In this document: positions 1 to 64,000 of the stretch, piece after piece
How the letters are laid out: each line of letters opens with the position of its first letter
Numbering within the stretch: the first letter of the stretch is position 1
Source of the DNA: Escherichia coli
Lineage (GTDB): Bacteria > Pseudomonadota > Gammaproteobacteria > Enterobacterales > Enterobacteriaceae
Assembly (NCBI RefSeq): GCF_965641715.1
Contig: NZ_OZ282453.1
DNA length: 64,000 nucleotides
Strand: one strand, 5' to 3'
Translations under genes and position numbers: made by a program
Notes under the pieces: generated by a model
Database searches by the model: none
Told to the model about the DNA's origin: nothing
The model's input: the letters and a program-made list of their open reading frames with translations, nothing else

Positions 1-270
1 TACGCCTCACCAAAGTTGCGATTACCCGAAGCAATAACGCCGCGCAGCAATGCCCGGTTATGCTCGTCGTTTAAAAAGCGAATTACCTGTCGTGGCACCG
101 CGCCAGCCGTACCGCCGCCGCCGTAAGAGGGCACGATCAGGATGTAAGGCTCGTCTACCTGAATCCGTTCCCGCTCATTGAGCGGGATGCGCACCGCGGG
201 CAGACCTAAACGTTCGATAAAACGCTGCGTGTTTTCGGAGCTGCTGGAGAAGTAGACGAGCTGGCTCATG
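1..270 (-). CDS. nrdI: NrdI ribonucleotide reductase stimulatory flavoprotein, 5' portion only (gene runs off the window start)
   Basis: Reverse-strand translation from the ATG at 270-268 reads [34 protein letters not shown]...; start overlaps nrdH stop (ATGA); absent from the ORF track because it is truncated by the window edge. Confidence 0.85.
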
Positions 271-511
271 CACTGGCCGCGTGTGGCGCTGGATGCAGAC
301 GGTTAATCATGTCCGGACGGAAACCAGACCAGCTAAGATCGCCAGCAATCACTACCGGCAACTGACGAAAGCCCTGAGCACGCAACGCTTCTGCCGCTTC
401 AGGAACGCGATCGACATTAATCATTTCAAAATCAAAGCCCCGGTTTTCCATCGCCCGTTTGGTGGCGTGGCACTGAACGCAATCGTTACGAGTGTAAATA
501 GTAATGCGCAT
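266..511 (-). CDS. nrdH: NrdH glutaredoxin-like protein
   Basis: 81 aa [37 protein letters not shown]... with CVQC redox motif; immediately upstream of nrdI. Confidence 0.95.
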
Positions 512-695
512 GATTCGTATTTCCGTTTAAAATGAAGATACGGCGCGATGATACGCGTCGGGTTGTCTCTCTGTTGATACAGAGATACTAGATGTAGTTG
601 AAAAAAGATTCAACCACACAATATATAGCAAATAGTGGTCGAAATTACCCTGGATATGAGCGTGACGGGGTAGGGGGATTTTTGTGATTCACCAG

Positions 696-728
696 GTAAA
701 AAGAAACCCCGAAGACAGGCTTCGGGGT
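696..728 (-). terminator. Rho-independent terminator downstream of ygaM
   Basis: GC hairpin CCCCGAAG-ACAG-GCTTCGGGG at 707-727 followed on the minus strand by a T-rich run. Confidence 0.6.
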
Positions 729-758
729 CAAAGACGCGTATTTATTATCATTTTTGCA

Positions 759-1088
759 CTACGATTTGCGCATGCTTAACAGTGCACCGATAAAAATACC
801 CACCGCAGCTGCTGTACCCACGCTACACCAGGGTCTTTCACGAACAAAAGAATCCGCGCAGCCAACGGCATCGCGTGCGGCTTGCTGGACGCGAGTACGA
901 CCATGCATTCGCGCCCTGGTTTCTTTCAGCAATGCCTGAGCTTTACTGCGTGCGGCTTCAGCTTCCCCTTTGGCGTCGCTGCCCCAGGACTTCAATACAG
1001 ATTCGAGGCTGTCAGCTAATTGATTGACATCATTCTGGATATCCTGCACGCCATCATCAACGTCGTTGCGGTTCGGTCGGTTAAACAT
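759..1088 (-). CDS. ygaM: YgaM (ElaB/DUF883 family, C-terminal membrane anchor)
   Basis: ORF 759-1100; likely start MFNRPNRNDVDDGVQDIQNDV...; C-terminal hydrophobic tail AAAVGIFIGALL. Confidence 0.85.
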   Translation of the reverse strand: MFNRPNRNDVDDGVQDIQNDVNQLADSLESVLKSWGSDAKGEAEAARSKAQALLKETRARMHGRTRVQQAARDAVGCADSFVRERPWCSVGTAAAVGIFIGALLSMRKS

Positions 1089-1239
1089 ATGATCCCCCAT
1101 TAGAATTCGATGTAATTTTCAGTGTAGACCATAATTTTCTTAACTGAGGTTCATCGCGGCTTTATGGACTTTTCTGAAAGCGTTGTGAATGCGCAATCAG
1201 GTAAGGTAGGCCCGCGGTTGATAATAACGAGGATCAAAT

Positions 1240-1584
1240 ATGTATTTACGACCAGACGAGGTGGCGCGCGTACTTGAAAAAGTCGGTTTTACTGTCGATG
1301 TGGTAACCCAGAAAGCGTATGGTTACCGCCGTGGGGAAAATTATGTCTATGTTAATCGCGAAGCGCGAATGGGACGTACCGCACTGGTAATTCATCCAAC
1401 ATTAAAAGAACGTAGTTCGACACTGGCTGAACCCGCTTCCGATATTAAAACTTGCGATCATTATCAACAATTTCCGCTCTATTTAGCAGGCGAGCGACAC
1501 GAGCATTACGGTATCCCGCATGGCTTTAGTTCGCGTGTTGCACTTGAACGTTATTTGAATGGTTTATTTGGCGAAGCCAGTTAA
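1240..1584 (+). CDS. ygaC: YgaC (DUF2002 family protein)
   Basis: 114 aa [50 protein letters not shown]...; conserved synteny between ygaM and alaE. Confidence 0.85.
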
Positions 1585-1588
1585 AGAC

Positions 1589-1609
1589 GCGACTGGCGAT
1601 GCCAGTCGC
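1589..1609. terminator. Hairpin between convergent ygaC and alaE (probable bidirectional terminator)
   Basis: Inverted repeat GCGACTGGC-GAT-GCCAGTCGC immediately after the ygaC stop. Confidence 0.45.
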
Positions 1610-1620
1610 GAAAAGAAGGG

Positions 1621-2070
1621 TCAGGCTTTTACCTGCTGGTAACGGCTGACTTTAAACAGTCGGCGGCAATAATCGAGGAAGTAGCCATAAACCGCCCCCA
1701 TCAACATCGAAACAACGATGTTTGAACTGACCGCCGCCATAATCTGATGCCAGTCTGCGCCCACCACTAACAAGATCGCCACATACACCGGTGACTGGAA
1801 CGTCACATAAGCCAGGATATCCGCCAGATTTTTTATCCAGCCCGACGGGCTAACTTTGCGTGCCGCGCGCATAAACAGATCACGGTACATACCGTATGGC
1901 CATGCAATTAAGATGTTCACCGGAATCGCTACCAATCTGGAATAAAAAGACTGTTCGAAGCTCATTCCGGAGAGGAAAACTTCAATACACATGTTCACGA
2001 CAGAACAGTAAACAACCATCGCGAACGTATCTGCAACTGCATGACGCAAGCGTGACTGCGGTGAGAACAT
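1621..2070 (-). CDS. alaE: AlaE L-alanine exporter
   Basis: 149 aa hydrophobic [67 protein letters not shown]... Confidence 0.9.
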
Positions 2071-2738
2071 GCTAATGCTCCTTAATAAAAGCGTAATGGG
2101 ATGTTAATGGAGATGAAAGCAGTGGATCTCATTGCCATCTGCATTTTCGCATAGCGTATATCGCTGGCTATGACTAATCAATTAGTGAAAAATTTTTATT
2201 TGGTCAGTTTTTGTAGATAAAATATTCCGTAACGGCTCGTTTTTTGTACATTGTGGATTTTTACATGCCGATATGATTTATTTTCAATTAAATCAATTAG
2301 ATATGACCTTGCCTTTAATTTCACTAATGAAAGTTTGGGGGTGAGGTAACGCTATAAGCGTAGAGAATTCGGTGTATGTCGTGACCGGGTCATTTACAGC
2401 ATTTTTTATGCCAGAAAATATACATTAACAGCAGAAAGCACCAGTGAGGGGTGTTTTCTTTTTATTCTGTTATATTGCATTTTTATTCACTTCGGTTTTG
2501 TCAGGCTTGCGGAATTAGCGAGCAGAGAGCGCCACTCTGTTCACCAATAACCTAAATTACTCATCAAAATGGCTAATATATAATCTTGAAATTATTCTGA
2601 GAGTTTCAGAAAATAACAGCTGAAATAATCTCGCGCAGGACTGTAAATAGATTAAATTTTGTGGAAATATAATAAGTGATCGCTTACACTACGCGACGAA
2701 ATACTTTTTTGTTTTGGCGTTAAAAGGTTTTCTTTATT

Positions 2739-3143
2739 ATGTCCGTAATGTTACAAAGTTTAAATAACATTCGCACCCTCCGTGCGATGGCTCGCGAATT
2801 CTCCATTGACGTTCTTGAAGAAATGCTCGAAAAATTCAGGGTTGTCACTAAAGAAAGACGTGAAGAAGAAGAACAGCAGCAGCGTGAACTGGCAGAGCGC
2901 CAGGAAAAAATTAGCACCTGGCTGGAGCTGATGAAAGCTGACGGAATTAACCCGGAAGAGTTATTGGGTAATAGCTCTGCTGCTGCACCACGTGCTGGTA
3001 AAAAACGCCAGCCGCGTCCGGCGAAATATAAATTCACCGATGTTAACGGTGAAACTAAAACCTGGACCGGTCAGGGCCGTACACCGAAGCCAATCGCTCA
3101 GGCGCTGGCAGAAGGTAAATCTCTCGACGATTTCCTGATCTAA
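2739..3143 (+). CDS. stpA: StpA, H-NS paralog nucleoid protein / RNA chaperone
   Basis: 134 aa [39 protein letters not shown]...[16 protein letters not shown]; preceded by a long AT-rich leader (2071-2738) typical of H-NS/StpA-regulated promoters. Confidence 0.95.
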
Positions 3144-3195
3144 TTACTGAGGCCGGATGTTGCTGATATGGCGCGTCCGGCGTCGCTTCTCAAGC

Positions 3196-3714
3196 TCATT
3201 GGTTCCACGGCATCTTATCTAACAACCTTGCCATCCCACAAAAACCGCTAATTCCTGCAAACAGTAACCCGGCACCAACAAAGCCGCTTAATAAGAAGAA
3301 ACCGCTATTTACGGTATAACCCAGTATAACGCCGATTAATATTAAACCACCCGCAGCGATCTGCACCTGGCGCATTAACGGCAAGGGTTGAGATTTATTT
3401 ACCGCTACTGGCAATCCTGCTTTTTTCCAGCCATCAATCCCATCTTCGAGTAAAAAGATTTCTGCGGGGGCGGCAATCGCTGCTAATTTATCGGCGTTAT
3501 TACTGGTGCGTTTACCTGCCTGGCAGTGGAATATAATTTGCTCGTGACGTAATTTAGCCGGAAGACCTGACTGTTCCAGCACGGATAATGGAGCCAGATC
3601 TGCTTCAGGAATATGTTCACGAAGATATTCATCAGCATCACGAATATCGATTAACTTTGCGCCGCGTGCGATTAATTCTTGTGCATCATGCGGCGAAATG
3701 GTTGTCAAAGCCAT
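3196..3714 (-). CDS. ygaP: YgaP membrane-anchored rhodanese (thiosulfate sulfurtransferase)
   Basis: 172 aa ORF with rhodanese active-site region [12 protein letters not shown] and two C-terminal TM helices. Confidence 0.9.
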
Positions 3715-3723
3715 AGTGACTCC

Positions 3724-4023
3724 TTACGGACAATAGACATTTTTCAGGGTGGCGATAATGGCATTTACCGCCTCATTTTTAATGGAATATAGAATGCGTT
3801 GGGCATCCCGTTGGCTGTCGATAAGCCCTTCGTCCCGCATACGAGCGAGATGCTGTGATGTCGCAGAGGCACTCAGTCCGGTAATGCGCGTCAGCTCTCC
3901 CGCGCTGGTGCCGGGGGAACCGCTAAGCATGCACAGAATCAGCAATCGTTTAGGGTGGCTCATTGCTTTCAATAAGGCCGCTGCCTGTTCAGCACTGGCC
4001 TGTAATTGCGTGAGTTCGGTCAT
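3724..4023 (-). CDS. ygaV: YgaV ArsR/SmtB-family HTH transcriptional regulator
   Basis: 99 aa ORF MTELTQLQASAEQAAALLKAMSHPKRLLILCMLSGSPGTSAGELTRITGLSASATSQHLARMRDEGLI...; forms an operon with ygaP. Confidence 0.9.
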   Translation of the reverse strand: MTELTQLQASAEQAAALLKAMSHPKRLLILCMLSGSPGTSAGELTRITGLSASATSQHLARMRDEGLIDSQRDAQRILYSIKNEAVNAIIATLKNVYCP

Positions 4024-4205
4024 AGTTATTTAAGTATTTTCTAAATTAAGTAAACTCTAAACTAAAAATGCAACATATACCAGCCTCAGCAGCGTAAATG
4101 AGAGTAAAAGCGTAAGCTGAAACTGGCAGCCTCCGCTAAAATTACTACGCTTAAGAGATAAAATCTCTTTTTAAACAATGAGTAATTTTCTTATAGGGAG
4201 TACAT

Positions 4206-4364
4206 ATGGGTTTCTGGAGAATCGTCATCACCATCATTCTGCCGCCGCTCGGCGTGCTGCTCGGTAAAGGGTTCGGTTGGGCGTTCATTATTAATATTCT
4301 GCTGACACTGCTTGGGTATATCCCCGGTTTGATTCACGCGTTCTGGGTGCAAACCCGCGATTAA
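4206..4364 (+). CDS. yqaE: YqaE small membrane protein (Pmp3/UPF0057 family)
   Basis: 52-codon ORF found by manual translation (below the ORF-track size cut-off): MGFWRIVITIILPPLGVLLGKGFGWAFIINILLTLLGYIPGLIHAFWVQTRD; GGAG RBS upstream. Confidence 0.85.
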   Translation: MGFWRIVITIILPPLGVLLGKGFGWAFIINILLTLLGYIPGLIHAFWVQTRD

Positions 4365-4447
4365 ACCTGTGTTCCCCCCCGCGGCGTTAACGCGCCGCGT
4401 TCCTCTGCTACACTTTCTGAGTGTTTCCGTTAACGAATGAGGTAGCT

Positions 4448-4897
4448 ATGGGTCTGTTCAATTTTGTGAAAGATGCCGGAGAAAAACTCTGGGACGCGGT
4501 TACAGGTCAGCACGATAAAGACGATCAGGCGAAGAAGGTGCAGGAGCATCTGAACAAAACCGGTATACCTGATGCCGATAAAGTGAACATTCAAATTGCC
4601 GACGGCAAAGCGACGGTCACTGGTGACGGCCTGAGTCAGGAGGCGAAGGAGAAAATCCTTGTTGCGGTGGGGAATATTTCCGGTATTGCCAGTGTTGATG
4701 ATCAGGTGAAAACGGCGACACCAGCCACTGCCAGCCAGTTTTATACCGTTAAGTCTGGCGATACTCTGAGTGCCATTTCCAAACAGGTCTACGGTAACGC
4801 CAATCTGTACAATAAAATCTTCGAAGCGAATAAACCGATGCTAAAAAGCCCGGATAAAATTTACCCGGGGCAAGTGTTGCGTATTCCTGAAGAGTAG
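4448..4897 (+). CDS. kbp: Kbp (YgaU) potassium-binding protein with BON and LysM domains
   Basis: ORF 4421-4897; likely start [20 protein letters not shown]...; C-terminal LysM-like [50 protein letters not shown]. Confidence 0.9.
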
Positions 4898-5560
4898 TTA
4901 ATTGCCAGCCATCGCCTGCTGGATAATGGGAATTGGCGTCAGTAAATGCTGGCGCATTAACTCACTGGCGCGCGCGGTATCTCGCGCCAGTACCGCCGCA
5001 GTCAGGGTCTGGTGCTGATCGTGTTTATCCTCCAGCATTTCCACCGAAAGCACCGTTCGCCGCAGCCAGATAAATCGATAACGCGCCGCCAGATCAAACA
5101 ACCGTTCACGCATTTGCAGCAAATAGTGAGAACCACAGCCCGCCACAATTGCAGTATGAAACGCCTGATGACGCAGATCCCACTCATCAAGCATTTTCTC
5201 GCTAGCGTCACAGGCCTCAAGCTTACTCAGCAGATGCGCTTTTGCGAGAACGTCTGCCTCCCACTCATCGTCACCGCGGGCAATCGCCAGACTCACTAAC
5301 ATCGCTTCCATATTGGCGCGGGCGTCGAAAATATCGAGCAGCTCCTGCTCTGACATAGACGCCACCCGATACCCTTTTTGATTCACCACCGTGACCAGCC
5401 GTTCCGCCACCAGTTGCGAAAGAGCTTCCCGTAACGGCCCAACGCCAAGTGCATAACGCGATGTCAGCAAATTCATTCGTAATTTTTCATCCGGTTGAAA
5501 ATTACCGCGAATAATATCGTTCTTCAGCCAGCGATAGCCATCCAGAGACGTAATGGTCAT
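4898..5560 (-). CDS. csiR: CsiR GntR-family repressor of the csiD-lhgO-gabDTP operon
   Basis: ORF 4898-5578; likely start MTITSLDGYRWLKNDIIRGNF...; GntR/FadR-type architecture; directly downstream of gabP. Confidence 0.9.
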   Translation of the reverse strand: MTITSLDGYRWLKNDIIRGNFQPDEKLRMNLLTSRYALGVGPLREALSQLVAERLVTVVNQKGYRVASMSEQELLDIFDARANMEAMLVSLAIARGDDEWEADVLAKAHLLSKLEACDASEKMLDEWDLRHQAFHTAIVAGCGSHYLLQMRERLFDLAARYRFIWLRRTVLSVEMLEDKHDQHQTLTAAVLARDTARASELMRQHLLTPIPIIQQAMAGN

Positions 5561-5580
5561 GGTGTGACTCCTGATCATTA

Positions 5581-6981
5581 TCAGCGCGTATTATGAACGG
5601 GTGTTTTTTGCCACAATACCAGCTTTTTCCAGCGAGCCATAATTGGCACGGTACAGATAATCCCTATCGCTAATAAGCCAGTGGAGATCACTTCTAACTG
5701 TTGCGCCGGGCGGAATAGCATCACCACCAACACAAAGGTAATAAAGCCTATTACCAGCCAGGTGAGCCACGGGTAAAGCCACATGCGCAAGCGAATTTCG
5801 CTTCCTTCTGCTCGCAGAATTTTACGCATCCGCAACTGTGAAACGGCGATGACTAAATAAACCAGCAGGGCGATAGCACCGGAGCTGTCTATCAGGAATT
5901 TAAACACTTTCGCAGGTGCGTAATAGTTCACCACCACCGTTAAAAATGCCGCTCCGGTGGAGAGTAACACCGCCACATACGGGGTTTTACTGCGGTTGAT
6001 TTTGCCCATTACCGCGGGCGCATCACCGCGACGGCTTAAGGAGTAGAGCATCCTTGACGCGGTATACAGCGCCGAGTTCAGACAGCTGGTTACGGAAAGT
6101 AATATCACGCAGTCCATGATTAATTTCGCATGGGGAATATTGAGCAATTCCAGAACCGAGCGATAAGAACCAACGGCTTTCAGCCCCGGCATATTCCACG
6201 GTATTAACGCCACTACGACAAAAATAGAGCACAAATAGAAGATAGAAATACGCCAGATAACCGAGTTGGTAGCGCGGACAATATGTTTTTCCGGCGTGTC
6301 GGATTCCGCGGCGGCAATGGTGACAATTTCTGCGCCCATAAACGAGAACATGGTGATCAACATCGCGCTTAATACCGCGCCGAAGCCGTTGGGCATAAAA
6401 CCGCCGCTATCCCATAATCTTGAGATCCCGCTCACGTCGGCATACGGGTAAAAACCGCTAATTGCCACTGCACCGAGGAAAATAAACGCCAGGATGGCAA
6501 TCACTTTGCATAGCGCCAGCCAGAACTCAAATTCGCCGTAGTTTTTAACGCTTAATAAATTACTGCCGGTTAAAGCGAGAGTAATGACGAGGGAAAATAA
6601 CCAGATGGGAATACCGGGAACCCACGAGTGCAGGATCATGGCGGCGATGTTGGCTTCCAGCGGGATAACCAGTACCCAAAACCACCAGTACAACCAGCCG
6701 ATGGTATAACCCGCCCAGCGACCAATGGCTTTATCGGCATAGGTGGAAAACGAACCGGTATCGGGCGTGGCAACCGCCATTTCCGCCAACATCCGCATAA
6801 TCATAACCACCAGTAATCCGGCGAACAGATAGGCCAGTAATACCGCCGGGCCCGCTTCGGCGATGGCGACGCTGGAACCGACAAACAGACTTGCGCCGAT
6901 AACACCGGCAATAGACAACATGGTGACGTGGCGTGACTTCAGCCCGCCGCCTAACTCATGTGGTTGCGATGATTGCCCCAT
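5581..6981 (-). CDS. gabP: GabP gamma-aminobutyrate permease (APC family)
   Basis: ORF 5581-7044; likely start MGQSSQPHELGGGLKSRHVTMLSIAGVIGASLFVGSS..., 12-TM amino-acid permease. Confidence 0.93.
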   Translation of the reverse strand: MGQSSQPHELGGGLKSRHVTMLSIAGVIGASLFVGSSVAIAEAGPAVLLAYLFAGLLVVMIMRMLAEMAVATPDTGSFSTYADKAIGRWAGYTIGWLYWWFWVLVIPLEANIAAMILHSWVPGIPIWLFSLVITLALTGSNLLSVKNYGEFEFWLALCKVIAILAFIFLGAVAISGFYPYADVSGISRLWDSGGFMPNGFGAVLSAMLITMFSFMGAEIVTIAAAESDTPEKHIVRATNSVIWRISIFYLCSIFVVVALIPWNMPGLKAVGSYRSVLELLNIPHAKLIMDCVILLSVTSCLNSALYTASRMLYSLSRRGDAPAVMGKINRSKTPYVAVLLSTGAAFLTVVVNYYAPAKVFKFLIDSSGAIALLVYLVIAVSQLRMRKILRAEGSEIRLRMWLYPWLTWLVIGFITFVLVVMLFRPAQQLEVISTGLLAIGIICTVPIMARWKKLVLWQKTPVHNTR

Positions 6982-7130
6982 CCTGAATCCTCTCGAAAGT
7001 GTGTCACTTGGGAGAGCGCCCCGACATTTCCCGCGTCGGGTCACGCGTTTAATTGTTATTGATTCTTTTTGCCGGAGAGCGGCTCCGCCTTACCCGGCCA
7101 ACATAGATTTATTCCTGTTCACGTACAGAT

Positions 7131-7480
7131 TGTCGGATGCGGCGTAAACGCCTTATCCGACCTGGATCCCCGTAGGCCGGACAAGACGCAAAGCGTCGCC
7201 TCCGGCATGGATGCGCCGAATGTCGGATGCGGCGTAAACGCCTTATCCGATCTACATTTCCGTAGGCCGGACAAGACGCGTAAGCGTCGCCTCCGGCATG
7301 GTGCGCCGAATGTCGGATGCGGCGTAAACGCCTTATCCGACCTGAATCCCCGTAGGCCGGACAAGACGCGTAAGCGTCGCCTCCGGCATGGTGCGCCGAT
7401 TGTCGGATGCGGCGTTAACGCCTTATCCGACCTACACTCTCGTAGGCCGGACAAGACGCGCAGCGTCGCCTCCGGCATGG
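7131..7480. repeat. REP/BIME array: four tandem pairs of repetitive extragenic palindromes in alternating orientation
   Basis: Units TGTCGGATGCGGCGTAAACGCCTTATCCGACC and CGTAGGCCGGACAAGACGC...AGCGTCGCCTCCGGCATGG each recur four times with about 95-nt periodicity between gabP and gabT. Confidence 0.9.
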
Positions 7481-7488
7481 GGGCGGTG

Positions 7489-8769
7489 CTACTGCTTCGC
7501 CTCAGCAAAACACTGGCCGATGATCTCCAGACCCTGACGAATCTGAGCATCTTCAATTGTGAGCGGTACAAGGATGCGCAGCACGTTGTAATACGGGCCG
7601 CAGGAGAGAAGAATCAGGCCCTTATCGCGGGCGCGCGCCACGATCTCGGCGGTGAGTTTGGCGTTCGGTTTACTGTGATCGCCGTCTTCAAACAGCTCGA
7701 TGGCGATCATCGCCCCCAGCCCGCGTACGTCGCCGATCTCGGTGTGTTTTTCGGCGATCGCCAGCAATCCGTCTTTCAACTTCTGCCCCAGATCGTTGGC
7801 TTTTTGCAGCAGATTTTCCTGCTCAAACACCTTCAACACTTCCAGCGCAGCCACGCAGGCAATCGGGTTACCCGCATAGGTGCCGCCCAGCCCGCCTGGA
7901 GCGACGGCATCCATCACTTCGGCGCGCCCGGTGACGCCCGCCAGCGGGAAACCGCCTGCGATCGATTTCGCAAAGGTGGTGAGATCCGGTGCCACGCCCA
8001 TTTGCTCCATCGCAAACAGCGTGCCGGTACGCCCCGCGCCGCTCTGCACTTCATCGGCAATCAGCATGATCCCGTGCTCGTCACACAGCGCGCGTAAACG
8101 CTGCATAAACGCAGGCGTCGCGGCGTAGAAACCGCCTTCGCCCTGAACCGGCTCAATCACGATGGCGGCGATATCTTCCGGCGCGGCGTCATTTTTGAAG
8201 ATCCGGTGGATGCTGGCGATAGCGTCATCTTCACTGATGCCGTGCAGCGGGCAAGGATAAAGCGCGCGATAAACGTGCCCTGGCATCAGGCCCATGCCCG
8301 CAGAGTACGGATTCACCTTGCCGGTCAGCGCCAGCGTGTAGTGCGTGCGCCCGTGATACGCGCCGCTAAAAGCGATGGTGCCGCTACGTTTGGTGGCAGC
8401 GCGGGCGATTTTCACCGCGTTTTCCACCGCTTCGGAACCCGTGGTGACCAGCAGCGTTTTCTTGGCAAAATCGCCCGGCACCTTCTGATTCATAATCTCG
8501 CACAGCTCCAGATACGGCTCGTAAGCCAGCACTTGGAAGCAGGTGTGCGACAATTTTTTCAACTGCGCTTCCACCGCCGCAACCACTTTCGGATGCAGGT
8601 GCCCGGTATTGAGCACCGCAATGCCGCCCGCGAAATCAAGATACTCACGGCCTTCAACGTCCCACACCCGGCAGTTTTCCGCGCGATCAGCGAAAATGGG
8701 GTGAATTTGCCCAACGCCACGAGGAACTGCCTGACTGCGGCGCTGCATTAACTCTTTATTGCTGCTCAT
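7489..8769 (-). CDS. gabT: GabT 4-aminobutyrate aminotransferase (PLP-dependent)
   Basis: 426 aa ORF MSSNKELMQRRSQAVPRGVGQIHPIFADRAENCRVWDVEGREYLDFAGGIAVLNTGHLHPKVVAAVEAQL... Confidence 0.97.
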   Translation of the reverse strand: MSSNKELMQRRSQAVPRGVGQIHPIFADRAENCRVWDVEGREYLDFAGGIAVLNTGHLHPKVVAAVEAQLKKLSHTCFQVLAYEPYLELCEIMNQKVPGDFAKKTLLVTTGSEAVENAVKIARAATKRSGTIAFSGAYHGRTHYTLALTGKVNPYSAGMGLMPGHVYRALYPCPLHGISEDDAIASIHRIFKNDAAPEDIAAIVIEPVQGEGGFYAATPAFMQRLRALCDEHGIMLIADEVQSGAGRTGTLFAMEQMGVAPDLTTFAKSIAGGFPLAGVTGRAEVMDAVAPGGLGGTYAGNPIACVAALEVLKVFEQENLLQKANDLGQKLKDGLLAIAEKHTEIGDVRGLGAMIAIELFEDGDHSKPNAKLTAEIVARARDKGLILLSCGPYYNVLRILVPLTIEDAQIRQGLEIIGQCFAEAKQ

Positions 8770-8782
8770 TCGCGTTCTCCAG

Positions 8783-10231
8783 TTAAAGACCGATGCACAT
8801 ATATTTGATTTCTAAGTAATCTTCGATGCCATACTTCGAACCTTCACGACCCAGACCCGAGGCTTTAATGCCGCCGAACGGGGCCACTTCATTGGAAATA
8901 ATCCCGGTATTGATGCCGACGATGCCGTACTCCAGCGCCTCGCCCACGCGGAAGACGCGACTTAAATCACGGGCGTAGAAATAGGCGGCAAGGCCAAACT
9001 CGGTGTCATTGGCCTGCGCGATCACATCGGCTTCATCTTTAAAACGGAACAGCGGGGCGAGGGGGCCGAACGTCTCTTCTTTCGACACTTTGGCGTTGGC
9101 TGGAACGTCCACCAGAATGGTCGGCTGGAAGAAGTTACCGCCGCGTTCGTGTGCTTTACCACCGCAAACTACGCGCGCGCCTTTTTCCAGCGCATCGGCA
9201 ATATGCTCTTCCACTTTTGCTACCGCTTTTTCATCGATCAGCGGCCCGATGGTGACGCCTTTATCCAGCCCGTCGCCGATATGCAGTTTGCTCACCGCCT
9301 GCTGCAATTTTTCGGCAAAGCGGTCATACACGCCGTCCTGCACGTATAAACGGTTGGCGCAGACGCAGGTTTGCCCGGCGTTGCGGAATTTCGAGGCCAG
9401 TGCGCCTTCCACGGCTTTATCGAGATCGGCATCGTCAAAGACGATAAACGGCGCGTTGCCGCCCAGCTCCAGCGACACTTTTTTGATGTCTTTCGCGCAC
9501 TGTTCCATTAACTGGCGGCCAATTTCGGTCGAACCGGTAAACGACAGTTTGCGTACCAGCGGGTTGCTGGTCAGTTCGTCACCCACCGCGCCCGCCGAAC
9601 CGGTGACCACGTTAAACACGCCAGCCGGAATGCCCGCGCGGATCGCCAGCTCCGCCAGCGCCAGCGCAGAGAACGGCGTCTGACTGGCGGGCTTCAGTAC
9701 CATGGTGCAGCCTGCCGCCAGCGCCGGGCCGGCTTTACGGGTAATCATCGCCGCCGGGAAGTTCCACGGCGTGATAGCCGCGGTAACGCCAATCGGCTGC
9801 TTGATCACAATCAGGCGCTTATCGGCCTGATGACCGGGAATGGTGTCGCCATAAATGCGTTTGCCTTCTTCGGCAAACCACTCAATAAAAGAGGCGGCGT
9901 AGCTGATTTCGCCTTTGGCTTCAGCCAGCGGTTTACCCTGTTCGAGGGTCATCAGGCGCGCTAAATCGTCCTGATGCTCCATCATCAAATTGAACCAGTT
10001 GCGCAGAATGTTGGCGCGTTCTTTGGCGGTGAGCGCGCGCCATGCGGGCAGGGCGCGGTTGGCGGCGTCGATAGCGGCGCGGGTTTCATCTGCGCCCATT
10101 TTCGGCACGCTACCCAGCTTGTCGCCGTTCGCCGGATTGGTGACGTCGATGACTTCACCATTGTTGGCGTCCAGCCATTCCCCGTTAATCAACGCCTGTT
10201 GGCGGAATAAGTTGCTGTCGTTCAGTTTCAT
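8783..10231 (-). CDS. gabD: GabD NADP-dependent succinate-semialdehyde dehydrogenase
   Basis: 482 aa ORF MKLNDSNLFRQQALINGEWLDANNGEVIDVTNPANGDKLG... with aldehyde-dehydrogenase catalytic region. Confidence 0.97.
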   Translation of the reverse strand: MKLNDSNLFRQQALINGEWLDANNGEVIDVTNPANGDKLGSVPKMGADETRAAIDAANRALPAWRALTAKERANILRNWFNLMMEHQDDLARLMTLEQGKPLAEAKGEISYAASFIEWFAEEGKRIYGDTIPGHQADKRLIVIKQPIGVTAAITPWNFPAAMITRKAGPALAAGCTMVLKPASQTPFSALALAELAIRAGIPAGVFNVVTGSAGAVGDELTSNPLVRKLSFTGSTEIGRQLMEQCAKDIKKVSLELGGNAPFIVFDDADLDKAVEGALASKFRNAGQTCVCANRLYVQDGVYDRFAEKLQQAVSKLHIGDGLDKGVTIGPLIDEKAVAKVEEHIADALEKGARVVCGGKAHERGGNFFQPTILVDVPANAKVSKEETFGPLAPLFRFKDEADVIAQANDTEFGLAAYFYARDLSRVFRVGEALEYGIVGINTGIISNEVAPFGGIKASGLGREGSKYGIEDYLEIKYMCIGL

Positions 10232-10253
10232 CGCTACATCCTGTTTTCAAAGG

Positions 10254-21700: not shown

Positions 21701-23378
21701 CGTCTACGCAGGTACGCTGGCGGATGCATCGGTCAGTGGCGCGACAGGAAGCCTGTCGTTAATGACGCCACGGGATAATGTTACGCCAGTTAAACTCGAA
21801 GGGGCGATCCGGATTACCGATAGCGCGACATTAACTATCGGCAATGGCGTTGATACGACGCTTGCCGACCTGACGGCTGCCAGCCGGGGCAGTGTCTGGC
21901 TTAACAGCAATAATTCCTGTGCAGGCACCAGCAACTGCGAGTATAGAGTAAACAGTTTGCTACTTAACGACGGTGATGTTTATTTATCAGCACAAACAGC
22001 AGCGCCAGCCACAACTAACGGTATATACAATACGCTGACAACCAATGAACTTTCCGGTAGCGGTAATTTCTACCTGCATACCAACGTTGCAGGCTCCCGG
22101 GGCGATCAACTGGTCGTCAACAACAACGCCACTGGTAATTTTAAAATCTTTGTTCAGGATACCGGCGTCAGCCCACAGTCTGACGACGCGATGACGCTGG
22201 TGAAAACAGGGGGAGGGGATGCTTCGTTTACGCTGGGCAATACCGGCGGTTTCGTTGATCTTGGGACCTATGAGTATGTCCTGAAAAGTGACGGCAACAG
22301 CAACTGGAACCTGACCAATGATGTCAAACCCAACCCGGACCCCAACCCAAATCCCAACCCAAATCCCAACCCAAATCCGAAGCCAGATCCAAAACCAGAC
22401 CCAAAACCGGATCCGAAACCAGACCCGACTCCCGAGCCAACGCCGACACCCGTTCCGGAGAAACGCATCACGCCTTCTACCGCAGCCGTACTCAATATGG
22501 CAGCAACATTACCGTTGGTATTTGATGCTGAGCTAAACAGTATTCGCGAGCGGTTGAACATAATGAAAGCGAGTCCACGCAACAATAATGTCTGGGGGGC
22601 GACGTATAACACCCGTAATAATGTCACCACCGATGCGGGGGCCGGGTTTGAGCAGACGCTGACCGGAATGACAGTGGGGATCGACAGCCGTAATGATATT
22701 CCTGAGGGGATTGCGACGCTGGGCGCTTTTATGGGTTATTCCCATTCACATATCGGTTTTGATCGCGGAGGATATGGCAGTGTGGGCAGTTATTCTCTGG
22801 GCGGCTATGCCAGTTGGGAACATGAAAGTGGTTTCTATCTGGACGGTGTCGTGAAGCTGAACCGTTTTGAAAGTAACGTAGCCGGTAAAATGAGCAGCGG
22901 TGGAGCCGCCAATGGCAGTTACCACAGCAACGGGCTGGGCGGTCACATTGAAACCGGGATGCGATTTACCGATGGTAACTGGAACCTGACGCCGTATGCA
23001 TCGTTAACGGGGTTCACCGCTGATAACCCCGAATATCATTTATCCAATGGCATGAAATCGAAATCAGTCGATACCCGCAGTATATATCGTGAACTGGGCG
23101 CAACGCTGAGTTACAACATGCGTCTGGGAAACGGTATGGAAATTGAGCCGTGGCTGAAGGCGGCTGTGCGCAAAGAATTTGTCGATGATAACCGGGTGAA
23201 GGTGAATAATGACGGTAATTTCGTCAATGATTTGTCGGGCAGACGTGGAATATACCAGGCAGGTATTAAAGCCTCATTCAGCAGTACGTTAAGCGGGCAT
23301 CTCGGGGTGGGGTATAGCAACGGTGCCGGTGTGGAATCCCCGTGGAACGCGGTGGCTGGTGTGAACTGGTCGTTCTGA
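18771..23378 (+). CDS. ypjA: YpjA-like AIDA-I-type autotransporter adhesin (about 1535 aa): signal peptide, repeat-rich passenger, Pro-rich linker, C-terminal beta-barrel
   Basis: ORF 18651-23378; probable start MKFMNRTSPYYCRRSVLSLLISALIYAPPGMA (signal peptide) with RBS; passenger built of degenerate ~19-residue repeats; PNPDPNPNPNPNPNPKPDPKPDPKPDPKPDPTPEPTPTP linker; terminal ...GVGYSNGAGVESPWNAVAGVNWSF. Confidence 0.88.
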   Translation: MKFMNRTSPYYCRRSVLSLLISALIYAPPGMAAFTPDVIGVVNDETVDGSQRVDERGTTNSTHIINHGQQNVYGGVSNGSLIESGGYQDVGRHNNYVGQSNNTTINGGRQSIHDGGISTGTTIESGNQDVYKGGISNDTTIKGGNSHISGGTANGTIIDGGSQRVTTQGHVDSTTINKSGSQDITQGSLATNTTINGGRQYVEQSTVETTTIKNGGEQRVYESRALDTTIEGGTQSLNSKSTAKNTQIYSGGTQIVDNTSTSDVIEVYSGGVLDVSGGTATNVTQHDGAILKTNTNGTTVNGTNSEGAFSIHNHVADNVLLENGGHLDINAYGSANKTIIKDKGTMSVLTNAKADATRIDNGGVMDVAGNATNTIINGGTQNINNYGIATGTNINSGTQNIKSGGKADTTIISSGSRQVVEKDGTAIGSNISAGGSLIVYTGGIAHGVNQETGSALVANTGAGTDIEGYNKLSHFTITGGEANYVVLENTGELTVVAKTSAKNTTIDAGGKLIAQKEAKTDSTRLNNGGVLEVQDGGEAKHVEQQSGGALIASTTSGTLIEGTNSYGDAFYIRNSEAKNVVLENAGSLTVVTGSRAVDTIINANGKMDVYGKDVGTVLNSAGTQTIYASATSDKANIKGGKQTVYGLATEANIESGEQIVDGGSTEKTHINGGTQTVQNYGKAINTDIVSGLQQIMANGTAEGSIINGGSQVVNEGGLAENSVLNDGGTLDVREKGSATGIQQSSQGALVATTRATRVTGTRADGVAFSIEQGAANNILLANGGVLTVESDTSSDKTQVNTGGREIVKTKATATGTTLTGGEQIVEGVANETTINDGGIQTVSANGEAIKTTINEGGTLTVNDNGKATDIVQNSGAALQTSTANGIEISGTHQYGTFSISGNLATNMLLENGGNLLVLAGTEARDSTVGKGGAMQNQGQDSATKVNSGGQYTLGRSKDEFQALARAEDLQVAGGTAIVYAGTLADASVSGATGSLSLMTPRDNVTPVKLEGAIRITDSATLTIGNGVDTTLADLTAASRGSVWLNSNNSCAGTSNCEYRVNSLLLNDGDVYLSAQTAAPATTNGIYNTLTTNELSGSGNFYLHTNVAGSRGDQLVVNNNATGNFKIFVQDTGVSPQSDDAMTLVKTGGGDASFTLGNTGGFVDLGTYEYVLKSDGNSNWNLTNDVKPNPDPNPNPNPNPNPNPKPDPKPDPKPDPKPDPTPEPTPTPVPEKRITPSTAAVLNMAATLPLVFDAELNSIRERLNIMKASPRNNNVWGATYNTRNNVTTDAGAGFEQTLTGMTVGIDSRNDIPEGIATLGAFMGYSHSHIGFDRGGYGSVGSYSLGGYASWEHESGFYLDGVVKLNRFESNVAGKMSSGGAANGSYHSNGLGGHIETGMRFTDGNWNLTPYASLTGFTADNPEYHLSNGMKSKSVDTRSIYRELGATLSYNMRLGNGMEIEPWLKAAVRKEFVDDNRVKVNNDGNFVNDLSGRRGIYQAGIKASFSSTLSGHLGVGYSNGAGVESPWNAVAGVNWSF

Positions 23379-23388
23379 CCATCAACGA

Positions 23389-23412
23389 AAAAGCCCACAT
23401 CTGTGGGCTTTC
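23389..23412. terminator. Hairpin after ypjA (possible terminator)
   Basis: Inverted repeat AAAGCCCACA-TCTG-TGGGCTTT directly after the ypjA stop. Confidence 0.5.
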
Positions 23413-23538
23413 ATGTCACCAGGAGCCGCGGCTCCTTTGCGTATCCTTTTATGTCTCCTCACCGTCTGGTCGGTGTCCTGCTGAGACTTCTAACTTCCTG
23501 TTTTTGTTGGTGTTGTTTTTACACCGTCCAATCATGAT

Positions 23539-23901
23539 TGGTGGAGCTGGCGGGAGTTGAACCCGCGTCCGAAATTCCTACATCCTCGGTACTACATGCT
23601 TAGTCAGTCTTTACATTCGCTTGCCAGCTGCGGACGGACACGCCACTAACAAACTAGCCTGATTAAGTTTTAACGCTTCAACCCCAGGCAGGGCTTCCAC
23701 GCGATCTCTTTTGGGTTTGACCTCTCTTGATCCCCGTCCTAAGAGCGGAGGCTAGGGAGAGAGGGCTCTAAGCAGGTTATTAAGCTGCTAAAGCGTAGTT
23801 TTCGTCGTTTGCGACTATTTTTTGCGGCTTTTTACGAGGCCAACCGCCCCTCGGCATGCACCTTGGGTTTCGCAAATCCCGTCGAATCCAGAATCAGCCC
23901 C
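23539..23901 (-). ncRNA. ssrA: tmRNA (SsrA), 363 nt
   Basis: Reverse complement matches the recalled E. coli tmRNA from 5' GGGGCUGAUUCUGGAUUCGACGGG... through the tag-encoding region to the 3' ...GGUUCAACUCCCGCCAGCUCCACCA. Confidence 0.97.
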
Positions 23902-24115
23902 AATGTGTAAAGGTAAGTATACCAGATTTATGAGCGCCATGACCAGCCTCAATGGCGTTATCGTTAAAGATTTAGCACCCATGTAGCCTGATTTTTATTC
24001 GATTAAGCAATGGGATGGCAACATCTTCGTCGGATGTGATAGCCAATAAGATGTTCATTCGCGCCGCCGGAGAGGGAGGCGCGGTGAGGAACTGGTCAAT
24101 AATTGGAGTGCAGGT

Positions 24116-24598
24116 TTAACGGTGGGCGTTTTTCATTATACGCGCTTTATCCACCTGCCATTCGCGTTCTTTGATATCTGAACGTTTATCGTGCTGTTTC
24201 TTACCTTTGGCGACGCCGATTTTCACTTTGCACCAGGCATTTTTCCAGTACAGGGAGAGCGCCACTACGGTATAGCCTTCTCGATTGACGCGACCGTACA
24301 ATGAGTCCAGTTCGCGCTGGTTGAGAAGTAACTTGCGGGTACGGGTAGGATCGCACACCACATGCGTGGAGGCCACGGCCATTGGCGTGATGTTAGCGCC
24401 AAACAGAAATGCCTCTCCGTCACGCAGAAGGACGTAGCTGTCGCTGATATTGGCTTTTCCTGCGCGCAGGGATTTAACTTCCCAGCCTTGCAGGGCAAGT
24501 CCCGCTTCGAACTCTTCTTCGATAAAGTATTCGTGACGGGCGCGCTTGTTAAGCGCGATGGTCGCTGAACCAGGTTTATGTGCTTTTTTCTTCGTCAT
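24116..24598 (-). CDS. smpB: SmpB SsrA-binding protein
   Basis: 160 aa [59 protein letters not shown]... Confidence 0.97.
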
Positions 24599-24729
24599 AA
24601 GCGTCGTGAATCATCGGTAATCTGAAATCGAAAACACCCCATATCAATCCTGCGGGGGACAAGGCTCTATCTTAGCATGAACCCGATGTTACCCAGCGCC
24701 GGGATAGCGTTTTTTTTACAGCAGGATAA

Positions 24730-25206
24730 ATGATATTATTTGTTGGATTTTTGTTGATGGAAATTGTTATGCCTCAGATTAGCCGGACCGCACTGGTACC
24801 CTACAGCGCGGAGCAAATGTATCAGTTAGTGAATGACGTTCAGTCTTATCCTCAGTTTTTGCCGGGTTGTACCGGAAGTCGGATTCTGGAGTCCACTCCT
24901 GGGCAGATGACTGCGGCGGTAGATGTATCTAAGGCTGGGATCAGCAAAACGTTTACTACCCGCAACCAGTTGACCAGTAACCAAAGTATTCTTATGAATC
25001 TGGTGGATGGGCCGTTCAAGAAATTGATTGGTGGATGGAAGTTTACGCCGCTGAGCCAGGAGGCGTGTCGTATCGAGTTTCATCTCGACTTTGAGTTTAC
25101 CAATAAGTTGATTGAACTCGCCTTTGGTCGCGTGTTTAAAGAGCTGGCGGCTAATATGGTCCAGGCTTTTACGGTTCGTGCGAAAGAGGTTTACAGTGCC
25201 AGGTAA
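24730..25206 (+). CDS. ratA: RatA (YfjG) ribosome association toxin, SRPBCC family
   Basis: ORF 24730-25206 (alternative start [30 protein letters not shown]... at 24769). Confidence 0.9.
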
Positions 25207-25486
25207 AATTGCCGTTGAGGTGGCTTATGCGCTACCTGAGAAGCAGTACCTGCAGCGAGTGACGCTGCAGGAGGGCGCGACGGTTGAAGAAGCTATTCGC
25301 GCCAGTGGCTTGCTGGAATTGCGTACCGATATCGATTTAACTAAAAACAAAGTCGGCATTTACAGCCGTCCGGCAAAACTAAGTGATAGTGTGCATGATG
25401 GCGATCGGGTGGAGATTTATCGCCCTCTCATTGCCGATCCGAAAGAGCTTCGCAGGCAACGAGCAGAAAAATCAGCGAATAAATAA
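25196..25486 (+). CDS. ratB: RatB (YfjF) UPF0125 protein
   Basis: GTG start overlapping the end of ratA; translation (M)[63 protein letters not shown]... Confidence 0.8.
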
Positions 25487-25493
25487 CAGACAG

Positions 25494-25524
25494 AAAAAAG
25501 GTGCTCATTGAGCACCTTTTTTAA
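25494..25524. terminator. Bidirectional rho-independent terminator between ratB and bamE
   Basis: AAAAAAGGTGCTCA-TTG-AGCACCTTTTTT perfect hairpin flanked by A-run and T-run. Confidence 0.8.
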
Positions 25525-25547
25525 CGTCTTTGAGAGCAACTTTATTA

Positions 25548-25889
25548 TTAGTTACCACTCAGCGCAGGTTTGTTATCAATATTGGTCAACACACCGCTAC
25601 TGTTAAAGGTCAGCGTCAGCGTTTGCTGCGTTACACCTTCATGACCTGGTTGCTGGCGGAAGACATAGAACCAGGTATTCGTACCAAATGGATCGGACAT
25701 CAGCGGTGTACCCAATGCGTACGCAACTTGTTGTTGCGTCATGCCAACACGTATTTTGGATACGTCGTTAGCGGTCAGATAGTTCCCCTGGTTGATGTCA
25801 GGACGGTAAACCACTCGCTCCAGAGTGGAACAGCCTGCGGTCAACATCAATAGTACTGCTGCTGCAGCAGTCAGCGTTTTACAGCGCAT
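25548..25889 (-). CDS. bamE: BamE (SmpA) outer-membrane lipoprotein of the BAM complex
   Basis: 113 aa [58 protein letters not shown]... with lipobox LTAGC. Confidence 0.95.
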
Positions 25890-26037
25890 AGTGATTTGAT
25901 TCCTTTTCGGGCCCGAGCAGTACGTGGCTCATCTGTAATATGCCGATGATAATAGACCTTTCATCACTTTAAAACCTTTTGCTTTCCAGTCTTACGACGT
26001 TTTGCTGTTTACTCTGACCGTGAAGCAGGAAAAAAGT

Positions 26038-27699
26038 TTACGCCGCAAGCAGTTCTTTCGCATTCGCCAGTGTGTTACGTGTGACTTCACTGCCACCAAG
26101 CAGGCGCGCCAGCTCTTGTAACCGCGCTTTTTTATCCAGAGATTGCATATGCGTTTCTGTCATCGCACCATCGGTTTCTTTGCTGACAAAATAGTGTTGA
26201 TGACCACATCCCGCGACTTGTGGCAGGTGGGTAACACACATCACCTGAGTTGATTCGCCGAGTTGACGCAGCAGTTTGCCGACAACTGCCGCTGTTGGAC
26301 CGCTAATCCCTACATCCACTTCATCAAAAATCAGTGCCGGGGTTTCCATTTTACGCGCGGTAATGACCTGGATTGCCAGTGCGATGCGGGACAATTCACC
26401 ACCGGATGCGACTTTGGCAATAGGCTGCATTGGCTGACCTGGGTTGGTGGTTACCCGAAACTCAATACGATCGGCGCCGTCAGCGCCCAGGTGATGCTCG
26501 TCAAATTTGACATCAATCGTAAACTGCCCATGCGGCATTGAGAGCGCATGCATGCTGTCGGTGATCAGCTGTGCAAGTTCTTCTGCATAATGCTGGCGTT
26601 GCTGGTGTAATGCGCGCGCCGTTTCCAGTGCCTGCTGATGATGTTTCGTTACCGCCAGCGCGAGCGTTTCTTGTGAGTCGGCCTGATCGTCCAGTTGCTG
26701 CTGTTCTTCCAGTAGCGACTGGTAATACTGTGGCAATGTCTCAGGGCTGACGTGATGTTTACGTGCCAGCGAAATCTGTTTTGAGATGCGCTGTTCAAGT
26801 TCAAACAGTCGGTTGGGATCGAGATCCAGACGATCGCAGTAGTGGCGCAGTTCGTCGCTGGCTTCAACAATCTGGATGGTAGCTTCTTCCAGCATATCAA
26901 GTACGCCGGACAGTTTGCTGTCCATGCCAATCAATTCGCTCACCAGTTGTTTAGCCGTGTAAAGCTGACTTTGCAGGTTTGCGTCTTCACCGTCGGCCAT
27001 TAATGCCAATGCATTCTGGCTGGTGGTCAGCAATTGACCGCTGTTCGCCAGACGTTTGTACTCTTCGTCGATTTGCTCAAACTCTCCGGGCTGCGGATTA
27101 AATTCGTTAAGTTCTTTTAATTGGTATTGCAGCAGTTCCGCACGGGCAGCACGTTCCTGACTTAACTGTTGATGATGCGCGAGGTCACGGCAGCTTTGAT
27201 GCCACAACTGATAACGTGCGGTCATTTCCTGGAGTAGAGAGGTTTCATTGGCATAGCCATCAAGCAGGAACTTTTGGTGCTCGGGTTTGGTGAGTAACTG
27301 ATGAGCGTGCTGACCATGGATCTGAATCAGCAACTGACCCAGTTCGCGCAGTTGTGACAGAGGAACAGCTGTACCGTTGATGAAACCACGGGAGCGACCA
27401 TCGCTGCTGATCACGCGACGAAGCAAACATTCATGCCCGTCTTCAAGCTGGTTTTCTTCCAGCCAGCGCAGAGCCGCTGGCGTATCTTTCAGAGAAAAAC
27501 GAGCGCACAGGTCAGCGCGAGCAGCGCCGGTACGCACCATGTCGGCTTCAGCGCGACCACCGAGACAAAGACCGAGGGCATCTATTGCAATAGATTTACC
27601 CGCGCCGGTCTCGCCAGTTATTACGGTCATGCCGCTATGAAAATCAATCTCAAGCTCACGAACGATAGCAAAGTTGCTGATGGTCAGTTGTGCCAACAT
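26038..27699 (-). CDS. recN: RecN DNA repair protein (SMC-like ATPase)
   Basis: 553 aa [59 protein letters not shown]... Walker A GETGAGKS. Confidence 0.97.
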
Positions 27700-27725
27700 A
27701 GTCGTTTTCCTGTATGAAAAACCAT

Positions 27726-27767
27726 TACTGTTATTGTGTACAGTATAAACTGGTTTTATATACAGTA
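27726..27767. promoter_or_regulatory. Two LexA operators (SOS boxes) in the recN promoter
   Basis: TACTGTTATTGTGTACAGTA (27726-27745) and ACTGGTTTTATATACAGTA (27749-27767) fit CTG-N10-CAG immediately upstream of recN. Confidence 0.85.
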
Positions 27768-27784
27768 AAGAGGCTGGCGTAAAA

Positions 27785-28663
27785 TTAGAATAATTTTTTT
27801 GACCAGCCGAGCTTGGTGCTTAATGTATTGAAATAACTGTAATCTTTCGGATGAATCAGATTCAGATGGTAATCACAGCGACGAATCAGGACATCTTCAC
27901 CTTCCTGAATCGGCAGTGCTATCTGGCTGTCGCAACTGATTTCCAGGTCGTTACGGCGATGCGAAAAACGCAGACGGATCGTGCTGCTGCTGTTTATGAC
28001 CAGTGGTCGTGCTGACAACGTATGCGGGAACATGGGCACCAGGGTAATCGCATCCAGAGAGGGGGTCAGAATAGGACCGCCCGCAGAGAGGGAATAGGCG
28101 GTGGAGCCTGTTGGCGTCGAAATAATTAGCCCATCAGATCGCTGAGAAAACGCAAAGATCTCGTCGATATACACTTCGAACTCTATCATATGCGCCACTT
28201 TGCCTGGATGAAGTACCACTTCATTTATCGCGGTGCTGATGCGCTTTTGGCAATCTTGCTGACAGACTTGCGCTTCCAGCAAAAAACGTTTCTCGCTGAT
28301 GTAGTGACCTTCCAGCACATCGGCTAATTGTTGCTGGGCGTTATCGGGGTCAAGGTCAGTCAGGAAACCCAGGTTGCCACGGTTGATTCCAATAACTTTA
28401 ATATCGTAGCGGGCGAGCGTGCGCGCCGCGCCCAGCATATTACCGTCGCCACCAACGACTACCGCGAGATCAGCCAGTTGCCCAATCTCCGCGAGCGTGC
28501 CAGTTTTCACATTCTTCAGTTGCAATTCGTGAGCGATTTGTTGCTCAACGATGACCTCGTAACCTTTTGTGCACAGCCAGCGGTAGAGCATTTCATGTGT
28601 TGTCAGTGCAGTAGGGTGCCGTGGGTGTCCCACAATGCCAATACACTTGAAATGATTATTCAT
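27785..28663 (-). CDS. nadK: NadK NAD kinase
   Basis: 292 aa [50 protein letters not shown]... with GGDGN motif. Confidence 0.97.
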
Positions 28664-28752
28664 TTTTCCGAGGTCCTTGTTGCGAAGATTGATGACAATG
28701 TGAGTGCTTCCCTTGAAACCCTGAAACTGATCCCCATAATAAGCGAAGTTAG

Positions 28753-29379
<627 letters not shown>

Positions 29380-29402
29380 TTTCTGTTTTCGTAATAATTC
29401 AC

Positions 29403-29432
29403 GGCCCTGCATGCGAATGCAGGGCCGTTTTC
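29403..29432. terminator. Bidirectional terminator between grpE and yfjD
   Basis: GGCCCTGCAT-GCGA-ATGCAGGGCC hairpin followed by GTTTTCG. Confidence 0.8.
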
Positions 29433-29433
29433 G

Positions 29434-30696
29434 TTACTCCGCCACACTCTCGCGCAGCGGTTTCACAGGAAAAACTTTTACCTGCTTAATCATATTGTCC
29501 TGTACGTCGAGAATATCGATATCGTACTCGCCAATACGCACGCGGGTGCCTGCGACAGGGATCTCTTCCAGTGCCTCAAGAATGACGCCATTAACCGTGC
29601 GGGCATCATCTTCCGGTAGATGCCAGTTAAAGGCTTTGTTGATTTCCCGCACGTTGGCAGTGCCATCAATAATCACCGAACCGTCGTTTTGCGGCGTGAC
29701 CTCTTCGGCAAGTGTTGGCGACATCGACGTGGTGAAATCACCAACTATCTCTTCCAGAATATCTTCAACCGTCACCAGCCCCTGAATGTCTCCATACTCG
29801 TTGACGACCAGGCCGACTTTCTTTTTGTTGCGCTGAAACTTAACCAACTGCGTGCTGAGGGGCGTACCTTCCGGCACAAAATAGATCTCGTCCGCGGCGC
29901 GCAGCATGGTTTCTTTGGTGAACTCTTTTTTCTCCGACATCAACCGCCAGGCTTCACGTACTCGCAGCATACTGATGGCGTCGTCCAGCGAATCACGGTA
30001 GAGCACGATGCGCCCGTGAGGTGAGTGGGAGAGTTGGCGCAGAATAGATTTCCAGTCATCGTTGATATCAATACCGATAATTTCACTGCGCGGCACCATG
30101 ATGTCATCAACGGTCATTTTTTCCAGATCGAGCACCGACAGCAGCATATCCTGATTGCGACGGGAAATTTGTGAGCGCGATTCGTGCACGATAGTGCGCA
30201 ACTCTTCTTTGCTCAAAGAGCCGCTGACCACGATATCGGTTTTGATGCCCATAATGCGCATTAACATGCGGGTGATAGCGTTCAGCAACCAGACCAGCGG
30301 CATCATCAAAATTTGCAGCGGTGCTAACAGAATACTACTCGGATAAGCGACTTTTTCCGGGTATAGCGCAGCGATAGTTTTCGGCAACACTTCGGCAAAA
30401 ACCAGCACCACAAAGGTCAGCACACCAGTCGCAATTGCCACGCCCGCATCGCCGTACAAACGCATCCCAACAATAGTGCCGAGCGCGGAGGCAAGAATAT
30501 TGACCAGGTTATTGCCGATTAACACCAGGCTTATCAGCCGGTCTGGCTTACGCAGCAATTTTTCGACGCGTTTGGCCGAGCGATTACCCTGTTTCGCCAT
30601 ATGTCGCAGACGATAGCGGTTGAGGGTCATCATTCCGGTTTCGGACCCGGAGAAATAGGCTGAAATGACCACCATGATGATCAGAATAATGATCAA
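29434..30696 (-). CDS. yfjD: YfjD (CorC/HlyC-family, DUF21-CBS-CorC domains) putative ion transporter
   Basis: 420 aa ORF with N-terminal TM domain and CBS pair; MIIILIIMVVISAYFSGSETGMMTLNRYRLRHMAKQG... Confidence 0.9.
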   Translation of the reverse strand: MIIILIIMVVISAYFSGSETGMMTLNRYRLRHMAKQGNRSAKRVEKLLRKPDRLISLVLIGNNLVNILASALGTIVGMRLYGDAGVAIATGVLTFVVLVFAEVLPKTIAALYPEKVAYPSSILLAPLQILMMPLVWLLNAITRMLMRIMGIKTDIVVSGSLSKEELRTIVHESRSQISRRNQDMLLSVLDLEKMTVDDIMVPRSEIIGIDINDDWKSILRQLSHSPHGRIVLYRDSLDDAISMLRVREAWRLMSEKKEFTKETMLRAADEIYFVPEGTPLSTQLVKFQRNKKKVGLVVNEYGDIQGLVTVEDILEEIVGDFTTSMSPTLAEEVTPQNDGSVIIDGTANVREINKAFNWHLPEDDARTVNGVILEALEEIPVAGTRVRIGEYDIDILDVQDNMIKQVKVFPVKPLRESVAE

Positions 30697-30740
30697 CGTA
30701 GTAGTAGAAATGTGTTCCAGGGGAAACTCCTTTTCTGGGT

Positions 30741-31532
30741 TTAGCTGATTAACTGCTGGACAATTCGGCTGCCGAAGTAGGCCAGTGTCAGAATGACTGC
30801 ACCCGCAACGTTAAACCAGACGACGCGGCGTCCACGCCATCCTTCATGATAATGTCCCCACAGCAGCACAATATAGACAAACCACGCCACGATAGAGAGC
30901 ACAGCCTTGTCGATATTTTCCATGCTAAATAAGTTGTGCATGTAGAACAGGCCAGTGCAAAGCGTGAGCGTTAGCAGCACCACGCCAATCTGCGTGATGT
31001 GGAACATTTTACGCTCGATACTCATCAATGGCGGCATTTCCTGGTTAAACGCCAGCTTCTTGTTCTTCAGTTGGTAATCAATCCACGCCAGTTGCAGCGC
31101 GTACAGGGCGGCGATAATTAGCGTGGCATAGGAAAAGAGCGATAAGCCAATGTGCACCAGCATCCCAGGCGTAGCTTCCAGATGGGTGATGTATTCATTG
31201 GGCATGAAGGTTGCCAGCGCCAGGTTGATAAGCGCAAAGGCATAGACAATGGGTAGCAGCAACCAGCCACGATTGCGAGAAGCCACAATGGTCATTACCG
31301 TACAGATCATCAAACTGACCAATGAACCAACGTTCAGCAGGCTGAGGTTTTGTCCGCTATCACCGTCGGGCAGGATGCGGGCTTCCAGAGCGATTGCGTG
31401 GCAGACCAGCGCAATGACCGCAGAAATAATAGCCATGCGCCGCCAGCCGCCGTTTTTTTGCAGCAGACCGGGAACAATCAGCGCAAGACTGACGGAGTAG
31501 GCGACAAGCGCGAGCAGAGCAAAAACGGGCAT
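30741..31532 (-). CDS. ypjD: YpjD inner-membrane protein (cytochrome c assembly CcsA-like family)
   Basis: ORF 30741-31607; probable start MPVFALLALVAYSVSLALIVPGLLQKNGGW...; polytopic membrane protein. Confidence 0.85.
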   Translation of the reverse strand: MPVFALLALVAYSVSLALIVPGLLQKNGGWRRMAIISAVIALVCHAIALEARILPDGDSGQNLSLLNVGSLVSLMICTVMTIVASRNRGWLLLPIVYAFALINLALATFMPNEYITHLEATPGMLVHIGLSLFSYATLIIAALYALQLAWIDYQLKNKKLAFNQEMPPLMSIERKMFHITQIGVVLLTLTLCTGLFYMHNLFSMENIDKAVLSIVAWFVYIVLLWGHYHEGWRGRRVVWFNVAGAVILTLAYFGSRIVQQLIS

Positions 31533-31698
31533 AGTAATGTCGACAGTTTGAGCAATAAGAAAGAGAAGCAGTATAGCGTCAGGTGAACGCTGCTCCAACC
31601 GTTGCATAACAACAAAGACGCCTTCATGTTATACTGCGGCAAAATACTGATGATGTGTCGCGATTGCGGCCAACCGTTTCCACCCCAGGCGAGAGACA

Positions 31699-33060
31699 AT
31701 GTTTGATAATTTAACCGATCGTTTGTCGCGCACGCTGCGCAATATCAGTGGCCGTGGACGCCTCACTGAAGACAACGTAAAAGATACGCTGCGCGAAGTG
31801 CGCATGGCGCTGCTGGAGGCGGACGTCGCTCTGCCGGTAGTGCGTGAGTTTATCAATCGCGTAAAAGAGAAAGCGGTTGGTCATGAAGTTAATAAGAGCC
31901 TGACGCCGGGGCAGGAGTTCGTCAAAATCGTCCGTAACGAACTGGTTGCGGCGATGGGCGAAGAGAACCAGACCCTGAACCTGGCTGCGCAACCGCCTGC
32001 GGTCGTACTGATGGCGGGCCTGCAAGGTGCCGGTAAAACAACCAGCGTTGGTAAACTCGGTAAGTTCCTGCGCGAGAAGCACAAGAAGAAAGTGCTGGTG
32101 GTTTCTGCCGACGTTTATCGCCCGGCGGCAATCAAACAGCTTGAGACGCTGGCAGAGCAGGTGGGCGTTGATTTCTTCCCTTCTGATGTTGGTCAGAAGC
32201 CGGTAGATATCGTTAACGCGGCGCTGAAAGAAGCCAAACTGAAATTCTACGACGTGCTGCTGGTGGATACCGCTGGTCGTCTGCACGTTGACGAAGCGAT
32301 GATGGACGAGATCAAACAAGTCCATGCGTCGATTAACCCGGTTGAAACCCTGTTTGTGGTTGACGCCATGACCGGTCAGGATGCGGCCAATACGGCAAAA
32401 GCATTCAATGAAGCGTTACCGCTTACCGGCGTAGTGTTGACCAAAGTGGACGGCGATGCCCGCGGCGGTGCGGCGCTCTCTATTCGTCACATCACTGGCA
32501 AACCGATCAAGTTCCTCGGTGTTGGCGAGAAAACTGAGGCGCTGGAGCCGTTCCATCCGGACCGCATCGCGTCGCGTATTCTCGGCATGGGCGACGTACT
32601 GTCGCTGATCGAAGATATCGAAAGCAAAGTTGACCGCGCGCAGGCAGAGAAATTAGCCAGCAAGCTGAAAAAAGGTGACGGCTTCGATCTCAACGACTTT
32701 CTTGAGCAGCTGCGCCAGATGAAAAATATGGGCGGCATGGCTAGCCTGATGGGCAAGCTGCCGGGCATGGGGCAGATCCCGGATAACGTCAAGTCACAGA
32801 TGGACGATAAAGTGCTGGTGCGTATGGAAGCCATCATCAACTCGATGACGATGAAAGAGCGCGCTAAGCCAGAAATCATCAAAGGTTCGCGTAAACGCCG
32901 TATTGCTGCCGGTTGCGGTATGCAGGTGCAGGACGTTAACCGTCTTCTGAAACAGTTCGACGACATGCAGCGCATGATGAAGAAAATGAAGAAGGGCGGA
33001 ATGGCGAAGATGATGAGAAGCATGAAGGGGATGATGCCGCCGGGATTTCCTGGTCGCTAA
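31699..33060 (+). CDS. ffh: Ffh signal recognition particle protein (SRP54 homolog)
   Basis: 453 aa ORF MFDNLTDRLSRTLRNISGRGRLTEDNVKDTLREVRMALLEADVALPVVREF... with GTPase motifs and Met-rich C-terminal M domain. Confidence 0.98.
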   Translation: MFDNLTDRLSRTLRNISGRGRLTEDNVKDTLREVRMALLEADVALPVVREFINRVKEKAVGHEVNKSLTPGQEFVKIVRNELVAAMGEENQTLNLAAQPPAVVLMAGLQGAGKTTSVGKLGKFLREKHKKKVLVVSADVYRPAAIKQLETLAEQVGVDFFPSDVGQKPVDIVNAALKEAKLKFYDVLLVDTAGRLHVDEAMMDEIKQVHASINPVETLFVVDAMTGQDAANTAKAFNEALPLTGVVLTKVDGDARGGAALSIRHITGKPIKFLGVGEKTEALEPFHPDRIASRILGMGDVLSLIEDIESKVDRAQAEKLASKLKKGDGFDLNDFLEQLRQMKNMGGMASLMGKLPGMGQIPDNVKSQMDDKVLVRMEAIINSMTMKERAKPEIIKGSRKRRIAAGCGMQVQDVNRLLKQFDDMQRMMKKMKKGGMAKMMRSMKGMMPPGFPGR

Positions 33061-33118
33061 ATGACCTTATGCGACAGAGTTATTAACTGCTGATTGCATT
33101 TTCTCCAGAAATCAGTAA

Positions 33119-33445
<327 letters not shown>

Positions 33446-33463
33446 TCTGTCACGGTGGTCATG

Positions 33464-34012
33464 ATGAGCAAACAACTCACCGCGCAAGCACCTGTTGATC
33501 CCATCGTTTTGGGAAAAATGGGTTCGTCTTACGGTATTCGTGGGTGGCTCAGAGTGTTTTCTTCCACCGAAGACGCCGAAAGCATTTTTGACTATCAGCC
33601 CTGGTTTATCCAGAAGGCGGGTCAGTGGCAGCAAGTCCAGCTGGAAAGCTGGAAGCACCACAATCAGGACATGATCATCAAGCTGAAAGGCGTTGACGAT
33701 CGTGATGCGGCGAACCTGCTGACGAATTGTGAAATTGTCGTGGATTCATCGCAGCTGCCTCAGCTTGAAGAGGGGGACTACTACTGGAAAGACCTTATGG
33801 GCTGCCAGGTAGTAACCACTGAAGGCTACGATCTCGGTAAAGTCGTCGATATGATGGAAACCGGATCCAATGACGTTCTCGTCATTAAGGCAAACCTGAA
33901 AGATGCGTTTGGTATCAAGGAACGTCTCGTACCGTTCCTCGATGGGCAGGTTATCAAGAAAGTCGATCTCACTACTCGTTCAATCGAAGTAGATTGGGAT
34001 CCTGGTTTTTAA
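33464..34012 (+). CDS. rimM: RimM 16S rRNA processing protein
   Basis: ORF 33455-34012; likely start [42 protein letters not shown]... Confidence 0.95.
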
Positions 34013-34042
34013 ACCACCGGATAAACGGTAAAAGACGGCGCT

Positions 34043-34810
34043 ATGTGGATTGGCATAATTAGCCTGTTTCCTGAAATGTTCCGCGCAATTACCGATTACG
34101 GGGTAACTGGCCGGGCAGTTAAAAATGGCCTGCTGAGCATCCAGAGCTGGAGTCCTCGCGACTTCACGCATGACCGGCACCGTACCGTGGACGATCGTCC
34201 TTACGGCGGCGGACCGGGGATGTTAATGATGGTGCAACCCTTGCGGGACGCCATTCATGCAGCAAAAGCCGCGGCGGGTGAAGGCGCAAAGGTGATTTAT
34301 CTGTCACCACAGGGACGCAAGCTTGATCAAGCGGGCGTCAGCGAGCTAGCAACGAATCAAAAATTGATTCTGGTGTGCGGTCGCTACGAAGGTATAGATG
34401 AGCGCGTGATCCAAACCGAAATTGACGAAGAATGGTCAATCGGCGATTACGTTCTCAGTGGTGGTGAGTTACCAGCAATGACGCTGATTGACTCCGTTTC
34501 CCGGTTTATTCCGGGAGTACTGGGACATGAAGCCTCGGCAACGGAAGATTCCTTTGCTGAAGGATTGCTGGATTGCCCGCACTATACGCGGCCTGAGGTG
34601 TTAGAAGGGATGGAAGTTCCGCCAGTGTTACTGTCGGGCAACCATGCCGAGATACGTCGCTGGCGTTTGAAACAGTCGCTGGGCCGTACCTGGCTTAGAA
34701 GACCTGAACTTCTGGAAAACCTGGCTCTGACTGAAGAGCAAGCAAGGTTGCTGGCGGAGTTCAAAACGGAACACGCACAACAGCAACATAAACATGATGG
34801 GATGGCGTAA
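34043..34810 (+). CDS. trmD: TrmD tRNA (guanine37-N1)-methyltransferase
   Basis: 255 aa [66 protein letters not shown]... Confidence 0.98.
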
Positions 34811-34848
34811 GCCCCCGAGATATCAGTTTACCCAGGATAAGAGATTAA

Positions 34849-35199
<351 letters not shown>

Positions 35200-35226
35200 G
35201 ATTTCGCTTAAGCGACATCCTGTTAA

Positions 35227-35257
35227 GAAGGGCTGGCCAATTGGCTGGCCCTTTTTT
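35227..35257 (+). terminator. Rho-independent terminator of the rpsP-rimM-trmD-rplS operon
   Basis: Hairpin AGGGCTGGCCAATTGGCTGGCCCT (11-bp stem allowing two G-U pairs) followed by TTTTTTT. Confidence 0.8.
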
Positions 35258-35275
35258 TATCTGTTTGCTCGTGTT

Positions 35276-35758
35276 TTAAGGGGTAGTAATCACCACTGCG
35301 ACGCGGCGGTTCTCGGCGCGGCCCTGGGCGGTCTTGTTACTGGCTATGGGATATTTTTTTCCTAAACCCTGTGCGGTGAGATTGCTGCGCGGAATTTGTC
35401 CACCCTTAGCCCATGCATCGGCCACGACATTCGCCCGTTTCAATGATAAGCCTTCGTTGTAACTGTCTTCACCATAGTTATCGGTGTGTCCATCCATACG
35501 GGCATGTGTTAGCCCTGTCGAGGCCAATTTGGCTGCCATGGTTTGGATCTGTTGCTGGCTTTCCGGGAGCAATTTGTAGTCATTTTTTGCGAACAGAATG
35601 GCATCTGATAAGCCCAGCGACCAGTCGCCGGCGGATTCAGTAAATCCATAAGATTGCATAGCGGCGACTTGCTCAGGAGTAAACTTTCCCTGAGGGGACT
35701 GGCAGCCAGTCAGTATTAGTGAGGTGAAAATCAGGGGTGCTACCAGGTGCTTTATCAT
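35276..35758 (-). CDS. yfiB: YfiB OmpA-family outer-membrane lipoprotein (activator of YfiN via YfiR sequestration)
   Basis: 160 aa ORF MIKHLVAPLIFTSLILTGCQSPQGKF... lipobox LTGC and C-terminal OmpA-like peptidoglycan-binding region. Confidence 0.93.
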   Translation of the reverse strand: MIKHLVAPLIFTSLILTGCQSPQGKFTPEQVAAMQSYGFTESAGDWSLGLSDAILFAKNDYKLLPESQQQIQTMAAKLASTGLTHARMDGHTDNYGEDSYNEGLSLKRANVVADAWAKGGQIPRSNLTAQGLGKKYPIASNKTAQGRAENRRVAVVITTP

Positions 35759-35773
35759 ATCGATATATCCTTG

Positions 35774-37000
35774 TTATCTCACCAGCTTTTCGGCACGCTG
35801 GTGTTTGGCCTGATACATATTGTGATCGGCAAGCTCTTGTAATTTTTCCGCAGAGGCGTGCTCAATGGTCATCGCGTAACCAATGCTTAATGTCATGGTG
35901 GTCTGATGGCCATTATTAAGATCAAACGGGAGATTAAAGATTTGTGTCAGTGCTGAGCATATCTGCTGCACTTCAGATTCCGACTGTACATCATAGAGCA
36001 CCATAGCGAATTCATCGCCGCCCAGGCGGTATGCTTTATGTCGCAGCCCGCCAAATTCAGCTAACCGTTTTGCGATTTCAATCAAGACTCTATCGCCCGT
36101 CGCATGACCCCAGGTATCATTGATATATTTGAAATTATCGCCATCAAGAAATAGTAACGCCGACGTTTTTCGGGCATCGGAATTGTTCATCAACGTATTG
36201 ATGCCGCTACGAAACGCTGCGCGGTTAGCCAGCCCGGTTAATGGGTCATGTAGCGCGGTACGCAGAAGCTGCGCATTTTTGGCCTGTAAACGAAGCTGCC
36301 ACTCTTCCATTTCATCCAGCAGACTGTTGAAGTCGAGAGCGAAGCGGTGAAACTCAGCGATACGTTCTTCCGAAACTCGTCGGGAAAAATTGCGGTTGGA
36401 ACGCACATCATGTACGACATCGGTGATATTTTTCAGTGCTTCCACCAGGCCATTGTGCAAATGGCGGGTGAGGGTAATTGCGATTCCTGATGCCAGCAGA
36501 ATACAACCGGTCAGTACGGCGAGCGAAAACCAGATAAAATGGCTGATTGAACTGTCGCGAGCGGTTAAGCGTACTTCGCCAATGGTTTCACCATTGTGAC
36601 GAATCGGCTGAATGATGGGGGCAGGGAAGAGCCAGTGGCTTATGAAATTGCTGAAAGTATCGCCTGGATCCTTACGGGTGTAATGCCAGGATGCCAGAAT
36701 ATTTTGCTGCTTATCACGTACTTCTGCAGTTGAAAATTGCCCTTGCTGGCCCAGCGCTGCCAGTGTTTCAGTTGCTGCAGGGCCATCGGCAAAAACGACA
36801 GCTGCTTCCAGACTGTAAGTCATTGTTGCTGCTGTCAGTGCCAGGTTTTTTTGCGCGTACTGTTTCAGGGTCAGCACCGAGGTCACGGAAAGCAGCAACC
36901 AGATCAGCATCATAGTGATAAATATGCTGGTCATACTGATGTTGCGTAATGCTCTTTTAAACGTGGGGCGCTTATTAAGAGAATTATCGTTATCCATCAT
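35774..37000 (-). CDS. dgcN: DgcN (YfiN) membrane diguanylate cyclase with HAMP and GGDEF domains
   Basis: 408 aa ORF; GGDEF active site RLGGDEF present. Confidence 0.95.
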
Positions 37001-37508
37001 TTTTCTTCCGTGCGAGCATTAAGACATCCGGGTTGACCTTTACACCGCTACGCGATAAGGCATCCAGGTTTACGGCAAATCTGACGTCATTATTGTGGAT
37101 GATTAGACAAAAGGCGCTACCAATAATGCACTCGGTATTTTGTTCGGCAATTAATAATAACGCCTTTGACGGATATTGTTCGGTTAATTCCATCTGGAAT
37201 GTCGGTGACTCGTTGCCAAAATAAAAACCATTGCAGCCTGAAATCATCGCCTCTTGTTGAGTGTGAATGATGACAGGCAGATAAGGCAAAGATGTCGCGG
37301 CATTCTCTTGTAGGGCGGTACTAAAACGTGAAGATGAAAAGATACATAACTTTGGTGGCCCTGATAGCGCAGGCCAGCGGGTGTAACTGACAATACCGGA
37401 AACCATCATACGCACGTTTTTCGCAACGTCAGAAGGCTCCTGAGCGAGTATTGGTGCTCCCGTCAGCAGGAGAATCAGAAGTAAGAACAGTCGGTGAGAA
37501 AAACGCAT
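36990..37508 (-). CDS. yfiR: YfiR periplasmic repressor of DgcN
   Basis: 172 aa [49 protein letters not shown]... with signal peptide; overlaps start of dgcN. Confidence 0.93.
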
Positions 37509-37657
37509 TCAGGGATCCCCACCATCTTCGCTCGAAATGCATCGATATTTTTTCAGAATGCTCATTAAAATATCATTATTTCATGCGGTCGTCATCATTG
37601 TGAGAAATAAAACATAATGAGTAAAATCTTATGTTTAATTTATTTGTGGGGTTTTAA

Positions 37658-38023
37658 TTAATTTAATCGTATTGCGCTGGCATTTTCATCAGCCCCTTTT
37701 TGCCATACTTCATGCAGTTGGCTGGCATTTTCAACATTGTTGCAGCTGGCAGGAAAGCTTTTACCGGAAAGTCCTCGGGCATAAGTAAAATCGGTCTGGC
37801 AAGTTTTCTTTTGTCCTTCGGCATATCCTTTAAGGTATAGACCGCGATCCGCCTGTGAATCGCTAAATGCATCGTCATCTTTTATGGCGCTGCCCGATAT
37901 CGCATCTTCCATACCAACATCATACCAGTCGGTGCTGGTCAAGGTTGGCGCGTGAGTATAAGGATCAATCTGGCATCCGCTAACCAGTAAAGCCAACAAG
38001 GGGGCGATAAACTTTTTCATCAT
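37658..38023 (-). CDS. yfiL: YfiL lipoprotein (DUF2799)
   Basis: ORF 37658-38062; probable start MMKKFIAPLLALLVSGCQIDPYTHAPTL... with lipobox LVSGC. Confidence 0.85.
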   Translation of the reverse strand: MMKKFIAPLLALLVSGCQIDPYTHAPTLTSTDWYDVGMEDAISGSAIKDDDAFSDSQADRGLYLKGYAEGQKKTCQTDFTYARGLSGKSFPASCNNVENASQLHEVWQKGADENASAIRLN

Positions 38024-38120
38024 TTCTTTCTCCTTTTTCAAAGCATAGCGGATTGTTTTCAAAGGTGGTGTAAATTTATCTATACAGAATCAAGGATTGA
38101 AAGCGCGAATAAATTGCTTA

Positions 38121-38161
38121 TGTAAAGAAAAATGTACGAAATATGGATTGAAAACTTTACT
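38121..38161. promoter_or_regulatory. Candidate TyrR boxes in the aroF promoter
   Basis: TGTAAAGAAAAATGTACG (38121-38138) and TGGATTGAAAACTTTACT (38144-38161) approximate the TGTAAA-N6-TTTACA TyrR consensus upstream of aroF. Confidence 0.6.
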
Positions 38162-38232
38162 TTATGTGTTATCGTTACGTCATCCTCGCTGAGGATCAAC
38201 TATCGCAAACGAGCATAAACAGGATCGCCATC

Positions 38233-39303
38233 ATGCAAAAAGACGCGCTGAATAACGTACATATTACCGACGAACAGGTTTTAATGACTCCGGCACAACT
38301 GAAGGCCGCTTTTCCATTAAGCCTGCAACAAGAAGCCCAGATTGCTGACTCGCGTAAAACCATTTCAGATATTATCGCCGGGCGCGATCCTCGTCTGCTG
38401 GTAGTATGTGGTCCTTGTTCCATTCATGATCCGGAAACTGCTCTGGAATATGCTCGTCGATTTAAAGCCCTTGCCGCAGAGGTCAGCGATAGCCTCTATC
38501 TGGTAATGCGCGTCTATTTTGAAAAACCCCGTACCACTGTCGGCTGGAAAGGGTTAATTAACGATCCCCATATGGATGGCTCTTTTGATGTAGAAGCCGG
38601 GCTGCAGATCGCGCGTAAATTGCTGCTTGAGCTGGTGAATATGGGACTGCCACTGGCGACGGAAGCGTTAGATCCGAATAGCCCGCAATACCTGGGCGAT
38701 CTGTTTAGCTGGTCAGCCATTGGTGCTCGTACAACGGAATCGCAAACTCACCGTGAAATGGCCTCCGGGCTTTCCATGCCGGTTGGTTTTAAAAACGGCA
38801 CCGACGGCAGTCTGGCAACAGCAATTAACGCTATGCGCGCCGCCGCCCAGCCGCACCGTTTTGTTGGCATTAACCAGGCAGGGCAGGTTGCGTTGCTACA
38901 AACTCAGGGGAATCCGGACGGGCATGTCATCCTGCGCGGTGGTAAAGCGCCGAACTATAGCCCTGCGGATGTTGCGCAATGTGAAAAAGAGATGGAACAG
39001 GCGGGACTGCGCCCGTCTCTGATGGTAGATTGCAGCCACGGTAATTCCAATAAAGATTATCGCCGTCAGCCTGCGGTGGCAGAATCCGTGGTTGCTCAAA
39101 TCAAAGATGGCAATCGCTCAATTATTGGTCTGATGATCGAAAGTAATATCCACGAGGGCAATCAGTCTTCCGAGCAACCGCGCAGTGAAATGAAATACGG
39201 TGTATCCGTAACCGATGCCTGCATTAGCTGGGAAATGACCGATGCCTTGCTGCGTGAAATTCATCAGGATCTGAACGGGCAGCTGACGGCTCGCGTGGCT
39301 TAA
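38233..39303 (+). CDS. aroF: AroF tyrosine-sensitive DAHP synthase
   Basis: ORF 38164-39303; likely start [66 protein letters not shown]... Confidence 0.96.
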
Positions 39304-39313
39304 GAGGTTTATT

Positions 39314-40435
39314 ATGGTTGCTGAATTGACCGCATTACGCGATCAAATTGATGAAGTCGATAAAGCGCTGCTGAATTTATTAGCGAAGCGTCTGGAACTG
39401 GTTGCTGAAGTGGGAGAGGTGAAAAGCCGCTTTGGACTGCCTATTTATGTTCCGGAGCGAGAGGCATCTATGTTGGCCTCGCGTCGTGCAGAGGCGGAAG
39501 CTCTGGGTGTACCGCCAGATCTGATTGAGGATGTTTTGCGTCGGGTGATGCGTGAATCTTACTCCAGTGAAAACGACAAAGGATTTAAAACACTTTGTCC
39601 GTCACTGCGTCCGGTGGTTATCGTCGGCGGTGGCGGTCAGATGGGACGCCTGTTCGAGAAGATGCTGACACTATCGGGTTATCAGGTGCGGATTCTGGAG
39701 CAACATGACTGGGATCGAGCGGCTGATATTGTTGCCGATGCCGGAATGGTGATTGTTAGTGTGCCAATCCACGTTACTGAGCAAGTTATTGGCAAATTAC
39801 CGCCTTTACCGAAAGATTGTATTCTGGTTGATCTGGCATCAGTGAAAAATGGACCATTACAGGCCATGCTGGCGGCGCACGATGGCCCGGTACTGGGGTT
39901 ACACCCAATGTTCGGTCCGGACAGCGGTAGCCTGGCAAAGCAAGTTGTGGTCTGGTGTGATGGACGTAAACCGGAAGCATACCAATGGTTTCTGGAGCAA
40001 ATTCAGGTCTGGGGCGCTCGGTTGCATCGTATTAGCGCCGTCGAGCACGATCAGAATATGGCGTTTATTCAGGCACTGCGCCACTTTGCTACTTTTGCTT
40101 ACGGGCTGCACCTGGCAGAAGAAAATGTTCAGCTTGAGCAACTTCTGTCGCTCTCTTCGCCGATTTACCGCCTTGAGCTGGCGATGGTCGGGCGACTGTT
40201 CGCTCAGGATCCGCAGCTTTATGCCGACATTATTATGTCGTCAGAGCGTAATCTGGCGTTAATCAAACGTTACTATAAGCGTTTCGGCGAGGCGATTGAG
40301 TTGCTGGAGCAGGGCGATAAGCAGGCGTTTATTGACAGTTTCCGCAAGGTGGAGCACTGGTTCGGCGATTACGCACAGCGTTTTCAGAGTGAAAGCCGCG
40401 TGTTATTGCGTCAGGCGAATGACAATCGCCAGTAA
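39314..40435 (+). CDS. tyrA: TyrA chorismate mutase / prephenate dehydrogenase
   Basis: 373 aa [57 protein letters not shown]... Confidence 0.97.
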
Positions 40436-40442
40436 TAATCCA

Positions 40443-40475
40443 GTGCCGGATGATTCACATCATCCGGCACCTTTT
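40443..40475. terminator. Bidirectional terminator between convergent tyrA and pheA
   Basis: GTGCCGGATGAT-TCACATC-ATCATCCGGCAC perfect hairpin followed by CTTTT. Confidence 0.85.
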
Positions 40476-40477
40476 CA

Positions 40478-41638
40478 TCAGGTTGGATCAACAGGCACTA
40501 CGTTCTCACTTGGGTAACAGCCCAATACCTTCATTGAACGGGTGATTTCCCCTAACTCTTTCAATGCTTTTTGCATTTCCGCTGATTCAAGATTGGCCTG
40601 AATATCCAGATAAAACATCTCTTCCCATGGATTACCGTGAATCGGGCGTGATTCCAGACGGGTCATAATCAGATTGTGGTTGCGCAGTACCAGCAACGCT
40701 TCAACCAGCGCACCGGCTTGTTGCCCGGTCGCCATTAACAACGTCGTTTTCGCCGGAACCTGATCAGACACGTTAATGGCTTTACGCGCCAACACCACAA
40801 ATCGGGTGAAGTTTTGTCGCTGATTCGCTTCAATCCGCTCCAGTACCTGCAAACCGTACAAAGTGCCGCCAGCTTCGCTTCCCAACGCAGCAACATGCGG
40901 TGATTTTGCCTGTGCAACCTTTTCCATTGCCGCAGACGTACTTTCGGTATATTCAATCTTCCAGTGCGGATAACGATTAAGGAATTTGCTGCATTGCTGG
41001 AATGGCTGCGGATGGCTGTAGACCGTATTGATGGTGGATAAATCAGTAGTGCCGGAGACCAACAAACAATGGTCGATAGTTAACGTCATCTCGCCAACAA
41101 TCGACAAGCTGGTATGTTGCAGCAGATCGTAAACGTCATTTATGGCACCGGAGCTGGTATTTTCAATCGGTACGACGGCATAGTCGGCCTGGCCGGTTTC
41201 CACCTGATTAAAAATATCGGCAAATTTGGCGCAGCCACTTTCAATGAATTGCTCAAAGTGACGGGCAGCATACTGGCGCGCCGCAAGATGGGAATAAGAA
41301 CCTTTGGGGCCGAGAAAAGCGATGCGTGCTGAGTGCGGATTAATTTTATTGAGATGTTGTTGGAGCAAAGCCTGCTGAGTTAATACGGAATCTTCAATGA
41401 TGAGCTGGAACAGGCGAGTAATGTAATGGGCGTCCAGATGGTGCGCTTTACCGAGCGTAATTAATCTTTCCAGTAAATCGCGTTCACGATCAATATCACG
41501 TACCGGGCGATGCGAGAGCAGTTTGGCTTTTCCCACCTCGACGGCCAGTTCGCGCCGCTCTGCGAGTAATGCTAATAATTTTTCATCCAGCGCGCTGATT
41601 TTCTCTCGCAGCGCCAGTAACGGGTTTTCCGATGTCAT
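40478..41638 (-). CDS. pheA: PheA chorismate mutase / prephenate dehydratase
   Basis: 386 aa [63 protein letters not shown]... Confidence 0.97.
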
Positions 41639-41661
41639 AGTGTTGCCTTTTTGTTATCAAT

Positions 41662-41688
41662 AAAAAAGGCCCCCCGATTTGGGAGGCC
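41662..41688 (-). terminator. pheA attenuator terminator
   Basis: Minus-strand hairpin GGCCTCCC-AAATC-GGGGGGCC followed by TTTTTT, between pheL and pheA. Confidence 0.85.
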
Positions 41689-41736
41689 TTATTGTTCGTC
41701 TTCGCATTCTGTTTCATACGACGAAACGCCTCCCAT

Positions 41737-41784
41737 TCAGGGGAAGGTAAAAAAGAATGCGAAGAAAAACGGTGTGTGTTTCAT
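41737..41784 (-). CDS. pheL: pheA leader peptide (Phe-rich), 15 aa
   Basis: Manual translation of the minus strand gives MKHTPFFFAFFFTFP-stop with seven Phe codons, classic attenuation leader. Confidence 0.9.
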   Translation of the reverse strand: MKHTPFFFAFFFTFP

Positions 41785-41840
41785 GTTTGTTTCCTTAAGT
41801 GACTTTAGTACAGTACCCGTACTGTTTTCACGCTGTCAAC

Positions 41841-41862
41841 AAAAAACGCGCCCGAAGGTGCG
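41841..41862 (-). terminator. Terminator-like hairpin immediately upstream of the pheA promoter (host side of the prophage junction)
   Basis: Minus-strand CGCACCTTCGGGCGCG hairpin followed by TTTTTT, abutting a TTGACA -35-like hexamer (plus 41834-41839). Confidence 0.5.
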
Positions 41863-41951
41863 TTGTAAAACCCACTGAATTCAATGTTTTCCCTTTGTTT
41901 TCAGTGGGTTTTGTTATTGGTGGGGGGTACTGATTACCCTATAAAACCCAC

Positions 41952-42974
41952 TTATGTGGATGAAATGTGGATGCCTCCTTTTAACGGATTAAGTGAAATT
42001 GCATCCTGGAGGAAATCAGGAGCGAGGTGCGCATAGGTCATAGTTTGCTGGATCGTGGCGTGCCCCATAATTCGCTGGAGCGTAAGTATATTTCCTCCAT
42101 TAATCATAAAGTGAGCTGCAAAGGTATGGCGTAGAACATGTACTGCCTGCCCTTTTGGTAGATCAGGTTTAACACTGCGAAGCACCTTGCGATATTCCTC
42201 ATAATTGACGTCAAACAAAAGGCCGGATTTCTTTGTTTTGATCTCGCTAACAACTTCATCAGAGACAGGAATAATTCGAACTTTTCCGTTTTTAGTTTTG
42301 TTAAACGTCACGCGGTTATTGATGATGTGTTCCGCGCGCAGATTTTTCGCTTCTCCCCATCTCGCACCAGTACTGAGACAAAGTAGCGTAATCCGCCGGG
42401 CATCACCGCTTACTGCATCCAGTAATTTGGCAATTTCTTCCGTGGTGAGATACGTCATTTCGGGTGATTTTCGTTTCAAAGAGGGGAGGGCGCGGAGCGG
42501 ATTTTCTCCGTGAAATTCCCCGGCATTTGCCAGGAGTGTAAACATTCCTCCGAGATCCGACTCATCACGCCGAACAGTAGACTCTTTTACTCCCAAAGAT
42601 AAACGGGAGCTTCGATAAGCGGCCATGAAACGAGCATTAATCTGGCTAACCCTTGGATCATTCATTTCTTTGATGATTTTTTTCAACCTGGTTAGAACGC
42701 CGTTAGCATATGGCTTATTGCGTCCACCCAATTCCCACCATAACGGAAGCAGATCTGAGAGATGACGTTGCTCTGTTGGCTTTTCAAGCCATTCCTTATC
42801 GTGCATGTGGCTGAGAACATAACGCTCAAAGGCCACTGCATCTGCCTTTTTCTTAAAAATCCGCTGAATCCGACGTCCACTTCGGCCACGCGGTCTAACA
42901 TCCACTTTATACCGTCCACCATCGAGTGCTTTAATTGCCATTGGCAAGCCCTCCGGTGAAACGAGGAAAGACAT
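41952..42974 (-). CDS. int: P2-type tyrosine integrase
   Basis: 340 aa ORF; ...RLKAEHIINNRVTFNKTKNGKVRIIPVSDEV...HVLRHTFAAHFMINGGNILTLQRIMGHATIQQTMTYAHLAPDFLQDAISLNPL closely resembles P2 Int as recalled (catalytic R...HxxR...Y). Confidence 0.93.
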   Translation of the reverse strand: MSFLVSPEGLPMAIKALDGGRYKVDVRPRGRSGRRIQRIFKKKADAVAFERYVLSHMHDKEWLEKPTEQRHLSDLLPLWWELGGRNKPYANGVLTRLKKIIKEMNDPRVSQINARFMAAYRSSRLSLGVKESTVRRDESDLGGMFTLLANAGEFHGENPLRALPSLKRKSPEMTYLTTEEIAKLLDAVSGDARRITLLCLSTGARWGEAKNLRAEHIINNRVTFNKTKNGKVRIIPVSDEVVSEIKTKKSGLLFDVNYEEYRKVLRSVKPDLPKGQAVHVLRHTFAAHFMINGGNILTLQRIMGHATIQQTMTYAHLAPDFLQDAISLNPLKGGIHISST

Positions 42975-43007
42975 TTCCAGTTTGTAAAACGTAAGAATAA
43001 TAAAGGG

Positions 43008-43310
43008 TTAACCAATTTTCCTTTCGGATGGGGGTAAATCCGTTGGTTCTTGCCCATAGTGTGCGAGAGCCGGAGCTATCTGCCCGGATTCAGGCGCAAT
43101 TTTTCCAGTCATAAACCACAACGCATATTTCTCAAATCTGGGGTTGTTTAGTATTTGCTCAATTACTTCAGCATTAGGGATAGTTTTACCGCTTTCATAT
43201 CTCCACAGAGCATCACGGTTTAAACCAAGCATTTTTGCTGTATCCGGGAGGCTAGTAAGTCTCTCGCTTTCACGCATGATTTTTATGCGCTCTCCAATAG
43301 TCATACGCAT
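43008..43310 (-). CDS. P2 C-type immunity repressor
   Basis: ORF 43008-43325 (start ambiguous among three in-frame ATGs); ...YALWFMTGKIAPESGQIAPALAHYGQEPT... matches the recalled P2 C repressor C-terminal region. Confidence 0.85.
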   Translation of the reverse strand: MRMTIGERIKIMRESERLTSLPDTAKMLGLNRDALWRYESGKTIPNAEVIEQILNNPRFEKYALWFMTGKIAPESGQIAPALAHYGQEPTDLPPSERKIG

Positions 43311-43405
43311 GTTGCAATTCTCCAACGTCTGTATTAATGTTTATACAAATGAGTTTGATTTGGGGCATCCGTCGCAAGAAATACCCCAAACAGGGAGATT
43401 ATCAC

Positions 43406-43732
43406 ATGAATGAAGAACTATTGAGGGCATTGTTTAAGATCCCAGACCCCATCACCGTCGATGAGTTTTCCCGCCGCACAGGTAAGACCGAATCAGCCGT
43501 AAGAAAGTTGGTAGAGCGTCGACTCATCCCTCTAACTACTGAGCGCGAGGTTTTAGGCGAGGAAGGGAGTTCGCGCCGTCTTCTCATCCTTTGGAATGAG
43601 TGGCTCGAAATGGTCTATGACGCAACGAAACAGCTTCCTCCTGAGCGTAAAGATTGGCGCAATCACTGGCTGAAGAAAGCCAAGAAGCTGGCGGAAGATT
43701 TGGGATTAGGTTTTCTTAATTTTGCTGCATGA
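43406..43732 (+). CDS. cox: Cox-like excisionase / transcriptional switch protein
   Basis: Divergent from the repressor gene; GGGAG RBS; HTH-like segment DEFSRRTGKTESAVRKLVERRLIPL resembles P2 Cox. Confidence 0.7.
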   Translation: MNEELLRALFKIPDPITVDEFSRRTGKTESAVRKLVERRLIPLTTEREVLGEEGSSRRLLILWNEWLEMVYDATKQLPPERKDWRNHWLKKAKKLAEDLGLGFLNFAA

Positions 43733-43750
43733 GATGCAGGGAGTTTTGAT

Positions 43751-44092
43751 ATGAAACAGCAACGTAATTCACGCTTTCGTAATGGCGCTGAACGCCACGC
43801 TAACCGTTTCGCTACCAGCGCATCACGCAGCAACATCCGCTACAGCCTGAGTGATACACACGCAACGCCGGATGGCTACCCAGTAAAACAAATCGGCGAG
43901 CATGCCTGGCTGATTGAAAAAGCTGGAATCGTGGTCCACAAATGCCCACGCAATCCGTTTACCGGAAACCGCATTTTTGCATTGAGCTGCGGCGACAATC
44001 AGTTCGGGCAGGATTTCACATTGTACGAAGCGCTACGCACGGTTGATCGTCTGCTCCGCGGACAAAGTTTTATTAAACAGGCTGATTTATAA
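43751..44092 (+). CDS. Hypothetical prophage early protein (113 aa)
   Basis: ORF with GGGAG RBS in the early operon; no recognisable motif. Confidence 0.55.
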   Translation: MKQQRNSRFRNGAERHANRFATSASRSNIRYSLSDTHATPDGYPVKQIGEHAWLIEKAGIVVHKCPRNPFTGNRIFALSCGDNQFGQDFTLYEALRTVDRLLRGQSFIKQADL

Positions 44093-44102
44093 CAGGTGCT
44101 TT

Positions 44103-44390
44103 ATGACCAAAGACCATGCACAAGGTGTATTTATCCGTTTTATTGATTTTCGCGGTGAACTGTTATTACGCGCATCCGCTATTGATGGAGTGGCTCCGGC
44201 GGGTAAAAACGGAGCCGACGAAGCCACTTACGTTTATCTGAACGGCACGCGACTGCTTGTGGAACTTCCGTACCAGACCGTACGAGAAATCATTAGCAAA
44301 GCTGAAAAAGCGCGCCAGGCTAATGGCAATGAACCCTATATCGAAATTATTTGCATGGATTCAGAAGCTGAAATCCAGAAAGCAGATTAA
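44103..44390 (+). CDS. Hypothetical prophage early protein (95 aa)
   Basis: ORF 44043-44390 with internal start MTKDHAQGVFIRFIDFRGELLLRASAIDG...; co-directional early operon. Confidence 0.5.
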   Translation: MTKDHAQGVFIRFIDFRGELLLRASAIDGVAPAGKNGADEATYVYLNGTRLLVELPYQTVREIISKAEKARQANGNEPYIEIICMDSEAEIQKAD

Positions 44391-44401
44391 AGGGCGTTGC
44401 G

Positions 44402-44644
44402 ATGGGCAAAGAATATAAAACTCTCATTAACAAAGCACTTGAGCGTTTCTATTTTCGCTTAAGTGCATCAGGCGCTCATGCTGAACGTGCTGCCCGTGAC
44501 TCATTGACCAGGGCAATCCGGAGTCTGTATGACGTGGCTTTTTACGCTGATGATCTGGATGCACCTAACGAACTTTCCGAGCTGATCTGTGCCGCAGAAT
44601 GCGGGGAACATATTGAACCGTATAAGCTGGGGAATATCGCATGA
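44402..44644 (+). CDS. Hypothetical prophage early protein (80 aa)
   Basis: ORF in early operon, tightly packed with neighbours. Confidence 0.5.
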   Translation: MGKEYKTLINKALERFYFRLSASGAHAERAARDSLTRAIRSLYDVAFYADDLDAPNELSELICAAECGEHIEPYKLGNIA

Positions 44645-44754
44645 GTATATTTATCTCATGGCTTGTTCTGATTATTTCGGTGGTCTGCGCCATTGGGATT
44701 ATGCGAATTATTAATTCAGTGAAAAAGATCGAGCGTTTTTTCTCTGATGAATAA
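44641..44754 (+). CDS. Possible small hydrophobic protein (37 aa)
   Basis: Manual translation MSIFISWLVLIISVVCAIGIMRIINSVKKIERFFSDE; ATG overlaps the previous stop; single predicted TM helix; below ORF-track cut-off. Confidence 0.35.
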   Translation: MSIFISWLVLIISVVCAIGIMRIINSVKKIERFFSDE

Positions 44755-44846
44755 CGATACAAATAAAACATCAAATTAAATAAGAAAACGTGAAAACCAT
44801 CCGTATTAACGGAGGTATTCGCACACGTAAATAATGGAGATATAAA

Positions 44847-45263
44847 ATGAACGCAAAAGAAGAAGGCATTATCGACACATTAAAAAAAATATCAGAAGCG
44901 GAAGATGAAATGGCTAAAGATGACGTGAAGCGTAGCCAACATATGGCAGCACTTCACGCACTGACCATCGCAAAAATCACCGCTGACGCAGCCAAAATTA
45001 TTGAGGAACAGGGCAAAGAAATCGACACTCTTAAAACACAGTCAACAGTTGCAGCCATGAATCCGTCCAGCATTGGACGCCGCATTTACATTCTTGGTTC
45101 GGCAATAATGACGCAATACACCATTATTGCCGAACTGCACGGCAAATACCTGATAACGCCTTACCACACAAAAGAGTCAGAGCTTCTGACAAATCTCCGC
45201 CTGATAGAACGCTCTCAAGCTGTATTCATTGATGACGCGCAACGTGCCGTATTTAACGCATAG
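44847..45263 (+). CDS. Hypothetical prophage early protein (138 aa)
   Basis: ORF with RBS; no recognisable motif. Confidence 0.55.
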   Translation: MNAKEEGIIDTLKKISEAEDEMAKDDVKRSQHMAALHALTIAKITADAAKIIEEQGKEIDTLKTQSTVAAMNPSSIGRRIYILGSAIMTQYTIIAELHGKYLITPYHTKESELLTNLRLIERSQAVFIDDAQRAVFNA

Positions 45264-45286
45264 GGTTACTGGACAAAGGGGGCGCA

Positions 45287-45490
45287 ATGGCAATTAAGCA
45301 TTTTCCCGTCGTTCGCTTTACCTCCAGAGGGCGCGAATACGAGGTCGACGAACGCCTGATTACCACTATCGACAAACATCGTTCGGAAAAGGATGCACAC
45401 CACATCTACCTCACTGACGGCACTTACTTCTGCGCCACCAACGTGGCGCGGGTGAATCTTATCCGACAGGTACAGGAGCCACACAGATGA
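45287..45490 (+). CDS. Hypothetical prophage early protein (67 aa)
   Basis: ORF with AAGGGGG RBS; stop overlaps next start (ATGA). Confidence 0.5.
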   Translation: MAIKHFPVVRFTSRGREYEVDERLITTIDKHRSEKDAHHIYLTDGTYFCATNVARVNLIRQVQEPHR

Positions 45491-45753
45491 CCATTCTGGA
45501 CTACATCGCTACTCATCCGGGGTGTAGCGGCGGAGAGATCGCCGCAGCACTGAATACTCCAACCACAGCCATTAATGCTGAGTTACGCCAACTTTGGCGC
45601 GGCGGCTTAGTCATCAGAACAAACCGCAGCACAGGTGGTCGCGCTCGCAAAACTGGAGGCCAGGCTTCTTACCACGTAAACCCGATGCCGTTCGGGTGTA
45701 GCAATCCACTTACTCACATGTTTAACCAGCTACTGAAGGAAGCCAGAGCATGA
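45487..45753 (+). CDS. Small winged-helix-like DNA-binding protein (88 aa)
   Basis: MTILDYIATHPGCSGGEIAAALNTPTTAINAELRQLWRGGLVIRT... resembles a winged-helix recognition unit; translationally coupled to neighbours. Confidence 0.55.
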   Translation: MTILDYIATHPGCSGGEIAAALNTPTTAINAELRQLWRGGLVIRTNRSTGGRARKTGGQASYHVNPMPFGCSNPLTHMFNQLLKEARA

Positions 45754-46049
45754 GCACCATCAACCACCAGAAGCTACGCGAACTGGCATTTGCCCTGCAA
45801 CGAATGGCAACGCCTCAAAAATTACTGGCATTTCGCGCAATGCTCTCGCCGTCTGCTGTGCTGGCATTGCTGGATGAGCTGGAGCACGCCAGAACCACGG
45901 CTCCTGCCATTCGCCTGACGCTCCATCATGAAATCGCTGATTTCTGCGCGACATTGGAGGCGCCAGGCGAACCGGAAACGCCGGAAGCAATACAGCAAGA
46001 GCCGCTGCAACGCATTGACAAGGTTTTTGATTTTTTTCTGAACCAGTAA
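45750..46049 (+). CDS. Hypothetical prophage early protein (99 aa)
   Basis: ORF translationally coupled to upstream gene. Confidence 0.5.
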   Translation: MSTINHQKLRELAFALQRMATPQKLLAFRAMLSPSAVLALLDELEHARTTAPAIRLTLHHEIADFCATLEAPGEPETPEAIQQEPLQRIDKVFDFFLNQ

Positions 46050-46371
46050 GAAACCAGAGCATGCACACACAAAAAAACCGCTTGCCATGCCGCAATCAGT
46101 CAGGTTACATTTTCGCTGCACCTCATAAAACGGGTGCCGGGTTTCGCAGCCTGCTGACAACCAAAGCGCACAACCGCGCCAGCGGTTTTTTTGTGCGTAC
46201 TGTATTGCCACGTTTTTTTCGCGTCAGAATTATGGCGGGGCGTACGGGGCCGACTTCGGTCGGGCCGGGTTCTTTGGTTGCCGGTACTGCGAACCCCGTA
46301 CGTCTCGCCACCCACAGTTTCGCAGCTCTGGATGGTGAGTTTTCAAAACTTACAACCAAAGAGGCCACACC

Positions 46372-46602
46372 ATGGCAAACCGCAAACAGCACCGCGCTAT
46401 CGCGGAGCGTCGTCACATCCAGACTGAAATCAACCGCAGACTTTCCCGCGCATTCCGCGTCGCTAAAATCATGCACATCAATATGCTGCATGAGCGTAGC
46501 TGCGAACTTTCAAACCTCTACTCATCCGCTGTTTTCAGCTATCTGGCGGATGATCTGCGCGAGCTTCAACAGCTCATCCAGCAGCAAAACAAACTCCATT
46601 AA
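46372..46602 (+). CDS. Hypothetical prophage early protein (76 aa)
   Basis: ORF with AGAGG RBS; protein-like composition, unlike the overlapping 205-aa ORF in another frame. Confidence 0.5.
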   Translation: MANRKQHRAIAERRHIQTEINRRLSRAFRVAKIMHINMLHERSCELSNLYSSAVFSYLADDLRELQQLIQQQNKLH

Positions 46603-46674
46603 TTCCTGTTCCGGGCCTTTCCTGCACCTTGCGGCGGGAGGCCTTCGCACATCTGTAACAAGAGGATTGCCGCA

Positions 46675-47040
46675 ATGATTCTCGCCAACGACTTTCTTGA
46701 ATACCTGCTCAACACAGAGCGTGATCTTGCCGCTCGCGTACGTGATCGTTATGACATGTATCTGAAATCCCTGCCTGTACCGCAGCTCGCTGACGGAAAG
46801 ATTGTTATTGATGGTCGCTACATGATTGACAGCCACGAGGGAAATTACAGGCTTTACCGCATTGAAGGTGGCACCCCGTCCGTTATTGGCATTTACCAGC
46901 GCCCATCCTCTGCAATCGTCGATGTGATTGCCGACAGCATCCGCATCACACATCGCCATGCCGACACAGAAGACACCGTGCTGGAAATTCAGCGGCTGGC
47001 TGCCGTCTGCCGCGACACCCTGAATGGCATGACGAAGTAA
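46675..47040 (+). CDS. Hypothetical prophage early protein (121 aa), immediately upstream of replication gene A
   Basis: ORF with GAGGA RBS; occupies the position of P2 early/replication accessory genes. Confidence 0.55.
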   Translation: MILANDFLEYLLNTERDLAARVRDRYDMYLKSLPVPQLADGKIVIDGRYMIDSHEGNYRLYRIEGGTPSVIGIYQRPSSAIVDVIADSIRITHRHADTEDTVLEIQRLAAVCRDTLNGMTK

Positions 47041-47046
47041 ATCACT

Positions 47047-49869
47047 ATGACGGCAGAGTACATCAGGGACTGGCAACAACCGCGCCACGCAGTGGGACGT
47101 GAAGGAACGGGGATCCCCGTTCCTGAATCCGCGCTTTCCTCCTGGCTGGATGCCTACCGGGCAGAGAACGAGCGCCGCCAGGAAATGGCTGATGCGGCGT
47201 TCTCCGCCACGCCGCTGGGCAACCTGATTAATAAAAGCCTGGATGCACAGGAAAAACAGGACAAAACCATCACACTGGCAGGAGACGCCAGAAAACAGGT
47301 ACGCGGTGCGGTGGATGAAGCCATGGCCTCGCTGCGCCTGCTGCCGTCCTATCTGCGCGATCCGCTTATTCGCCACCTCTCCTTCCTGCGCAAAAAACAG
47401 GAAGCCGATCGCCGGAAAGGCAAAAAGAGCTGGCAGGCTGAACGCTACGCGCGCGGAACCCTGCGCAAAATATTCGAACGTCTGGACCGCACCGACCACC
47501 GCTGGCTGACACCGGGTTATCGCTCCCTTGCCGGACGCGAACGCCTGGATGATTTGCTTTACCTGCCGCAGCTCAACAAGCACCAGATACAGACGCTGGC
47601 CACCATGACGGCGGCGATGTTCAGCAGCACCTTCGAAAAACTCTGCGATGGCTTTGGCGCGACTGATGGCGAGCTGACCATGGATGTAACGCTGAAGGCG
47701 TATCAGATGCTGGCCCGCATGGCGTTACACCTGCACGCCATGCCTCCGCATTATGATGCACTGACAACAGACAAAGACCGGAGGAACGAACCGGACACGG
47801 AGCTGCTGCCGGGCGCAATCCTTCGCCTGACCTGTGCGGAATGGTGGAAACGCAAACTGTGGCTGTTACGTTGCGAGTGGCGGGAAGAACAACTCCGCGC
47901 CGCCTGTCTGGTTTCCAGAAAAACATCGCCCTATCTGAGCCAGGACGCGTTAAGCGAGTTTCGCGCACAGCGCGAGAAAACACGCGATTTCCTGAAAAGT
48001 TTCATGCTGGAAAACGAAGACGGGTTCACGATTGATCTCGAGACGGTGTATTACGCGGGAGTAAGTAACCCGGTTCATCGTAAGGCAGAAATGATGGCCA
48101 CCATGAAGGGGCTGGAACTTCTGGCCGAAGCCCGTGGCGACAAAGCGGTGTTTCTGACTGTCACCTGCCCGTCAAAATACCACGCCACAACAGAGAACGG
48201 TCATCCGAATCCCAAATGGAACGGGGCCACCATGCGCGACTCCAGCGATTACCTGGTTAACACGTTTTTTGCGGCGGTCCGCAAGAAACTGAACCGCGAC
48301 GGCCTGCGCTGGTATGGCATCCGCACGGTGGAGCCTCACCATGACGGCACCGTGCACTGGCATATGATGGTCTTTGCTCATCCGGAAGAAATCGACACCA
48401 TTGTGTCCCACACCCGCGATATTGCCATTCAGGAAGATCGTCACGAGCTGGGTGATGATATTACCCCACGCTTTAAGGCGGAGTACGTCGACGGCTCAAA
48501 AGGCACACCGACCAGCTACATCGCCACCTACATCGGGAAAAACCTGGACAGCCGTGCCGTGGATGGCATCGACCCGAAAACGGGCAAGCCACGCGTTGAC
48601 CACGAAACCGGAAAATCAATGGCCGAGAGCGTGGAACGCGCCATCGGCTGGGCGCGCCTTCATCGGGTCCGCCAGTTCCAGTTCTTTGGCATCCCCTCCC
48701 GTCAGGTGTGGCGTGAACTGCGCCGCCTTGCCAGCCAGATGGCTCGCAACCCGGAAGGACCGCAACGGCTGAAGGATGACGCAATGGACGCGGTTCTTGC
48801 TGCCGCTGATGCCGGATGTTTTGCCACCTACATAGAGAAACAGGGCGGCGTACTTGTTCCACGCAAGGACTACCTGATTCGCACCGCCTACGACCTCGCA
48901 GATGAGCTGAACGATTACGGTGAACAGAGCGTACAGATTTACGGGATCTGGTCACCGCTCATCGGGGAGTCTTCCCGCGTATGCACGCATCCGGACAACT
49001 GGAAGCTGGTAAGACGCAAACCGGAAGCGGAAGACAGCGCCCGCGAAAATGGTTTTGACCTTCAGGGCGGCCCTGCCGCCCCTTGGACTCGTGGCAATAA
49101 CTGTCCCCGTGTACAGGAAACAGGCAACAGCGGGACAGAACAGTCGAAAGAACGGCCAGCACCGTGGCCGCAGCTTCCTGACGGCGTTGACGTGAACGAA
49201 TGGATGCGCTCACTGAAACGGCACGAACGCCGGGCGCTGATGCGTTCGCTTCGTGACAAACAGGCAAAAAACAGCAGTGATGAAATGCAGAGCTGGACAC
49301 AGAGCCGCAAACAGCCACGGCCTTTGCCTGATAACCACGAATTACTCGCTAAAGAATGGCGGGAGTCTGCTGAATCTCTCGGCCTGCATATCGGTGAACA
49401 ACAGATGCAGCACCTGTTACGGGGCGGCAGTCTGTACGTTGACGGCAGCATCATTGCACCGCAGGGATTTGAAATTGTACGCAAACCGGATACCCGCCCG
49501 GACAGCCGAATCACGCAGCTCTGGCAGCGCCTGAGCCGTAATCATGGCGTAAGCAGCACGGAGATCCGCCATAACCCGGTCGCCAGCTATCTGGCACAGC
49601 TGGGGGCATCAGACCCTGAAGCCGCCGCACGCCTGGCATCCACACTTCAGCAGGACCAGAACACCATGAAAACACCCGTTACCGTGCTTTCTGACATGCT
49701 GCGCGCCATCCGCGACGCAGAGCACGCACAGAGAATCAGTGAAACCACTGAACGCGCCAGCCGCAAAGCAGACCTGCTGCGGGGTGGCCTGACCAGTGGA
49801 AACAAAAAACAGACAGAAACGGGATTCACAAATCCCATAAATGAGCAAAAAACGTGCCGCGATATATGA
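47047..49869 (+). CDS. P2 gpA-like rolling-circle replication initiator endonuclease (940 aa)
   Basis: HUH-type motif region ...GIRTVEPHHDGTVHWHMMVFAHPEE...; position after the early ORFs matches P2 gene A; unusually long C-terminal region. Confidence 0.85.
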   Translation: MTAEYIRDWQQPRHAVGREGTGIPVPESALSSWLDAYRAENERRQEMADAAFSATPLGNLINKSLDAQEKQDKTITLAGDARKQVRGAVDEAMASLRLLPSYLRDPLIRHLSFLRKKQEADRRKGKKSWQAERYARGTLRKIFERLDRTDHRWLTPGYRSLAGRERLDDLLYLPQLNKHQIQTLATMTAAMFSSTFEKLCDGFGATDGELTMDVTLKAYQMLARMALHLHAMPPHYDALTTDKDRRNEPDTELLPGAILRLTCAEWWKRKLWLLRCEWREEQLRAACLVSRKTSPYLSQDALSEFRAQREKTRDFLKSFMLENEDGFTIDLETVYYAGVSNPVHRKAEMMATMKGLELLAEARGDKAVFLTVTCPSKYHATTENGHPNPKWNGATMRDSSDYLVNTFFAAVRKKLNRDGLRWYGIRTVEPHHDGTVHWHMMVFAHPEEIDTIVSHTRDIAIQEDRHELGDDITPRFKAEYVDGSKGTPTSYIATYIGKNLDSRAVDGIDPKTGKPRVDHETGKSMAESVERAIGWARLHRVRQFQFFGIPSRQVWRELRRLASQMARNPEGPQRLKDDAMDAVLAAADAGCFATYIEKQGGVLVPRKDYLIRTAYDLADELNDYGEQSVQIYGIWSPLIGESSRVCTHPDNWKLVRRKPEAEDSARENGFDLQGGPAAPWTRGNNCPRVQETGNSGTEQSKERPAPWPQLPDGVDVNEWMRSLKRHERRALMRSLRDKQAKNSSDEMQSWTQSRKQPRPLPDNHELLAKEWRESAESLGLHIGEQQMQHLLRGGSLYVDGSIIAPQGFEIVRKPDTRPDSRITQLWQRLSRNHGVSSTEIRHNPVASYLAQLGASDPEAAARLASTLQQDQNTMKTPVTVLSDMLRAIRDAEHAQRISETTERASRKADLLRGGLTSGNKKQTETGFTNPINEQKTCRDI

Positions 49870-49945
49870 AGCGCGCACAAAACAGGCAAAAGCGGGATTT
49901 AAAAATCCTGTAAACGATTAATTAATCAACATAAGGAAAAGCGAC

Positions 49946-50905
49946 ATGAAAATTTGTATCGACGACGGCTCCACCAACATCAAGCTGGCATGGACTGAGA
50001 ACGGCGAACGCCGCAACGCCATCAGCCCGAACAGCTTCAAGTCGGAATGGTCTGCGCCGTTCGGTGGCTCGCAGCCCGCGAACTACATGCTTGATGGCGT
50101 GCGCTATGGTTTTGATCCGGTCAGCGATCGCTTTGTCCAGACGACCGACACGCAATACCAGTACAGCGATGTGAATGTCATTGCCATTCATCACGCGCTG
50201 GTCAAATCAGGCATCACGCCACAGGAGGTGGATGTGGTTGTCACCCTGCCATTGAGCGAGTATTTCGACACAAACGCACAGCCGGACATGGCCAACATCA
50301 GCCGCAAAAAAGCGAACGTTATGCGCCCGGTGGAGTACCAGAACGGCGAAACATTCACTATCCGTAACGTACGGGTTATGCCTGAATCCATTCCGGCTGG
50401 CTTTAAAGCACTGGCTGACATGAGTCCGCTTGAATCCCTGCTGATTGTGGATTTGGGCGGAACCACACTGGATGTGGCAAAGGTTCAGGGGCAACTGGCA
50501 GGTATCAGCCAGGTGTTTTGCGATCCACACGTAGGCGTTTCCCTGATGGCCGATGCCGTACTGTCGGTGATGGCCACTAACGGTATGCGTATCAGTCACC
50601 ACATCGCCAATACCATTATCGAACATCGCCATGATGAAGCCTGGTTGCGCCAGCACATCCACAATGACGCGCATTACGCCAGCCTGATGGCGGTTATTCG
50701 TGAAAAGGAAGAAACACTGAAACAACGCGTGATCCGCGCGCTGGCGGTTTTTTCGGGTTACGGGCGGGTGATGGTTGTCGGTGGCGGGGCGGAGATTGTG
50801 GCACCCGCTATCCGCGAAGCCTGCGGAGTTAATGCGACTTTCATCGCGGACGGGGTGCCACAGTTTGCTCTGGTTAATGGGCTGTACGCAATGGACAAGG
50901 AGTAA
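49946..50905 (+). CDS. ParM/StbA-like actin-fold ATPase (319 aa)
   Basis: N-terminus MKICIDDGSTNIKLAWTE...ISPNSFKSEW...YQYSDVNVIAIHHALVKSGI...LIVDLGGTTLDVA... matches the recalled plasmid R1 ParM phosphate-1/connect/phosphate-2 motifs; strong RBS. Confidence 0.8.
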   Translation: MKICIDDGSTNIKLAWTENGERRNAISPNSFKSEWSAPFGGSQPANYMLDGVRYGFDPVSDRFVQTTDTQYQYSDVNVIAIHHALVKSGITPQEVDVVVTLPLSEYFDTNAQPDMANISRKKANVMRPVEYQNGETFTIRNVRVMPESIPAGFKALADMSPLESLLIVDLGGTTLDVAKVQGQLAGISQVFCDPHVGVSLMADAVLSVMATNGMRISHHIANTIIEHRHDEAWLRQHIHNDAHYASLMAVIREKEETLKQRVIRALAVFSGYGRVMVVGGGAEIVAPAIREACGVNATFIADGVPQFALVNGLYAMDKE

Positions 50906-50909
50906 ACCA

Positions 50910-51221
50910 ATGACGACTCCAACCAGACGGATAAGTTTCTATCTGAAGCCCGCCGCCGTCAAGAACGAAGGTGAAGCATGCGCCTGGCTGGACAGCCTTA
51001 CACCAGAAGCGCGCAAAAGCGGCCAACGCGTGGCTTTTCTGGCCGGGCTGGCACTTCTGAAAATGAATCCGGCAGAGGCTTACCGACTGGCTGCATGGGC
51101 TGATGATGAAGCGTTATCAGTGACACAAACCAGGACAGAACGCCCCGCGTCACAGCCAGTATCAACCGCACAGATAACCAGTCAGATGGCCGGAAATATC
51201 CGGGCGTTATTTCCCGAATAA
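50910..51221 (+). CDS. ParR-like small DNA-binding protein (103 aa), partner of the ParM-like ATPase
   Basis: ORF 50775-51221 with probable start MTTPTRRISFYLKPAAV...; RRISFYLKP...RVAFLAGLALLKMNP...NIRALFPE parallels recalled R1 ParR (RRTIAFKLNP...RAALTAGLALYRQDP...ILRSLFPKE); 4-nt gap after parM-like gene. Confidence 0.7.
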   Translation: MTTPTRRISFYLKPAAVKNEGEACAWLDSLTPEARKSGQRVAFLAGLALLKMNPAEAYRLAAWADDEALSVTQTRTERPASQPVSTAQITSQMAGNIRALFPE

Positions 51222-51284
51222 CACAACATCAGGGCGCATCCGCCCTGATGACTTTAACCCGGGAACATAAACAAGGGGGACACA

Positions 51285-51620
51285 ATGCAACGCATTGACA
51301 GAGAAAAAGCGCAGCGACTGATTGAGCGGATGGAAGCGCTGGCGAAAGAAGAAAATGTCAACATCCAAAAAATAGCTGAATGTGGCCAGATAGTTCTTCG
51401 TCGTGAAAAAGACCTCAAACAACTGATGTCTGGCGAAACCAGCAAAACATGGACTTCAGGTGAGGAGACGATTTATTGCAGCTTCTGCAATAAATCCCAG
51501 TACGAAGTCACAAAGGTGATTGCCGGACCGTCTGTTTACATCTGCAATGAGTGCGTTGATTTGTGCAATGAAGTTATCAGGAGAGAAGTGACAGACCATG
51601 AAGAAAAAACGCATGAATGA
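51285..51620 (+). CDS. Small protein with C-terminal ClpX-type C4 zinc-binding domain (111 aa)
   Basis: [40 protein letters not shown] is near-identical in pattern to the ClpX N-terminal ZBD ([39 protein letters not shown] as recalled); N-terminal 60 aa predicted helical; own AAGGGGGA RBS. Confidence 0.8.
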
Positions 51621-51786
51621 CGAATTTGACGGCTTTTAATTTTATCGGGGCGCACTGTCGCCCTGCATGGAGAAAAACAATAAAAAAGATGAATAACTGC
51701 TCATGTCAGACGCGCTGCGGGCAAGTCTGGCACCCTGCCCTGTCTCCGCAAAGGCTGTTGTCTTAACACGACAGAGTATGCCAGCA

Positions 51787-52194
51787 TTAAATATAATCTT
51801 CTTCGTAGTCGCTGATTAATTCATTGCCATAATCAGACAGCAATTTCAAAGCAAAGGTAACTTCCTCAAGGGTAGCTATCCCCATTGCTGAAAACACCGT
51901 TAATTTAACCAGCAGCAGGGAGTTTGAAAGTTCGGAAGAGTTCATCATTAAAAATATTGATGCAGCCTGAAAAGCTGTGCGTTTATTCCCATCATGAAAG
52001 GCATGAGCCTTGGCTATACCAATCAAATACATAGCAGCCAGAGCATGAATATCATCAACCCCTTCATAGTAGTGTAGTGTCCTGACGCGATTTAAAGCAC
52101 CTTCAAGTAGCCCGTCATTGGCATTTCCGCTCTGGGGTAAAGTTTCAGCATGGATACGTTCTACTTGTTCTTTTGACAAAAACACTATGTCCAT
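51787..52194 (-). CDS. Doc-like (Fic/Doc family) toxin
   Basis: 135 aa ORF with Doc-type Fic motif HAFHDGNKRTA (HxFx[D/N]GNKR); start overlaps stop of upstream antitoxin-like gene. Confidence 0.8.
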   Translation of the reverse strand: MDIVFLSKEQVERIHAETLPQSGNANDGLLEGALNRVRTLHYYEGVDDIHALAAMYLIGIAKAHAFHDGNKRTAFQAASIFLMMNSSELSNSLLLVKLTVFSAMGIATLEEVTFALKLLSDYGNELISDYEEDYI

Positions 52195-52550
52195 CAGTTA
52201 TCCTCAAGCTTTTTAATGATATCCGCATGTTTTTCTCTTGTACGCTTCATTGCATCTTCAAAAGACAATCCTTTTTTTCTCTGTGCGACAAGAGCTGGAT
52301 GACGTTTTTCCAGATCTCTCACTGCATTTATTAAGAGTGGTTGCTTCATTTTGTTTATTTGATCCCGCAGTTTTTTGGTTTTGCCAAGGACAGCCCGTAT
52401 TTCAGGACTAAGATCAGAACCAGCAAGAACAACATCCTTCCCTCCCTGCGCCGTGATAACGACACTGCCACCGGAAGAAAGGTAATCCAGAATTTCACTC
52501 AGGTTCTCACGAAATTCATCATCAGTTACAGTTTTCATATTCATTTCCAT
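52194..52550 (-). CDS. Phd/YefM-like antitoxin with extended C-terminal region (118 aa; start ambiguous among three ATGs)
   Basis: N-terminal MKTVTDDEFRENLSEILDYLSSGGSVVITAQGGKDVVLAGSDL resembles the Phd/YefM fold; basic C-terminal 60 aa; overlaps doc-like gene (ATGA arrangement). Confidence 0.7.
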   Translation of the reverse strand: MEMNMKTVTDDEFRENLSEILDYLSSGGSVVITAQGGKDVVLAGSDLSPEIRAVLGKTKKLRDQINKMKQPLLINAVRDLEKRHPALVAQRKKGLSFEDAMKRTREKHADIIKKLEDN

Positions 52551-52617
52551 TATGCACGCCCATAACGTAAGTATAACGGCTTGTTGGGCAGTAATAACAC
52601 CGCCATATTTTCATTTT

Positions 52618-52652
52618 ATACACCGCACAATAGTGCACAAATTTGCACAATT
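52618..52652 (-). promoter_or_regulatory. Candidate promoter/operator of the phd/doc-like operon with three iterated GCACAA sites at 10-bp spacing
   Basis: Plus strand CGCACAATAGTGCACAAATTTGCACAAT; minus strand reads TTGTGCAAATTTGTGCACTATTGTGCG followed by TATAAAAT -10-like element, then the antitoxin start. Confidence 0.5.
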
Positions 52653-53074
52653 TTTTTGAACAACTTTTTACCCTTCCGGCCCGCGTGGCGACTGGATCCG
52701 TCAAGGATCCGTGCGTGCACAAAAAAACGCGTTTTTTCTGCGCGCAGGTGACGGGGGAACAGCCCGCGTTTCAGGGGGTAAATAGCATTCCCTGAACGAT
52801 GTCGCAGCGACACAACAGAATGGCTGTATTTCTCACACTGAGCGTGAAAAAGGCGTGAGGGCTTTTGATTTGATGGGGTGACAGATAAGGCCGTCAAAAT
52901 CGCACTGAGGCGGCAAGAACATGCAGTCAACGCGGTGGGATTGCGTAAGAGCCTGACCGTCGATGATGGCGATAAGCTGGAAGACGTCGTGAAATTATCT
53001 GATTGATACAGGAGCTGGAGAGTCGGGGCATAAATTTTTTATGCCCCGGCGAAGCAGCAGACAAGCGAAGCGCG

Positions 53075-54121
53075 TCAGGATGTGGGCTGGGTGTCCAGCA
53101 GTGCGTAAGGGTTAAAGCGGATCACCTCTTCGCCAAGCCAGTCATTGATATGCTTCATGGCCTCCATGACGGGCATCAGCTCGTTAATTGCGTAAACCCG
53201 CGCTGCCTTCTCCACATCACCAAACGCACTTTTTTCGCCCGGCATCGCCCCCATCAGTTGCGGCGGAACGCGGTGCGCAGCCAGCACATCATCACGGGAT
53301 GCCGCCTTAACATTCATGAACTCATCCTTTGCGGTGATCTGCTGGAACGGCAAAATTTGCACACCTTCTTTGCCCCCGTTGGGCGCGTGAATGAGCACGT
53401 TTTTAAATGCACCACCACCACGCGCACCCTGTAGCGTTTCCTTCAGGGAGTCCATGCTTTCGCGGTTTACCTGCGCTGCACCGATGTAGATGATGCACCC
53501 GGCGTGGGATCCATTGTCGTAGTACAGTTTTCTGAACATGTCCGCCGAATGAGACAGGCTGGCCGAGAGTAATGCGCCAAGATATTCCGGCATGCCGTAA
53601 ATTTCCTGGTTAATGTCCGGATTCATCAGGTGGCACACTTTGCCAGGGCGAAACTGAAACGCGTCCTTGCCATCCTGCACATACCACCATGATTCAAGAT
53701 CGCTTCCGCGTCGCATGTATTTCGCCAGTGCGTGCCGTAATTTAAGTGGTTCGCCGAGCATATTGCTCCGAAGCTCAAGGAATGCGTTACCGAACACAAA
53801 CCAGTCCAGCGCCAGCGCCGAGAAATCCTGCCGGGAAAGCAGCGGGTGCGGGATGTAGCAACCGAGCAATACATTGCGCTTAAAGTAAAGCGCAGACTGA
53901 TGCCAGGACGTTTGCCGGGCGGCTCTTGCCAGACCGTACCAGTCCACCGGGGTTTCATACCACCGCCCGTTATCAGCACAGTACATATTGTCCAGCAGGT
54001 CATGCCCGGTCAGGCGGTAAGGACCATCAAATGTGAATGCACTGAGCGACGATTCTTTCCTGAGCGCATCAGCGAGATCAATGCGTGAACTCATGCGCAC
54101 TTTTTTATTTTTTCTGCTCAT
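53075..54121 (-). CDS. Portal protein (P2 gpQ-like)
   Basis: 348 aa ORF in the conserved position and orientation of P2 Q; start overlaps the stop of the terminase gene. Confidence 0.9.
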   Translation of the reverse strand: MSRKNKKVRMSSRIDLADALRKESSLSAFTFDGPYRLTGHDLLDNMYCADNGRWYETPVDWYGLARAARQTSWHQSALYFKRNVLLGCYIPHPLLSRQDFSALALDWFVFGNAFLELRSNMLGEPLKLRHALAKYMRRGSDLESWWYVQDGKDAFQFRPGKVCHLMNPDINQEIYGMPEYLGALLSASLSHSADMFRKLYYDNGSHAGCIIYIGAAQVNRESMDSLKETLQGARGGGAFKNVLIHAPNGGKEGVQILPFQQITAKDEFMNVKAASRDDVLAAHRVPPQLMGAMPGEKSAFGDVEKAARVYAINELMPVMEAMKHINDWLGEEVIRFNPYALLDTQPTS

Positions 54122-55872
54122 CAGAACTCCATAACCGTGAAACGCTCGTTTTCTCCTTCGCCGCCAATTGGTTCGTTAATGACAGCAAGCATGGTTGCCC
54201 ACGCAAGGTCGCCGTGGCTGATCCCCCTCGCGCGGTCCGTTTCGTAAGTGATAAAGCCGCCCGGTGTTTTCACCTTACGCACGGCGTTAAAGGCCGCGAC
54301 CAGCTCGCGTTCGGCGCGATCGTATTCCCACCGCCCGGCACGCATTATTTGCAGCATTTTCAGTACCAGCGACCGTTTTGATGACAGCGTGAAGGTGTAC
54401 GGAATAGCGGCAGGGAAAAACCGTTTCACTATCTGATAAACAGCCTCCCCGTTCCCGCCCGTCACATCAATGCCGATGTGTTCCACGTTGTAGCGACACG
54501 TGAACTCTTCAATGACTCTGGCCTGTTCTTCAAACTCCAGCCCCTGAACGCGTCGCGTCTCCACCGTTCGAAAACGGCCACCAGGAACAGCCGGAGGAAC
54601 CACCACGGACACCGCGCCACTGTCGCCGTTTCCACTGCTGCCGTTTGCGTCATACCCAATCCATACCGGACGATTCCCCATCGGGCGGGGAGCAAAAGGT
54701 TTCCAGTCTTTCCAGTCGTCGTATCCGTCAACACCGCAGCCAATCAGGATATTCAGGTTAAATGCCGATTCCCCTTCGCGGACAAACTCACACATATAGA
54801 GATTGCGGAACTCGTCTTCGGTGTTTTCATCACGAATTTCATCAATATCGGTGTGTTTCCAGCCGTGATTAACCACATCTTCCAGCGTGACAATTTGCCG
54901 CCACGTCCGGTCGGGGCAGATAAGCCCGTTATGCAGCGTTTTCCAGTCCACAGAAAAACGCTGGCGTTTATGCGCGGCCTTTTTCTCGTTCCAGCGGTCG
55001 CCGTTCCAGTAGACGTATGCCTCGTGCGTTTCGGTTGATGGCGTGGAGAAGTAGGTGCGTCGCAGCCCGCTGAGGGTTGCCATAGCGCCAGCCACCTTGC
55101 GCAGTTCAGCAAAGCGACTGACCCAGAAAAATTCATCAAAATAAAAATTGCCTGTGTAGGACTGTGCCGTCGCAGCAGAAGTGCCGAGAAAATGCAGCTC
55201 TGCGCCGTTGGAGAGGATGATTTTATCGCCCCCTTTCAGCTCCACATCAACTTCAGATGCAGCCTTCTGAATAATGCTTTTAAACTGGAACGCCTGACGA
55301 CGCGACGCAGACAAAAAAATCTGGTTACGCTGGTAAGGTTGCGCCACATCGTCACGCAGCGCCATCAGCAGTGCTTCCTGTGCAAAATACCAGGTCGCCC
55401 CAATCTGTCGGGATTTCAGGATCATCCTGTTACGTATCCCGGCTTCCCTGCAAAGGGTCAGGGAGTCAAACCAGCCCCGCTGATGCCACTCCAGCCTGCT
55501 GATGATTTTTTCCCGCAGTGCGGCAATCTGTTCCGGCGTGAAATGATTTTTAAGCTTTTTCGCCCGGCCTTTCTTTCCTGTGGCCGTCGCATCCGGCTGG
55601 CCATCATGCAGTTTTTTAAGCTGCCGGGTCAGCAGGTCTATTTCCTTAAAGTCACCGCCTGTTTTATTCTGTTTTTCAGTAAGCTGGATGAGGCGCGCAT
55701 CGATGGACTGCGTGACACGCTGCACGGGTGGCGTTTCATCCCACTGGTCGCGTTTTTTCCACGCATAAATCGTGTTCGGGTTTATTCCCATCAGACGTGA
55801 TATTTCAGCGGGCGGATAACCCTGCCAGTAAAGTTGTCGCGCACGCTGGCGCACAAAAGCGTCCTGAATCAT
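54121..55872 (-). CDS. Terminase large subunit, ATPase (P2 gpP-like)
   Basis: 583 aa ORF MIQDAFVRQRARQLYWQGYPPAEISRLMGINPNTIYAWKKRDQWDE... with N-terminal HTH and ATPase/nuclease regions. Confidence 0.92.
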   Translation of the reverse strand: MIQDAFVRQRARQLYWQGYPPAEISRLMGINPNTIYAWKKRDQWDETPPVQRVTQSIDARLIQLTEKQNKTGGDFKEIDLLTRQLKKLHDGQPDATATGKKGRAKKLKNHFTPEQIAALREKIISRLEWHQRGWFDSLTLCREAGIRNRMILKSRQIGATWYFAQEALLMALRDDVAQPYQRNQIFLSASRRQAFQFKSIIQKAASEVDVELKGGDKIILSNGAELHFLGTSAATAQSYTGNFYFDEFFWVSRFAELRKVAGAMATLSGLRRTYFSTPSTETHEAYVYWNGDRWNEKKAAHKRQRFSVDWKTLHNGLICPDRTWRQIVTLEDVVNHGWKHTDIDEIRDENTEDEFRNLYMCEFVREGESAFNLNILIGCGVDGYDDWKDWKPFAPRPMGNRPVWIGYDANGSSGNGDSGAVSVVVPPAVPGGRFRTVETRRVQGLEFEEQARVIEEFTCRYNVEHIGIDVTGGNGEAVYQIVKRFFPAAIPYTFTLSSKRSLVLKMLQIMRAGRWEYDRAERELVAAFNAVRKVKTPGGFITYETDRARGISHGDLAWATMLAVINEPIGGEGENERFTVMEF

Positions 55873-56026
55873 TGCTCCCCCTGAGTAATTACAGGAAGAT
55901 TACCCGCGCGCGAAACCGTTCTCCTTAACCCCCTGTTCTGGCCATTTTCTTACAACAAAAGCCCTTTGTATCAGCCTGTTACGCTTTGCCATCATGACTG
56001 AAGAACCAGTCAGAGGGGCAAAAACT

Positions 56027-56863
56027 ATGGCTAATGAAAAAAAGACATCACGCAAAAAGTTTCGCGTGGCTGTCTCCGGATCAACTGTTGATGGCCGCGA
56101 AATCAGTCCGGTGCATCTGCGTGAAGCTGCTGAGAACTTCGACCCGGATGTTTACGCTGCCCGCGTGAACGTTGAGCACTATCTCTCGCCATGCCCGTCA
56201 AGCGAATTTTCCGCAATGGGCGATGTCACCGCACTGAGTACGGAAGACATTACGGAAGGTCCGCTGGCCGGGCGTACTGCGCTGTATGCAGAAATCGAAC
56301 CGACCGAGCGCATGAAGAAGCTTGTCGCTGACGGCAAGAAAATTTATTCCAGTATCGAACTGCACCCGCAGTTCTCCGTTAACGGGCGCGCCTATCTGGT
56401 CGGGCTGGCGATGACCGACACCCCGGCAAGCCTGGGCACTGAACGTCTGAAATTCACGGCACAGCAACGTCAGGCAGTGATGAAATTCAACAGTGTCCAG
56501 GGTGAGGCTCCGCTTATCTCCGAAGCCATCGAGTCTGAAATCATCGAAATGGCAGAACAACGCCAGGAAGAAGGCACCCAGTGGTTTAACCGCGTAATGG
56601 GAATTATTGGCCGTGGCCGCAAAGCGGATGACGCCAGTTTTTCCCGTATTCAGGAAGCGGTGGAAGGCGTCGCAACGTCACAGGCCGACATTATCGACCG
56701 TTTTAATGCACTGGAAGCCCGCCATAAGCAGGACCGTCAGAAAATCACGTCACTGACCACAGAGCTGACAGCACTGAAGGAAAAACTGCGCACGCAGGAC
56801 GGCGATCCGCAGAACCGGTTCACCGCAACGGGCGCAGCCTCCGACCAACTGGCTGACTTCTGA
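56027..56863 (+). CDS. Capsid scaffolding protein (P2 gpO-like)
   Basis: ORF 55994-56863, likely start MANEKKTSRKKFRVAVSGSTVDGREISPVHLREAAENFDPDVYAARVNVEHY...; resembles P2 O N-terminal region. Confidence 0.88.
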   Translation: MANEKKTSRKKFRVAVSGSTVDGREISPVHLREAAENFDPDVYAARVNVEHYLSPCPSSEFSAMGDVTALSTEDITEGPLAGRTALYAEIEPTERMKKLVADGKKIYSSIELHPQFSVNGRAYLVGLAMTDTPASLGTERLKFTAQQRQAVMKFNSVQGEAPLISEAIESEIIEMAEQRQEEGTQWFNRVMGIIGRGRKADDASFSRIQEAVEGVATSQADIIDRFNALEARHKQDRQKITSLTTELTALKEKLRTQDGDPQNRFTATGAASDQLADF

Positions 56864-56886
56864 TAAGACAAAGGAGCAAAATTTTT

Positions 56887-57939
56887 ATGAATCTGGTGAT
56901 GTCAGATAATGCCCGTAACAAGCTGGGCTGCTACATGACGCAGCAGGCGTCGCTTAACAATATCCCGGTTTCTGCGCTGGTATCGCGATTTACCGTCAAT
57001 CCATCGGTACAACAGCGTTTTGAAAACGCTTCAAAGGAAAGTACCGAATTTACGAAAAGAATTAACGTAATCGGTGTAACTGACCAGAAAGGCGAAAAAG
57101 TTCTCCTGGACACCACCGGGCCGATTGCGCGCACGAATACCAGTTATGACGGCACAGATCGCCGTAATCCGATTAACGCTGTCGATATGAAGGCTCGTCA
57201 GTACCAGTGTGAACAGGTGAACTACGACACCTTTATTTCGTATCCGAAGCTTGATGCCTGGGCGGCTCACAGCGATTTTCAGTCGCGCATCAGCACACAG
57301 ATTGCCCGGCAGGTGGCGCTTGACCGCATCATGATCGGCTTTAACGGCACATCACACGCGGAAAAATCCAATTTCAGCACCAACAAGCTGCTTCAGGACG
57401 TTAACGTGGGCTGGCTGGAGCACATCAGAACCGATGCCAGTGAACGCGTAATGAATGACGTGACGCTGACTTCCCGCAACATGGACAACACCGTGGCGCA
57501 CGCGGGTAAGTATGCGAACGCTGATGCACTCGTACAGGACGCGCGCTCATCCCTGCTGGATGAATGGCACAAGGAAGCAGACGACCTCGTGGTGATTATG
57601 GGGCGCAACCTGTTTAACTCGCTGCGTCTGCCCGTTCTGAACAGCATCAGCGGCCAGAATCCCAATGCGGAATTACTCGCCGGACAGCTCATCCTGTCAT
57701 CGCGCACCATTGGCGGGCTGGATGTATTCCTTGCGCCGTTCTTCCCGGATGCAACGATGCTGATTACCTCATTCAACAACCTGTCAATTTACTGGCAGAG
57801 AGGCTCAATGCGTCGCCTGATGAAAGACGAGCCGGAATACAACCGCATCGCCACTTACCAGTCCATCAATGACGCTTATGTCGTTGAAGACTATGGCAAG
57901 TGCGCGATGGTCACTGGCCTGAAGTTCGCCGACAGCTAA
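56887..57939 (+). CDS. Major capsid protein (P2 gpN-like)
   Basis: 350 aa ORF; ...IMIGFNGTSHAEKSNFSTNKLLQDVNVGWLEHIRTDA...LITSFNNLSIYWQRGSMRR... parallels P2 N. Confidence 0.92.
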   Translation: MNLVMSDNARNKLGCYMTQQASLNNIPVSALVSRFTVNPSVQQRFENASKESTEFTKRINVIGVTDQKGEKVLLDTTGPIARTNTSYDGTDRRNPINAVDMKARQYQCEQVNYDTFISYPKLDAWAAHSDFQSRISTQIARQVALDRIMIGFNGTSHAEKSNFSTNKLLQDVNVGWLEHIRTDASERVMNDVTLTSRNMDNTVAHAGKYANADALVQDARSSLLDEWHKEADDLVVIMGRNLFNSLRLPVLNSISGQNPNAELLAGQLILSSRTIGGLDVFLAPFFPDATMLITSFNNLSIYWQRGSMRRLMKDEPEYNRIATYQSINDAYVVEDYGKCAMVTGLKFADS

Positions 57940-57984
57940 TCAACTCACGGCGGGCATCATGCCCGCCTGTAACGGAGAGAAAGA

Positions 57985-58785
57985 ATGATTACCCCTGCAC
58001 AGCAACACTGGCAGAACGTGATGGCGCAGCGCGCAGGCCGGGCGAATGAAGGCGTGGATCACGCCGCACGTACCGCGCATGAAGAGGTGCTGTATCGTCT
58101 GCGTCTGGCACAGGCCCGACTTAAGGGCGTACAGGCCAGAAGCGCCAAAGCCGCCATCAAAAAAGAGTTGTTACCGGACTTTTCTGGCTGGATTGAAGGA
58201 ACGCTGGAGGCTGACGGCGGGCAGCAGGATGAGGTGATTGCCACGCTGATGGTGTGGGCGATTGACTGTGGCGATCTTCCGCTGGCATTGCGTATTGGTG
58301 CGTATGTGGTCCGTCACAACCTCATCATGCCGGATAACTTTGGCCGTACTGCTGCCACAGTGCTGACCGAAGAAATCTGCAACCCGGTACTGACGCAGGC
58401 CGGGACGGATGCCGACGCGGATTTGTCCGCCTTTATCGAACCACTGGACACCCTCCGGGAGATTGTCACCGACCAGGATATGCCGGACGAAGTACGCGCC
58501 AAATTATGCAAGGCGTGCGCCTTTGCCCGCCGTGGCCTGAGCGATGCGGACAGCATGGCCCTGTCACTGAAGCTGCTGCGCGAAGCGATGCACCTGAACC
58601 CGAACGCAGGTGTGAAACGCGAGATTGCAACCCTTTCCCGCGCCCTGAAAAAAGCCGATTCCGCAGCCGCCCCAGATGACGCCAGCGCACAGCAGGCGCA
58701 GGACGAAAGCAGCAAAAGTAAAAAGACAACGCGGAAGCCTGCAACACGAAAAACCACCGCGACGCAGAAGGCGAAGCGCGTTTAA
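57985..58785 (+). CDS. Terminase small subunit / endonuclease (P2 gpM-like)
   Basis: 266 aa ORF; ...DMPDEVRAKLCKACAFARRGL... matches P2 M motif DMPDEVRAKL; basic C-terminal tail. Confidence 0.9.
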   Translation: MITPAQQHWQNVMAQRAGRANEGVDHAARTAHEEVLYRLRLAQARLKGVQARSAKAAIKKELLPDFSGWIEGTLEADGGQQDEVIATLMVWAIDCGDLPLALRIGAYVVRHNLIMPDNFGRTAATVLTEEICNPVLTQAGTDADADLSAFIEPLDTLREIVTDQDMPDEVRAKLCKACAFARRGLSDADSMALSLKLLREAMHLNPNAGVKREIATLSRALKKADSAAAPDDASAQQAQDESSKSKKTTRKPATRKTTATQKAKRV

Positions 58786-58877
58786 CGACTGACCCCGTCA
58801 GCGGGCGGCGTGCACGGTGTTCCGGTTTGACTCCGTGACCGTTTACACCGCGCACCCACCGCCCGATTTTTTCAGGA

Positions 58878-59381
58878 GTGAACCCCATGAGTATGGTTGC
58901 CAGAACCAACCCCGGCCCCGCAGAGGACGACATCACCGATACCGATGATGGTGATACCCGTATTTCAGCGGGCGCATTCTGGCCGGATATTGTGCTGCGT
59001 GAGCTGCGTCTGGCGATACGACTGCCGGGCCGTGTGACCACCTCCCGCCTGCTGCATACCGCCACCGGGGCCGTGGCACACGTTACCCGCGAGCTGGAAG
59101 CGTGGCAGCAGGAACAGCAGGCGGCTGGCCACCAGACGCTGGCCGATGTTCCGGCACCCGTAATTAACGGAGAAAGCGTCAATCTCTGGCACTGGCGCAA
59201 TGCCGTTTATACCGCCACACGCGCCCTGATTCTGGAGCGTTACCGCGATGCGGACACAACGGATAAGGGCGACCGCCGGGCGGACGCACTGGATATACAG
59301 ACATCGGATTTGTGGCGCGATGTGAGCTGGGCCATCTCTGACATTCTGGGACGACCGCGAATCTTTGCGGAGTTGTGCTGA
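58878..59381 (+). CDS. Head completion/stabilisation protein (P2 gpL-like)
   Basis: 167 aa ORF in conserved position between M and X. Confidence 0.85.
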   Translation: MNPMSMVARTNPGPAEDDITDTDDGDTRISAGAFWPDIVLRELRLAIRLPGRVTTSRLLHTATGAVAHVTRELEAWQQEQQAAGHQTLADVPAPVINGESVNLWHWRNAVYTATRALILERYRDADTTDKGDRRADALDIQTSDLWRDVSWAISDILGRPRIFAELC

Positions 59382-59581
59382 TGAAAGTGAAGGCACTGGA
59401 AGGCGACACCGTGGATTCGCTCTGTTTCCGGTACTACGGCACGACGCAGGGCGTCACCGAAAAGGTGCTGGATGCCAACCCCGGACTCTGTCAGCAGGTA
59501 TTTCTGGACCCCGGGCAGGACGTGGAGATGCCGGAGCCGGAGAAGAAGAAACGAGAAATGATTCAGTTGTGGGGGGAGTAG
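59381..59581 (+). CDS. Tail protein X (P2 gpX-like)
   Basis: ATG overlaps L stop (TGATG); MKVKALEGDTVDSLCFRYYGTTQGVTEKVLDANPGL... parallels P2 X (MKTFALQGDTLDAICVRYYGRTEGVVETVLAANPGL). Confidence 0.88.
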   Translation: MKVKALEGDTVDSLCFRYYGTTQGVTEKVLDANPGLCQQVFLDPGQDVEMPEPEKKKREMIQLWGE

Positions 59582-59583
59582 TA

Positions 59584-59907
59584 GTGAGCACTATTCAAAC
59601 AGGGATCACAGAGCAGGTTATTGCGTGGCTCTTTGACCACCTGCCAACGGTGTATGCAGCAGGCGCGGCAGTCAGCATTTCCGCGCTGATGAGTCTTTAT
59701 GACGGACGAACGCTGGTTCAGACCGTAACGGGATCGCTGGCGTGCGGCGTTCTTGCCATGGCCGTGGCCGGGTCGTTGCGCTTCTTCGGAGTTCCTGAAG
59801 ATGCCGTGACGTTTTTCGGCGCATCTATCGGTTTTATGGGCGCAGAAAAAGCACGCGACAAGATCATTGCCGCCTTTAACCGCATAACCCAAAAGGGAGA
59901 TGAATAA
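59584..59907 (+). CDS. Holin (P2 gpY-like)
   Basis: GTG start after GGGGGGAG RBS; hydrophobic product with predicted TM helices (…AAGAAVSISALMSLYDG…LACGVLAMAVAGSLRFFGV…). Confidence 0.75.
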   Translation: MSTIQTGITEQVIAWLFDHLPTVYAAGAAVSISALMSLYDGRTLVQTVTGSLACGVLAMAVAGSLRFFGVPEDAVTFFGASIGFMGAEKARDKIIAAFNRITQKGDE

Positions 59908-59961
59908 GTCGCAGGCTTAAAGCCGGTAATCACCATAAAAATCATTCACAGAGGTGACGAA

Positions 59962-60507
59962 ATGAAATCGAAAGACGAAATTTTTGATGTCGTTCTTGGC
60001 AAAGAAGGCGGCTACGTCAATCACCCGGATGACAGAGGCGGTCCGACAAAATGGGGCATCACTGAAAAGGTGGCACGGGCGCACGGATACCGTGGCGATA
60101 TGCGTGATTTAACTCGCGGACAGGCACTGGAAATCCTTGAAGCTGATTACTGGTACGGACCGCGTTTTGATCAGATAGCGAAGCTGTCCCCGGATATTGC
60201 CGCAGAACTGTGTGACACCGGAGTAAATATGGGGCCGTCTGTGGCAACCAGAATGCTTCAGCGCTGGCTGAACGTATTCAATCAGGGCGGGAAACTGTAT
60301 CCCGATATGGACACGGACGGACGCACTGGCCCACGCACGATTAACGCATTGCGTGCATATCTGGAAAAACGCGGTCGGGACGGCGAGATGGTGATGTTGT
60401 CTGCAATGAACTGTACGCAGGGCGAACGCTATCTGGAGCTGGCAGAGAAACGCGAGGCTAACGAGTCGTTTGTCTATGGCTGGATGAAAGAACGTGTAGC
60501 CCTGTAA
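59962..60507 (+). CDS. Endolysin, GH108-type muramidase with C-terminal peptidoglycan-binding region
   Basis: N-terminal EGGYVNHPDDRGGPTKWGIT is the characteristic GH108 signature; occupies the lysozyme (K) position of the P2 lysis cassette. Confidence 0.8.
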   Translation: MKSKDEIFDVVLGKEGGYVNHPDDRGGPTKWGITEKVARAHGYRGDMRDLTRGQALEILEADYWYGPRFDQIAKLSPDIAAELCDTGVNMGPSVATRMLQRWLNVFNQGGKLYPDMDTDGRTGPRTINALRAYLEKRGRDGEMVMLSAMNCTQGERYLELAEKREANESFVYGWMKERVAL

Positions 60508-60547
60508 CCTCATGAACTGCAACAAGTGAATAACGAGGACAACAACC

Positions 60548-61015
60548 ATGCTGAAAACTGATTCCCTGCGTGAAGCCATGACCCGTTCATGCCGATGGTG
60601 TCAGGCCAACCCGGAAAAATTCACCATTTTCGTGGAGAGCGGCAACATTGAAACGACCGGAGAAACGCCCTCGTTTGTTTACCGCTATCAGATGGTGATG
60701 TTTGTCATGGATTACGCCGGAGAGCTGGACGACCTCACGCTGCCGCTGCTGGCGTGGTTATCCGAAAATCAGCCACAGTTGTTGCTTAATCCGGAGTGTA
60801 ATCAGGACATCAAATTTTCCGCCGTTATCAATGACGATGACAGCGCCGATCTCCTGTTTACGCTCCCCCTGCGGGAACGCGTTCGCATCACGCGCAACAG
60901 TCAGGGGACACCGCAGGCAGAACACCTGCCGGAGCCAAAACCCCGCCTGCCCTCCTCCGAAGGCGACTGGTCGCATGTATTCCAGGATGTGACGTGGGGT
61001 GAAAGCGATGGATAA
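60548..61015 (+). CDS. Tail completion protein (P2 gpR-like)
   Basis: 155 aa; MLKTDSLREAMTRSCRWCQANPEKFTIFVESGNIETTGE... parallels P2 R (MLKPDSLRRALTDAV...). Confidence 0.85.
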   Translation: MLKTDSLREAMTRSCRWCQANPEKFTIFVESGNIETTGETPSFVYRYQMVMFVMDYAGELDDLTLPLLAWLSENQPQLLLNPECNQDIKFSAVINDDDSADLLFTLPLRERVRITRNSQGTPQAEHLPEPKPRLPSSEGDWSHVFQDVTWGESDG

Positions 61016-61643
61016 GGCATTCACCCGCGTGGATGAAACCTTTGAGGCCATCCGCGACAGCCTGAATCAGCAGGCCATCAATAACATCGCCAGAAAGCTG
61101 GCACAGGATTTACGCCGCGCCCAGCAGGCGCGCATCCGGTCACAGAAAGCGCCGGACGGGACCGCATGGACACCACGCAGACGCCGCGTAACCCGGATAC
61201 AGGAGCGCATTCGCTTTATCTGGAATAACGAAGCACGCACGCTGAAAAACTGGCATCACGACACGGGGAAATACGGGCGAACCATCACCGGGTGGGATGA
61301 GGATAAAAACAGCATCCGCACGTTTTACCGGGATGACATCGACCGCTTTCTGGAAATACGCACCCGGCGCATCAACCAGGACAGCACCAGGCGCGTCCCC
61401 ATGTTCGTAAAACTGCGCACCGCCCGCTACCTGAAAGCCCGTGCAGATGCTTCCGGTGTGACGGTGGGTTACAGCGGCGTGGCCGCACGTATTGCACGCG
61501 TTCATCAGTTCGGTGAGCGCGATCAGGTTGCGCCGGGCATTTTCACCGATTACCCGGTACGTGAGCTGCTGGGTATCAGCCAGGCAGATGAGCGCCTGAT
61601 TTATAACACGGTGCTGGGCCGGATTGCGGAGGCTGTACGGTGA
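60999..61643 (+). CDS. Virion morphogenesis / tail completion protein (P2 gpS-like)
   Basis: 214 aa ORF overlapping the end of R; conserved position. Confidence 0.75.
   Translation: MKAMDKAFTRVDETFEAIRDSLNQQAINNIARKLAQDLRRAQQARIRSQKAPDGTAWTPRRRRVTRIQERIRFIWNNEARTLKNWHHDTGKYGRTITGWDEDKNSIRTFYRDDIDRFLEIRTRRINQDSTRRVPMFVKLRTARYLKARADASGVTVGYSGVAARIARVHQFGERDQVAPGIFTDYPVRELLGISQADERLIYNTVLGRIAEAVR

Positions 61644-64000: not shown

Follow-up and report, generated by a model that had tools for sequence, protein, structure and literature searches.

The replication initiator gene of an Escherichia coli prophage encodes a protein, A, of 940 residues, and the locus raises the question of whether this length signals an extra functional module, an erroneous gene fusion, or simply the usual form of the protein in its lineage. 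The window examined here is the whole 64-kb stretch of DNA in which the gene lies. The 940-aa ORF is the ordinary, already annotated replication initiator of a P88-like prophage (Xuanwuvirus, Peduoviridae; P2 family). A standard GpA protein with modular, exchangeable ends is very probably the right description of A, and it is the best explanation of the locus as a whole. The features on which the argument rests are the following.

47047-49869, plus strand: gene A, GpA-family HUH rolling-circle replication initiator, an uninterrupted ORF of 940 aa plus stop.
47047-47349, plus strand: variable N-terminal module (residues 1-101), swapped along with the upstream 121-aa gene (46675-47040).
47581-48555, plus strand: Phage_GPA catalytic domain (residues 179-503), from a Pfam match.
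48355-48363, plus strand: HUH motif H437-W-H439, in invariant alignment columns.
48517-48531, plus strand: catalytic tyrosine pair Y491-x3-Y495, invariant and aligned with the YIAKY pair of P2 A.
49077-49111, plus strand: ori core, encoding AAPWTRGNNCP (residues 677-687), aligned with the annotated nick sites of P2 and 186.
49105-49356, plus strand: post-ori linker (residues 687-770), partly disordered in the AlphaFold model, relaxed (dN/dS 0.29-0.68).
49357-49656, plus strand: C-terminal domain (CTD) of about 100 aa (residues ~771-870), pLDDT 87, dN/dS 0.03-0.14.
49675-49782, plus strand: predicted terminal helix (residues ~877-912), with which the intrinsic P88-type A module ends.
49783-49869, plus strand: last 28 codons plus stop, an A-frame read-through into the left end of the parMRC cassette.
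49803-49844, plus strand: parC-like repeat 1, with palindrome GGGATTCACAAATCCC, within the A ORF; also kept in Salmonella and Hafnia.
49876-49917, plus strand: parC-like repeat 2, GGGATTTAAAAATCC, lying after the A stop and before parM; also kept in Salmonella and Hafnia.
49946-50905, plus strand: parM, actin-like segregation ATPase of 319 aa (Pfam StbA_N and ParM C-terminal domain).
50910-51221, plus strand: parR, Plasmid_stab_B adaptor of 103 aa from the ATG at 50910 (PF10784, E 4e-24; PHROG 2515).

The identity of the protein was established through profile matches and alignments. Pfam PF05840 (Phage_GPA) matched over its full profile length with 438.1 bits against a cut-off of 31.4, and PHROG 91, 'nicking at origin of replication', spans residues 4-940 (E 3.7e-275). 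In alignments with the A proteins of P2, 186 and 12 other phages, HWH (437-439) and YIATYIGKN (491-499) are invariant, which bears out the HUH rolling-circle region described in an earlier sequence-only reading; EPHHDG (48331-48348) sits just before the HUH motif. The core of the protein, residues 171-686, shows dN/dS values of 0.05-0.18. P2 gpA and 186 A belong to the same PF05840 family, share the HUH motif, the Y-x3-Y pair and an intragenic ori nick core at equivalent codons, and are collinear with the window protein up to the NNC peptide at 31-34% identity. P2 A acts in cis, uses Tyr450/Tyr454 and requires the host Rep helicase. By homology with P2 A, the window protein would nick one strand at the ori core within its own gene (~49085) via its HUH/Tyr491-Tyr495 centre, and this step would start rolling-circle replication. 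Beyond this family, pT181-family RepC and phiX174 protein A are also rolling-circle initiators with the ori in their own gene and a conserved nick beside a variable region, and phiX174 A shares the paired tyrosines (PMC5714925). RepC, a member of the separate Rep_trans family, carries a mapped 6-residue specificity determinant, for which a counterpart in the tail of A is only hypothetical.

In terms of length, A is indeed longer than P2 gpA, as had been stated, exceeding it (761 aa) by 179 residues and 186 A (694 aa) by 246; within its own lineage this size is normal. The A protein of Escherichia phage P88 (YP_009113059, 'replication endonuclease') also has 940 aa, is 98% identical and contains the same ori core, and the proteins of vB_EcoM-569R5, PhiR44_2 and Citrobacter PhiSM have the same length and 98% identity, with only point differences. 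Window and P88 DNA are 96.7% identical over 46068-51617, and the P88-type flanks are the same, with the 121-aa gene upstream and parM-parR downstream. Sequence clusters of 940-946 aa have more than 20,000 members, and about a quarter of complete E. coli genomes (1,355 of 5,426) carry this form of A, so that the description of the protein as unusually long does not hold. Both P88, which is inducible and plaque-forming (PMC5285337), and PhiSM, which is spontaneously active (PMC6456863), carry the tail.

Nor does the excess form a single C-terminal block, as had been supposed. Measured from the invariant NNC peptide, the part before the ori has 686 aa against 626 in P2, a difference of 60 that consists mostly of N-terminal insertions, and the tail behind the ori has 254 aa against 135 in P2 (+119) and 77 in 186. 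The enrichment in charged residues attributed to this region was likewise not found: D, E, K and R make up 28.2% of residues 700-940 against 28.6% of the entire protein, with mild enrichment in the linker (34.5%) and 21% in the folded domain. The 940-aa length is best understood as a consequence of the modular build of the gene, in which a catalytic body (~102-686) would be flanked by an exchangeable N-terminal segment (1-101) and an exchangeable post-ori tail (687-940). At the N-terminal side, DNA homology with four loci (L009, L012, L019, L020) is lost between ~46695 and 47349 and returns at 47350, and residues 1-170 show identities of either ~95% or ~50% between proteins with cores 95-100% identical. 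Across the table of mosaics with such cores, the N-terminus and the tail switch independently.

The boundary of the second module coincides with the replication origin. The ori core was located by protein-guided alignment, and the nick is predicted at ~49084/49085 from the annotated nick sites of P2 (NC_001895:29892) and 186; a search for the exact P2 ori 21-mer, allowing up to 3 mismatches, gave no match. Against a Klebsiella phage, the core stands out as a 35-bp island of 97% identity with flanks of at most 70%, and identity also peaks at the core (95-98%) in the profiles of Hafnia and Salmonella. In comparison with P88, the window has a private sequence variant directly 3' of the core. The motif AAACAGRCA occurs four times in the 64-kb window, in all cases on the plus strand within 49118-49888. 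A parC-like motif duplicated beside the ori was considered on this basis and downgraded, the ori-proximal copy (49118) being specific to the window and not kept in P88.

Among phage lineages, homology with the window ends exactly at the 3' edge of this 35-bp core. L006 shares only 49077-49111, L011 is 96% identical from 49077 through parM, and a 1-kb probe against E. coli genomes gave partial matches that all stop at 49107-49112; one phage with a 186/Kapieceevirus-type A body has this tail plus parMR, joined at the ori. Further junctions lie at 49783-49805, 47350 and 51216, away from any nick site. The region between gpA and gpQ is a known cargo and defence hotspot of P2-like phages with rapid cargo swapping, where a putative partition system of the plasmid kind is present in about a quarter of these phages (Rousset et al., 2022, PMC9122126; 2026 preprint, 10.64898/2026.02.27.708500), a share matched here by 1,286-1,355 of 5,426 genomes. 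These papers use whole-gene bounds; here, the left junctions fall inside gene A and part of A is swapped. From the loss of homology at the core edge and the 186/Kapieceevirus-type body with this tail, it follows that the 3' end of gene A lies within the hotspot, although part of this picture of the variable region may already have been described in older papers (Nilsson, 2004; Odegrip, 2006). Crossovers that replace the cargo would land either at the ori core, because this is the last near-identical stretch between diverged P2-like lineages, or at the second junction (49783-49805), and the tail would therefore travel with the cargo. The parMR genes follow the tail in the window, P88, L011, Salmonella L016 and Hafnia L017 and are absent from L009, L012, L018, L006, P2, 186 and PSP3, and in 1,286 of the 5,426 complete E. 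coli genomes the tail is contiguous with parM. Some twelve loci and two population probes underlie this link between tail and cargo, to which L019 and L020 are exceptions.

The post-ori tail consists of four parts: linker, folded domain, terminal helix and 28 read-through codons. The linker contains a conserved amphipathic helix around RHERRAL (49219-49239). The CTD that follows has a predicted fold of two helices, a three-stranded sheet and further helices, with an LLRGG motif at 49414-49428, in structure models built on only 17 sequences, and it is under strong purifying selection, with the reservation that dN/dS of segments of 45-100 codons is noisy and the values against Hafnia are near saturation. 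It also forms the C-terminus of further long GpA proteins (P0152, for example), in every case behind the ori peptide, and the order ori, linker, CTD is the same in other GpA lineages. P2 A keeps only the first part of the domain, namely the helices and the 'ALARGATVNYDG' strand, and 186 almost none. Searches of Pfam, NCBIfam and PHROGs with the tail returned no named domain, the PHROG matches being whole-protein families, and a PDB sequence search with full-length A gave no match at E <= 1. Exhaustive HMMER with residues 694-940 yielded 26 matches that delimited the CTD, without annotation, and a word-indexed homologue search with residues 782-940 returned only fragments of the same E. coli protein. 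P0151, a 2,998-aa cadherin/RTX protein, matched one 40-residue stretch 14 times, which was judged a repeat or low-complexity coincidence. The CTD is a selected domain of about 100 aa at the C-terminus of a subset of GpA proteins, absent from Pfam, NCBIfam and PDB and matching no known fold. Of the extra C-terminal module proposed earlier, the existence of a folded, selected domain stands, and the helicase-loading part is very unlikely, as no likeness to gpB was found. The CTD is dispensable for catalysis, since a post-ori tail of just 77 aa is enough for 186 A to work, and we tentatively favour, at rather less than even confidence, an accessory docking module that, once the nick is made, would keep the initiator bound to DNA flanking the origin or to a protein of the host replisome.

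The terminal helix is kept in all E. coli length variants and is recognisable in Hafnia, with dN/dS of 0.33-1.0; for the end of the protein the values are 0.45-1.0. In L020 it is retained with parMR replaced by other cargo, homology stopping at 49783, and in L019 the same DNA begins at 49805 behind a different, complete A gene; on these grounds, the idea that the whole terminal 70 aa arrived with parMRC was rejected, and, judged from the DNA comparisons, the part assigned to the cassette is limited to the last ~28 codons. That the helix or tail couples replication to segregation through contact with ParR or ParM is highly improbable. The last codons exist because the P88-type module has no stop codon of its own, and translation would run into parMRC through the first parC-like repeat. 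The overlap of the ORF, which ends at 49869, with this repeat had been correctly recognised, and in Hafnia the A stop falls inside palindrome 1. A variants that are 95-97% identical elsewhere show frameshifts and indels in these codons, giving lengths of 910-946 aa.

The cassette itself resembles plasmid R1 ParMRC in having a ParM with both Pfam domains (PF06406 and PF21523, E 4e-82 and 3.5e-68; dN/dS 0.04-0.16), a ParR-type adaptor and direct repeats upstream of parM. R1 parC has ten 11-bp iterons; the window differs in having, in an integrated prophage, only two 42-nt direct repeats with internal palindromes just upstream of parM, a putative centromere. A search for a plasmid source of the final 210 nt of gene A gave matches to plasmid parM genes within the coding region of parM only, at ~65% DNA identity. 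A simple promoter scan of 49000-50100 found no consensus sigma-70 site.

Other explanations of the length and of the tail have to be weighed against the modular one. An artefact, whether a sequencing or annotation fusion with the downstream gene or a decaying pseudogene, can be given almost no credence: the last 28 codons truly are a frameshift-variable read-through into cassette DNA, yet more than 20,000 sequences in the databases, viable phages included, and 1,355 complete genomes have the frame intact, and the selection on the CTD and its conserved order in other GpA lineages rule this reading out for residues 1-912. It is also very unlikely that the tail is a helicase-loading module replacing P2 gpB, which is missing from this phage. 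No gpB homologue is detectable in the 64-kb window, and purifying selection shows that the CTD does something; however, A shows no resemblance to gpB in any part, nothing in Pfam, NCBIfam or the PDB matches the tail, and the A proteins of 186 and PSP3, which likewise lack gpB, are the shortest (694 and 708 aa). Moreover, a 925-aa A occurs alongside gpB in Yersinia phage vB_YenM_42.18, and therefore the length of A does not track the absence of gpB.

Two further alternatives concern the junction at the origin. By analogy with pT181 RepC, the CTD could confer specificity for a bind site lying in tail-coding DNA just past the nick, and viable recombinants would then break at the 3' edge of the core because domain and site are inherited as a unit. 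Rolling-circle initiators do combine a conserved nick site with a separate bind site (PMC5714925), the nick core is identical across lineages with DNA and protein both diverging directly downstream, and all AAACAGRCA copies lie in this stretch. On the other hand, conservation of the ori-proximal copy does not extend even to P88, the CTD, with 21% charged residues and a net charge of about -1, is not a basic domain and has no recognised DNA-binding fold, 186 works with almost no tail, and hitch-hiking with selected cargo gives the same pattern with no added assumption; this specificity role is accordingly quite doubtful. That A itself made the mosaics, by HUH-catalysed strand transfer from one ori to the other in a pair of co-replicating phages instead of homologous recombination, is unlikely, although junctions lie within -8 to +24 nt of the predicted nick and HUH relaxases and Pre/Mob proteins perform RecA-independent recombination at nick sites (PMC5714925). 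As the 35-bp core is identical in both partners, the crossover point within it is not resolvable, and the junctions off any nick site indicate that ordinary recombination acts in the same region.

The modular reading of gene A remains the preferred one, and as stated the observation on length has little import: A is routinely annotated as 'replication endonuclease' and is found unchanged in viable P88 and in a quarter of E. coli. The position of the junction, the missing stop and the CTD may be of use to specialists in P2-like phages. The missing stop explains both the length polymorphism of 910-946 aa and the small 'replication protein' pseudogene remnants annotated by PGAP. It is a rather improbable proposition that the ori in gene A is a dedicated exchange point, at which nicking-joining by the initiator, or selection on a matched tail-site pair, would swap everything 3' of the nick; the block so swapped would comprise a specificity or docking domain (the CTD) plus the adjacent defence or partition cargo. 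If this were true, the P2 cargo hotspot would be a recombination system coupled to replication and driven by the initiator, and the CTD would represent a new origin-associated domain family. In practical terms, gene A itself contains the left border of the gpA-gpQ hotspot, at the ori core and at 49783-49805, and some 250 codons that are exchanged together with the cargo escape analyses in which whole genes set the bounds of the hotspot.

The replication initiator A (GpA) of the window is encoded by an uninterrupted reading frame of 940 aa, and the HUH-type rolling-circle region that had been read from the sequence alone is indeed present. Pfam Phage_GPA aligned over its full profile length to residues 179-503, scoring 438 bits against a cut-off of 31.4; residues 4-940 aligned to PHROG 91 (‘nicking at origin of replication’). 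Both catalytic motifs were invariant in alignments with the A proteins of P2, 186, fiAA91-ss and P88 and with ten more.

47047-49869, + strand: gene A, 940 aa
48355-48363, + strand: HUH motif, H437-W-H439
48517-48531, + strand: tyrosine pair, Y491/Y495
49075-49111, + strand: ori DNA core, GGACTCGTGGCAATAACTGT, the same core as in P2 and 186

The A protein of P2 acts in cis, has catalytic tyrosines and depends on the Rep helicase. Annotation of P2 and 186 puts the ori nick site within gene A, where it encodes ...AAPRSPVNNC..., and the counterpart of this peptide in the window is AAPWTRGNNC (residues 677-686). The P2 nick position maps to ~49084/49085, and by homology with P2 A the protein would nick at ~49085 and prime rolling-circle replication.

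The neighbouring genes are typical of a P2-family prophage, comprising, in this order, an integrase, cox-type early genes, A, parM, parR, portal, terminase, capsid and tail genes. The Phe leader lies directly beside the integrase and may mark the attachment site. Further off, a low-GC island (13000-18000, 35-39% GC) contains a tRNA-Met (15668-15743).

23539-23901, - strand: tmRNA gene (ssrA)
41660-41785: Phe leader
41952-42974: prophage integrase of the P2-family gene set

The protein had been taken as unusually long. It is longer than its homologues in P2 and 186, and within its lineage this length is the norm, as indicated by cluster sizes, a genome survey, lengths across the Peduoviridae and viable phages. 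A proteins measure 694 aa in 186, 708 in PSP3, 761 in P2, 765 in fiAA91-ss, 804 in Kapieceevirus and 925 in Yersinia Firavirus. That of Escherichia phage P88 (genus Xuanwuvirus, Peduoviridae) has exactly 940 aa and is 98% identical to the window’s, the DNA of the two being 96.7% identical across 46068-51617. Clusters of 940-946-aa proteins hold 707, 203, 16,881 and 3,025 member sequences. Among 5,426 complete E. coli genomes, 1,577 matched a 1-kb probe with ori at its centre, and 1,355 (25%) had the full P88-type stretch. P88 is inducible and forms plaques (PMC5285337), and Citrobacter PhiSM is active spontaneously (PMC6456863); both carry the C-terminal part in question, which shows that the long form works. 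The long A is thus a real observation and an ordinary one: it is no error but the normal, already annotated A of a prophage lineage that is very common.

Only part of the excess is C-terminal. The window protein has 686 residues before the ori landmark and 254 after it; the corresponding lengths are 626 and 135 for P2, 617 and 77 for 186. The excess over P2 therefore divides into 119 residues past ori and 60 on the N-terminal side, which the alignment places mostly in insertions at residues ~20-75 and ~120-130. The supposed charge enrichment of residues 700-940 was not found (28.2%, against 28.6% for the whole protein).

The post-ori tail (residues 687-940) switches independently of the core (residues 171-686). 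Among proteins with a core 95-100% identical to the window’s, the tail is ~90-100% identical, 17-62% identical, or unalignable. Conversely, two proteins, P0123 and P0124, combine a Kapieceevirus-like core of only 50% identity with a tail 93-99% identical. At the P0124 locus (L011), where the early genes are of 186 type (CI, CII-like, Fil, DUF2732, TraR, Dam), 96% DNA identity begins at 49077, inside the ori core, and persists across the tail, the parC-like repeats, parM and most of parR. With a Klebsiella phage the window has only a 35-bp island in common (49077-49111, 97% identity). Partial matches of the ori probe in E. coli genomes all end at 49107-49112, and in some genomes the core island alone is in common. 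Downstream, the P88-type tail is followed by parM-parR in the window, P88, L011, Salmonella and Hafnia, and is contiguous with parM in 1,286 genomes; behind other tail types the genes are different, and what lies downstream varies with the type of tail. Judging from these comparisons, the tail belongs to a unit that recombines.

The gpA-gpQ region is a known cargo and defence hotspot of P2-like phages, with a putative partition system there in about a quarter of them (Rousset et al., 2022). The available text of that study and of a 2026 preprint on hotspot dynamics describes no border inside gene A. The pattern suggests that selection for new cargo would fix recombinants in which the left crossover used the closest identical stretch: the ori core between diverged lineages, and among P88-type phages possibly also the end of the terminal helix (49783-49805). 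Lying between the two, the tail would be carried along with the cargo. Less probably, the tail may bind DNA directly beyond the nick, much as in pT181, with domain and site travelling together; the initiator itself may catalyse strand exchange at the nick; or the tail may be functionally linked to ParMR.

In the window, the cargo past parR comprises the following, and a stretch 99% identical to it at another locus (L012) is called Fic (PF02661) with a weak PhdYeFM antitoxin.

51285-51620: ClpX-type C4 zinc-finger ORF (PF06689)
51787-52194, - strand: cargo ORF
52194-52550, - strand: small cargo ORF

A second exchangeable block (46675-47349) comprises the upstream 121-aa gene (PHROG 3237) and the first 101 codons of A. 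At four loci (L009, L012, L019 and L020) homology is lost at ~46695 and regained exactly at 47350, a 129-aa gene and a ~50%-identical A N-terminus standing instead; this shared exchange suggests that N-terminus and small protein may be co-adapted. Further upstream, two Rfam matches above gathering score directly precede a 76-aa ‘derepression protein’ ORF (46372-46602), gene A lying ~730 nt downstream of them, in what resembles a c4-antirepressor control element of the P1/P7 type, here inside a P2-family prophage.

46118-46192, + strand: isrK, 65.9 bits
46228-46315, + strand: C4 antisense RNA, 87.1 bits

A circular 34.5-kb ‘plasmid’ deposited for an E. coli from a cat (NZ_CP148288.1, 1-34461) is a whole P88-like genome, with integrase, A and parMR. 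Only one other place is plasmid-borne, and 1,774 are chromosomal. The circle may reflect an excised or episomal prophage, a state that parMR would permit, or it may just be DNA of induced phage that entered the assembly.

Within the tail, three segments were distinguished ahead of its variable end (residues 913-940).

residues 687-770: linker, partly disordered, with one conserved amphipathic helix (…WMRSLKRHERRALMRSLR…)
residues ~771-870: C-terminal domain (CTD), predicted to be compact, with two helices, a three-stranded sheet and more helices
residues ~877-912: terminal helix, predicted

The CTD, which reached pLDDT 87 when modelled by itself, is clearly maintained by selection. Its dN/dS (0.14 against both the Salmonella and Hafnia orthologues, 0.03 against L011) is as low as that of the catalytic core (0.05-0.18), with values of 0.29-0.68 for the linker. 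Constraint on the terminal helix is relaxed (0.33-1.0); every E. coli variant conserves the helix, and it can be recognised in Hafnia. An exhaustive HMMER search of residues 694-940 against 1.84 billion representatives matched only 26 proteins, and the informative matches were other GpA-family proteins or fragments, such as P0152 (841 aa, with Phage_GPA), bearing the CTD at the C-terminus and always past the ori peptide. The A proteins of P2 and Kapieceevirus retain just the beginning of this domain and that of 186 hardly any of it, and the example of 186 shows that catalysis does not require it. The proposal of a helicase-loading module found no support: likeness to gpB was sought across A and seen in no part of it, and A length does not track gpB, 186 and PSP3 having no gpB and a short A, and the Yersinia phage both gpB and a long one. 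Our best guess, held tentatively and at somewhat less than even chances, is accessory docking on origin-flanking DNA or a host replisome protein.

The 3’ end of the gene does overlap the first parC-like repeat, as had been noted.

49803-49844: direct repeat 1, 42 nt, with palindrome, overlapping the 3’ end of A
49876-49917: direct repeat 2, 42 nt, with palindrome, just upstream of parM

Residues 913-940 are not conserved as protein sequence. In variants 95-97% identical elsewhere, the ends differ in sequence and length through frameshifts and indels (910, 916, 925, 927, 933, 940, 943 and 946 aa), and the palindromes are conserved across three genera. Strain 2014EL-1345-2 (L019) carries another A gene, of 877 aa and closed by a stop codon of its own, with the same parMRC DNA ~400 nt further on; homology to the window begins at 49805, at repeat 1. 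In strain CAVP819 (L020), a P88-type A with identical layout up to 49783 meets unrelated cargo (AAA ATPase and S8 peptidase) and runs 15 codons into it before stopping (927 aa); in Hafnia the stop codon falls within palindrome 1 (GGGATTCATGAATCCC). From these three cases, the P88-type module ends near residue 912 without a stop of its own, and in the window the frame runs 28 codons further, across repeat 1. In front of parM in L019 (4000-4065; NZ_CP024223.1 77676-77741), PGAP calls a 66-nt truncated pseudogene, ‘DNA replication protein, missing N-terminus’. This is the repeat DNA that is translated as the A end in P88-type phages and no decayed gene, and such calls are likely a recurrent annotation artefact.

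The 9-mer AAACAGRCA occurs at 49118, 49258, 49807 and 49880 (+ strand), all four copies of the 64-kb window lying within 770 bp, with 1.1 expected in the whole window. The cluster spans the tail-coding region and the repeats. P88-type phages conserve the copies at +173, +722 and +795 from the ori core, and the ori-proximal one is specific to the window; all are possibly extra ParR or A binding sites, or compositional.

Three features of this gene are of minor interest: a cargo hotspot border internal to gene A, an uncharacterised conserved C-terminal domain, and a P88-type A module that lacks its own stop codon.

Follow-up and report, generated by a model that had tools for sequence, protein, structure and literature searches.

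Three layers between genes A and Q of an integrated P88-like prophage of Escherichia coli: an R1-type partition module, a ClpX-like zinc finger gene and a doc-phd pair

Introduction

The interval between the replication gene A and the portal gene Q of P2-like prophages is a hotspot that contains old and tin in P2 as well as other validated defences (Rousset et al. 2022, PMC9122126). In the same survey, partition systems were described for about one quarter of the P2-like prophages, cos was placed next to Q, and Table S5A lists exactly the five-domain arrangement investigated here. In Corynebacterium glutamicum, the AlpC/AlpA system of prophage CGP3 is reported to help transport the viral DNA and replicate it efficiently once the prophage is induced (PMC4446434, PMC5539076).

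Here we analysed a window of 64,000 nucleotides of an E. coli genome (contig NZ_OZ282453.1), in which the interval between A and Q (49870–53074) had been interpreted as a plasmid-like stability and candidate defence cassette of a combination not known to have been described before. The latter assumption is contradicted by Table S5A of the hotspot survey (PMC9122126), in which WP_000211256, WP_001561007 and WP_001561011 match the RefSeq proteins of this locus exactly. The five-domain arrangement is thus already known from a published table, and we focus on its composition, distribution and possible functions.

Results

The interval between A and Q is not a single unit

Positions 49870–53074 extend exactly from the stop of A to the stop of Q, and all five genes were found where they had been predicted. 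On the left, the interval is flanked by the replication endonuclease gene A (47047–49869, plus strand), whose 940-aa product matches phrog_91 ('nicking at origin of replication', 3.7e-275) and is named 'replication endonuclease' in RefSeq; on the right lies the portal gene Q (53075–54121, minus strand; RefSeq 'phage portal protein'). The five gene identities were upheld by Pfam, NCBIfam and PHROG profile searches and by structure-sequence matches, the convergent orientation of doc-phd and parM-parR-ZBD is as claimed, and the assignment of the interval to the P2 cargo hotspot agrees with Rousset et al. 2022 (PMC9122126). All five proteins are already named in RefSeq, and their exact sequences are present in public collections, that of ParM on 164 contigs and those of the other four on approximately 1000 or more contigs each.

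Among 5426 complete E. coli genomes, the genes showed a nested distribution, with parMR in 1306 genomes, the ClpX zinc finger (ZBD) gene in 111, doc-phd in 19 and all five genes together in 17; this Q allele was present in 1083. parM and parR have a GC content of 0.55 and doc and phd one of approximately 0.41, with the ZBD gene in between at 0.44; the value of the prophage is 0.53. In strain UPEC132, parM, parR and the ZBD gene are deleted while doc-phd is retained. Given this persistence of doc-phd and the nested distribution, the five genes do not form one unit, contrary to the single cassette originally proposed. In the sampled relatives, six different cargos were found between the same flanks and the variation was confined to approximately 51277–52624, which is the true variable slot. 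The comparison across relatives therefore supports a variable slot, but not the assignment of parMR to its content; the variable cargo is only the doc-phd pair plus the small ClpX-like gene.

parM-parR belongs to the backbone of the P88-like branch

The gene parM (49946–50905, plus strand, GC 0.551) encodes an R1-type actin-like segregation ATPase with the Pfam domains StbA_N (5.6e-82) and ParM C-terminal domain (5.4e-68); 149 of the 317 residues aligned with the R1 ParM structure 1mwk are identical (47%, E=7.5e-94). After a gap of 4 nt it is followed by parR (50910–51221, plus strand), whose product belongs to the R1-type StbB/ParR adaptors (Plasmid_stab_B, PF10784, 2e-24; phrog_2515, 'partition protein', 1e-58) and had no match in a search against solved structures. 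With 55%, the GC content of both genes resembles that of the backbone. They are intact in ten of ten sampled loci, with dN/dS values of 0.10 for parM and 0.25 for parR in comparison to 0.14 for A and 0.04 for Q, and each of the 14 phage records that have this A gene carries parM as well. Thus, among the P2-like phages, parM-parR is a backbone component of the P88-like branch (Xuanwuvirus) and not cargo of the slot as the original prediction had it. It represents a core block of a P2 sub-lineage that is conserved, but not functionally characterised; a literature search revealed nothing on P88 ParM or Xuanwuvirus.

In the 76-bp gap between A and parM, a motif scan identified neither a plus-strand terminator-like site nor a sigma-70-like promoter, which supports co-transcription of parMR with A; the sigma-70 scan revealed no promoter for parM or phd. 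Two 42-nt direct repeats (49803–49844 and 49876–49917) lie 73 bp apart, each with a (C)GGGATT-N4-AATCC palindrome. Within the window, this pattern occurs only here and, with one mismatch, at one site in ssrA, and the palindrome repeats are kept upstream of parM in 11 P88-like loci. The stretch 49803–49917 is a candidate binding site of ParR, either as parC or as operator. However, since the repeats are located partly inside gene A, they could instead have an origin-related role for protein A. The two candidate parC sites are far fewer than those of the iteron array of phage D6, and parC of R1 is likewise an iteron array with many more sites than two.

The ZBD gene at the left edge of the slot

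Directly 3' of parR lies a terminator-like hairpin with a perfect 10-bp stem (51227–51250). The conserved left block ends approximately 25 bp past this hairpin at about 51276, where the variable slot begins, and matches in phages without the ZBD gene end at query position 1407. The accessory ZBD gene (51285–51620, plus strand, GC 0.44) encodes 111 aa with a C-terminal ClpX-type C4 zinc finger (zf-C4_ClpX, 3e-17, residues 64–99), in which 29 of 36 residues including all four cysteines are identical to E. coli ClpX. The protein belongs to phrog_6797 of unknown function; its N-terminal 55 aa or so match nothing, and an AAA+ module is lacking. Megablast with the ZBD gene found matches in 111 genomes and not in all 5426, and hence none to the host clpX at DNA level. 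The gene is absent from Shae_phiSM and others. An assignment to the partition module was rejected, because the ZBD gene is missing from most parMR loci and its homologue in a P1/D6-like plasmid is situated among early genes, apart from the partition genes.

A probably recent doc-phd insert

The low-GC insert of approximately 1 kb with doc-phd (51618–52624, GC 0.421) is cargo special to this prophage; relatives diverge from it at the ZBD stop codon and rejoin at 52625. The copies in the 19 genomes are at least 99.7% identical, on which grounds the insert was probably acquired only once. Phd/Doc is indeed variable cargo here, with a low GC content and present in only 19 of the 5426 genomes. The gene doc (51787–52194, minus strand) encodes a putative death-on-curing toxin with a Fic fold (TIGR01550, 53.6 bits versus a cut-off of 38.65; Fic PF02661, 5.6e-11) that matches P1 Doc (3k33) with 6e-13 and 34 of 97 identical residues (35%). 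Its motif HAFHDGNKR is intact and aligned with HIFNDANKR of P1. The putative phd-like antitoxin gene (52194–52538, minus strand) encodes 114 aa from the RefSeq start, while the longest open reading frame extends to 52550. RefSeq names the product Phd/YefM; the PhdYeFM Pfam match is weak and covers residues 5–42 only (5.5e-6), the C-terminal 70 aa or so have no Pfam match, the NCBIfam score of 16.6 lies under the cut-off of 20.8, and matches to Phd in the PDB have an E value of about 1. The stop codon of phd overlaps the start of doc (ATGA, 52192–52196) in an antitoxin-first bicistronic order. By eye, we noticed a candidate phd promoter, TTGTGC-N16-TAAAAT, across the junction of cargo and backbone.

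The conserved block next to Q

The conserved Q-proximal block (52625–53074) contains GGATCCGT twice, a AAAAAACG/CGTTTTTT palindrome and a small open reading frame. Its left edge is formed by three GCACAA copies with an exact 10-bp spacing (52625–52650), an array that was matched by none of 100 shuffles. The repeat array proposed as an iterated operator is therefore real, but its assignment to Phd had to be rejected: the GCACAA iterons occur in nine loci with different cargos, seven of them without phd, and are a backbone element whatever the cargo. The small conserved open reading frame (52878–53006, plus strand) encodes a hypothetical protein of 42 aa, WP_000129993.1 in RM10740 and gp22 in P88. 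Between its end and that of Q, a hairpin with a perfect 11-bp stem (53024–53048), invariant in seven loci, is likely to act as a bidirectional terminator. A gyrA Rfam match on this hairpin, the sole match in a scan of 49500–53300, was sub-threshold and was rejected. Judged by synteny with P2, cos would lie on this side of the slot; the 19-mer of P2/186 cos was not found in the window with up to three mismatches.

Discussion

Three layers and their possible functions

We consider it likely that the A–Q interval consists of three layers differing in age, inside an integrated P88-like (Xuanwuvirus, P2-like) prophage. What was observed are the identities of the genes, their layering and the boundaries of the slot, together with chromosomal integration and purifying selection; the functional steps that follow are inferred. 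In the first layer, parM-parR would act as an R1-type (type II) partition module of the backbone directly 3' of gene A, transcribed with the early replication operon upon infection or induction. ParR would bind the two conserved palindromes in front of parM, and ParM filaments would position or separate circular extrachromosomal phage genomes during replication, before integration or packaging; the module would be idle while the prophage is chromosomal. In the second layer, the accessory gene, which copies the zinc-binding domain from the N terminus of ClpX minus the ATPase module, might provide a decoy that binds partners of the N-domain of host ClpX, an idea drawn from sequence identity. The third layer is presumed to be a recent low-GC doc-phd insert that filled the slot, with the ZBD gene on one side and the conserved Q-proximal block on the other. 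As known from the family, Doc would phosphorylate EF-Tu and halt translation, and Phd would neutralise Doc. Loss of the prophage, or the shut-off of host expression by an invading phage, would then lead to decay of the labile antitoxin and free Doc, resulting in prophage addiction and possibly in abortive infection.

Alternative explanations

Instead of serving prophage addiction, Phd/Doc may chiefly be an abortive-infection cargo that guards the lysogen against phages, but we regard this as rather doubtful. The pair is located in the hotspot of old, tin and other validated defences, and the Fic domain of Doc showed weak matches (7e-6 to 6e-4) to the PADLOC candidates PDC-S23 and PDC-M59B. However, no established defence system model of PADLOC-DB 2.0.0 matched at the locus, and a literature search yielded no report of phage defence mediated by Phd/Doc. 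Moreover, ten alternative cargo proteins from the slot had no PADLOC match, so that the slot of the P88-like lineage is not visibly defence-rich.

It is unlikely that P88-like phages are facultative phage-plasmids, in which ParMRC stabilises a plasmid-state prophage whenever integration has failed and Phd/Doc kills cells losing the episome. This idea could draw on one complete circular P88-like record of 34,461 bp, which was deposited as 'plasmid' from a strain outside the E. coli genome collection, and on the closest ParM among phages of other genera: among 50,697 records, the true phage-plasmid D6 is the sole other phage with a ParM of the R1-type family (47.5% identity). The circular record would fit a plasmid-state role, or may be an excised replicating copy; a phage of identical sequence is integrated in another strain. 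Against a stable extrachromosomal replicon for ParMRC, 1451 of the 1453 parMR places in the 5426 genomes are chromosomal, and the partition genes, originally held to be atypical of integrated P2-type genomes, are thus typical of the P88-like lineage. At the prophage studied here, the integrase is intact and adjoined by pheA, tyrA and aroF in the window. In addition, only 19 of the approximately 1300 such prophages carry doc-phd. A replicon with a P2-type gene A replicates lytically by rolling circle and is not a copy-controlled plasmid replicon. Experimentally, PhiSM lysogens had integrated at pdxB (PMC6456863), and P88 was induced from the chromosome (PMC5285337).

We give little credence to a functional coupling of the second and third layers, in which host ClpX would face competition from the ZBD decoy for adaptors, or for substrates that depend on the N-domain, and the decoy would thus tune the ClpXP turnover of Phd, creating a protease-gated switch for addiction or abortive infection. 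P1 Phd is a ClpXP substrate. In the 17 genomes concerned, doc-phd is inserted right at the ZBD stop codon; this co-occurrence goes back to one insertion, and UPEC132 has kept doc-phd although the ZBD gene is gone.

That the five genes function together as one mobile 'plasmid-like stability and defence cassette' in the P2 cargo slot is very improbable. While all five genes lie within the A–Q hotspot and occur together in 17 genomes, the nested distribution, the three GC classes, the association of parMR with the A allele in every one of 14 phage records and the UPEC132 deletion variant with doc-phd alone argue against it, and the identity of at least 99.7% among doc-phd copies reduces their co-occurrence with the ZBD gene to one event. 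Least credible of all is that parM and parR are decaying, functionless relics of an ancestral plasmid fusion: a chromosomal prophage needs no partition system for its inheritance, but the genes are intact in all ten sampled loci, have dN/dS values similar to that of the essential gene A, are retained in approximately 1300 genomes and encode nucleotide-binding motifs that align with R1 ParM.

In about one quarter of the complete E. coli genomes, an R1-type actin partition machine is present inside a chromosome-integrating prophage and under purifying selection. Its role is directly testable with P88 or PhiSM. The same phages would allow investigation of the ZBD gene, a near-copy of the substrate-recognition domain of host ClpX that recurs as a small phage gene. 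A literature search returned nothing on phage-encoded inhibitors of ClpX domains.

Comparison with known systems

The same locus is covered in Table S5A of the gpA-gpQ survey (Rousset et al. 2022, PMC9122126). While the whole A–Q interval was treated as the hotspot there, the variable part comprises here only about 51277–52624, and parMR is backbone-like. Our ZBD protein shares 29 of 36 finger residues with the N-terminal zinc-binding domain of E. coli ClpX (1ovx, 2ds5), but is phage-borne, lacks the AAA+ module and has an unrelated N-terminal region of approximately 55 aa. Phd/Doc resembles the P1 system (3k33, 3dd7, 3kh2) in Doc (35% identity over 97 aa, motif HxFx(D/N)(A/G)NKR), in the antitoxin-first operon with ATGA overlap and in a putative Phd/YefM N-terminal domain. 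In contrast to P1, the C-terminal 70 aa or so of the 114-aa antitoxin match no Pfam family, the pair resides on an integrated prophage instead of a plasmid, and the iterons close to the pair do not belong to it.

With R1 ParMRC (1mwk, 5aey), the partition module shares a ParM that is 47% identical over its full length with aligning N-terminal and central nucleotide-binding motifs, a ParR of PF10784, and the order parM-parR with repeats upstream. It differs from R1 by its location in an integrating P2-like phage immediately 3' of the replication gene A, and by a candidate centromere of two 20-bp palindromes 73 bp apart instead of an iteron array. StbA/StbB of D6 also includes a ParR-like gene downstream, whose product is 35% identical to ParR over the N-terminal 49 aa, but D6 is a true plasmid prophage with several TCTCA-type repeats in a 266-bp upstream region. 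The functional model that we tentatively adopted for parMR is that of AlpC/AlpA of CGP3, likewise an actin-like protein and a DNA-binding adaptor of an integrated prophage, but from a different actin-like subfamily and host phylum.

Gene content of the A-Q interval

The interval 49870-53074 extends exactly from the stop codon of replication gene A (47047-49869) to that of portal gene Q (53075-54121, minus strand) and contains the five genes described in the original prediction. The parM gene (49946-50905) matches both Pfam ParM domains (5.6e-82 and 5.4e-68), and its product aligns over the full length with the R1 ParM structure 1mwk (E=7.5e-94, 47% identity). It is followed by parR (50910-51221; Plasmid_stab_B, 2e-24), together referred to as parMR, and by a gene (51285-51620) for a 111-aa protein (ZBD protein) whose residues 64-99 form a ClpX C4 zinc finger. 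This finger shares 29 of 36 residues (81%) with E. coli ClpX, and the protein is devoid of the ATPase module. The product of doc (51787-52194, minus strand) scores above the curated TIGR01550 cut-off and, aligned with P1 Doc, retains the HAFHDGNKR motif. The phd-like antitoxin gene (52194-52538) is located upstream of doc, its stop codon overlapping the doc start, and its match to Phd/YefM is weak and confined to the N-terminus. The Pfam, TIGR01550 and 1mwk matches bear out the gene identities, and the assignment to the P2 slot was right as well, the gpA-gpQ interval having been defined as a diversity hotspot by Rousset et al. 2022 (PMC9122126). The combination itself is not novel as had been supposed, because the same arrangement is listed in that survey (PMC9122126) with WP_000211256, WP_001561007 and WP_001561011, identical to the RefSeq accessions at the window locus; it is therefore already known and annotated. 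All five exact protein sequences are present in public collections, four of them on approximately 1000 or more contigs and ParM on 164, and our literature search retrieved no functional study of any of the five proteins.

Chromosomal location of the prophage

The A-Q region is part of a P88-like prophage (genus Xuanwuvirus, Peduoviridae), with P88, PhiR44_2, Shae_phiSM and others as the closest records (94-97% identity). In the window this prophage is integrated, its integrase gene (41952-42974) adjoining pheA, tyrA and aroF (38164-41638). E. coli RM10740 carries an A-Q interval 100% identical to that of the window, but its prophage is located at pdxB and encodes an integrase that differs in length; one and the same cargo has thus been joined to different integration modules. 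The P88-like phage PhiSM, which carries parMR, lysogenises K-12 via integration at a 17-bp site in pdxB (PMC6456863), and mitomycin C induces P88 from the chromosome (PMC5285337). Elsewhere in the window, the tmRNA gene ssrA (23539-23901, minus strand) and smpB (24116-24598) adjoin an island (12856-23901) with a YpjCB-family gene (16495-17868), an ORF of 1575 aa (18651-23378) and one of 750 aa (12856-15108) without an NCBIfam match.

Partition genes had been considered atypical of an integrated P2-type genome, and a facultative plasmid lifestyle is one of the rival explanations. A complete 34,461-bp P88-like genome with integrase has been deposited as a circular plasmid (NZ_CP148288.1, pZ1323PEC0009-2); over 24 kb it shows 100% identity with a prophage integrated in strain Z1323HEC0067. 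The circle represents an excised copy or, alternatively, a lysogen in the plasmid state. When each segment was used as a separate query against 5426 complete E. coli genomes, parMR was found in 1306 genomes at 1453 places, 1451 of which are chromosomal, which contradicts the presumed atypicality.

Variable slot and layered composition

The left block common to relatives reaches up to about 51276, just past a perfect hairpin behind parR, and the right block starts at 52625. Between them, sampled relatives carry the ZBD gene together with various hypothetical genes, an ead/Ea22-like gene, a gene for a membrane protein on the opposite strand, a YafO-type toxin gene or an IS element, or the slot is almost empty. 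The doc-phd insert starts at the ZBD stop codon and ends at 52624. A pure defence role of doc-phd is another rival explanation; none of ten alternative slot products matched a PADLOC model. In O157:H7 strain 2149 (L011, 6438-7651), an IS1203 element follows parR and tail genes replace the Q-P head genes; this copy is a rearranged or degraded prophage with parM and parR still intact. In many genomes including O157:H7, the parMR match ends approximately 55 nt into parR (window 50964 onward), and the remainder is a divergent allele (L011 6041-6355; 315 nt vs 312), a pattern suggesting that the lineage has two or more types of ParR specificity.

The content of the A-Q interval consists of three layers. 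In the same 5426 genomes, the ClpX-finger gene was detected in 111 as an accessory gene, doc-phd in 19 (every copy at least 99.7% identical) and all five genes together in 17 (interval coverage of 80% or more), while the Q allele, searched for comparison, was present in 1083. Within the phage collection, this A allele and parM mark one and the same set of 14 records. The GC content is 0.55 for parM and parR, 0.53 for the prophage, 0.44 for the ZBD gene and approximately 0.41 for doc and phd. A rival and unlikely view takes parM and parR as relics; both are intact in every sampled locus (6-10 loci), and their dN/dS values of 0.10 and 0.25 are comparable to those of A (0.14) and Q (0.04). In UPEC132 (L007, 3943-4879), a deletion has removed parR and the ZBD gene and reduced parM to a stub of 54 aa, leaving this stub, doc and phd between A and Q; doc-phd is therefore independent of the remaining genes of the set. 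A ZBD homologue (L006 4776-5138) lies within a cluster of early genes on a 90-kb P1/D6-like plasmid, away from partition genes; the ZBD gene is a recurrent small phage gene. The concept of a single five-gene cassette, although all five genes do co-occur here, is contradicted by the nested counts (1306, 111 and 19 genomes), the GC layers and the UPEC132 variant.

Proposed functions

For these three layers, we infer the following mechanism as the most likely one. The parMR genes would be co-expressed with gene A from the early operon, which we favour because the 76-bp gap between A and parM contained neither a terminator-like site nor a recognisable promoter in our scan. They would act on extrachromosomal circles during replication, as has been shown for AlpAC of prophage CGP3 (PMC4446434). 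The ZBD protein is plausibly a decoy for partners of the host ClpX N-domain. In P1, Doc arrests translation through EF-Tu and is neutralised by Phd; by analogy, doc-phd most likely works like this family, which would give prophage addiction and perhaps abortive infection as well. The lineage in which parMR would act on replicating circles is an integrating one and is present in roughly one in four E. coli genomes.

Repeats flanking the cargo

Three GCACAA iterons with an exact spacing of 10 bp (52625-52650; 0 of 100 shuffles gave such a run) open the conserved Q-proximal block. They had been predicted to be an iterated operator of Phd. The iterons are real, but they represent a backbone element, since nine loci with differing cargos, seven of them without phd, have them at the identical position, and a Phd-specific operator was rejected on these grounds. 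Further positions are L001 6125-6150, L002 6880-6905 and L003 6203-6228, among others. On their 3' side, GGATCCGT is present twice (52694 and 52705), followed by a AAAAAACG/CGTTTTTT palindrome (52722-52737). The iterons may serve as an accessory site for packaging or cos, or else as a second site for ParR. Inspection of the sequence also shows a -10-like TAAAAT within the cargo, at a distance of 16 nt from the middle hexamer, so that a hybrid promoter might drive phd; no such promoter was detected in the promoter scan.

A GGGATT-N4-AATCC palindrome lies within both copies of a 42-nt direct repeat (49803-49844 and 49876-49917); it has no further occurrence in the prophage, and its presence in front of parM is conserved across eleven loci. 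The region 49803-49917 is a candidate centromere, and a role for protein A is possible given that the first copy is located inside gene A. The repeats occupy a position matching that of parC in type II systems, although with only two sites here. In phage D6, by contrast, the upstream region is longer and bears several short repeats.

Follow-up and report, generated by a model that had tools for sequence, protein, structure and literature searches.

An R1-type ParM/ParR cassette in the replication module of a P88-like prophage and its probable centromere

Why should a phage that normally resides in the chromosome carry an actin-type plasmid segregation cassette? The question is raised by a parM-parR pair in the window, by which we mean the whole 64,000-nucleotide stretch of Escherichia coli DNA analysed here (GCF_965641715.1, NZ_OZ282453.1). 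The sequence-only reading of this DNA had seen little evident use for a partition system in an integrated prophage, and had offered either an episomal form of the phage or a co-opted filament as the way out. The premise is overstated, because two integrating elements already use actin-type partition on their excised circles, the SXT/R391 ICEs with srpMRC and prophage CGP3 with AlpAC (PMC4489591, PMC4446434). The reading that we favour, with a probability of roughly 0.55, is that an R1-type ParMRC belonging to the backbone of P88-like phages acts on transient circular phage DNA, either segregating or positioning the circles.

The element is a P88-like prophage (genus Xuanwuvirus, P2 family, Peduoviridae) integrated beside pheA. 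From left to right, the host genes aroF-tyrA-pheA are followed by the integrase, a C-type repressor, a gene in the Cox position, early genes, gpA and parM-parR; 3′ of parR lie the gene of a small ClpX-zinc-finger protein, a Doc/Phd pair, and the portal and terminase genes (Table 1). The gene in the Cox position has no NCBIfam match in the window, and its counterpart in the related RM10740 prophage is annotated as Cox family. The gpA gene, whose counterpart is annotated ‘replication endonuclease’ in P88 and in RefSeq genomes, is the last recognised gene of the early operon. Because the host genes adjoin the integrase, the prophage is taken to be integrated at its left end; the window stops short of the right-hand prophage junction, and integration is seen directly on the attL side only. 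Within that scope, the integrase, gpA, the portal gene and the flanking host genes bear out the earlier placement of the pair inside an integrated P2-like prophage. Insertion sites vary, being on the pheA side in the window and on the pdxB side in RM10740. When the window prophage is compared with other carriers, the insertion site and the Phd/Doc and ClpX-zinc-finger cargo differ and the cassette is the same.

Table 1. Features of the prophage around the parMR cassette, in window coordinates.
Feature	Position	Strand	Basis or context
Tyrosine integrase, intact	41952-42974	-	adjoins host aroF-tyrA-pheA
gpA, P2-type rolling-circle replication endonuclease, 940 aa	47047-49869	+	PHROG 91 ‘nicking at origin of replication’, E 3.7e-275
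Candidate parC unit 1: A/C-rich tract and palindromic box 1 (ACGGGATTCACAAATCCCAT, 49819-49838)	49803-49844	.	within last gpA codons
Candidate parC unit 2: A/C-rich tract and palindromic box 2 (GCGGGATTTAAAAATCCTGT, 49892-49911)	49876-49917	.	in 76-nt gpA-parM intergenic region
parM, actin-fold segregation ATPase, 319 aa	49946-50905	+	Pfam, 1mwk match, R100 alignment, dN/dS
parR, predicted ribbon-helix-helix adaptor, 103 aa, variable linker, conserved tail	50910-51221	+	Plasmid_stab_B, predicted fold
GC-rich hairpin CATCAGGGCG-GATG-CGCCCTGATG	51227-51250	.	inverted repeat directly 3′ of parR; terminator-like match on - strand
Portal gene	53075-54121	-	downstream of parMR

The translation of parM contains all of the motifs from which a ParM/StbA protein had been proposed (DDGSTNIKL, SPNSF, YSDVNVIAIHHAL and DLGGTTLDV). 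The Pfam domain StbA_N covers residues 1–157 (E 5.6e-82) and the C-terminal domain PF21523 covers residues 159–316 (E 5.4e-68), and in a PDB search residues 2–316 match the crystallised R1 ParM (1mwk and related entries) with an E value of 7.5e-94. The NCBIfam search returned PRTRC_D alone, far below threshold (21.5 bits; cut-off 214.8), and this match was set aside. For the R1-type comparison, the ParM and ParR proteins of R100 served as reference sequences. In pairwise alignment the prophage ParM is 47% identical to R100 ParM, and the two proteins are identical in the phosphate-1 motif (DDGSTNIK), the phosphate-2 motif (DLGGTTLD, containing the equivalent of R1 D170), the adenosine motif (GGGAE) and the context of the catalytic glutamate (PESIPAG, R1 E148). 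The alignment to ParM that had been suggested as a check thus finds every nucleotide-binding motif kept and none lost. Because the similarity to the solved R1 ParM structure is so high, the actin fold of the prophage protein is not in doubt, and by the same similarity it is assigned as a full-length segregation ATPase of the ParM/StbA family.

The parM stop codon and the parR ATG are separated by four nucleotides, and an AAGGAG ribosome-binding site overlaps the final parM codons (GAC AAG GAG TAA ACCA ATG), an arrangement that reads as the usual layout of translationally coupled parM-parR operons. The parR product matches the Pfam family Plasmid_stab_B (E 2e-24). A PDB sequence search with ParR gave zero matches; its predicted fold matches pB171 ParR and is a ribbon-helix-helix. 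Open reading frame, spacing and family match agree with the ParR-like protein described earlier, and the small product encoded directly 3′ of parM is a predicted ribbon-helix-helix centromere-binding adaptor. The design of the protein emerges from an alignment with the ParR proteins of R100, pCTX-M3 and D6: the N-terminal strand, TRRISFYLKP, is invariant, the linker is hypervariable and of low confidence, and the C-terminal tail, (K/A)xNI(R/Q)xxFPE, is kept in all ParR alleles, with NIRALFPE in the window protein. The tail aligns with the C-termini of R100 ParR (KKNAMKLIN) and pCTX-M3 ParR (RKNVQHLFPDDD), and its residue N96 is invariant. In R1, the C-terminal part of ParR binds ParM, as seen in the structure of R1 ParM with a ParR peptide.

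Upstream of parM are two 42-nt direct repeats, 79% identical and 73 nt apart, which straddle the gpA stop codon, the first being overlapped by the gpA 3′ end. Each contains a palindromic box with the consensus CGGGAT-N6-ATCCCG, from which box 1 of the window departs by one mismatch. In most relatives the box is a perfect 20-bp palindrome, ACGGGAT-N6-ATCCCGT, and the window boxes carry one or two arm mismatches each. Among 61 distinct upstream sequences, the box arms are nearly invariant and the central 4–6 nt vary. Both units, A/C-rich tracts as well as palindromes, are kept in Hafnia and Cronobacter relatives, whereas their flanks diverge; in Hafnia phages, in which ParM is 94% identical, the gpA 3′ end and the inter-repeat spacer have diverged and the repeats have been kept. 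No further centromere boxes beyond the two were found in the window or in a 30-kb stretch of the P88 genome. One relative lacks exactly one 73-bp unit, which was evidently lost by recombination between the repeats. Because the position matches that of a type II parC, the repeat clusters upstream of parM in the IncL/M plasmid pCTX-M3 are also spaced at 73 bp, and four half-sites suffice in srpC, the two 42-nt repeats are a probable minimal parC with predicted ParR sites. With parC as a candidate, the order parC-parM-parR is present.

Of 5426 complete E. coli genomes, 1306 (~24%) carry the cassette, among them O157:H7, ST131 and many livestock strains; it occupies 1453 places, 1451 of which are chromosomal. 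The 1276-nt pair is 94–98% identical to its counterparts in P88, PhiR44_2, P884B11, Citrobacter phiSM, Chuche, 520873 and 503458, whose annotations call the products ParM and partition protein; across P88, Xuanwuvirus P884B11, phiSM and ~1300 complete E. coli genomes, the nucleotide identity of the cassette is 94–100%. The ParR subfamily is limited to elements of Escherichia, Shigella, Cronobacter, Citrobacter, Salmonella and Hafnia. In plasmid records, tblastn at E<=1e-3 finds the window-type ParR in P88-like elements only and in no ordinary plasmid. Among cultured phages, an R1-type ParM is present in the P88-like phages and the P1-like phage-plasmid D6 only.

The parM gene is intact, at 319 codons, in 81 of 81 related loci; parR is intact in 79 of them, one of the remaining copies being cut by a contig end and the other shortened to 79 aa. 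With a dN/dS of 0.067 over 68 alleles, parM is under strong purifying selection; parR has a dN/dS of 0.25–0.31, driven by the linker. Relative to the window proteins, ParR alleles are ~41–100% identical and ParM is at least 94% identical. The motifs, the ParR tail and the repeats are conserved over Escherichia, Cronobacter and Hafnia.

The place of the cassette beside gpA is also fixed. Its distance from gpA is constant (76 nt in 71 of 78 loci, as in the window), the DNA from parR to the portal gene sorts, over 46 loci, into 24 unrelated clusters, and 1354 genomes have the matching gpA 3′ allele, a number close to the 1306 with parMR. For these reasons we regard parMR as fixed backbone of the replication module of the P88 lineage, with the variable hotspot starting after the parR hairpin. 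The hairpin separates the constant parMR module from the cargo that varies, and its stem (CAGGGCG...CGCCCTG) is found again 3′ of parR in loci with different downstream cargo. An insert between parM and parR, of the kind read from the table entry ‘StbA + AAA + Peptidase_S8 + Plasmid_stab_B’ of Rousset et al., was considered and rejected, since the extra genes sit 3′ of parR.

A sigma-70 consensus scan between gpA and parM gave no match of 9/12 or better, and a terminator scan 3′ of gpA found none. The best promoter match of a lenient scan, at 8/12 (TTTAAA-17-ATTAAT), overlaps box 2, and its -35 element is not conserved in relatives. As no convincing promoter of its own precedes parM, no terminator follows gpA, and the genes are co-oriented with gpA, parMR is probably the tail of the early lytic operon and expressed by read-through. 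A missing promoter is weak negative evidence, however, and the 8/12 match may permit low, autoregulated expression in the lysogen, which would count against the reading that we favour.

The chromosomal location of 1451 of the 1453 copies makes a role on transient circles the likeliest one, and because the prophage is normally integrated and the cassette is apparently read through behind gpA, the extrachromosomal circle is its most likely substrate. The products of P2-type replication are monomeric circles. When the phage infects a cell or is induced, the early operon would make gpA, ParM and ParR, and gpA would in turn generate circular phage genomes through rolling-circle replication. Dimers of ParR would bind the two palindrome-containing repeats at the gpA end, the conserved C-terminal tail of ParR would capture the ends of ATP-ParM filaments, and the growing filaments would push the parC-bearing circles apart. 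Such circles would exist after infection, before integration has taken place, and again after induction or excision; P88 is described as inducible with mitomycin C (PMC5285337). The benefit may be that both daughter cells receive phage DNA, which would make establishment of a lysogen likelier and loss of excised copies rarer, and/or that replicating genomes are placed for efficient replication and packaging. Of the two co-opted roles that the sequence-only reading had raised for the filament, positioning of phage DNA fits the anatomy of the locus better, whereas exclusion of other phages has no support, the pair being unmatched in PADLOC. Several observations weigh against a role on circles: it is hard to see what a lytic phage with many circles would gain from a low-copy segregation machine, the cassette is missing from P2 and from most P2-like phages, and the candidate centromere has two boxes (four half-sites) against the ten iterons of R1 parC.

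The main alternative is that ParMRC keeps P88-like phages as stable low-copy plasmids, so that they are facultative phage-plasmids for which integration is one of two states. The circular episomal forms whose existence had been surmised were searched for in PLSDB, and one phage-sized circular record was found, pZ1323PEC0009-2 (34,461 bp), a complete P88-like genome with an intact integrase and parMR. No plasmid replicon is typed in this record, and a second strain of that sequencing project has an identical phage integrated in its chromosome; the other PLSDB matches are one linear fragment and several copies within very large records. Moreover, P2-like circular ‘plasmid’ records arise without the cassette, as pENTAS02, a P2-like circle likewise deposited as a plasmid, lacks parMR. 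One complete circular P88-like genome set against the parMR-negative pENTAS02 is too small a sample to inform on enrichment of parMR among extrachromosomal records. The circular record nevertheless favours a plasmid state, as do D6, the other cultured phage with an R1-type ParM and itself a P1-like plasmid prophage, the Phd/Doc ‘death-on-curing’ pair of the window locus, a classic addiction module of plasmid prophages, and the remark on plasmid maintenance in Rousset et al. 2022 (PMC9122126). Phd/Doc, however, is variable cargo unlinked to parMR, and the window element, with its intact integrase, does not have the hallmarks of phage-plasmids of the P1, N15 and D6 type, which are extrachromosomal, carry a plasmid replicon and usually have no integrase. 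Replication by a P2-type gpA is a lytic rolling-circle mode and is repressed in lysogens. Integration is the overwhelmingly observed state of P88-like elements, and a lineage that persists as a stable episome is poorly supported; we consider it unlikely. Also unlikely is a wider proposal, in which P88-like phages are widespread dual-lifestyle elements, ParMRC gives the excised or not yet integrated genome a heritable, plasmid-like carrier state over several generations, and the hypervariable ParR alleles act as incompatibility groups among co-resident P2-family prophages. If true, such a lifestyle would blur the distinction between integrating phage and phage-plasmid for an element that roughly one E. 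coli genome in four carries.

The surroundings of the cassette could instead point to competition, that is, to exclusion or destabilisation of other elements by anti-phage defence or by partition incompatibility, the targets of the latter being plasmids or related phages whose centromeres are similar. The cassette lies within the gpA-gpQ locus that Rousset et al. defined as a defence hotspot (PMC9122126), and the far greater diversity of ParR than of ParM is a pattern that incompatibility-driven diversification could give. Yet a PADLOC scan of ParM, ParR, gpA and neighbouring genes left the pair unmatched and gave weak Fic/Doc-like matches for the Doc toxin only, and parMR does not vary as hotspot cargo does: it is constant, whereas the true cargo downstream turns over. 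The specificity of ParR does not appear to have diversified either, because across ParR classes the DNA-reading N-terminal strand is invariant and the box arms are nearly so. Plasmid centromeres are unlikely targets, because by tblastn at E<=1e-3 ParR matches only P88-like elements among plasmid records, and co-resident copies with identical ParR exist. Competition is therefore improbable in our judgement, and a role in segregating the surrounding chromosomal region is very improbable. That nearly all copies are chromosomal would suit the latter, and the Citrobacter phiSM paper lists a parM-type gene as a ‘fitness’ factor for the host; but since insertion sites differ, no specific host locus benefits, and it is with the phage replication module that the cassette is associated. 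We know of no case in which a ParMRC works on a chromosome arm, nor of a mechanism by which it could. Finally, the cassette is absent from most P2-family members and so is dispensable for the family as a whole, which would be compatible with a decaying passenger, the dead remnant of an old recombination between plasmid and phage. This view is effectively refuted by the selection data, namely the low dN/dS of parM, its full length in every related locus, and the conservation of motifs, tail and repeats across three genera. Action on transient circular phage DNA remains the reading that we prefer.

Both the cassette and the idea of an episome were already known. RefSeq names the pair ‘plasmid segregation protein ParM’ and ‘plasmid partitioning/stability family protein’, and Rousset et al. 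2022 reported it from about one in four P2-like phages, with plasmid maintenance as the suggested role (PMC9122126). In the literature on P88-like phages and on ParMRC in prophages, we found no functional study of the cassette, and the supplement of a ciprofloxacin transcriptome/proteome paper contains no ParM entry. As a sequence finding the cassette is thus ordinary, with a correct annotation, an earlier notice and published speculation on its role; what is added here is the candidate centromere, the evidence for selection, the status as backbone, the probable expression from the early operon, and the link to the precedents in ICEs and CGP3. If the cassette does segregate or position transient circles, P88-like phages would be the third independent integrating element with an actin-type machine, after the SXT/R391 ICEs and CGP3. 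They would also be the first whose ParM is genuinely of the R1 type, and they live in the best available genetic system. The activity could then affect the efficiency of lysogenisation and the stability of prophages in pathogenic E. coli.

Among known systems, the cassette resembles the type II partition system ParMRC of R1/R100 (StbA/StbB/parC) most directly in its proteins and layout: a full-length ParM at 47% identity with all nucleotide-binding motifs, a ParR of the same Pfam family with a ribbon-helix-helix fold (predicted here) and a C-terminal tail motif, the order parC-parM-parR, and translational coupling. It differs in that the replicon is an integrating P2-family phage instead of a low-copy plasmid, and in its candidate centromere, which consists of two palindrome-containing 42-nt units, whereas parC of R1/R100 has two sets of five direct, A/C-rich 11-bp iterons around a promoter; the prophage has no clear autoregulated promoter between its repeats. 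The prophage ParR is, in addition, too diverged to match ordinary plasmids by tblastn at E<=1e-3. The phage-plasmid D6 likewise has an R1-type ParM (47.5% identity) and, 3′ of it, a small ParR-like gene. It is, however, a 91-kb extrachromosomal plasmid prophage of the P1-like group, for which partition is obviously required, and its upstream repeats are of the TCTCAAAT type. We note that the D6 record cites ‘phage P88 StbA’.

With respect to the integrated state, the closer parallels are SrpMRC and AlpAC. In the SXT/R391 ICEs, srpMRC stabilises the excised replicating form and stays unexpressed until induction (Carraro et al. 2015, PMC4489591); its partners are a relaxase-driven rolling-circle replicon and a TA system, and its centromere consists of just four 13-bp repeats (PMC4489591). 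The P88-like prophage shares with these elements the actin-type partition genes on a normally integrated element, rolling-circle replication by an HUH nickase, a small centromere (a candidate here) and a TA module. SrpM and SrpR, on the other hand, are distant from R1 ParM and ParR, whereas the prophage proteins are close R1-type homologues, and the SXT/R391 elements are conjugative and not viral. The function of srpMRC, including its action on the excised circle and its dependence on induction, has been established by experiment; for the prophage cassette, which is known from sequence, we infer both. In Corynebacterium glutamicum, prophage CGP3 induces AlpAC early and depends on it to replicate its circular DNA efficiently (Donovan et al. 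2015, PMC4446434). Here too, an integrated prophage combines an actin-like protein with a DNA-binding adaptor and has repeats upstream of the operon, alpS being bound by AlpA and the P88-type repeats being predicted sites for ParR. However, AlpC belongs to a distant actin-like family, the host is an actinobacterium, the gene order is alpA-alpC, and homology to the P88 pair is not expected. The likeness to SrpMRC and AlpAC is best described as functional analogy and not as membership of a homology family: like these integrating elements, the prophage has a motor, an adaptor and upstream repeats in its architecture, and the co-orientation of the cassette behind gpA suggests expression with the early operon.

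Across the related parMR loci (L004–L083 and P0001–P0084), the ParR alleles share approximately 41–100% identity with the window ParR and fall into several linker classes, whereas the adjacent ParM proteins remain at least 94% identical. About half of the E. coli matches align with the query only to nucleotide 1019, the point at which the variable part of parR starts. Where one genome carries two copies of the cassette, the copies can belong to different ParR classes, as in one case, or encode identical ParR, as in another.

Immediately behind parR, the inverted repeat CAGGGCG/CGCCCTG forms a GC-rich hairpin that is seen again, with differing loops, in many relatives at the position where unrelated downstream cargo begins. 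This hairpin may act as a stabilizer of the mRNA 3′ end, as a terminator, or as a recombination boundary of the hotspot. The next gene, which also comes after parR in P88 (SF19_gp19), encodes a protein of 111 aa. The last ~48 residues of this product are the C4 zinc-binding domain known from the N terminus of ClpX, present here on its own, without an AAA+ module. We speculate that such a protein could serve as a decoy or competitor for adaptor and substrate recognition by ClpX. Further into the variable cargo of the parR-to-portal interval lies a Doc/Phd pair, a cargo type common to only three of the 46 loci and therefore unlinked to parMR.

Features of the window outside parMR
Feature	Position	Strand	Remarks
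tRNA-Met gene	15668-15743		inside the low-GC stretch
ssrA (tmRNA gene)	23539-23901	-	
GC-rich hairpin	51227-51250		CAGGGCG-loop-CGCCCTG; immediately 3′ of parR
Protein with ClpX-type zinc domain	51285-51620	+	111 aa; NCBIfam clpX positions 6-53, E 3.7e-13; PHROG 6797
Doc (death-on-curing) toxin and Phd-like antitoxin	51787-52194, 52194-52550	both -	PHROG 577 / 375; NCBIfam DOC_P1

Upstream of the prophage, the DNA around the tRNA-Met gene (approximately 13000–18000) has a GC content of 35–39%, and this stretch may represent another genomic island.

Exactly one 73-bp repeat unit is missing upstream of parM in L025, a related locus from IMG/VR (UViG 2657245439_000011), leaving a single palindromic box and a changed 3′ end of gpA, the replication endonuclease gene. 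The unit was apparently lost by recombination between the two 42-nt repeats. In the window, gpA (47047–49869) encodes 940 aa, as compared with about 760 aa for gpA of P2; the extra C-terminal region (PHROG 6857), the end of which falls in the first repeat of the candidate centromere, is specific to the P88-like lineage.

Follow-up and report, generated by a model that had tools for sequence, protein, structure and literature searches.

[quoted passage not shown] This N-domain is required for lambda O, MuA and FtsZ and for adaptor-mediated delivery, while it is dispensable for the ssrA tag (PMC5415555, PMC7804408). Its F16/I46 pocket is common to lambda O, SspB, RssB and trigger factor, the sites of these ligands overlapping (PMC7804408). 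[quoted passage not shown] Proteolysis by ClpX/ClpA of lambda O, Phd and MazE is also inhibited by RexB of the lambda prophage (PMC11077077), and within the host the RssB anti-adaptors IraD, IraM and IraP are small proteins that bind an adaptor, stopping substrate delivery to ClpXP. Here we describe a small gene of temperate enterobacterial phages whose product joins an intact copy of the ClpX ZBD to a helical hairpin, and which may act upon this same interface.

Compared with these systems, RexB is the closest functional precedent: it too is an accessory protein of a temperate phage, and it stabilises ClpX substrates, Phd included. RexB is, however, a membrane protein that has no ZBD and no sequence relationship to the protein described here, and the activity of the present protein is one that we infer. 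The Ira proteins resemble it in size and in the step at which they would intervene, and the ZBD and IraD have been proposed to use one docking site on RssB (PMC7226468). Unlike a ZBD mimic, which could bind every N-domain ligand, they are host-encoded and stress-induced, have unrelated folds, and address RssB only. SspB-type adaptors share with the phage protein a two-part build with a flexible tether and a site of action at the ClpX N-domain interface, but they carry the ZBD-binding XB peptide where the phage protein carries the ZBD itself, making the latter a mirror image of an adaptor. Lastly, phage ZBDs lacking an ATPase occur elsewhere as bare proteins of about 65 aa, in Pseudomonas, Caulobacter, Klebsiella and Bacillus phages (PHROG 12435 and 5259; the 65-aa ‘Clp protease’ of Pseudomonas phage PP9W2); these differ in having no N-terminal hairpin, a ZBD identity of 43-58%, and other hosts. 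By analogy with the isolated ZBD acting in trans (PMC7226468), our protein may belong to a class of ClpXP inhibitors or decoys.

The window, by which we mean the whole stretch of 64,000 nucleotides analysed (E. coli contig NZ_OZ282453.1), includes an integrated prophage of the P88-like kind (Xuanwuvirus, Peduoviridae, P2-like), whose right arm holds the region described here. P2-like phages have a cos-proximal hotspot, flanked by gpA and the portal gene, where cargo and defence genes collect and where about a quarter of these phages have a partition system (PMC9122126). The features of this locus in the window are as follows.

47047-49869: gpA replication endonuclease
49946-50905, plus strand: ParM-like partition gene
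50910-51221, plus strand: ParR-like partition gene
51227-51250, no strand assigned: 10-bp GC-rich hairpin between parR and the ZBD gene, with a terminator score on the minus strand only
51273-51279, plus strand: Shine-Dalgarno-like AAGGGGG, 5 nt before the ATG, read from the sequence
51285-51620, plus strand: ZBD gene, a complete ORF of 111 aa plus stop, with ATG start and TGA stop
51300-51428, plus strand: N-terminal helical hairpin, aa 6-48 (helices 6-22 and 27-48 in the AF2 monomer, pLDDT 75-89)
51429-51470, plus strand: flexible linker, aa 49-62 (AF2 pLDDT below 50 at residues 52-59; indel-rich alignment columns)
51471-51584, plus strand: ClpX-type ZBD, aa 63-100 (Pfam PF06689, ClpX identity, Foldseek, dN/dS)
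51477-51479, 51486-51488, 51543-51545 and 51552-51554, plus strand: codons of the ZBD cysteines C65, C68, C87 and C90
51585-51617, plus strand: short charged C-terminal tail, by alignment different from the P88-type tail (VTDKKGKNA)
51617-51765, plus strand: remnant, no gene (sequence from a module junction, plus a degraded 5’ end from a 174-aa gene)
51787-52194, minus strand: Doc (TIGR01550, 53.6 bits against a cutoff of 38.65; HxFxDGNKR motif)
52194-52550, minus strand: Phd-like ORF, a weak match (TIGR01552, 16.6 bits against a cutoff of 20.8; PHROG 375, E=4e-5)
53075-54121, minus strand: portal, which closes the hotspot
54121-55872, minus strand: terminase

The product of the ZBD gene is identical to RefSeq WP_001561007, ‘ClpX C4-type zinc finger protein’, and matches PHROG 6797 over its whole length (E=1.6e-57, residues 1-105 on profile positions 5-106 of 107). 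Many members of this family still bear the name ‘carboxylate--amine ligase’, an erroneous and propagated annotation that the present analysis corrects. The protein is a two-helix domain joined by a flexible linker to an intact ClpX-type ZBD. Among PHROG 6797 relatives the linker differs in both length and sequence, and the tail, a mixture of acidic and basic residues, is not conserved; reading the family alignment by eye, we found no conserved XB-like motif in it. That the tail in the window is unlike the P88-type one is explained by a recombination breakpoint falling there, while the GC-rich hairpin that follows parR is conserved and bounds the cargo region on its left. Searching the window upstream of the gene gave neither a sigma-70 promoter nor a LexA box; a single LexA-like string, and a weak one, occurs in the metagenomic locus L023.

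How closely, then, does this domain follow that of ClpX? The Pfam family zf-C4_ClpX (PF06689) matches residues 64-99 with an i-Evalue of 3.1e-17 (62.6 bits, model positions 2-38 of 39), and 30 of the 38 core residues (YCSFC...IRxE) are those of E. coli ClpX (79%), all four cysteines included. These cysteines are spaced C-x2-C-x18-C-x2-C and are invariant in 13 of 13 family sequences. Of the pocket residues, F16 is retained as F67, and I46 corresponds to V97 in the window and to isoleucine in most relatives; beyond the pocket, the ClpX consensus is preserved almost completely. A preliminary description made from the letters alone had already recognised a ClpX-type ZBD by its cysteine spacing and by the stretches IAGPSVYIC and ECVDLCN, all of which are present, both stretches being identical to E. 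coli ClpX. It had placed the domain in the C-terminal 40 residues, which is right as to its position near the C-terminus, although the ZBD actually spans residues of about 63-100, with a charged tail of 11 residues behind it. Its proposal of a helical N-terminal region agrees with the two helices that structure prediction returned. In the AF2 monomer (mean pLDDT 77), these helices are followed by the disordered linker at residues 52-59 and by a zinc ribbon with a helix; the predicted ZBD superposes on 2DS5, 2DS6, 2DS7 and 2DS8 with an rmsd of 0.7-1.0 Å over 38-42 residues. Foldseek matched it to 2DS5, 2DS6, 2DS8 and 1OVX (rmsd 0.7-1.5 Å, identity 72-78%), and the predicted fold is that of the solved ClpX ZBD, a treble-clef type. 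An AF2 run of a tandem homodimer gave low confidence (mean pLDDT 53) and was uninformative, so that the dimerisation of this protein is expected from homology; like ClpX’s own domain, it would dimerise and bind zinc.

The protein is nevertheless not an unfoldase. The ClpX models TIGR00382 and NF003745 score 49.3 bits against a cutoff of 370.75, and cover model positions 6-53 only. While the fold, the cysteine ligands and the pocket residues of the E. coli N-domain are shared, the AAA+ module, IGF loop and pore are lacking; the ZBD is C-terminal here, behind a helical hairpin unique to the phage protein, and the gene is phage-encoded with codons fully diverged from those of host clpX. Some members of the family, of the D6/SSU5-like kind, vary at P31, S32, Y34 and L42, which are invariant in a ClpX sample that is biased, having been drawn by a word-indexed search seeded with the ZBD protein itself, and that serves for qualitative use only. 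A Pfam search detected no DNA-binding motif.

Could the gene be no more than a fragment recently broken off from a host clpX? Against the clpX of MG1655, the ZBD segment retains a DNA identity of 63%, and of 41% at third codon positions. Blastn and megablast searches with the gene returned no host clpX locus, 220 of 5426 E. coli genomes giving any match at all. Compared with divergent relatives, for which synonymous sites are near saturation, the ZBD has a dN/dS of about 0.07-0.25, and the N-terminal domain a pN of 0.38-0.49 at a pS of about 0.8-0.86, from which it follows that both halves are under purifying selection, the ZBD very strongly so. Together with an ORF that is intact in hundreds of genomes, these values rule out a recent pseudogene fragment of clpX, and by this sequence record the gene is an old and selected one.

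With a profile built from the N-terminal 59 residues alone, we searched 1.84 billion representative proteins and obtained 19 matches. Every intact one among them has the same order of hairpin, variable linker and ZBD, in 106-129 aa, the others being truncated or frameshifted copies and a few weak, short stretches within proteins of 600-1200 aa. Across these matches, the two-domain architecture is obligate. The hairpin itself has no relative by sequence or fold in the PDB, nor any in BFVD. It can further be observed that the existence of bare ZBDs of about 65 aa elsewhere, next to an obligate hairpin here, hints at a bridging or redirecting role.

Named members of the family come from Escherichia (coli, albertii and marmotae) and Salmonella enterica only. 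Among 5426 complete E. coli genomes, 111 (about 2%) contain 80% or more of the gene in a P88-like prophage, and phages P88 and PhiR44_2 have it as well. A second group of carriers consists of further P2-like prophages, from Salmonella and E. coli, in which ZBD identity falls as low as 31-45%; phage-plasmids, both P1-like (D6 type) and SSU5-like, form a third, with 105 plasmid places in E. coli, and lambdoid prophages a fourth. Judging by these carriers, PHROG 6797 is a narrow family of Escherichia and Salmonella temperate phages. The gene is already catalogued, by its RefSeq name, as PHROG 6797 and in Table S5 of Rousset et al.; what is new is a known domain in a conserved viral context and a proposed role that was previously undescribed. 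In the literature library searched, nothing turned up on stand-alone phage ZBDs, phage ClpX mimics or members of the family.

We surveyed the neighbours of 70 full-length family loci from IMG/VR. In 19 P88-like loci a gp20-type gene lies downstream with an ATGA overlap, and in E. coli a P88-type neighbour occupies the place of Phd/Doc in 72 of the 111 genomes. The subfamily of about 50% identity instead has p174, a different overlapping gene, downstream in 26 of 27 loci, and an Ea22-like gene detected upstream in 21 of 27. In several divergent P2-like lineages, the ZBD gene stands alone between gpA and ogr or the portal. P88 gp20, p174 of locus L008 and the 174-aa protein of locus L026 have no mutual similarity, and an obligate two-gene module with the downstream gene was rejected on account of these unrelated neighbours, among them a further variant in L005, and of the lineages that have none. 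Neither is the gene part of the ParMR operon, as many P88-like phages have ParMR without the ZBD gene, and the ZBD gene occurs without ParMR in Salmonella and other P2-like prophages, in D6, in SSU5-like plasmids and in lambdoids. A 49-aa ORF at 51617-51766 was considered as a coupled partner as well, and proved to be a degraded remnant without a family match. As such, the gene is autonomous of its neighbours so far as its contexts tell, and the absence of a conserved partner points most probably to host factors, or generic phage ones, as its targets.

The reading that we prefer is that this is an accessory protein of temperate enterobacterial phages which mimics the N-terminal docking domain of ClpX and competes for its ligands; we would give it a probability of about 40%. 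Its ZBD would dimerise, bind zinc and offer ligands a hydrophobic pocket like that of ClpX, capturing the SspB tail, RssB, or substrates of the lambda O or MuA type. With such ligands held away from the unfoldase, there would be a selective damping of N-domain-dependent degradation or remodelling, while degradation that does not depend on the N-domain, such as that of ssrA-type substrates, would be spared. The targets would be host or generic phage factors, with no partner encoded nearby, and the candidate payoffs are stabilisation of phage or host proteins, control of RpoS, antitoxin stability, and a block of ClpX-dependent phages such as Mu. A decoy role for a free ZBD had been put forward in the preliminary description, and by analogy we consider it reasonable, given the in-trans inhibition by the isolated domain (PMC7226468) and the retention of the pocket. 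The N-terminal hairpin would probably add oligomerisation, and thereby avidity, or a second binding specificity. A pure decoy would have no use for a hairpin, and yet the hairpin is never lost, which argues for something beyond simple sequestration. Also speaking against the mimic reading are the variation of some D6/SSU5-like members at positions invariant in the biased ClpX sample, the lack of a sigma-70 promoter upstream of the gene, and the large excess of ZBD that in-trans inhibition took in vitro.

That hairpin is the starting point for a different account, in which the protein is a bridging or redirecting factor: the ZBD would heterodimerise with that of a ClpX protomer or bind an adaptor tail, and the hairpin would recruit a specific protein of phage or host to ClpXP or plug the unfoldase, resulting in new degradation or in blockage. 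An obligate N-domain held by a flexible linker that varies in length resembles the usual build of two-site adaptors, a ZBD core near-identical to that of the host would permit heterodimers, and the T5 peptide Gp00X has been reported to induce RpoS proteolysis via ClpXP (meeting report, PMC11806420). Nevertheless, the N-domain has neither a relative recognisable in the PDB from its sequence or its fold, nor a conserved co-encoded partner, and we regard this account as unlikely. Moreover, ClpX ZBD dimers are constitutive, so that subunit exchange may be rare. Alternatively, the function could be independent of ClpX altogether, the ZBD being a generic zinc-ribbon module for dimerisation or binding, for instance in a small regulator of phage development. 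PF06689 does occur in other architectures, such as an actinobacterial ZBD with an apparent C-terminal helix-turn-helix (sequence P0059, read by eye), and our gene is usually co-directional with the early or replication operon and has Ea22-like early accessory genes around it. What makes this distinctly improbable is that the 79% identity of the ZBD has been kept in spite of saturated synonymous sites, which argues that ClpX-specific surfaces, beyond the fold, are under selection; the lack of a detectable DNA-binding motif speaks against it too. A variant of the mimic reading that concerns its role rather than its mechanism holds that the gene serves in phage exclusion, a prophage decoy blocking superinfecting phages that depend on the ClpX N-domain, for example those of the Mu type. 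Recognition of MuA does require this domain (PMC5415555), and the gpA-gpQ locus is rich in defence systems (PMC9122126). However, no PADLOC-DB 2.0 family matched the protein at E<=0.01, a ClpX-domain gene is absent from the table of systems tested by Rousset et al. (PMC9122126), and the gene also occurs in the early-gene arrays of lambdoids and phage-plasmids, leaving such a role with little probability.

The gene’s neighbour in the window invites one more explanation, as the preliminary description, which had noted a Phd/Doc-like module alongside, tied the protein to it as a hypothesis. The Doc call was correct, scoring above its cutoff and carrying the expected motif, whereas the Phd-like ORF, labelled a Phd/YefM family antitoxin in RefSeq, is a weak match; in PADLOC-DB 2.0, Doc only weakly matches the candidate systems PDC-S23 and PDC-M59B. 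As a third component of this unit, the ZBD protein would tune the degradation of the Phd-like antitoxin by ClpXP and hence the activation of Doc, in keeping with P1 Phd being a ClpXP substrate and with the known RexB-type inhibition of its degradation (PMC11077077). Adjacency has also arisen twice, since in a Salmonella P2-like lineage (L092, L125 and L126) an orthologous Phd/Doc lies directly upstream of a family ZBD gene, in divergent orientation. There Doc is 56% and the ZBD protein 35% identical to those of the window, and Phd/Doc has replaced parM, leaving a parR remnant; by sequence this adjacency is a second, independent one. The distribution of the two units, however, speaks against a functional tie, and the suggestion has no comparative support. 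In the window they are convergent, 166 nt apart and in separate operons. The 174-aa gene of which a remnant remains here follows the ZBD gene in relatives such as L026, and parR in L018, and homology to it ends where the Phd/Doc cassette begins, which indicates that Phd/Doc came later and replaced earlier cargo. Nineteen complete E. coli genomes contain this block, in each case with an identity to the window of 99% or more, and 17 of the 19 have the ZBD gene. Conversely, just 17 of the 111 ZBD-bearing E. coli genomes have the arrangement while 94 lack it, and it is found in 5 of the 70 IMG/VR loci of the family and absent from 65. A search of IMG/VR seeded with Doc gave 15 loci of its subfamily, 10 of them without a ZBD gene within 4 kb, and in the L019 and L108 lineages Phd/Doc persists after a deletion of parM and the ZBD gene. 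An identical Salmonella ZBD protein is accompanied by Phd/Doc in two of eight distinct contexts and not in the other six, and across relatives no conserved co-occurrence or co-orientation of a three-component system was found. As both genes sit in a hotspot of 1-3 kb between gpA and the portal, their adjacency is largely forced, and it looks like an accident of crowded cargo. A role within Phd/Doc is therefore very unlikely.

Returning to the mimic of the ClpX N-domain, what would it mean for these phages and their hosts? We tentatively propose that Escherichia and Salmonella temperate phages carry a dedicated family of such mimics, while other phages independently carry bare ZBDs; such mimics would reprogramme recognition by host ClpXP. 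The gene is under purifying selection in at least four types of temperate phage, and a phage copy of this docking hub would be a simple and general route to editing the host degradome. If true, this would be a case of viral manipulation of an AAA+ protease by copying its substrate- and adaptor-docking domain, with possible effects on RpoS levels, on the stability of antitoxins and of phage replication proteins, and on the exclusion of ClpX-dependent phages. T7 Gp4.5 and T4 PinA are phage protease modulators, as is RexB, and upon confirmation ‘domain mimicry of a protease receptor’ would join this short list, the protein then being a natural and selective inhibitor of N-domain-dependent ClpXP activity.

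The string TGAATGACGAATTTGACGGCTTTTAATTTTATCGGGG was found in the window and at two relative loci.

window 51617-51765, stretch with the string
L026 (a relative locus) 2834-2980, stretch with the string
L018 (a relative locus) 2494-2643, stretch with the string

It follows the stop codon of parR in some prophages and that of the ZBD gene in others, and looks like a common module junction where cargo genes get swapped. In the window it is succeeded by the decayed 5' end of a 174-aa gene, which is severed by the Phd/Doc cassette. The latter was compared with a Salmonella version.

window 51787-52550 (-), Phd/Doc cassette, E. coli
L092 (a relative locus) 1825-2630, Phd/Doc cassette, Salmonella

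While the Phd of P1 counts about 73 aa, the Phd-like antitoxin of these cassettes is long, at 114-132 aa, and its C-terminus, GLSFE[DE]A.K...E[KR]HAD[IV]IK.LE[DN]N, is kept in both the E. coli and Salmonella versions. PADLOC gives Doc weak hits to PDC-S23 and PDC-M59B, both of them candidate defence systems.

The P2-like prophage that is integrated in this chromosome also carries a partition system.

window 49946-51221, ParM/ParR actin-like partition system

Nearly all places in E. coli related to this region (1317 of 1318) are chromosomal. According to Rousset et al. (PMC9122126), roughly one P2-like phage in four has such a system. The ZBD gene and ParMR are found together at ZBD identities ranging from 35% to 100% (loci L088-L090 and L093).

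Repeats were detected around the ZBD gene in Salmonella P2-like lineages, one pair of which flanks it on both sides.

L013 (Salmonella P2-like prophage) 4891-4961 and 5390-5460, 71-nt direct repeat
L021 (one Salmonella P2-like lineage) 3900-3960, perfect inverted repeat, about 26 nt, just 5' of the ZBD gene

The two direct copies are 97% identical (CCGCTCGCCGCAAGCCCTGATTA..GGCGAGTCTGTCAGGGCGAGGAAGCGGAATTACT), and the same sequence is present just 3' of the ZBD gene in three further lineages, L012, L021 and L024; it is not found in the window. This repeat may be a cos-proximal sequence, which would suggest that the cassette inserted via recombination close to cos. An operator or terminator role is conceivable for the inverted repeat of L021 (CACTGTCTTACTTTGTCCGTACTTTT...AAAAGTACGGACAAAGTAAGACAGTG).

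Within the D6/SSU5-like/lambdoid subfamily (L008, L009, L010, L020 and L061-L087), a gene for a 173-aa protein (PHROG 6026/368) is located directly 3' of the ZBD gene, with an ATGA overlap, in 26 of 27 loci, and an Ead/Ea22-like gene is usually situated 5' of the ZBD gene. Several mosaic neighbour proteins at these loci have the C-terminal motif GIRIKGE in common. The ZBD-gene family itself goes by the widespread misnomer 'carboxylate--amine ligase' in many GenBank entries, as for the two members below, and is named 'ClpX C4-type zinc finger protein' in newer RefSeq records.

L001 (P88) 5382-5714, gp19
L020 (D6) 3480-3800, orf93

No link to the ZBD gene is evident for the tmRNA and tRNA-Met genes of the window; neither borders the prophage end, and about 18 kb separates the former from the integrase.

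window 15668-15743 (+), tRNA-Met gene
window 23539-23901 (-), tmRNA gene (tag ANDENYALAA)
window 41952-42974, prophage integrase

Between the window and relative locus L016, synonymous divergence (pS) is 0.28 for the ZBD segment and far higher, at 0.79, for the N-domain. This difference suggests that the ZBD-coding segment has undergone recombination or gene conversion among members of the family.

Follow-up and report, generated by a model that had tools for sequence, protein, structure and literature searches.

A Phd/Doc toxin-antitoxin operon carried as cargo in a P2-like Escherichia coli prophage, next to a phased GCACAA array that probably belongs to the phage cos site

Two overlapping genes on the minus strand of the 64 kb Escherichia coli window, which is the whole stretch of DNA analyzed here, resemble a Phd/Doc toxin-antitoxin pair and are preceded by three GCACAA sites spaced one helical turn apart. 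The arrangement raises two questions: whether these sites are the operator through which a seemingly unusually long antitoxin represses its own synthesis, and whether the module serves its prophage as an abortive-infection switch. We conclude, with a probability of roughly 85%, that the pair is a type II Phd/Doc operon that occupies, as accessory cargo, the cos-proximal hotspot of an E. coli prophage of the P88-like type (Xuanwuvirus, P2-family), and that the GCACAA array belongs to cos and is not an operator. The pair itself is an ordinary, already catalogued Phd/Doc toxin-antitoxin system: the NCBI/PGAP annotation already names its members Phd/YefM and Doc, and exactly this protein pair is P2-hotspot system #52, 'PhdYeFM_antitox | Fic', recorded with 77 occurrences as a 'Toxin-antitoxin system' (Rousset et al. 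2022; PMC9122126 Table S5B).

The toxin gene (51787–52194, minus strand; WP_001561009.1) is an open reading frame of 135 aa whose product, by HMM, PDB and fold matches, combines a Doc fold with the complete Doc catalytic motif. The protein scores above the curated threshold of the NCBIfam model TIGR01550 DOC_P1 (53.6 bits, cutoff 38.65), matches Pfam Fic PF02661 (5.6e-11) and PHROG 577 'Doc-like toxin' (2.9e-26), and has P1 Doc (3k33_A, 6e-13) as its top PDB sequence match. Read directly from the sequence at 51979–52005 (minus strand), the catalytic motif H64-A-F-H-D-G-N-K-R72, with TA next, is intact, as the sequence-only reading had it; it lies in register with H66-I-F-N-D-A-N-K-R74 of P1 Doc, conforms to the Doc pattern HxFx(D/N)(A/G)NKR and is identical in 10 of 10 subfamily toxins. 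Structurally, the toxin part of an AF2 model of the fused antitoxin and toxin superposes on 3dd7_A with a TM-score of 0.86 (target-normalised) and an rmsd of 2.3 Å over 122 residues, as expected of a Doc fold, in a model whose mean pLDDT is only 67.5 and whose toxin part scores mostly 70–87.

The antitoxin gene is directly upstream of the toxin gene and coupled to it, the organization expected of Phd/YefM systems: its stop codon and the toxin start codon overlap by 1 nt (TGATG), in keeping with the overlap described earlier, and a GAGG sequence is found about 10 nt 5′ of the toxin ATG. The longest open reading frame at this position (52194–52550, minus strand) encodes 118 aa, the length given in the sequence-only reading, but its first ATG is not conserved and is replaced by CTG in locus L013. 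Among relatives that are 53–64% identical, the ATG at 52538 with its context ATGAAAACTG is the sole invariant start; because only this ATG is conserved, the antitoxin is 114 aa rather than 118 aa long (52194–52538, minus strand; WP_001561011.1), with the PGAP start at the fifth codon of the longest frame. The figure of 118 aa thus holds for the open reading frame and not for the gene, and the protein still exceeds the 73 aa of P1 Phd (PDB 3hry_A). Its length is no peculiarity of the locus, contrary to what had been proposed: 19 close and 35 representative relatives match it over their full length at 105–135 aa, and the additional residues are a trait of the whole small subfamily.

Three segments can be distinguished in the antitoxin. 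Residues 1–42 (52413–52538, minus strand) form the predicted Phd/YefM DNA-binding and dimerisation domain, recognized through Pfam, PDB and AF2 comparisons. Pfam PF02604 matches at 5.5e-6, covering model positions 1–39 of 74 only, and is matched by 24 of the 27 family members; the top PDB match of the family profile is P1 Phd residues 1–50 (4.5e-6), and the modelled β-α-α-β-β domain (pLDDT about 83) superposes on 4zlx_A with a TM-score of 0.78 and an rmsd of 0.8 Å over 39 residues. With NCBIfam TIGR01552 the antitoxin scores 16.6, under the cutoff of 20.8. Sequence, curated HMM and fold agree on a Phd/Doc-type pair, and the Phd/YefM-like N-terminus reported earlier is borne out. The basic C-terminal extension is likewise real, residues 43–114 having a pI of 10.3 and 19 K+R against 10 D+E, and its basic part is a variable linker of residues 43–88 (52275–52412, minus strand; pI 11.1), which varies in length, shows no column conservation across the family and is predicted to be helical at a pLDDT of only 49–70. 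Residues 89–114 (52197–52274, minus strand) carry a motif defined by the family alignment, LSFxEAxKRTxxKHAxIIKxLEDK, in which F93, A96, H104, A105, I108, K109 and L111 are invariant across 27 antitoxin sequences; within the P2 clade this motif is 88–92% identical, against 53–64% for the whole antitoxin.

We infer that residues 89–114 are the Doc-neutralising segment. The confidence profile of the fused model is suggestive of their docking on Doc: residues 91–100 reach a pLDDT of 85 in this model against 74 for the antitoxin alone, and the two blocks preceding them score 49 in the fused model. Sequence comparison of the motif with the Doc-binding helix of P1 Phd (residues 54–73) detected no similarity. 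Compared with P1 Phd/Doc as a whole (3K33, 3DD7, 3HRY, 4ZM0), the window pair has a toxin about 30% identical with the same fold (TM-score 0.86) and an identical HxFxD(A/G)NKR pattern, the same antitoxin N-terminal domain, the antitoxin gene in first position and a phage-borne location. It differs in the 46-residue basic linker and the C-terminal motif of its antitoxin, in the absence of upstream GTAC-core palindromes from its clade, and in residing in an integrated P2-like prophage, whereas P1 is a plasmid prophage.

The same gene arrangement recurs across the subfamily. The downstream gene has a Pfam Fic match in 12 of the 13 distinct loci inspected, usually with a 1-nt overlap, while in the thirteenth, L025, the contig ends within this gene, for which there is no Pfam record. 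Where coordinates of relatives were extracted, the overlap is 1 nt in eight of nine and 4 nt in L024, and the toxin is 86–87% identical across genera. Loci L017–L026, from other prophages and chromosomes, likewise encode a Phd domain, a variable linker and a ...KHAxIIKxLEDK terminus, followed by a Doc protein of 135–136 aa, with gene overlaps of 1–4 nt as in the window pair. Their antitoxins, however, are only about 30–37% identical to that of the window, their linkers are rich in S/T/P/N where the window linker is basic, and their ribosome-binding site is adjoined by a canonical CTGTACATGTACAG palindrome that is absent from the window clade. Relatives sit in prophage accessory slots, namely antiterminator-to-lysis regions, a tail-gene region and the P2 hotspot, and a tblastn search with the antitoxin against phage isolates and plasmids returned next to nothing, the two matches being a mislabelled Salmonella contig and a distant plasmid.

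The prophage cargo slot recognized in the sequence-only reading is the cos-proximal hotspot of P2-like phages and corresponds to the old/tin slot of P2, between replication gene A (followed here by ParM/ParR) and cos with the portal gene. Like P2 old, the pair is oriented away from cos; exclusion phenotypes have been demonstrated for old and tin, whereas none is reported for the window pair. The prophage is integrated, with an integrase gene adjoining, and its lineage also carries a ParM/StbA partition system. A free ClpX zinc-finger protein is encoded beside the pair; it was considered as an obligatory partner and rejected, as P88 has the gene without the pair and loci L012 and L013 have the pair without the gene.

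The GCACAA sites themselves are as described: they begin at 52625, 52635 and 52645 on the plus strand, in steps of exactly 10 bp, with a fourth at 52717. The hexamer occurs 30 times on both strands of the 64 kb window, against about 54 copies expected from shuffles, and because it is rarer than expected the triple cannot be attributed to chance. Cross-phage conservation identifies the three (C/T)GCACAA sites (52624–52650) as the distal part of a cos-flank array, to which a further TGCAC(AA) copy (52716–52722) belongs by its fixed spacing of 72 bp from the third. The three sites lie 87–112 bp 5′ of the real antitoxin start, in DNA that is shared with prophages devoid of the pair, so that 'promoter region' was an interpretation of these sites and not an observation. 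Homology with 1086 pair-less genomes begins at 52622–52625, and of 5426 E. coli genomes about 1137 contain the shared block, while the toxin-antitoxin pair occurs in 19. It is kept beside unrelated cargo in P88, an O157 prophage, an O111 prophage, Citrobacter Shae_phiSM and Enterobacter phiT5282H.

An array of three plus one TGCA(C/T) copies is found in P2, P4, 186 and P88-like phages. The third and fourth copies lie exactly 72 bp apart in the window, P2, P4, 186, seven P88-like/Novemvirus loci, L012 and L013, and a shuffle test of the 72-bp array gave no match in 200 trials. P4 carries the TGCAT version, with distances as in P2. A satellite of strain JML285 carries the TGCAC version and encodes a toprim primase, an integrase, a Delta-like protein and a capsid gene, with no portal or terminase gene; its homology is confined to about 165 bp that begin with the first TGCAC copy and end shortly after cosN. 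The array therefore has the distribution expected of a P2-family cos in two respects: it is flanked by the accessory hotspot on one side and the portal gene on the other whatever the cargo, and it is common to satellites otherwise without helper homology. Since it is kept by all P2-family phages examined and by satellites sharing nothing else with their helpers, the array is most likely a recognition element of the packaging signal, and it marks the fixed edge of the cargo hotspot. Judged from sequence, the three GCACAA sites belong to the phage cos site and are not the operator of the pair.

The cohesive-end site itself can be placed by the register with P2. The annotated 19-nt cos of P2 begins 24 nt past its fourth TGCAT copy, and the corresponding stretch of the window, CAGGTGACGGGGGAACAGC at 52745–52763, is the predicted cosN; both contain the core GnCGGGGnAA, and the predicted stretch does not vary among the aligned loci, the satellite included. 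The window thus resembles the cos of P2, 186 and P4 (NC_001895 cosL/cosR) in having three TGCA(C/T) copies with a fourth exactly 72 bp past the third, a G-rich cohesive end with GnCGGGGnAA about 24 nt past the fourth copy, and an adjoining portal gene. It differs in that its TGCAC(AA) copies are spaced 10/10, where the TGCAT copies of P2, 186 and P4 are spaced 12–13/10, in that the sequence between the copies is unrelated, and in that the cosN of P88-like phages is predicted from sequence, whereas the cos of P2 is annotated. The linear record LR595891 ends between the third and fourth copies and not at the predicted cosN; the possibility that its ends are cos ends, which would place the triple some 20 bp from the end of the genome, was rejected on the P2 register and the invariant GGTGACGGGGGAACAG block. 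The cos sites of P2, 186 and the satellite P4 are reportedly the subject of a 1990 study by Ziermann and Calendar, and our literature search for TGCAT repeats near cos found only 'a 55-bp conserved cos'.

A mainly transcriptional array, serving as the site of a host or phage regulator or as an outward promoter that drives the hotspot cargo instead of packaging, is improbable. It would account for the annotated old-tin transcript of P2, which starts 26–28 bp inside the array, for the TTGAAT -35 of P2 that overlaps the first copy, for the weak promoter-like arrangement in the window, where TTGTGC in the second copy is followed after 16 bp by TAAAAT, and for the A-tract immediately 5′ of the array on the minus strand. 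In P4 and 186, however, the neighbouring genes (psu in P4; orf97, with terminator t95b, in 186) read towards the array and nothing is transcribed away from it, so in these two it is no promoter element for cargo. Moreover, the array is retained in satellites sharing only cos, the putative -10 is not conserved in L012, certain cargo genes at the same position lie on the other strand, and the exact 72 bp together with the fixed distance to cosN is hard to square with promoter function. Beside the packaging function that we prefer, the array may play a secondary part in cargo transcription. Self-repression of the long antitoxin through the triple is very improbable, for although the sites exist, recur once per helical turn upstream of the operon, include a GTGCAC palindrome in the middle copy and keep the same distance from the genes in pair-carrying loci of other genera, they belong to a block that begins at the homology edge with some 1100 prophages of other cargo, extends to another phage genus and has equivalents in P2, 186 and P4, which have no Phd, and in a satellite, while family members outside P2-like phages lack the sites and have a TGTACA-type palindrome at the start codon instead, and known Phd/YefM operators are palindromes rather than direct repeats (PMC1802561).

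With the array assigned to cos, the pair is most likely controlled from the 83 bp that separate the array from the start codon (52539–52621, minus strand). This stretch is conserved only among loci carrying the pair, and other P88-like prophages have unrelated sequence in its place. Within this region, the conserved non-palindromic block CCGTTATACTTACGTTATGG at 52560–52579 is the best candidate operator. Two possible promoters were considered and set aside as weak: TTGTGC-N16-TAAAAT, which involves the second repeat and has the -10 that is not conserved in L012, and the -10-like TATACT at 52570–52575, which reads TATAAT in L013 and is accompanied by a poor -35. A sigma-70 consensus scan called no promoter on the minus strand, and an Rfam scan of 51200–53200 returned nothing over threshold. 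The GTAC-core palindrome associated with Phd/YefM antitoxins is missing here, as no GTAC occurs in 52539–52660. Six distant family members from independent contexts, meanwhile, all have GCTAAnCTGTACATGTACA 10–25 bp 5′ of the ATG, a palindrome with a GTAC core like those known from Phd and YefM (PMC1802561). In the case of YefM/YoeB and Axe/Txe, which share the antitoxin fold family of the window pair and have unrelated toxins, the operators are paired TGTACA palindromes 12 bp apart (PMC1802561), in contrast to the 10-bp-phased direct repeats of the window; autoregulation through the N-terminal domain would be expected of the window antitoxin as well.

By analogy with P1, the toxin would arrest translation by phosphorylating EF-Tu. 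The Phd-type N-terminal domain of the antitoxin would form a dimeric autorepressor, and the variable basic linker would connect it to the 26-residue C-terminal motif, which may neutralise Doc in the manner of the P1 Phd C-terminal helix. The two genes, joined at TGATG, are translationally coupled, and free Doc would build up once antitoxin synthesis ends.

As to what this activity does for the prophage, we lean towards phage exclusion over prophage stabilisation, with less than even confidence. An abortive-infection role is possible, as had been proposed: a phage that stops host expression or inactivates the antitoxin would free Doc, and translation would halt before progeny are formed. This tentative reading is encouraged by the slot, which is the P2 hotspot with old, tin and many validated defence systems (PMC9519451), by the occupation of other prophage accessory slots by relatives, and by the near absence of the module from plasmids. 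On the other hand, the pair is outside the set of systems assayed in the hotspot survey, many hotspot genes are non-defence genes, and our literature search found no defence phenotype for the Doc family. No PADLOC system model matches the pair; in PADLOC-DB 2.0 the toxin has only weak partial Fic-domain similarity (PDC-S23, 7e-6) and the antitoxin no match.

Selfish addiction, in which cells that lose or replace the prophage, or its plasmid form, are penalised by the module and no anti-phage role exists, is likewise a reading to be held tentatively. P1 Phd/Doc is the classical addiction module (PMC1802561), the ParM/StbA partition system of the prophage lineage suggests a plasmid-like state, and the toxin is conserved more than the antitoxin, as is usual for addiction modules. 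Set against this, post-segregational killing gains little for a prophage integrated beside an integrase gene, and the slot is swapped freely among related prophages, which shows that the module fails to guard itself against replacement. A more specific proposal, that the long-Phd/Doc module is an abortive-infection defence of P2-like prophages in which the 46-residue basic helical linker, instead of plain lability of the antitoxin, senses an invading phage, for instance because a phage protein targets it or because it works as a conditional degron, and maybe with the ClpX zinc-finger protein, appears unlikely; it draws on the linker being absent from P1 Phd and hypervariable across the long-antitoxin family.

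Taken by itself, the module is of little import: it is annotated and catalogued, its toxin-antitoxin family is a textbook one, and its sequence gives no hint of a new activity. If the pair were shown to exclude phages, this would be, to our knowledge, the first defence phenotype for a Doc-type kinase toxin. The repeats, meanwhile, serve as a warning that phased repeats beside a prophage cargo gene can be phage backbone: in this prophage the first repeat of the cos-flank array is exactly where the hotspot stops. With its fixed 72 bp and its fixed distance to cosN in P2, 186, P88-like phages and satellites, the 3+1 TGCA(C/T) array offers itself as a concrete candidate for the part of the P2-family packaging signal that terminase recognizes, and such a role would explain where cargo swaps stop.

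The Phd/Doc-like pair noticed in the sequence-only reading is real, but the interesting parts of that interpretation fail. The toxin combines the Doc fold with a complete catalytic motif and is coupled to a Phd-type partner. Its ORF (51787-52194, minus strand) encodes 135 aa and contains the Doc-type Fic motif HAFHDGNKRTA reported earlier, which aligns with that of P1 Doc: H64, F66, D68, N70, K71 and R72 are in register with P1 H66 to R74. The protein passes TIGR01550, the curated NCBIfam Doc model (53.6 bits against a cutoff of 38.65), and is matched by both Pfam Fic and PHROG 577 'Doc-like toxin'. The nearest solved structure is P1 Doc (3k33_A, E 6e-13), and the AlphaFold model superposes on DocH66Y (3dd7_A) with a TM of 0.86 and an rmsd of 2.3 Å. 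Among relatives from the P2 hotspot, toxin identity is 86-87%.

The antitoxin stop codon and the toxin start share one base (TGATG), with GAGG about 10 nt ahead of the toxin ATG. This overlap, a Pfam PhdYeFM match (5.5e-6, covering only the first ~40 residues) and the superposition of the modelled N-domain on the Phd DNA-binding domain 4zlx_A (rmsd 0.8 Å over 39 residues) bear out the description of an overlapping upstream partner with a Phd/YefM-like N-terminus. The score against the NCBIfam phd model is 16.6, below the cutoff of 20.8, and the best PDB match of the family profile is P1 Phd, only over residues 1-50. The longest ORF (52194-52550, minus strand) does encode the 118 aa initially given, but PGAP begins at the fifth codon, yielding 114 aa (WP_001561011.1). 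Because the context of that codon, ATGAAAACTG, is invariant in relatives from other genera (53-64% identity) and the upstream ATG is unconserved (CTG in L013, a pair-bearing relative), the antitoxin is taken as 114 aa, at 52194-52538.

With the antitoxin as query, a word-indexed search returned 19 clusters with identities of 53-98%, each spanning the whole query and no shorter than 111 aa. When 1.8 billion representatives were searched exhaustively with HMMER, only 35 proteins reached E<1e-3, and many of these align end to end, with lengths of 105-135 aa. The length, singled out as unusual, is therefore not a peculiarity of the locus and is typical of a small subfamily. In the family alignment, residues 1-42 form a conserved Phd domain and residues 43-88 a linker variable in length and sequence, followed by a strongly conserved terminal motif, LSFxEAxKRTxxKHAxIIKxLEDK, in which F93, A96, H104, A105, I108, K109 and L111 are invariant. 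Among P2-hotspot relatives this motif is 88-92% identical, against 53-64% for the whole antitoxin. The basic character ascribed to the C-terminal extension belongs to the linker (pI 11.1 in the clade of the window pair), the terminal motif being near neutral; distant members have an S/T/P/N-rich linker. The C-terminal helix of P1 Phd plugs Doc, and by analogy we infer that the terminal motif may be the Doc-neutralising segment. This is supported by the pLDDT of residues 91-100, which rises from 74 in the antitoxin-alone model to 85 in a fused antitoxin-linker-toxin model, where the two preceding blocks score 49.

The gene directly downstream of the antitoxin has a Pfam Fic match in 12 of 13 distinct loci, with a product of 135-151 aa; in the thirteenth (L025) it is truncated by the end of the contig and lacks a Pfam record. 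Wherever coordinates were extracted, the two genes overlap by 1 nt, except in L024 (4 nt). Subfamily members are found in the same cos-proximal slot in P2-like prophages from hosts that include Edwardsiella, in lambdoid prophages downstream of an antiterminator or RusA gene, in one tail-gene region and at one chromosomal site; sequenced phage isolates and plasmids essentially lack them.

The pair is carried by a P88/Xuanwuvirus-type prophage of the P2 family, with the order integrase, replication endonuclease, ParM, ParR-like, ClpX zinc-finger, Doc, Phd, portal, terminase and capsid. As a Phd/Doc module the pair has been annotated and catalogued before: it occurs whole at ≥99% identity in 19 of 5426 complete E. 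coli genomes, annotated as 'Phd/YefM family antitoxin' and 'death-on-curing family toxin', and its slot, from gene A to cos/portal, corresponds to the hotspot of Rousset et al. 2022 (PMC9122126), whose Table S5B lists the pair as system 52 (77 occurrences, 'Toxin-antitoxin system'), outside the systems assayed there. Within the integrated prophage, ParM/StbA (49946-50905, plus strand) is followed by a ParR-like 'plasmid partitioning/stability' gene (50910-51221, plus strand); about a quarter of P2-like phages carry such partition genes and may persist as plasmids (Rousset et al., PMC9122126). Adjoining the pair is a 111-aa protein (51285-51620, plus strand; PHROG 6797, PGAP 'ClpX C4-type zinc finger protein') consisting of a ClpX-type C4 zinc finger and little else. 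P1 Phd is a ClpXP substrate, and a free ClpX N-domain could in principle alter antitoxin turnover; against such a link, the gene is present in P88, which lacks the pair, and missing from L012 and L013, relatives from other genera that have the pair. The position of the annotated tQ terminator of P2, just downstream of the portal gene, is occupied by a perfect 11-bp inverted repeat (CGGGGCATAAA/TTTATGCCCCG, 53024-53048); a sub-threshold Rfam 'gyrA RNA' match there is almost certainly spurious.

If the pair acts as P1 Phd/Doc does, the toxin would phosphorylate EF-Tu and arrest translation, the C-terminal motif of the antitoxin would neutralise it, the N-domain would autorepress, and antitoxin depletion would activate the toxin. 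A role in phage exclusion is favoured by the richness of the hotspot in defence systems and by the prophage accessory slots that subfamily relatives occupy, although defence-system models do not match the pair and a literature search found no published defence phenotype for Phd/Doc. The partition system of this prophage lineage fits a role in stabilisation.

Three plus-strand GCACAA copies lie exactly 10 bp apart at 52625, 52635 and 52645, confirming the spacing of one helical turn, and a fourth lies at 52717. Counting both strands, the 64 kb window contains just 30 copies of the hexamer, below the shuffle expectation, so the cluster is not a chance one. Its proposed role as the operator of the pair does not hold, because the sites are kept beside unrelated cargo and the homology of pair-less genomes starts there; on comparative evidence, they are a conserved cos-flank element belonging to the phage. 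A megablast of 51640-52900 matched 1105 genomes, and, apart from the 19 that bear the module, their alignments start at query 983-986 (window 52622-52625), the first GCACAA; 1137 genomes hold a 169-bp query from that point at ≥80% coverage. The block TGCACAATAGTGCACAAATTTGCACAATTTTTTTGAAC is kept in P88, an O157:H7 prophage, JJ2434, an O111 prophage and Citrobacter phage Shae_phiSM, and also in Enterobacter phage phiT5282H, from a different genus, with unrelated cargo to its left in each. P2, 186 and the satellite P4 each have three phased TGCAT copies plus a fourth closer to cos. The pattern (C/T)GCA(C/T)-N5-8-TGCA(C/T)-N5-TGCA(C/T)-N67-TGCA(C/T) matches once each in the window, in the same region of strain 96_1414B (L001) and in 11 further loci (P2, P4, 186, L012, L013 and seven P88-like/Novemvirus loci, one of them the right end of P88_4B11), and in none of 200 shuffled versions of the window. 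All matching loci have a spacing of exactly 72 bp from the third copy to the fourth, with unrelated intervening sequence.

The annotated 19-nt cohesive end of P2 starts 24 nt past the fourth copy, and in the same register the predicted cosN of the window is CAGGTGACGGGGGAACAGC (52745-52763), invariant in every aligned locus and sharing the core GnCGGGGnAA with P2 GGCGAGGCGGGGAAAGCAC. The array thus delimited spans 52624-52763 in the window, 1953-2094 in P2 (L010), 302-425 in P4 (L015), 602-725 in 186 (L016) and 3501-3665 in a satellite-like element of E. coli JML285 (L027); its distance from cosN is fixed, and the cargo hotspot stops exactly at its first copy. On the simplest reading of this conservation, the array would belong to the packaging signal and set the cos-side edge of the cargo hotspot. 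The linear P88_4B11 Xuanwuvirus record LR595891 (L003, L005) ends between the third and fourth copies, near window 52670 and ~75 bp from the predicted cosN; its termini are probably not true cohesive ends.

That the array is instead a cargo promoter element is argued against by its retention in P4, although only cos is common to P2 and P4, by the adjoining genes of P4 (psu) and 186 (orf97 and its terminator), which read towards it and so exclude that function there, and by the JML285 element, whose ~165 bp of homology to the window run from the first TGCAC copy to just past the predicted cosN. In P2 itself (L010, 1925-1979) the annotated starts of old-tin transcription fall 26-28 bp inside the first TGCAT repeat, which a TTGAAT -35 overlaps, so that array and cargo promoter abut or overlap. 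The JML285 element (NZ_AP024114.1, 3986578-3993742) keeps all four copies, with divergent sequence between the third and fourth, and its cos region is P88-type at ~80% identity. It encodes a toprim primase, an integrase, an Ogr/Delta-like zinc finger, a MazEF pair and its own 'P2 family major capsid protein', has neither portal nor terminase, and is a candidate satellite of P88-like helper phages.

The DNA specific to the module is an 83-bp stretch (52539-52621), conserved across genera, in which G(T/C)TAT occurs three times as a direct repeat, at spacings of 21 and 11 bp. Two of these copies lie within CCGTTATACTTACGTTATGG (52560-52579), a block overlapping a -10-like TATACT (TATAAT in L013); we propose this block as the putative operator of the module, for which no consensus promoter was detected. 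The upstream region of the module contains no GTAC in the clade of the window pair, and the N-terminal residues of the antitoxin differ by clade in the alignment (TDxEFRxNL versus SYTxMRxEL), which fits a changed DNA specificity. Six distant loci (L017, L019, L021, L023, L024 and L026) carry a near-identical GCTAAnCTGTACATGTACA(G) in otherwise unrelated DNA, 10-25 bp ahead of the antitoxin ATG, and have no GCACAA repeats. This sequence is of the GTAC-core palindrome type bound by YefM and P1 Phd (PMC1802561), and it provides a ready-made operator prediction for the distant branch of the family.

Follow-up and report, generated by a model that had tools for sequence, protein, structure and literature searches.

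The 64,000-nt stretch of Escherichia coli DNA analysed here (the window) has an exact match in the E. coli chromosome NZ_CP074781 and contains a P88-like prophage (Xuanwuvirus, Peduoviridae; P2 family). The interval under study, 52551–53074, is bounded on one side by a Phd/YefM-type antitoxin gene and on the other by the portal gene Q. Beyond the antitoxin gene lie the replication gene A (47047–49869; PF05840), the ParM and StbB partition genes (49946–51221; PF06406 and PF21523 for ParM, PF10784 for StbB), a gene for a ClpX-zinc-finger protein (51285–51620) and, on the minus strand, a Fic/Doc toxin gene (51787–52194) that is paired with the antitoxin gene itself (52194–52550, minus strand; PF02604, E-value 7.8e-07, slightly below the Pfam cut-off). 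On the other side, the minus-strand genes Q (53075–54121; PF04860; product 47% identical to P2 gpQ) and P (54121–55872; PF06056, PF03237 and PF17289), which encodes the terminase large subunit, are followed by the scaffold gene O and the capsid gene N, and then by the terminase small subunit gene M (57985–58785, plus strand; PF05944). The gpP-like large subunit has an N-terminal helix-turn-helix domain (PF06056) and is the enzyme expected to cut cosN; the gpM-like small subunit is a candidate reader of the TGCACAA repeats described below. P88-like prophages are common: the interval is found at 93–100% identity in approximately 1,100 of 5,426 complete E. coli genomes, where homology begins at window positions 52620–52625 (query position 20–25), and it is unannotated in most of the genomes listed.

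The initial annotation described the interval as non-coding; it left the main function unnamed and missed heptamers and a core that are clearly non-random. Three heptamers lie in 10-bp phase on the plus strand (CGCACAA at 52624, TGCACAA at 52634 and 52644; array 52624–52650), and we propose that they form a terminase recognition element, the counterpart of lambda cosB. Directly 3′ of the array is a T7 tract (52651–52657), a likely intrinsic DNA bend that is kept in distant relatives. A fourth TGCACAA (52716–52722, plus strand) runs into an A7 tract (52721–52727), and this element, 52716–52727, is kept in distant relatives as well. There are thus four (T)GCACAA heptamers within 100 bp; exact TGCACAA occurs only nine times in the 64 kb, counting both strands. 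The predicted cosN, with its cut site and 19-nt cohesive end, occupies 52745–52765 on the plus strand, and there are two candidates for the end itself, CAGGTGACGGGGGAACAGC starting at 52745 from the geometry of the site and GGTGACGGGGGAACAGCCC starting at 52747 (52747–52765) from its sequence, so that the nick position is uncertain by at least 2 nt. The 19-mer at 52747–52765 is present in one copy in the window and the triple repeat is likewise unique.

In the collections searched, no deposited phage record has a terminus at the predicted core. The first base of the P88_4B11 record is 76 nt upstream of the core, at the equivalent of window position 52669, which we have taken as an arbitrary choice of start, and an IMG/VR locus that seemed to begin at cos (L148) proved to do so at a storage chunk boundary, not at a contig end. 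The phage records Chuche and P88_4B11 have deletions of 7 and 5 nt, respectively, inside the predicted 19-mer, which occur in none of the 90 sequences with an intact 19-mer. If real, these deletions are hard to reconcile with an overhang of fixed length; alternatively, they may have arisen during assembly of the genome ends. A search of the literature found no description of a P88 cos site and no mention of the 19-mer.

Two independent patterns, one being the triple heptamer and the other the G-rich core, were used to collect relatives of the interval from IMG/VR, giving 106 unique sequences, 32 of which were less than 60% identical overall to the window and are referred to here as distant; 66 were close relatives. 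Only four blocks are kept in the 32 distant relatives: 52625–52660, which comprises the three (T)GCACAA heptamers and the T7 tract; approximately 52665–52684; 52715–52726, with the fourth TGCACAA and the A tract; and 52740–52768, which reads GCGCGCA-GGTGACGGGGGAACAGCCC-GCG. The core 19-mer is identical in 90 of the 106 unique relatives, and the first and fourth heptamers are spaced 92 bp apart in 97/100 unique relatives, with divergent sequence in the spacer. The first distant set was located by the triple repeat itself, and conservation of the triple-repeat block in that set is therefore circular. This circularity is removed by a scan of IMG/VR in which the core 19-mer was the only query: all four heptamers were recovered at their exact offsets in 97 of 106 unique upstream regions, and in the remaining regions they were shifted through run-length changes. 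Among 67 close sequences, variable sites make up 14% of the cos core compared with approximately 45–49% of the spacer at 52766–53011. The initial annotation had suggested alignment with other P2-like A–Q intervals as a way of finding conserved boundary sequences; among P88-like phages the edge of the conserved blocks lies at 52624/52625.

The same edge marks the limit of the variable cargo. The segment 52551–52623, on the minus strand, is the cargo-specific leader of the phd/doc operon and lies outside the conserved phage backbone, as it is conserved neither among the close relatives (66) nor among the distant ones (32). It presumably holds the promoter and operator of phd/doc, and a consensus promoter scan of the whole interval, this leader included, returned no promoter-like site. 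When 103 loci were compared, the 400 nt upstream of the first repeat fell into 36 unrelated clusters, and the downstream side into 14, one of which contained 68 loci. Homology among P88-like phages begins at 52624/52625, and unrelated sequences directly adjoin the first heptamer, the first base of which is C rather than T in the window. As the upstream sequences are unrelated right up to this heptamer, we conclude that the cargo boundary is the outer edge of cos. The suggestion that the interval might hold a cargo-side recombination boundary was therefore correct.

Further evidence comes from a 12.7-kb satellite (locus L007), for which the insertion point in an ST131 genome is between gcd and hpt. 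Its annotation comprises genes for two integrases, an Icd-like protein, a toprim primase, an Ogr/Delta protein, a P2-family capsid protein and MazEF, with no portal, terminase or tail gene. A satellite that uses the terminase of its helper must carry the cos site of that helper, as P4 does. The satellite matches the window at 52625–52789 with 80% DNA identity, triple heptamers included; the only other DNA match between the two is 209 bp long, at 71% identity, near 46.1 kb and far from the interval. In the reciprocal search the satellite was found in approximately 52 genomes, and the P88 prophages listed matched it over cos only. The same satellite is present at four further IMG/VR loci (L026, L035, L103 and L114). 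The relationship resembles that of P2 and P4, in which cos is the main DNA homology common to helper and satellite. We consider it highly likely that approximately 52624–52768 is the cos, or DNA-packaging, site of the P88-like prophage, that 52551–52623 belongs to the phd/doc cargo and that 52766–53074 is a neutral spacer with a 3′-end hairpin. Such a site is ordinary for the P2 family, and the present variant is not described in the literature searched.

The hairpin lies close to the end of the portal gene. The initial annotation recognized its GGGGCAT and ATGCCCC arms, which are at 53025–53047 and not at 53026–53048, but the stem is longer than was described: 53024–53034 pairs with 53038–53048 in a perfect 11-bp stem with a 3-nt loop, on the minus strand and 27 nt after the Q stop codon. 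Its folding z-scores are −4.1 (Q-sense strand) and −6.7, and none of 200 shuffled sequences folded as well. The hairpin is invariant in the 66 close relatives and shows no covariation. Every one of the divergent lineages has a different GC-rich hairpin 6–27 nt after the portal stop codon, and the 63 bp at 53012–53074 are 98–100% identical in two genomes that match over that segment only; one of these two (L009) was examined and the context there is another P2-like prophage. In P2 and 186, tQ and tW are annotated as rho-independent terminators at the same position after the portal gene, on the portal-sense strand. This annotation, and the position kept across lineages, make it likely that the hairpin forms the 3′ end of the P–Q late transcript, and we regard it as the probable 3′-end or terminator hairpin of the P–Q late operon. 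Like tQ and tW it is a GC-rich stem-loop, but it differs from them in the sequence after the stem, which is GACUCUCC when read along the Q-sense strand and GGCGAAGC along the plus strand, with a U-tract on neither. It is thus not a canonical intrinsic terminator, and a terminator consensus scan did not call it.

The repeats and palindromes on the cos side of the interval could be read in other ways. Centromeres and operators typically contain phased direct repeats, and the prophage does carry ParM and StbB genes (49946–51221), so the TGCACAA repeats might be iterons, either of a parC-type centromere for ParM/StbB or of operators for a regulator of the cargo genes. We find this very improbable, as the heptamers lie at a fixed distance from the cos core in all relatives, analogous repeats occur at the same offsets in P2, P4 and 186, and the heptamers also occur both in the satellite and in L008, a P2-like prophage the annotated regions of which have no ParM or StbB gene. 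Moreover, a parC site normally precedes parM, a location in which the window has none of its nine exact TGCACAA copies. The palindromes were among the features that first drew attention to the interval. The perfect palindrome AAAAAACGCGTTTTTT exists, at 52722–52737 and not at 52712–52727 as first reported, and forms part of a 35-bp imperfect palindrome, TGCGTGCACAAAAAA / TTTTTTCTGCGCGCA, at 52712–52746. The palindromic CTGCGCGCAG (52738–52747), said to flank it, adjoins it on the 3′ side only. The GGATCCGT direct repeat, for which no position had been given, has copies at 52694–52701 and 52705–52712 (element 52694–52712, plus strand), and may alternatively be viewed as a GGATCC/GGATCC inverted repeat. 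The window contains four perfect 16-nt palindromes compared with about one expected, and the one at issue is not remarkable: it is perfect in only 30 of the 106 unique relatives, in which the commonest form is AAAAAACGCGCTTTTT, and the perfect form occurs in neither the distant clades nor the satellite. The GGATCCGT repeat is a clade-specific spacer element, found only in the E. coli P88 clade (approximately 69/106 sequences), and unrelated sequence of the same length stands at its position in the satellite and the distant relatives. Palindromes are nonetheless common targets of recombinases, and a cargo boundary does fall inside the interval, so that A6CGCGT6, CTGCGCGCAG and GGATCC might be targets of a dedicated cargo-swapping recombinase or nuclease acting independently of packaging. 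Against this, the boundary at 52624/52625 is approximately 100 bp from the palindromes, the A6CGCGT6 palindrome is imperfect in most relatives, the GGATCC repeat is confined to one clade, and the cargo is equally variable in clades that have none of these palindromes. The hotspot has also been attributed in print to its position next to cos (PMC9122126). A dedicated recombinase is, in our view, most unlikely.

Between this cos site and Q, 52766–53074 is a clade-specific, essentially neutral spacer that ends in the hairpin; its main part, 52766–53011, is not conserved in distant relatives. In some relatives it is interrupted by a phrog_5091 gene (approximately 170–197 amino acids), which flanks the hairpin, on one or the other side, in L009 and 15 IMG/VR loci. 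A second hotspot, cosL–Q, is attributed to Dodd and Egan (1996) and Nakayama (1999) as cited in PMC5694545, and the phrog_5091 insertions between cos and Q fit it; the slot is a minor one, filled in these relatives and empty in the window. The initial annotation raised two further possibilities for the interval, a small undetected gene and a regulatory RNA, and we found support for neither. The GTG-initiated frame it noted does exist on the plus strand, but has 42 codons and a stop (52878–53006) rather than 45 codons to 53015, and is probably not a gene. A 45-amino-acid antisense frame is located at 52927–53064. The frames are open in 59/67 and 63/67 close relatives, respectively, and the plus-strand frame is annotated as a hypothetical protein in the P88 and P88_4B11 records. 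Its start codon is, however, not conserved (GTG, TTG, ATG, GTA, GTT, ATA, GGG, ACA or AGG among relatives), frameshifts or stops break it in 8 of the 67 close relatives, and its variable sites are distributed 22/23/13 over the three codon positions, the reverse of a coding pattern. Synonymous changes in this frame (15/62) equal the neutral expectation of 25%, and those in the antisense frame (23/57) are no better than in a shifted control frame (21/56). Coding tests in all six frames gave no positive result, no Pfam or PHROG family matches either peptide, distant relatives lack the region, and PGAP annotates nothing in the interval in most of the genomes listed. That either frame encodes a small protein is thus highly unlikely. 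A small or cis-acting RNA, transcribed from 52770–53048 and ending at the hairpin, would be in keeping with the strength and invariance of the hairpin in the close clade and with sequence conservation of approximately 95% within the E. coli clade. We nevertheless judge it improbable. An Rfam 15 scan of 51500–54000 in E-value mode gave only gyrA RNA, at 22.2 bits compared with a gathering threshold of 45, a match that we have treated as chance; no sigma-70-like promoter was found, and the hairpin has no U-tail on the plus strand. Furthermore, variation in the spacer is near neutral (45–49% of sites variable), distant relatives and the satellite do without it, and gene insertions interrupt it in other relatives.

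The assignment of the cos site also rests on comparison with P2, P4 and 186, the cos sites of which are credited to Ziermann and Calendar (1990) as cited in PMC9122126 and PMC5694545. Their ends are annotated as cohesive ends in the respective records, whereas those of the window cos are predicted. The G-rich core of the window shows homology to the 19-nt cohesive end of all three; in an ungapped comparison, 13 of the 19 positions of GGTGACGGGGGAACAGCCC agree with the P2 end, GGCGAGGCGGGGAAAGCAC. The two are connected by intermediates that all fall in the same alignment column. One is the core GGCGAGGCGGGGGAGCAAG, found in L008 and in five IMG/VR loci. The cohesive end of the Salmonella phages SEN4/SEN5, ggcgaggcgggggaacgag (PMC5261728), has the block CGGGGGAAC in common with the window core, and that of the Ralstonia phage phiRSA1, GGTGAGGCGGGGTCCAAC (PMC5694545), has the GGTGA start in common with it; the flanks differ in each case. 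An alignment that placed the A6CGCGT6 palindrome opposite the P2 cohesive end was rejected, as the palindrome is not conserved and the intermediates align with the G-rich core. The geometry of the sites is also similar. Counted from the first base of the end, TGCAT stands at −123 or −124, −111, −101 and −29 in P2, P4 and 186, and the window heptamers are at −121, −111, −101 and −29 from 52745, or two further from 52747. The fourth TGCACAA would, on this basis, be the proximal recognition repeat, the counterpart of TGCAT at −29. The use of a repeat array at a fixed distance as a criterion derives from our own comparison of P2, P4 and 186, with no published definition behind it. Measured from the first repeat, P2-like cores begin at +121 and P88-type cores at +123, with a CGGGGGA block at +128 in both; from these offsets and the repeat geometry, a left nick is predicted at 52745 ± 2. 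The cut positions given here for the P88-type core are accordingly predictions from homology and geometry. P2 and P4 have an inverted repeat, CCGCCC...GGGCGG, abutting cosN, and 186 and the window also have an inverted repeat there.

The P88-type site differs from those of P2, P4 and 186 in its repeat unit, which is TGCACAA instead of TGCAT, and the A and T tracts that flank the window repeats set it apart from the P2-type site. The distance from core to Q is 310 bp in the window and 167 bp in P2, and the window terminase subunits gpM and gpP are 37% and 44% identical, respectively, to those of P2. Comparison of the terminase subunits of the window, L008 and P2 placed L008 nearer the window in every domain and so gave no signal linking a subunit to a repeat type. 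We propose that terminase, composed of the gpM small subunit and gpP, may bind the three helically phased (T)GCACAA heptamers together with the fourth copy 92 bp on, with recognition through gpM, through the N-terminal helix-turn-helix domain of gpP, or through both. The T7 and A7 tracts would probably help to bend the intervening DNA, and the gpP nuclease would then introduce staggered nicks into the G-rich core, at approximately 52745–52765, leaving P2-like cohesive ends of approximately 19 nt. The change of repeat from TGCAT to TGCACAA would explain a packaging specificity other than that of P2.

As cos must be kept, it would form a fixed edge against which defence and toxin-antitoxin cargo is exchanged, and knowledge of this edge of a highly variable cargo/defence hotspot helps to set hotspot boundaries in automated surveys. 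We regard it as an evenly balanced possibility that the P88-type cos marks out a packaging-specificity group of its own within the P2 family, in which the repeat has changed from TGCAT to TGCACAA with the spacing of approximately −121/−111/−101/−29 kept, and in which dedicated 12.7-kb satellites with their own P2-type capsid protein carry this variant in order to use P88-like helpers. If so, the hybrid sites, with TGCACAA repeats but a P2-like core, would indicate that recognition and cleavage specificity evolve as separate modules. The P88-type cos does not overturn current understanding. Set beside those of P2, P4 and 186, its repeats and their spacing provide a concrete, testable model for the reading of packaging specificity in P2-family phages. 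Possible uses include the design of P88-specific cosmids or transducing particles and the prediction of which satellites depend on which helpers.

The organization proposed here can be compared with that of other phages. The cos site of lambda comprises the R-sites of cosB, an IHF-induced bend and cosN, and yields a 12-nt overhang. Phased recognition repeats on one side of the nicking site, with bendable DNA between, are proposed likewise for the window, but the analogy is a functional one, as the two sites have no sequence or protein homology and the overhangs differ (12 nt in lambda, approximately 19 nt predicted here). Inspection of the window cos by eye, the only method applied, revealed no convincing IHF consensus. 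The closer parallel is with the P2 family, in which cos is single copy in each genome, as is the window core. In P2 and 186, cos separates the right-end cargo from the portal gene, the arrangement seen in the window, and in the known gpA–gpQ hotspot, which lies next to cos (Rousset et al. 2022, PMC9122126), the variable cargo adjoins cos on the gene-A side, the place that is taken here by phd/doc.

A recombination junction lies at the 3' end of the portal gene Q: two genomes match the window over nothing but the neighbouring 63 bp (53012-53074), where their identity to it is 98-100%. The final ~12 codons of Q itself (53075-53110) are hypervariable, with 72% of sites varying among relatives that are otherwise 95% identical, and the variation across these codons shows no codon periodicity. 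In some relatives a phrog_5091 gene (~170-197 amino acids; at 4495-4998 in the related locus L009) has been inserted to either side of the hairpin that probably terminates the P-Q operon. The first type of insertion lies at the window equivalent of 53078-53094 (loci L013, L054, L067 and ten others) and exchanges the final Q codons, DTQPTS becoming DEKTAP, while the second type lies at the equivalent of 53002-53012 (L014 and L041). The phrog_5091 protein is of unknown function and had no Pfam match. This insertion region between cos and Q is a second small cargo slot.

Hybrid cos sites were found in six relatives (L008, L034, L050, L059, L096 and L112), in which the TGCACAA repeat array is joined to a P2-like core, GGCGAGGCGGGGGAGCAAG, that lies 2 nt nearer to the repeats. 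This combination suggests that the recognition and cleavage modules of cos evolve separately. The IMG/VR record L021 (IMGVR_UViG_2515154021_000006) has a fourth repeat in addition to three TGCACAA repeats, but its G-rich core, GCTCGCGAGGGGGTGGGGAGCGCGA, is a different one; no portal gene was present within 10 kb downstream, and the locus may represent either a further cos variant or a satellite of a different type.

Within the predicted cohesive end, the 19-mer equivalent to 52747-52765, phage Chuche (L003) carries a 7-nt deletion and P88_4B11 (L001) a 5-nt deletion; the 19-mer is otherwise invariant (90 of 106 unique sequences). The two deletions may be real variants or they may be assembly artefacts at the physical genome ends, and if they are artefacts of this kind they would lend indirect support to the cos assignment.

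Downstream of the replication gene A, the window encodes a ParM/StbA actin-like segregation protein, an StbB plasmid-stability protein and a ClpX-type zinc-finger protein (49946-51620), a plasmid-style partition module that one would not expect an integrated P2-like prophage to carry. The gpA-like replication protein (47047-49869) is 940 amino acids long; its GPA domain covers residues 179-503 only, and its C-terminal region of more than 400 amino acids had no Pfam match.

A P88-type cos is also carried by a satellite-like element of 12.7 kb (L007; NZ_CP051609.1, ~3782.4-3795.1 kb), flanked by gcd and hpt, and elements of this type occur in four further loci (L026, L035, L103 and L114) and in ~52 of 5,426 E. 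coli genomes. Besides cos, L007 encodes two integrases, an Icd-like protein, a toprim primase, an Ogr/Delta protein, a 236-amino-acid protein of unknown function and MazEF; no portal, terminase or tail genes appear in the annotation of the 12.7-kb element. It also encodes its own P2-family major capsid protein (423 amino acids; PF05125, E 3e-73), which has an N-terminal extension of ~120 amino acids. Possession of its own capsid gene, instead of Sid and Psu, seems unusual for a P4-like satellite.
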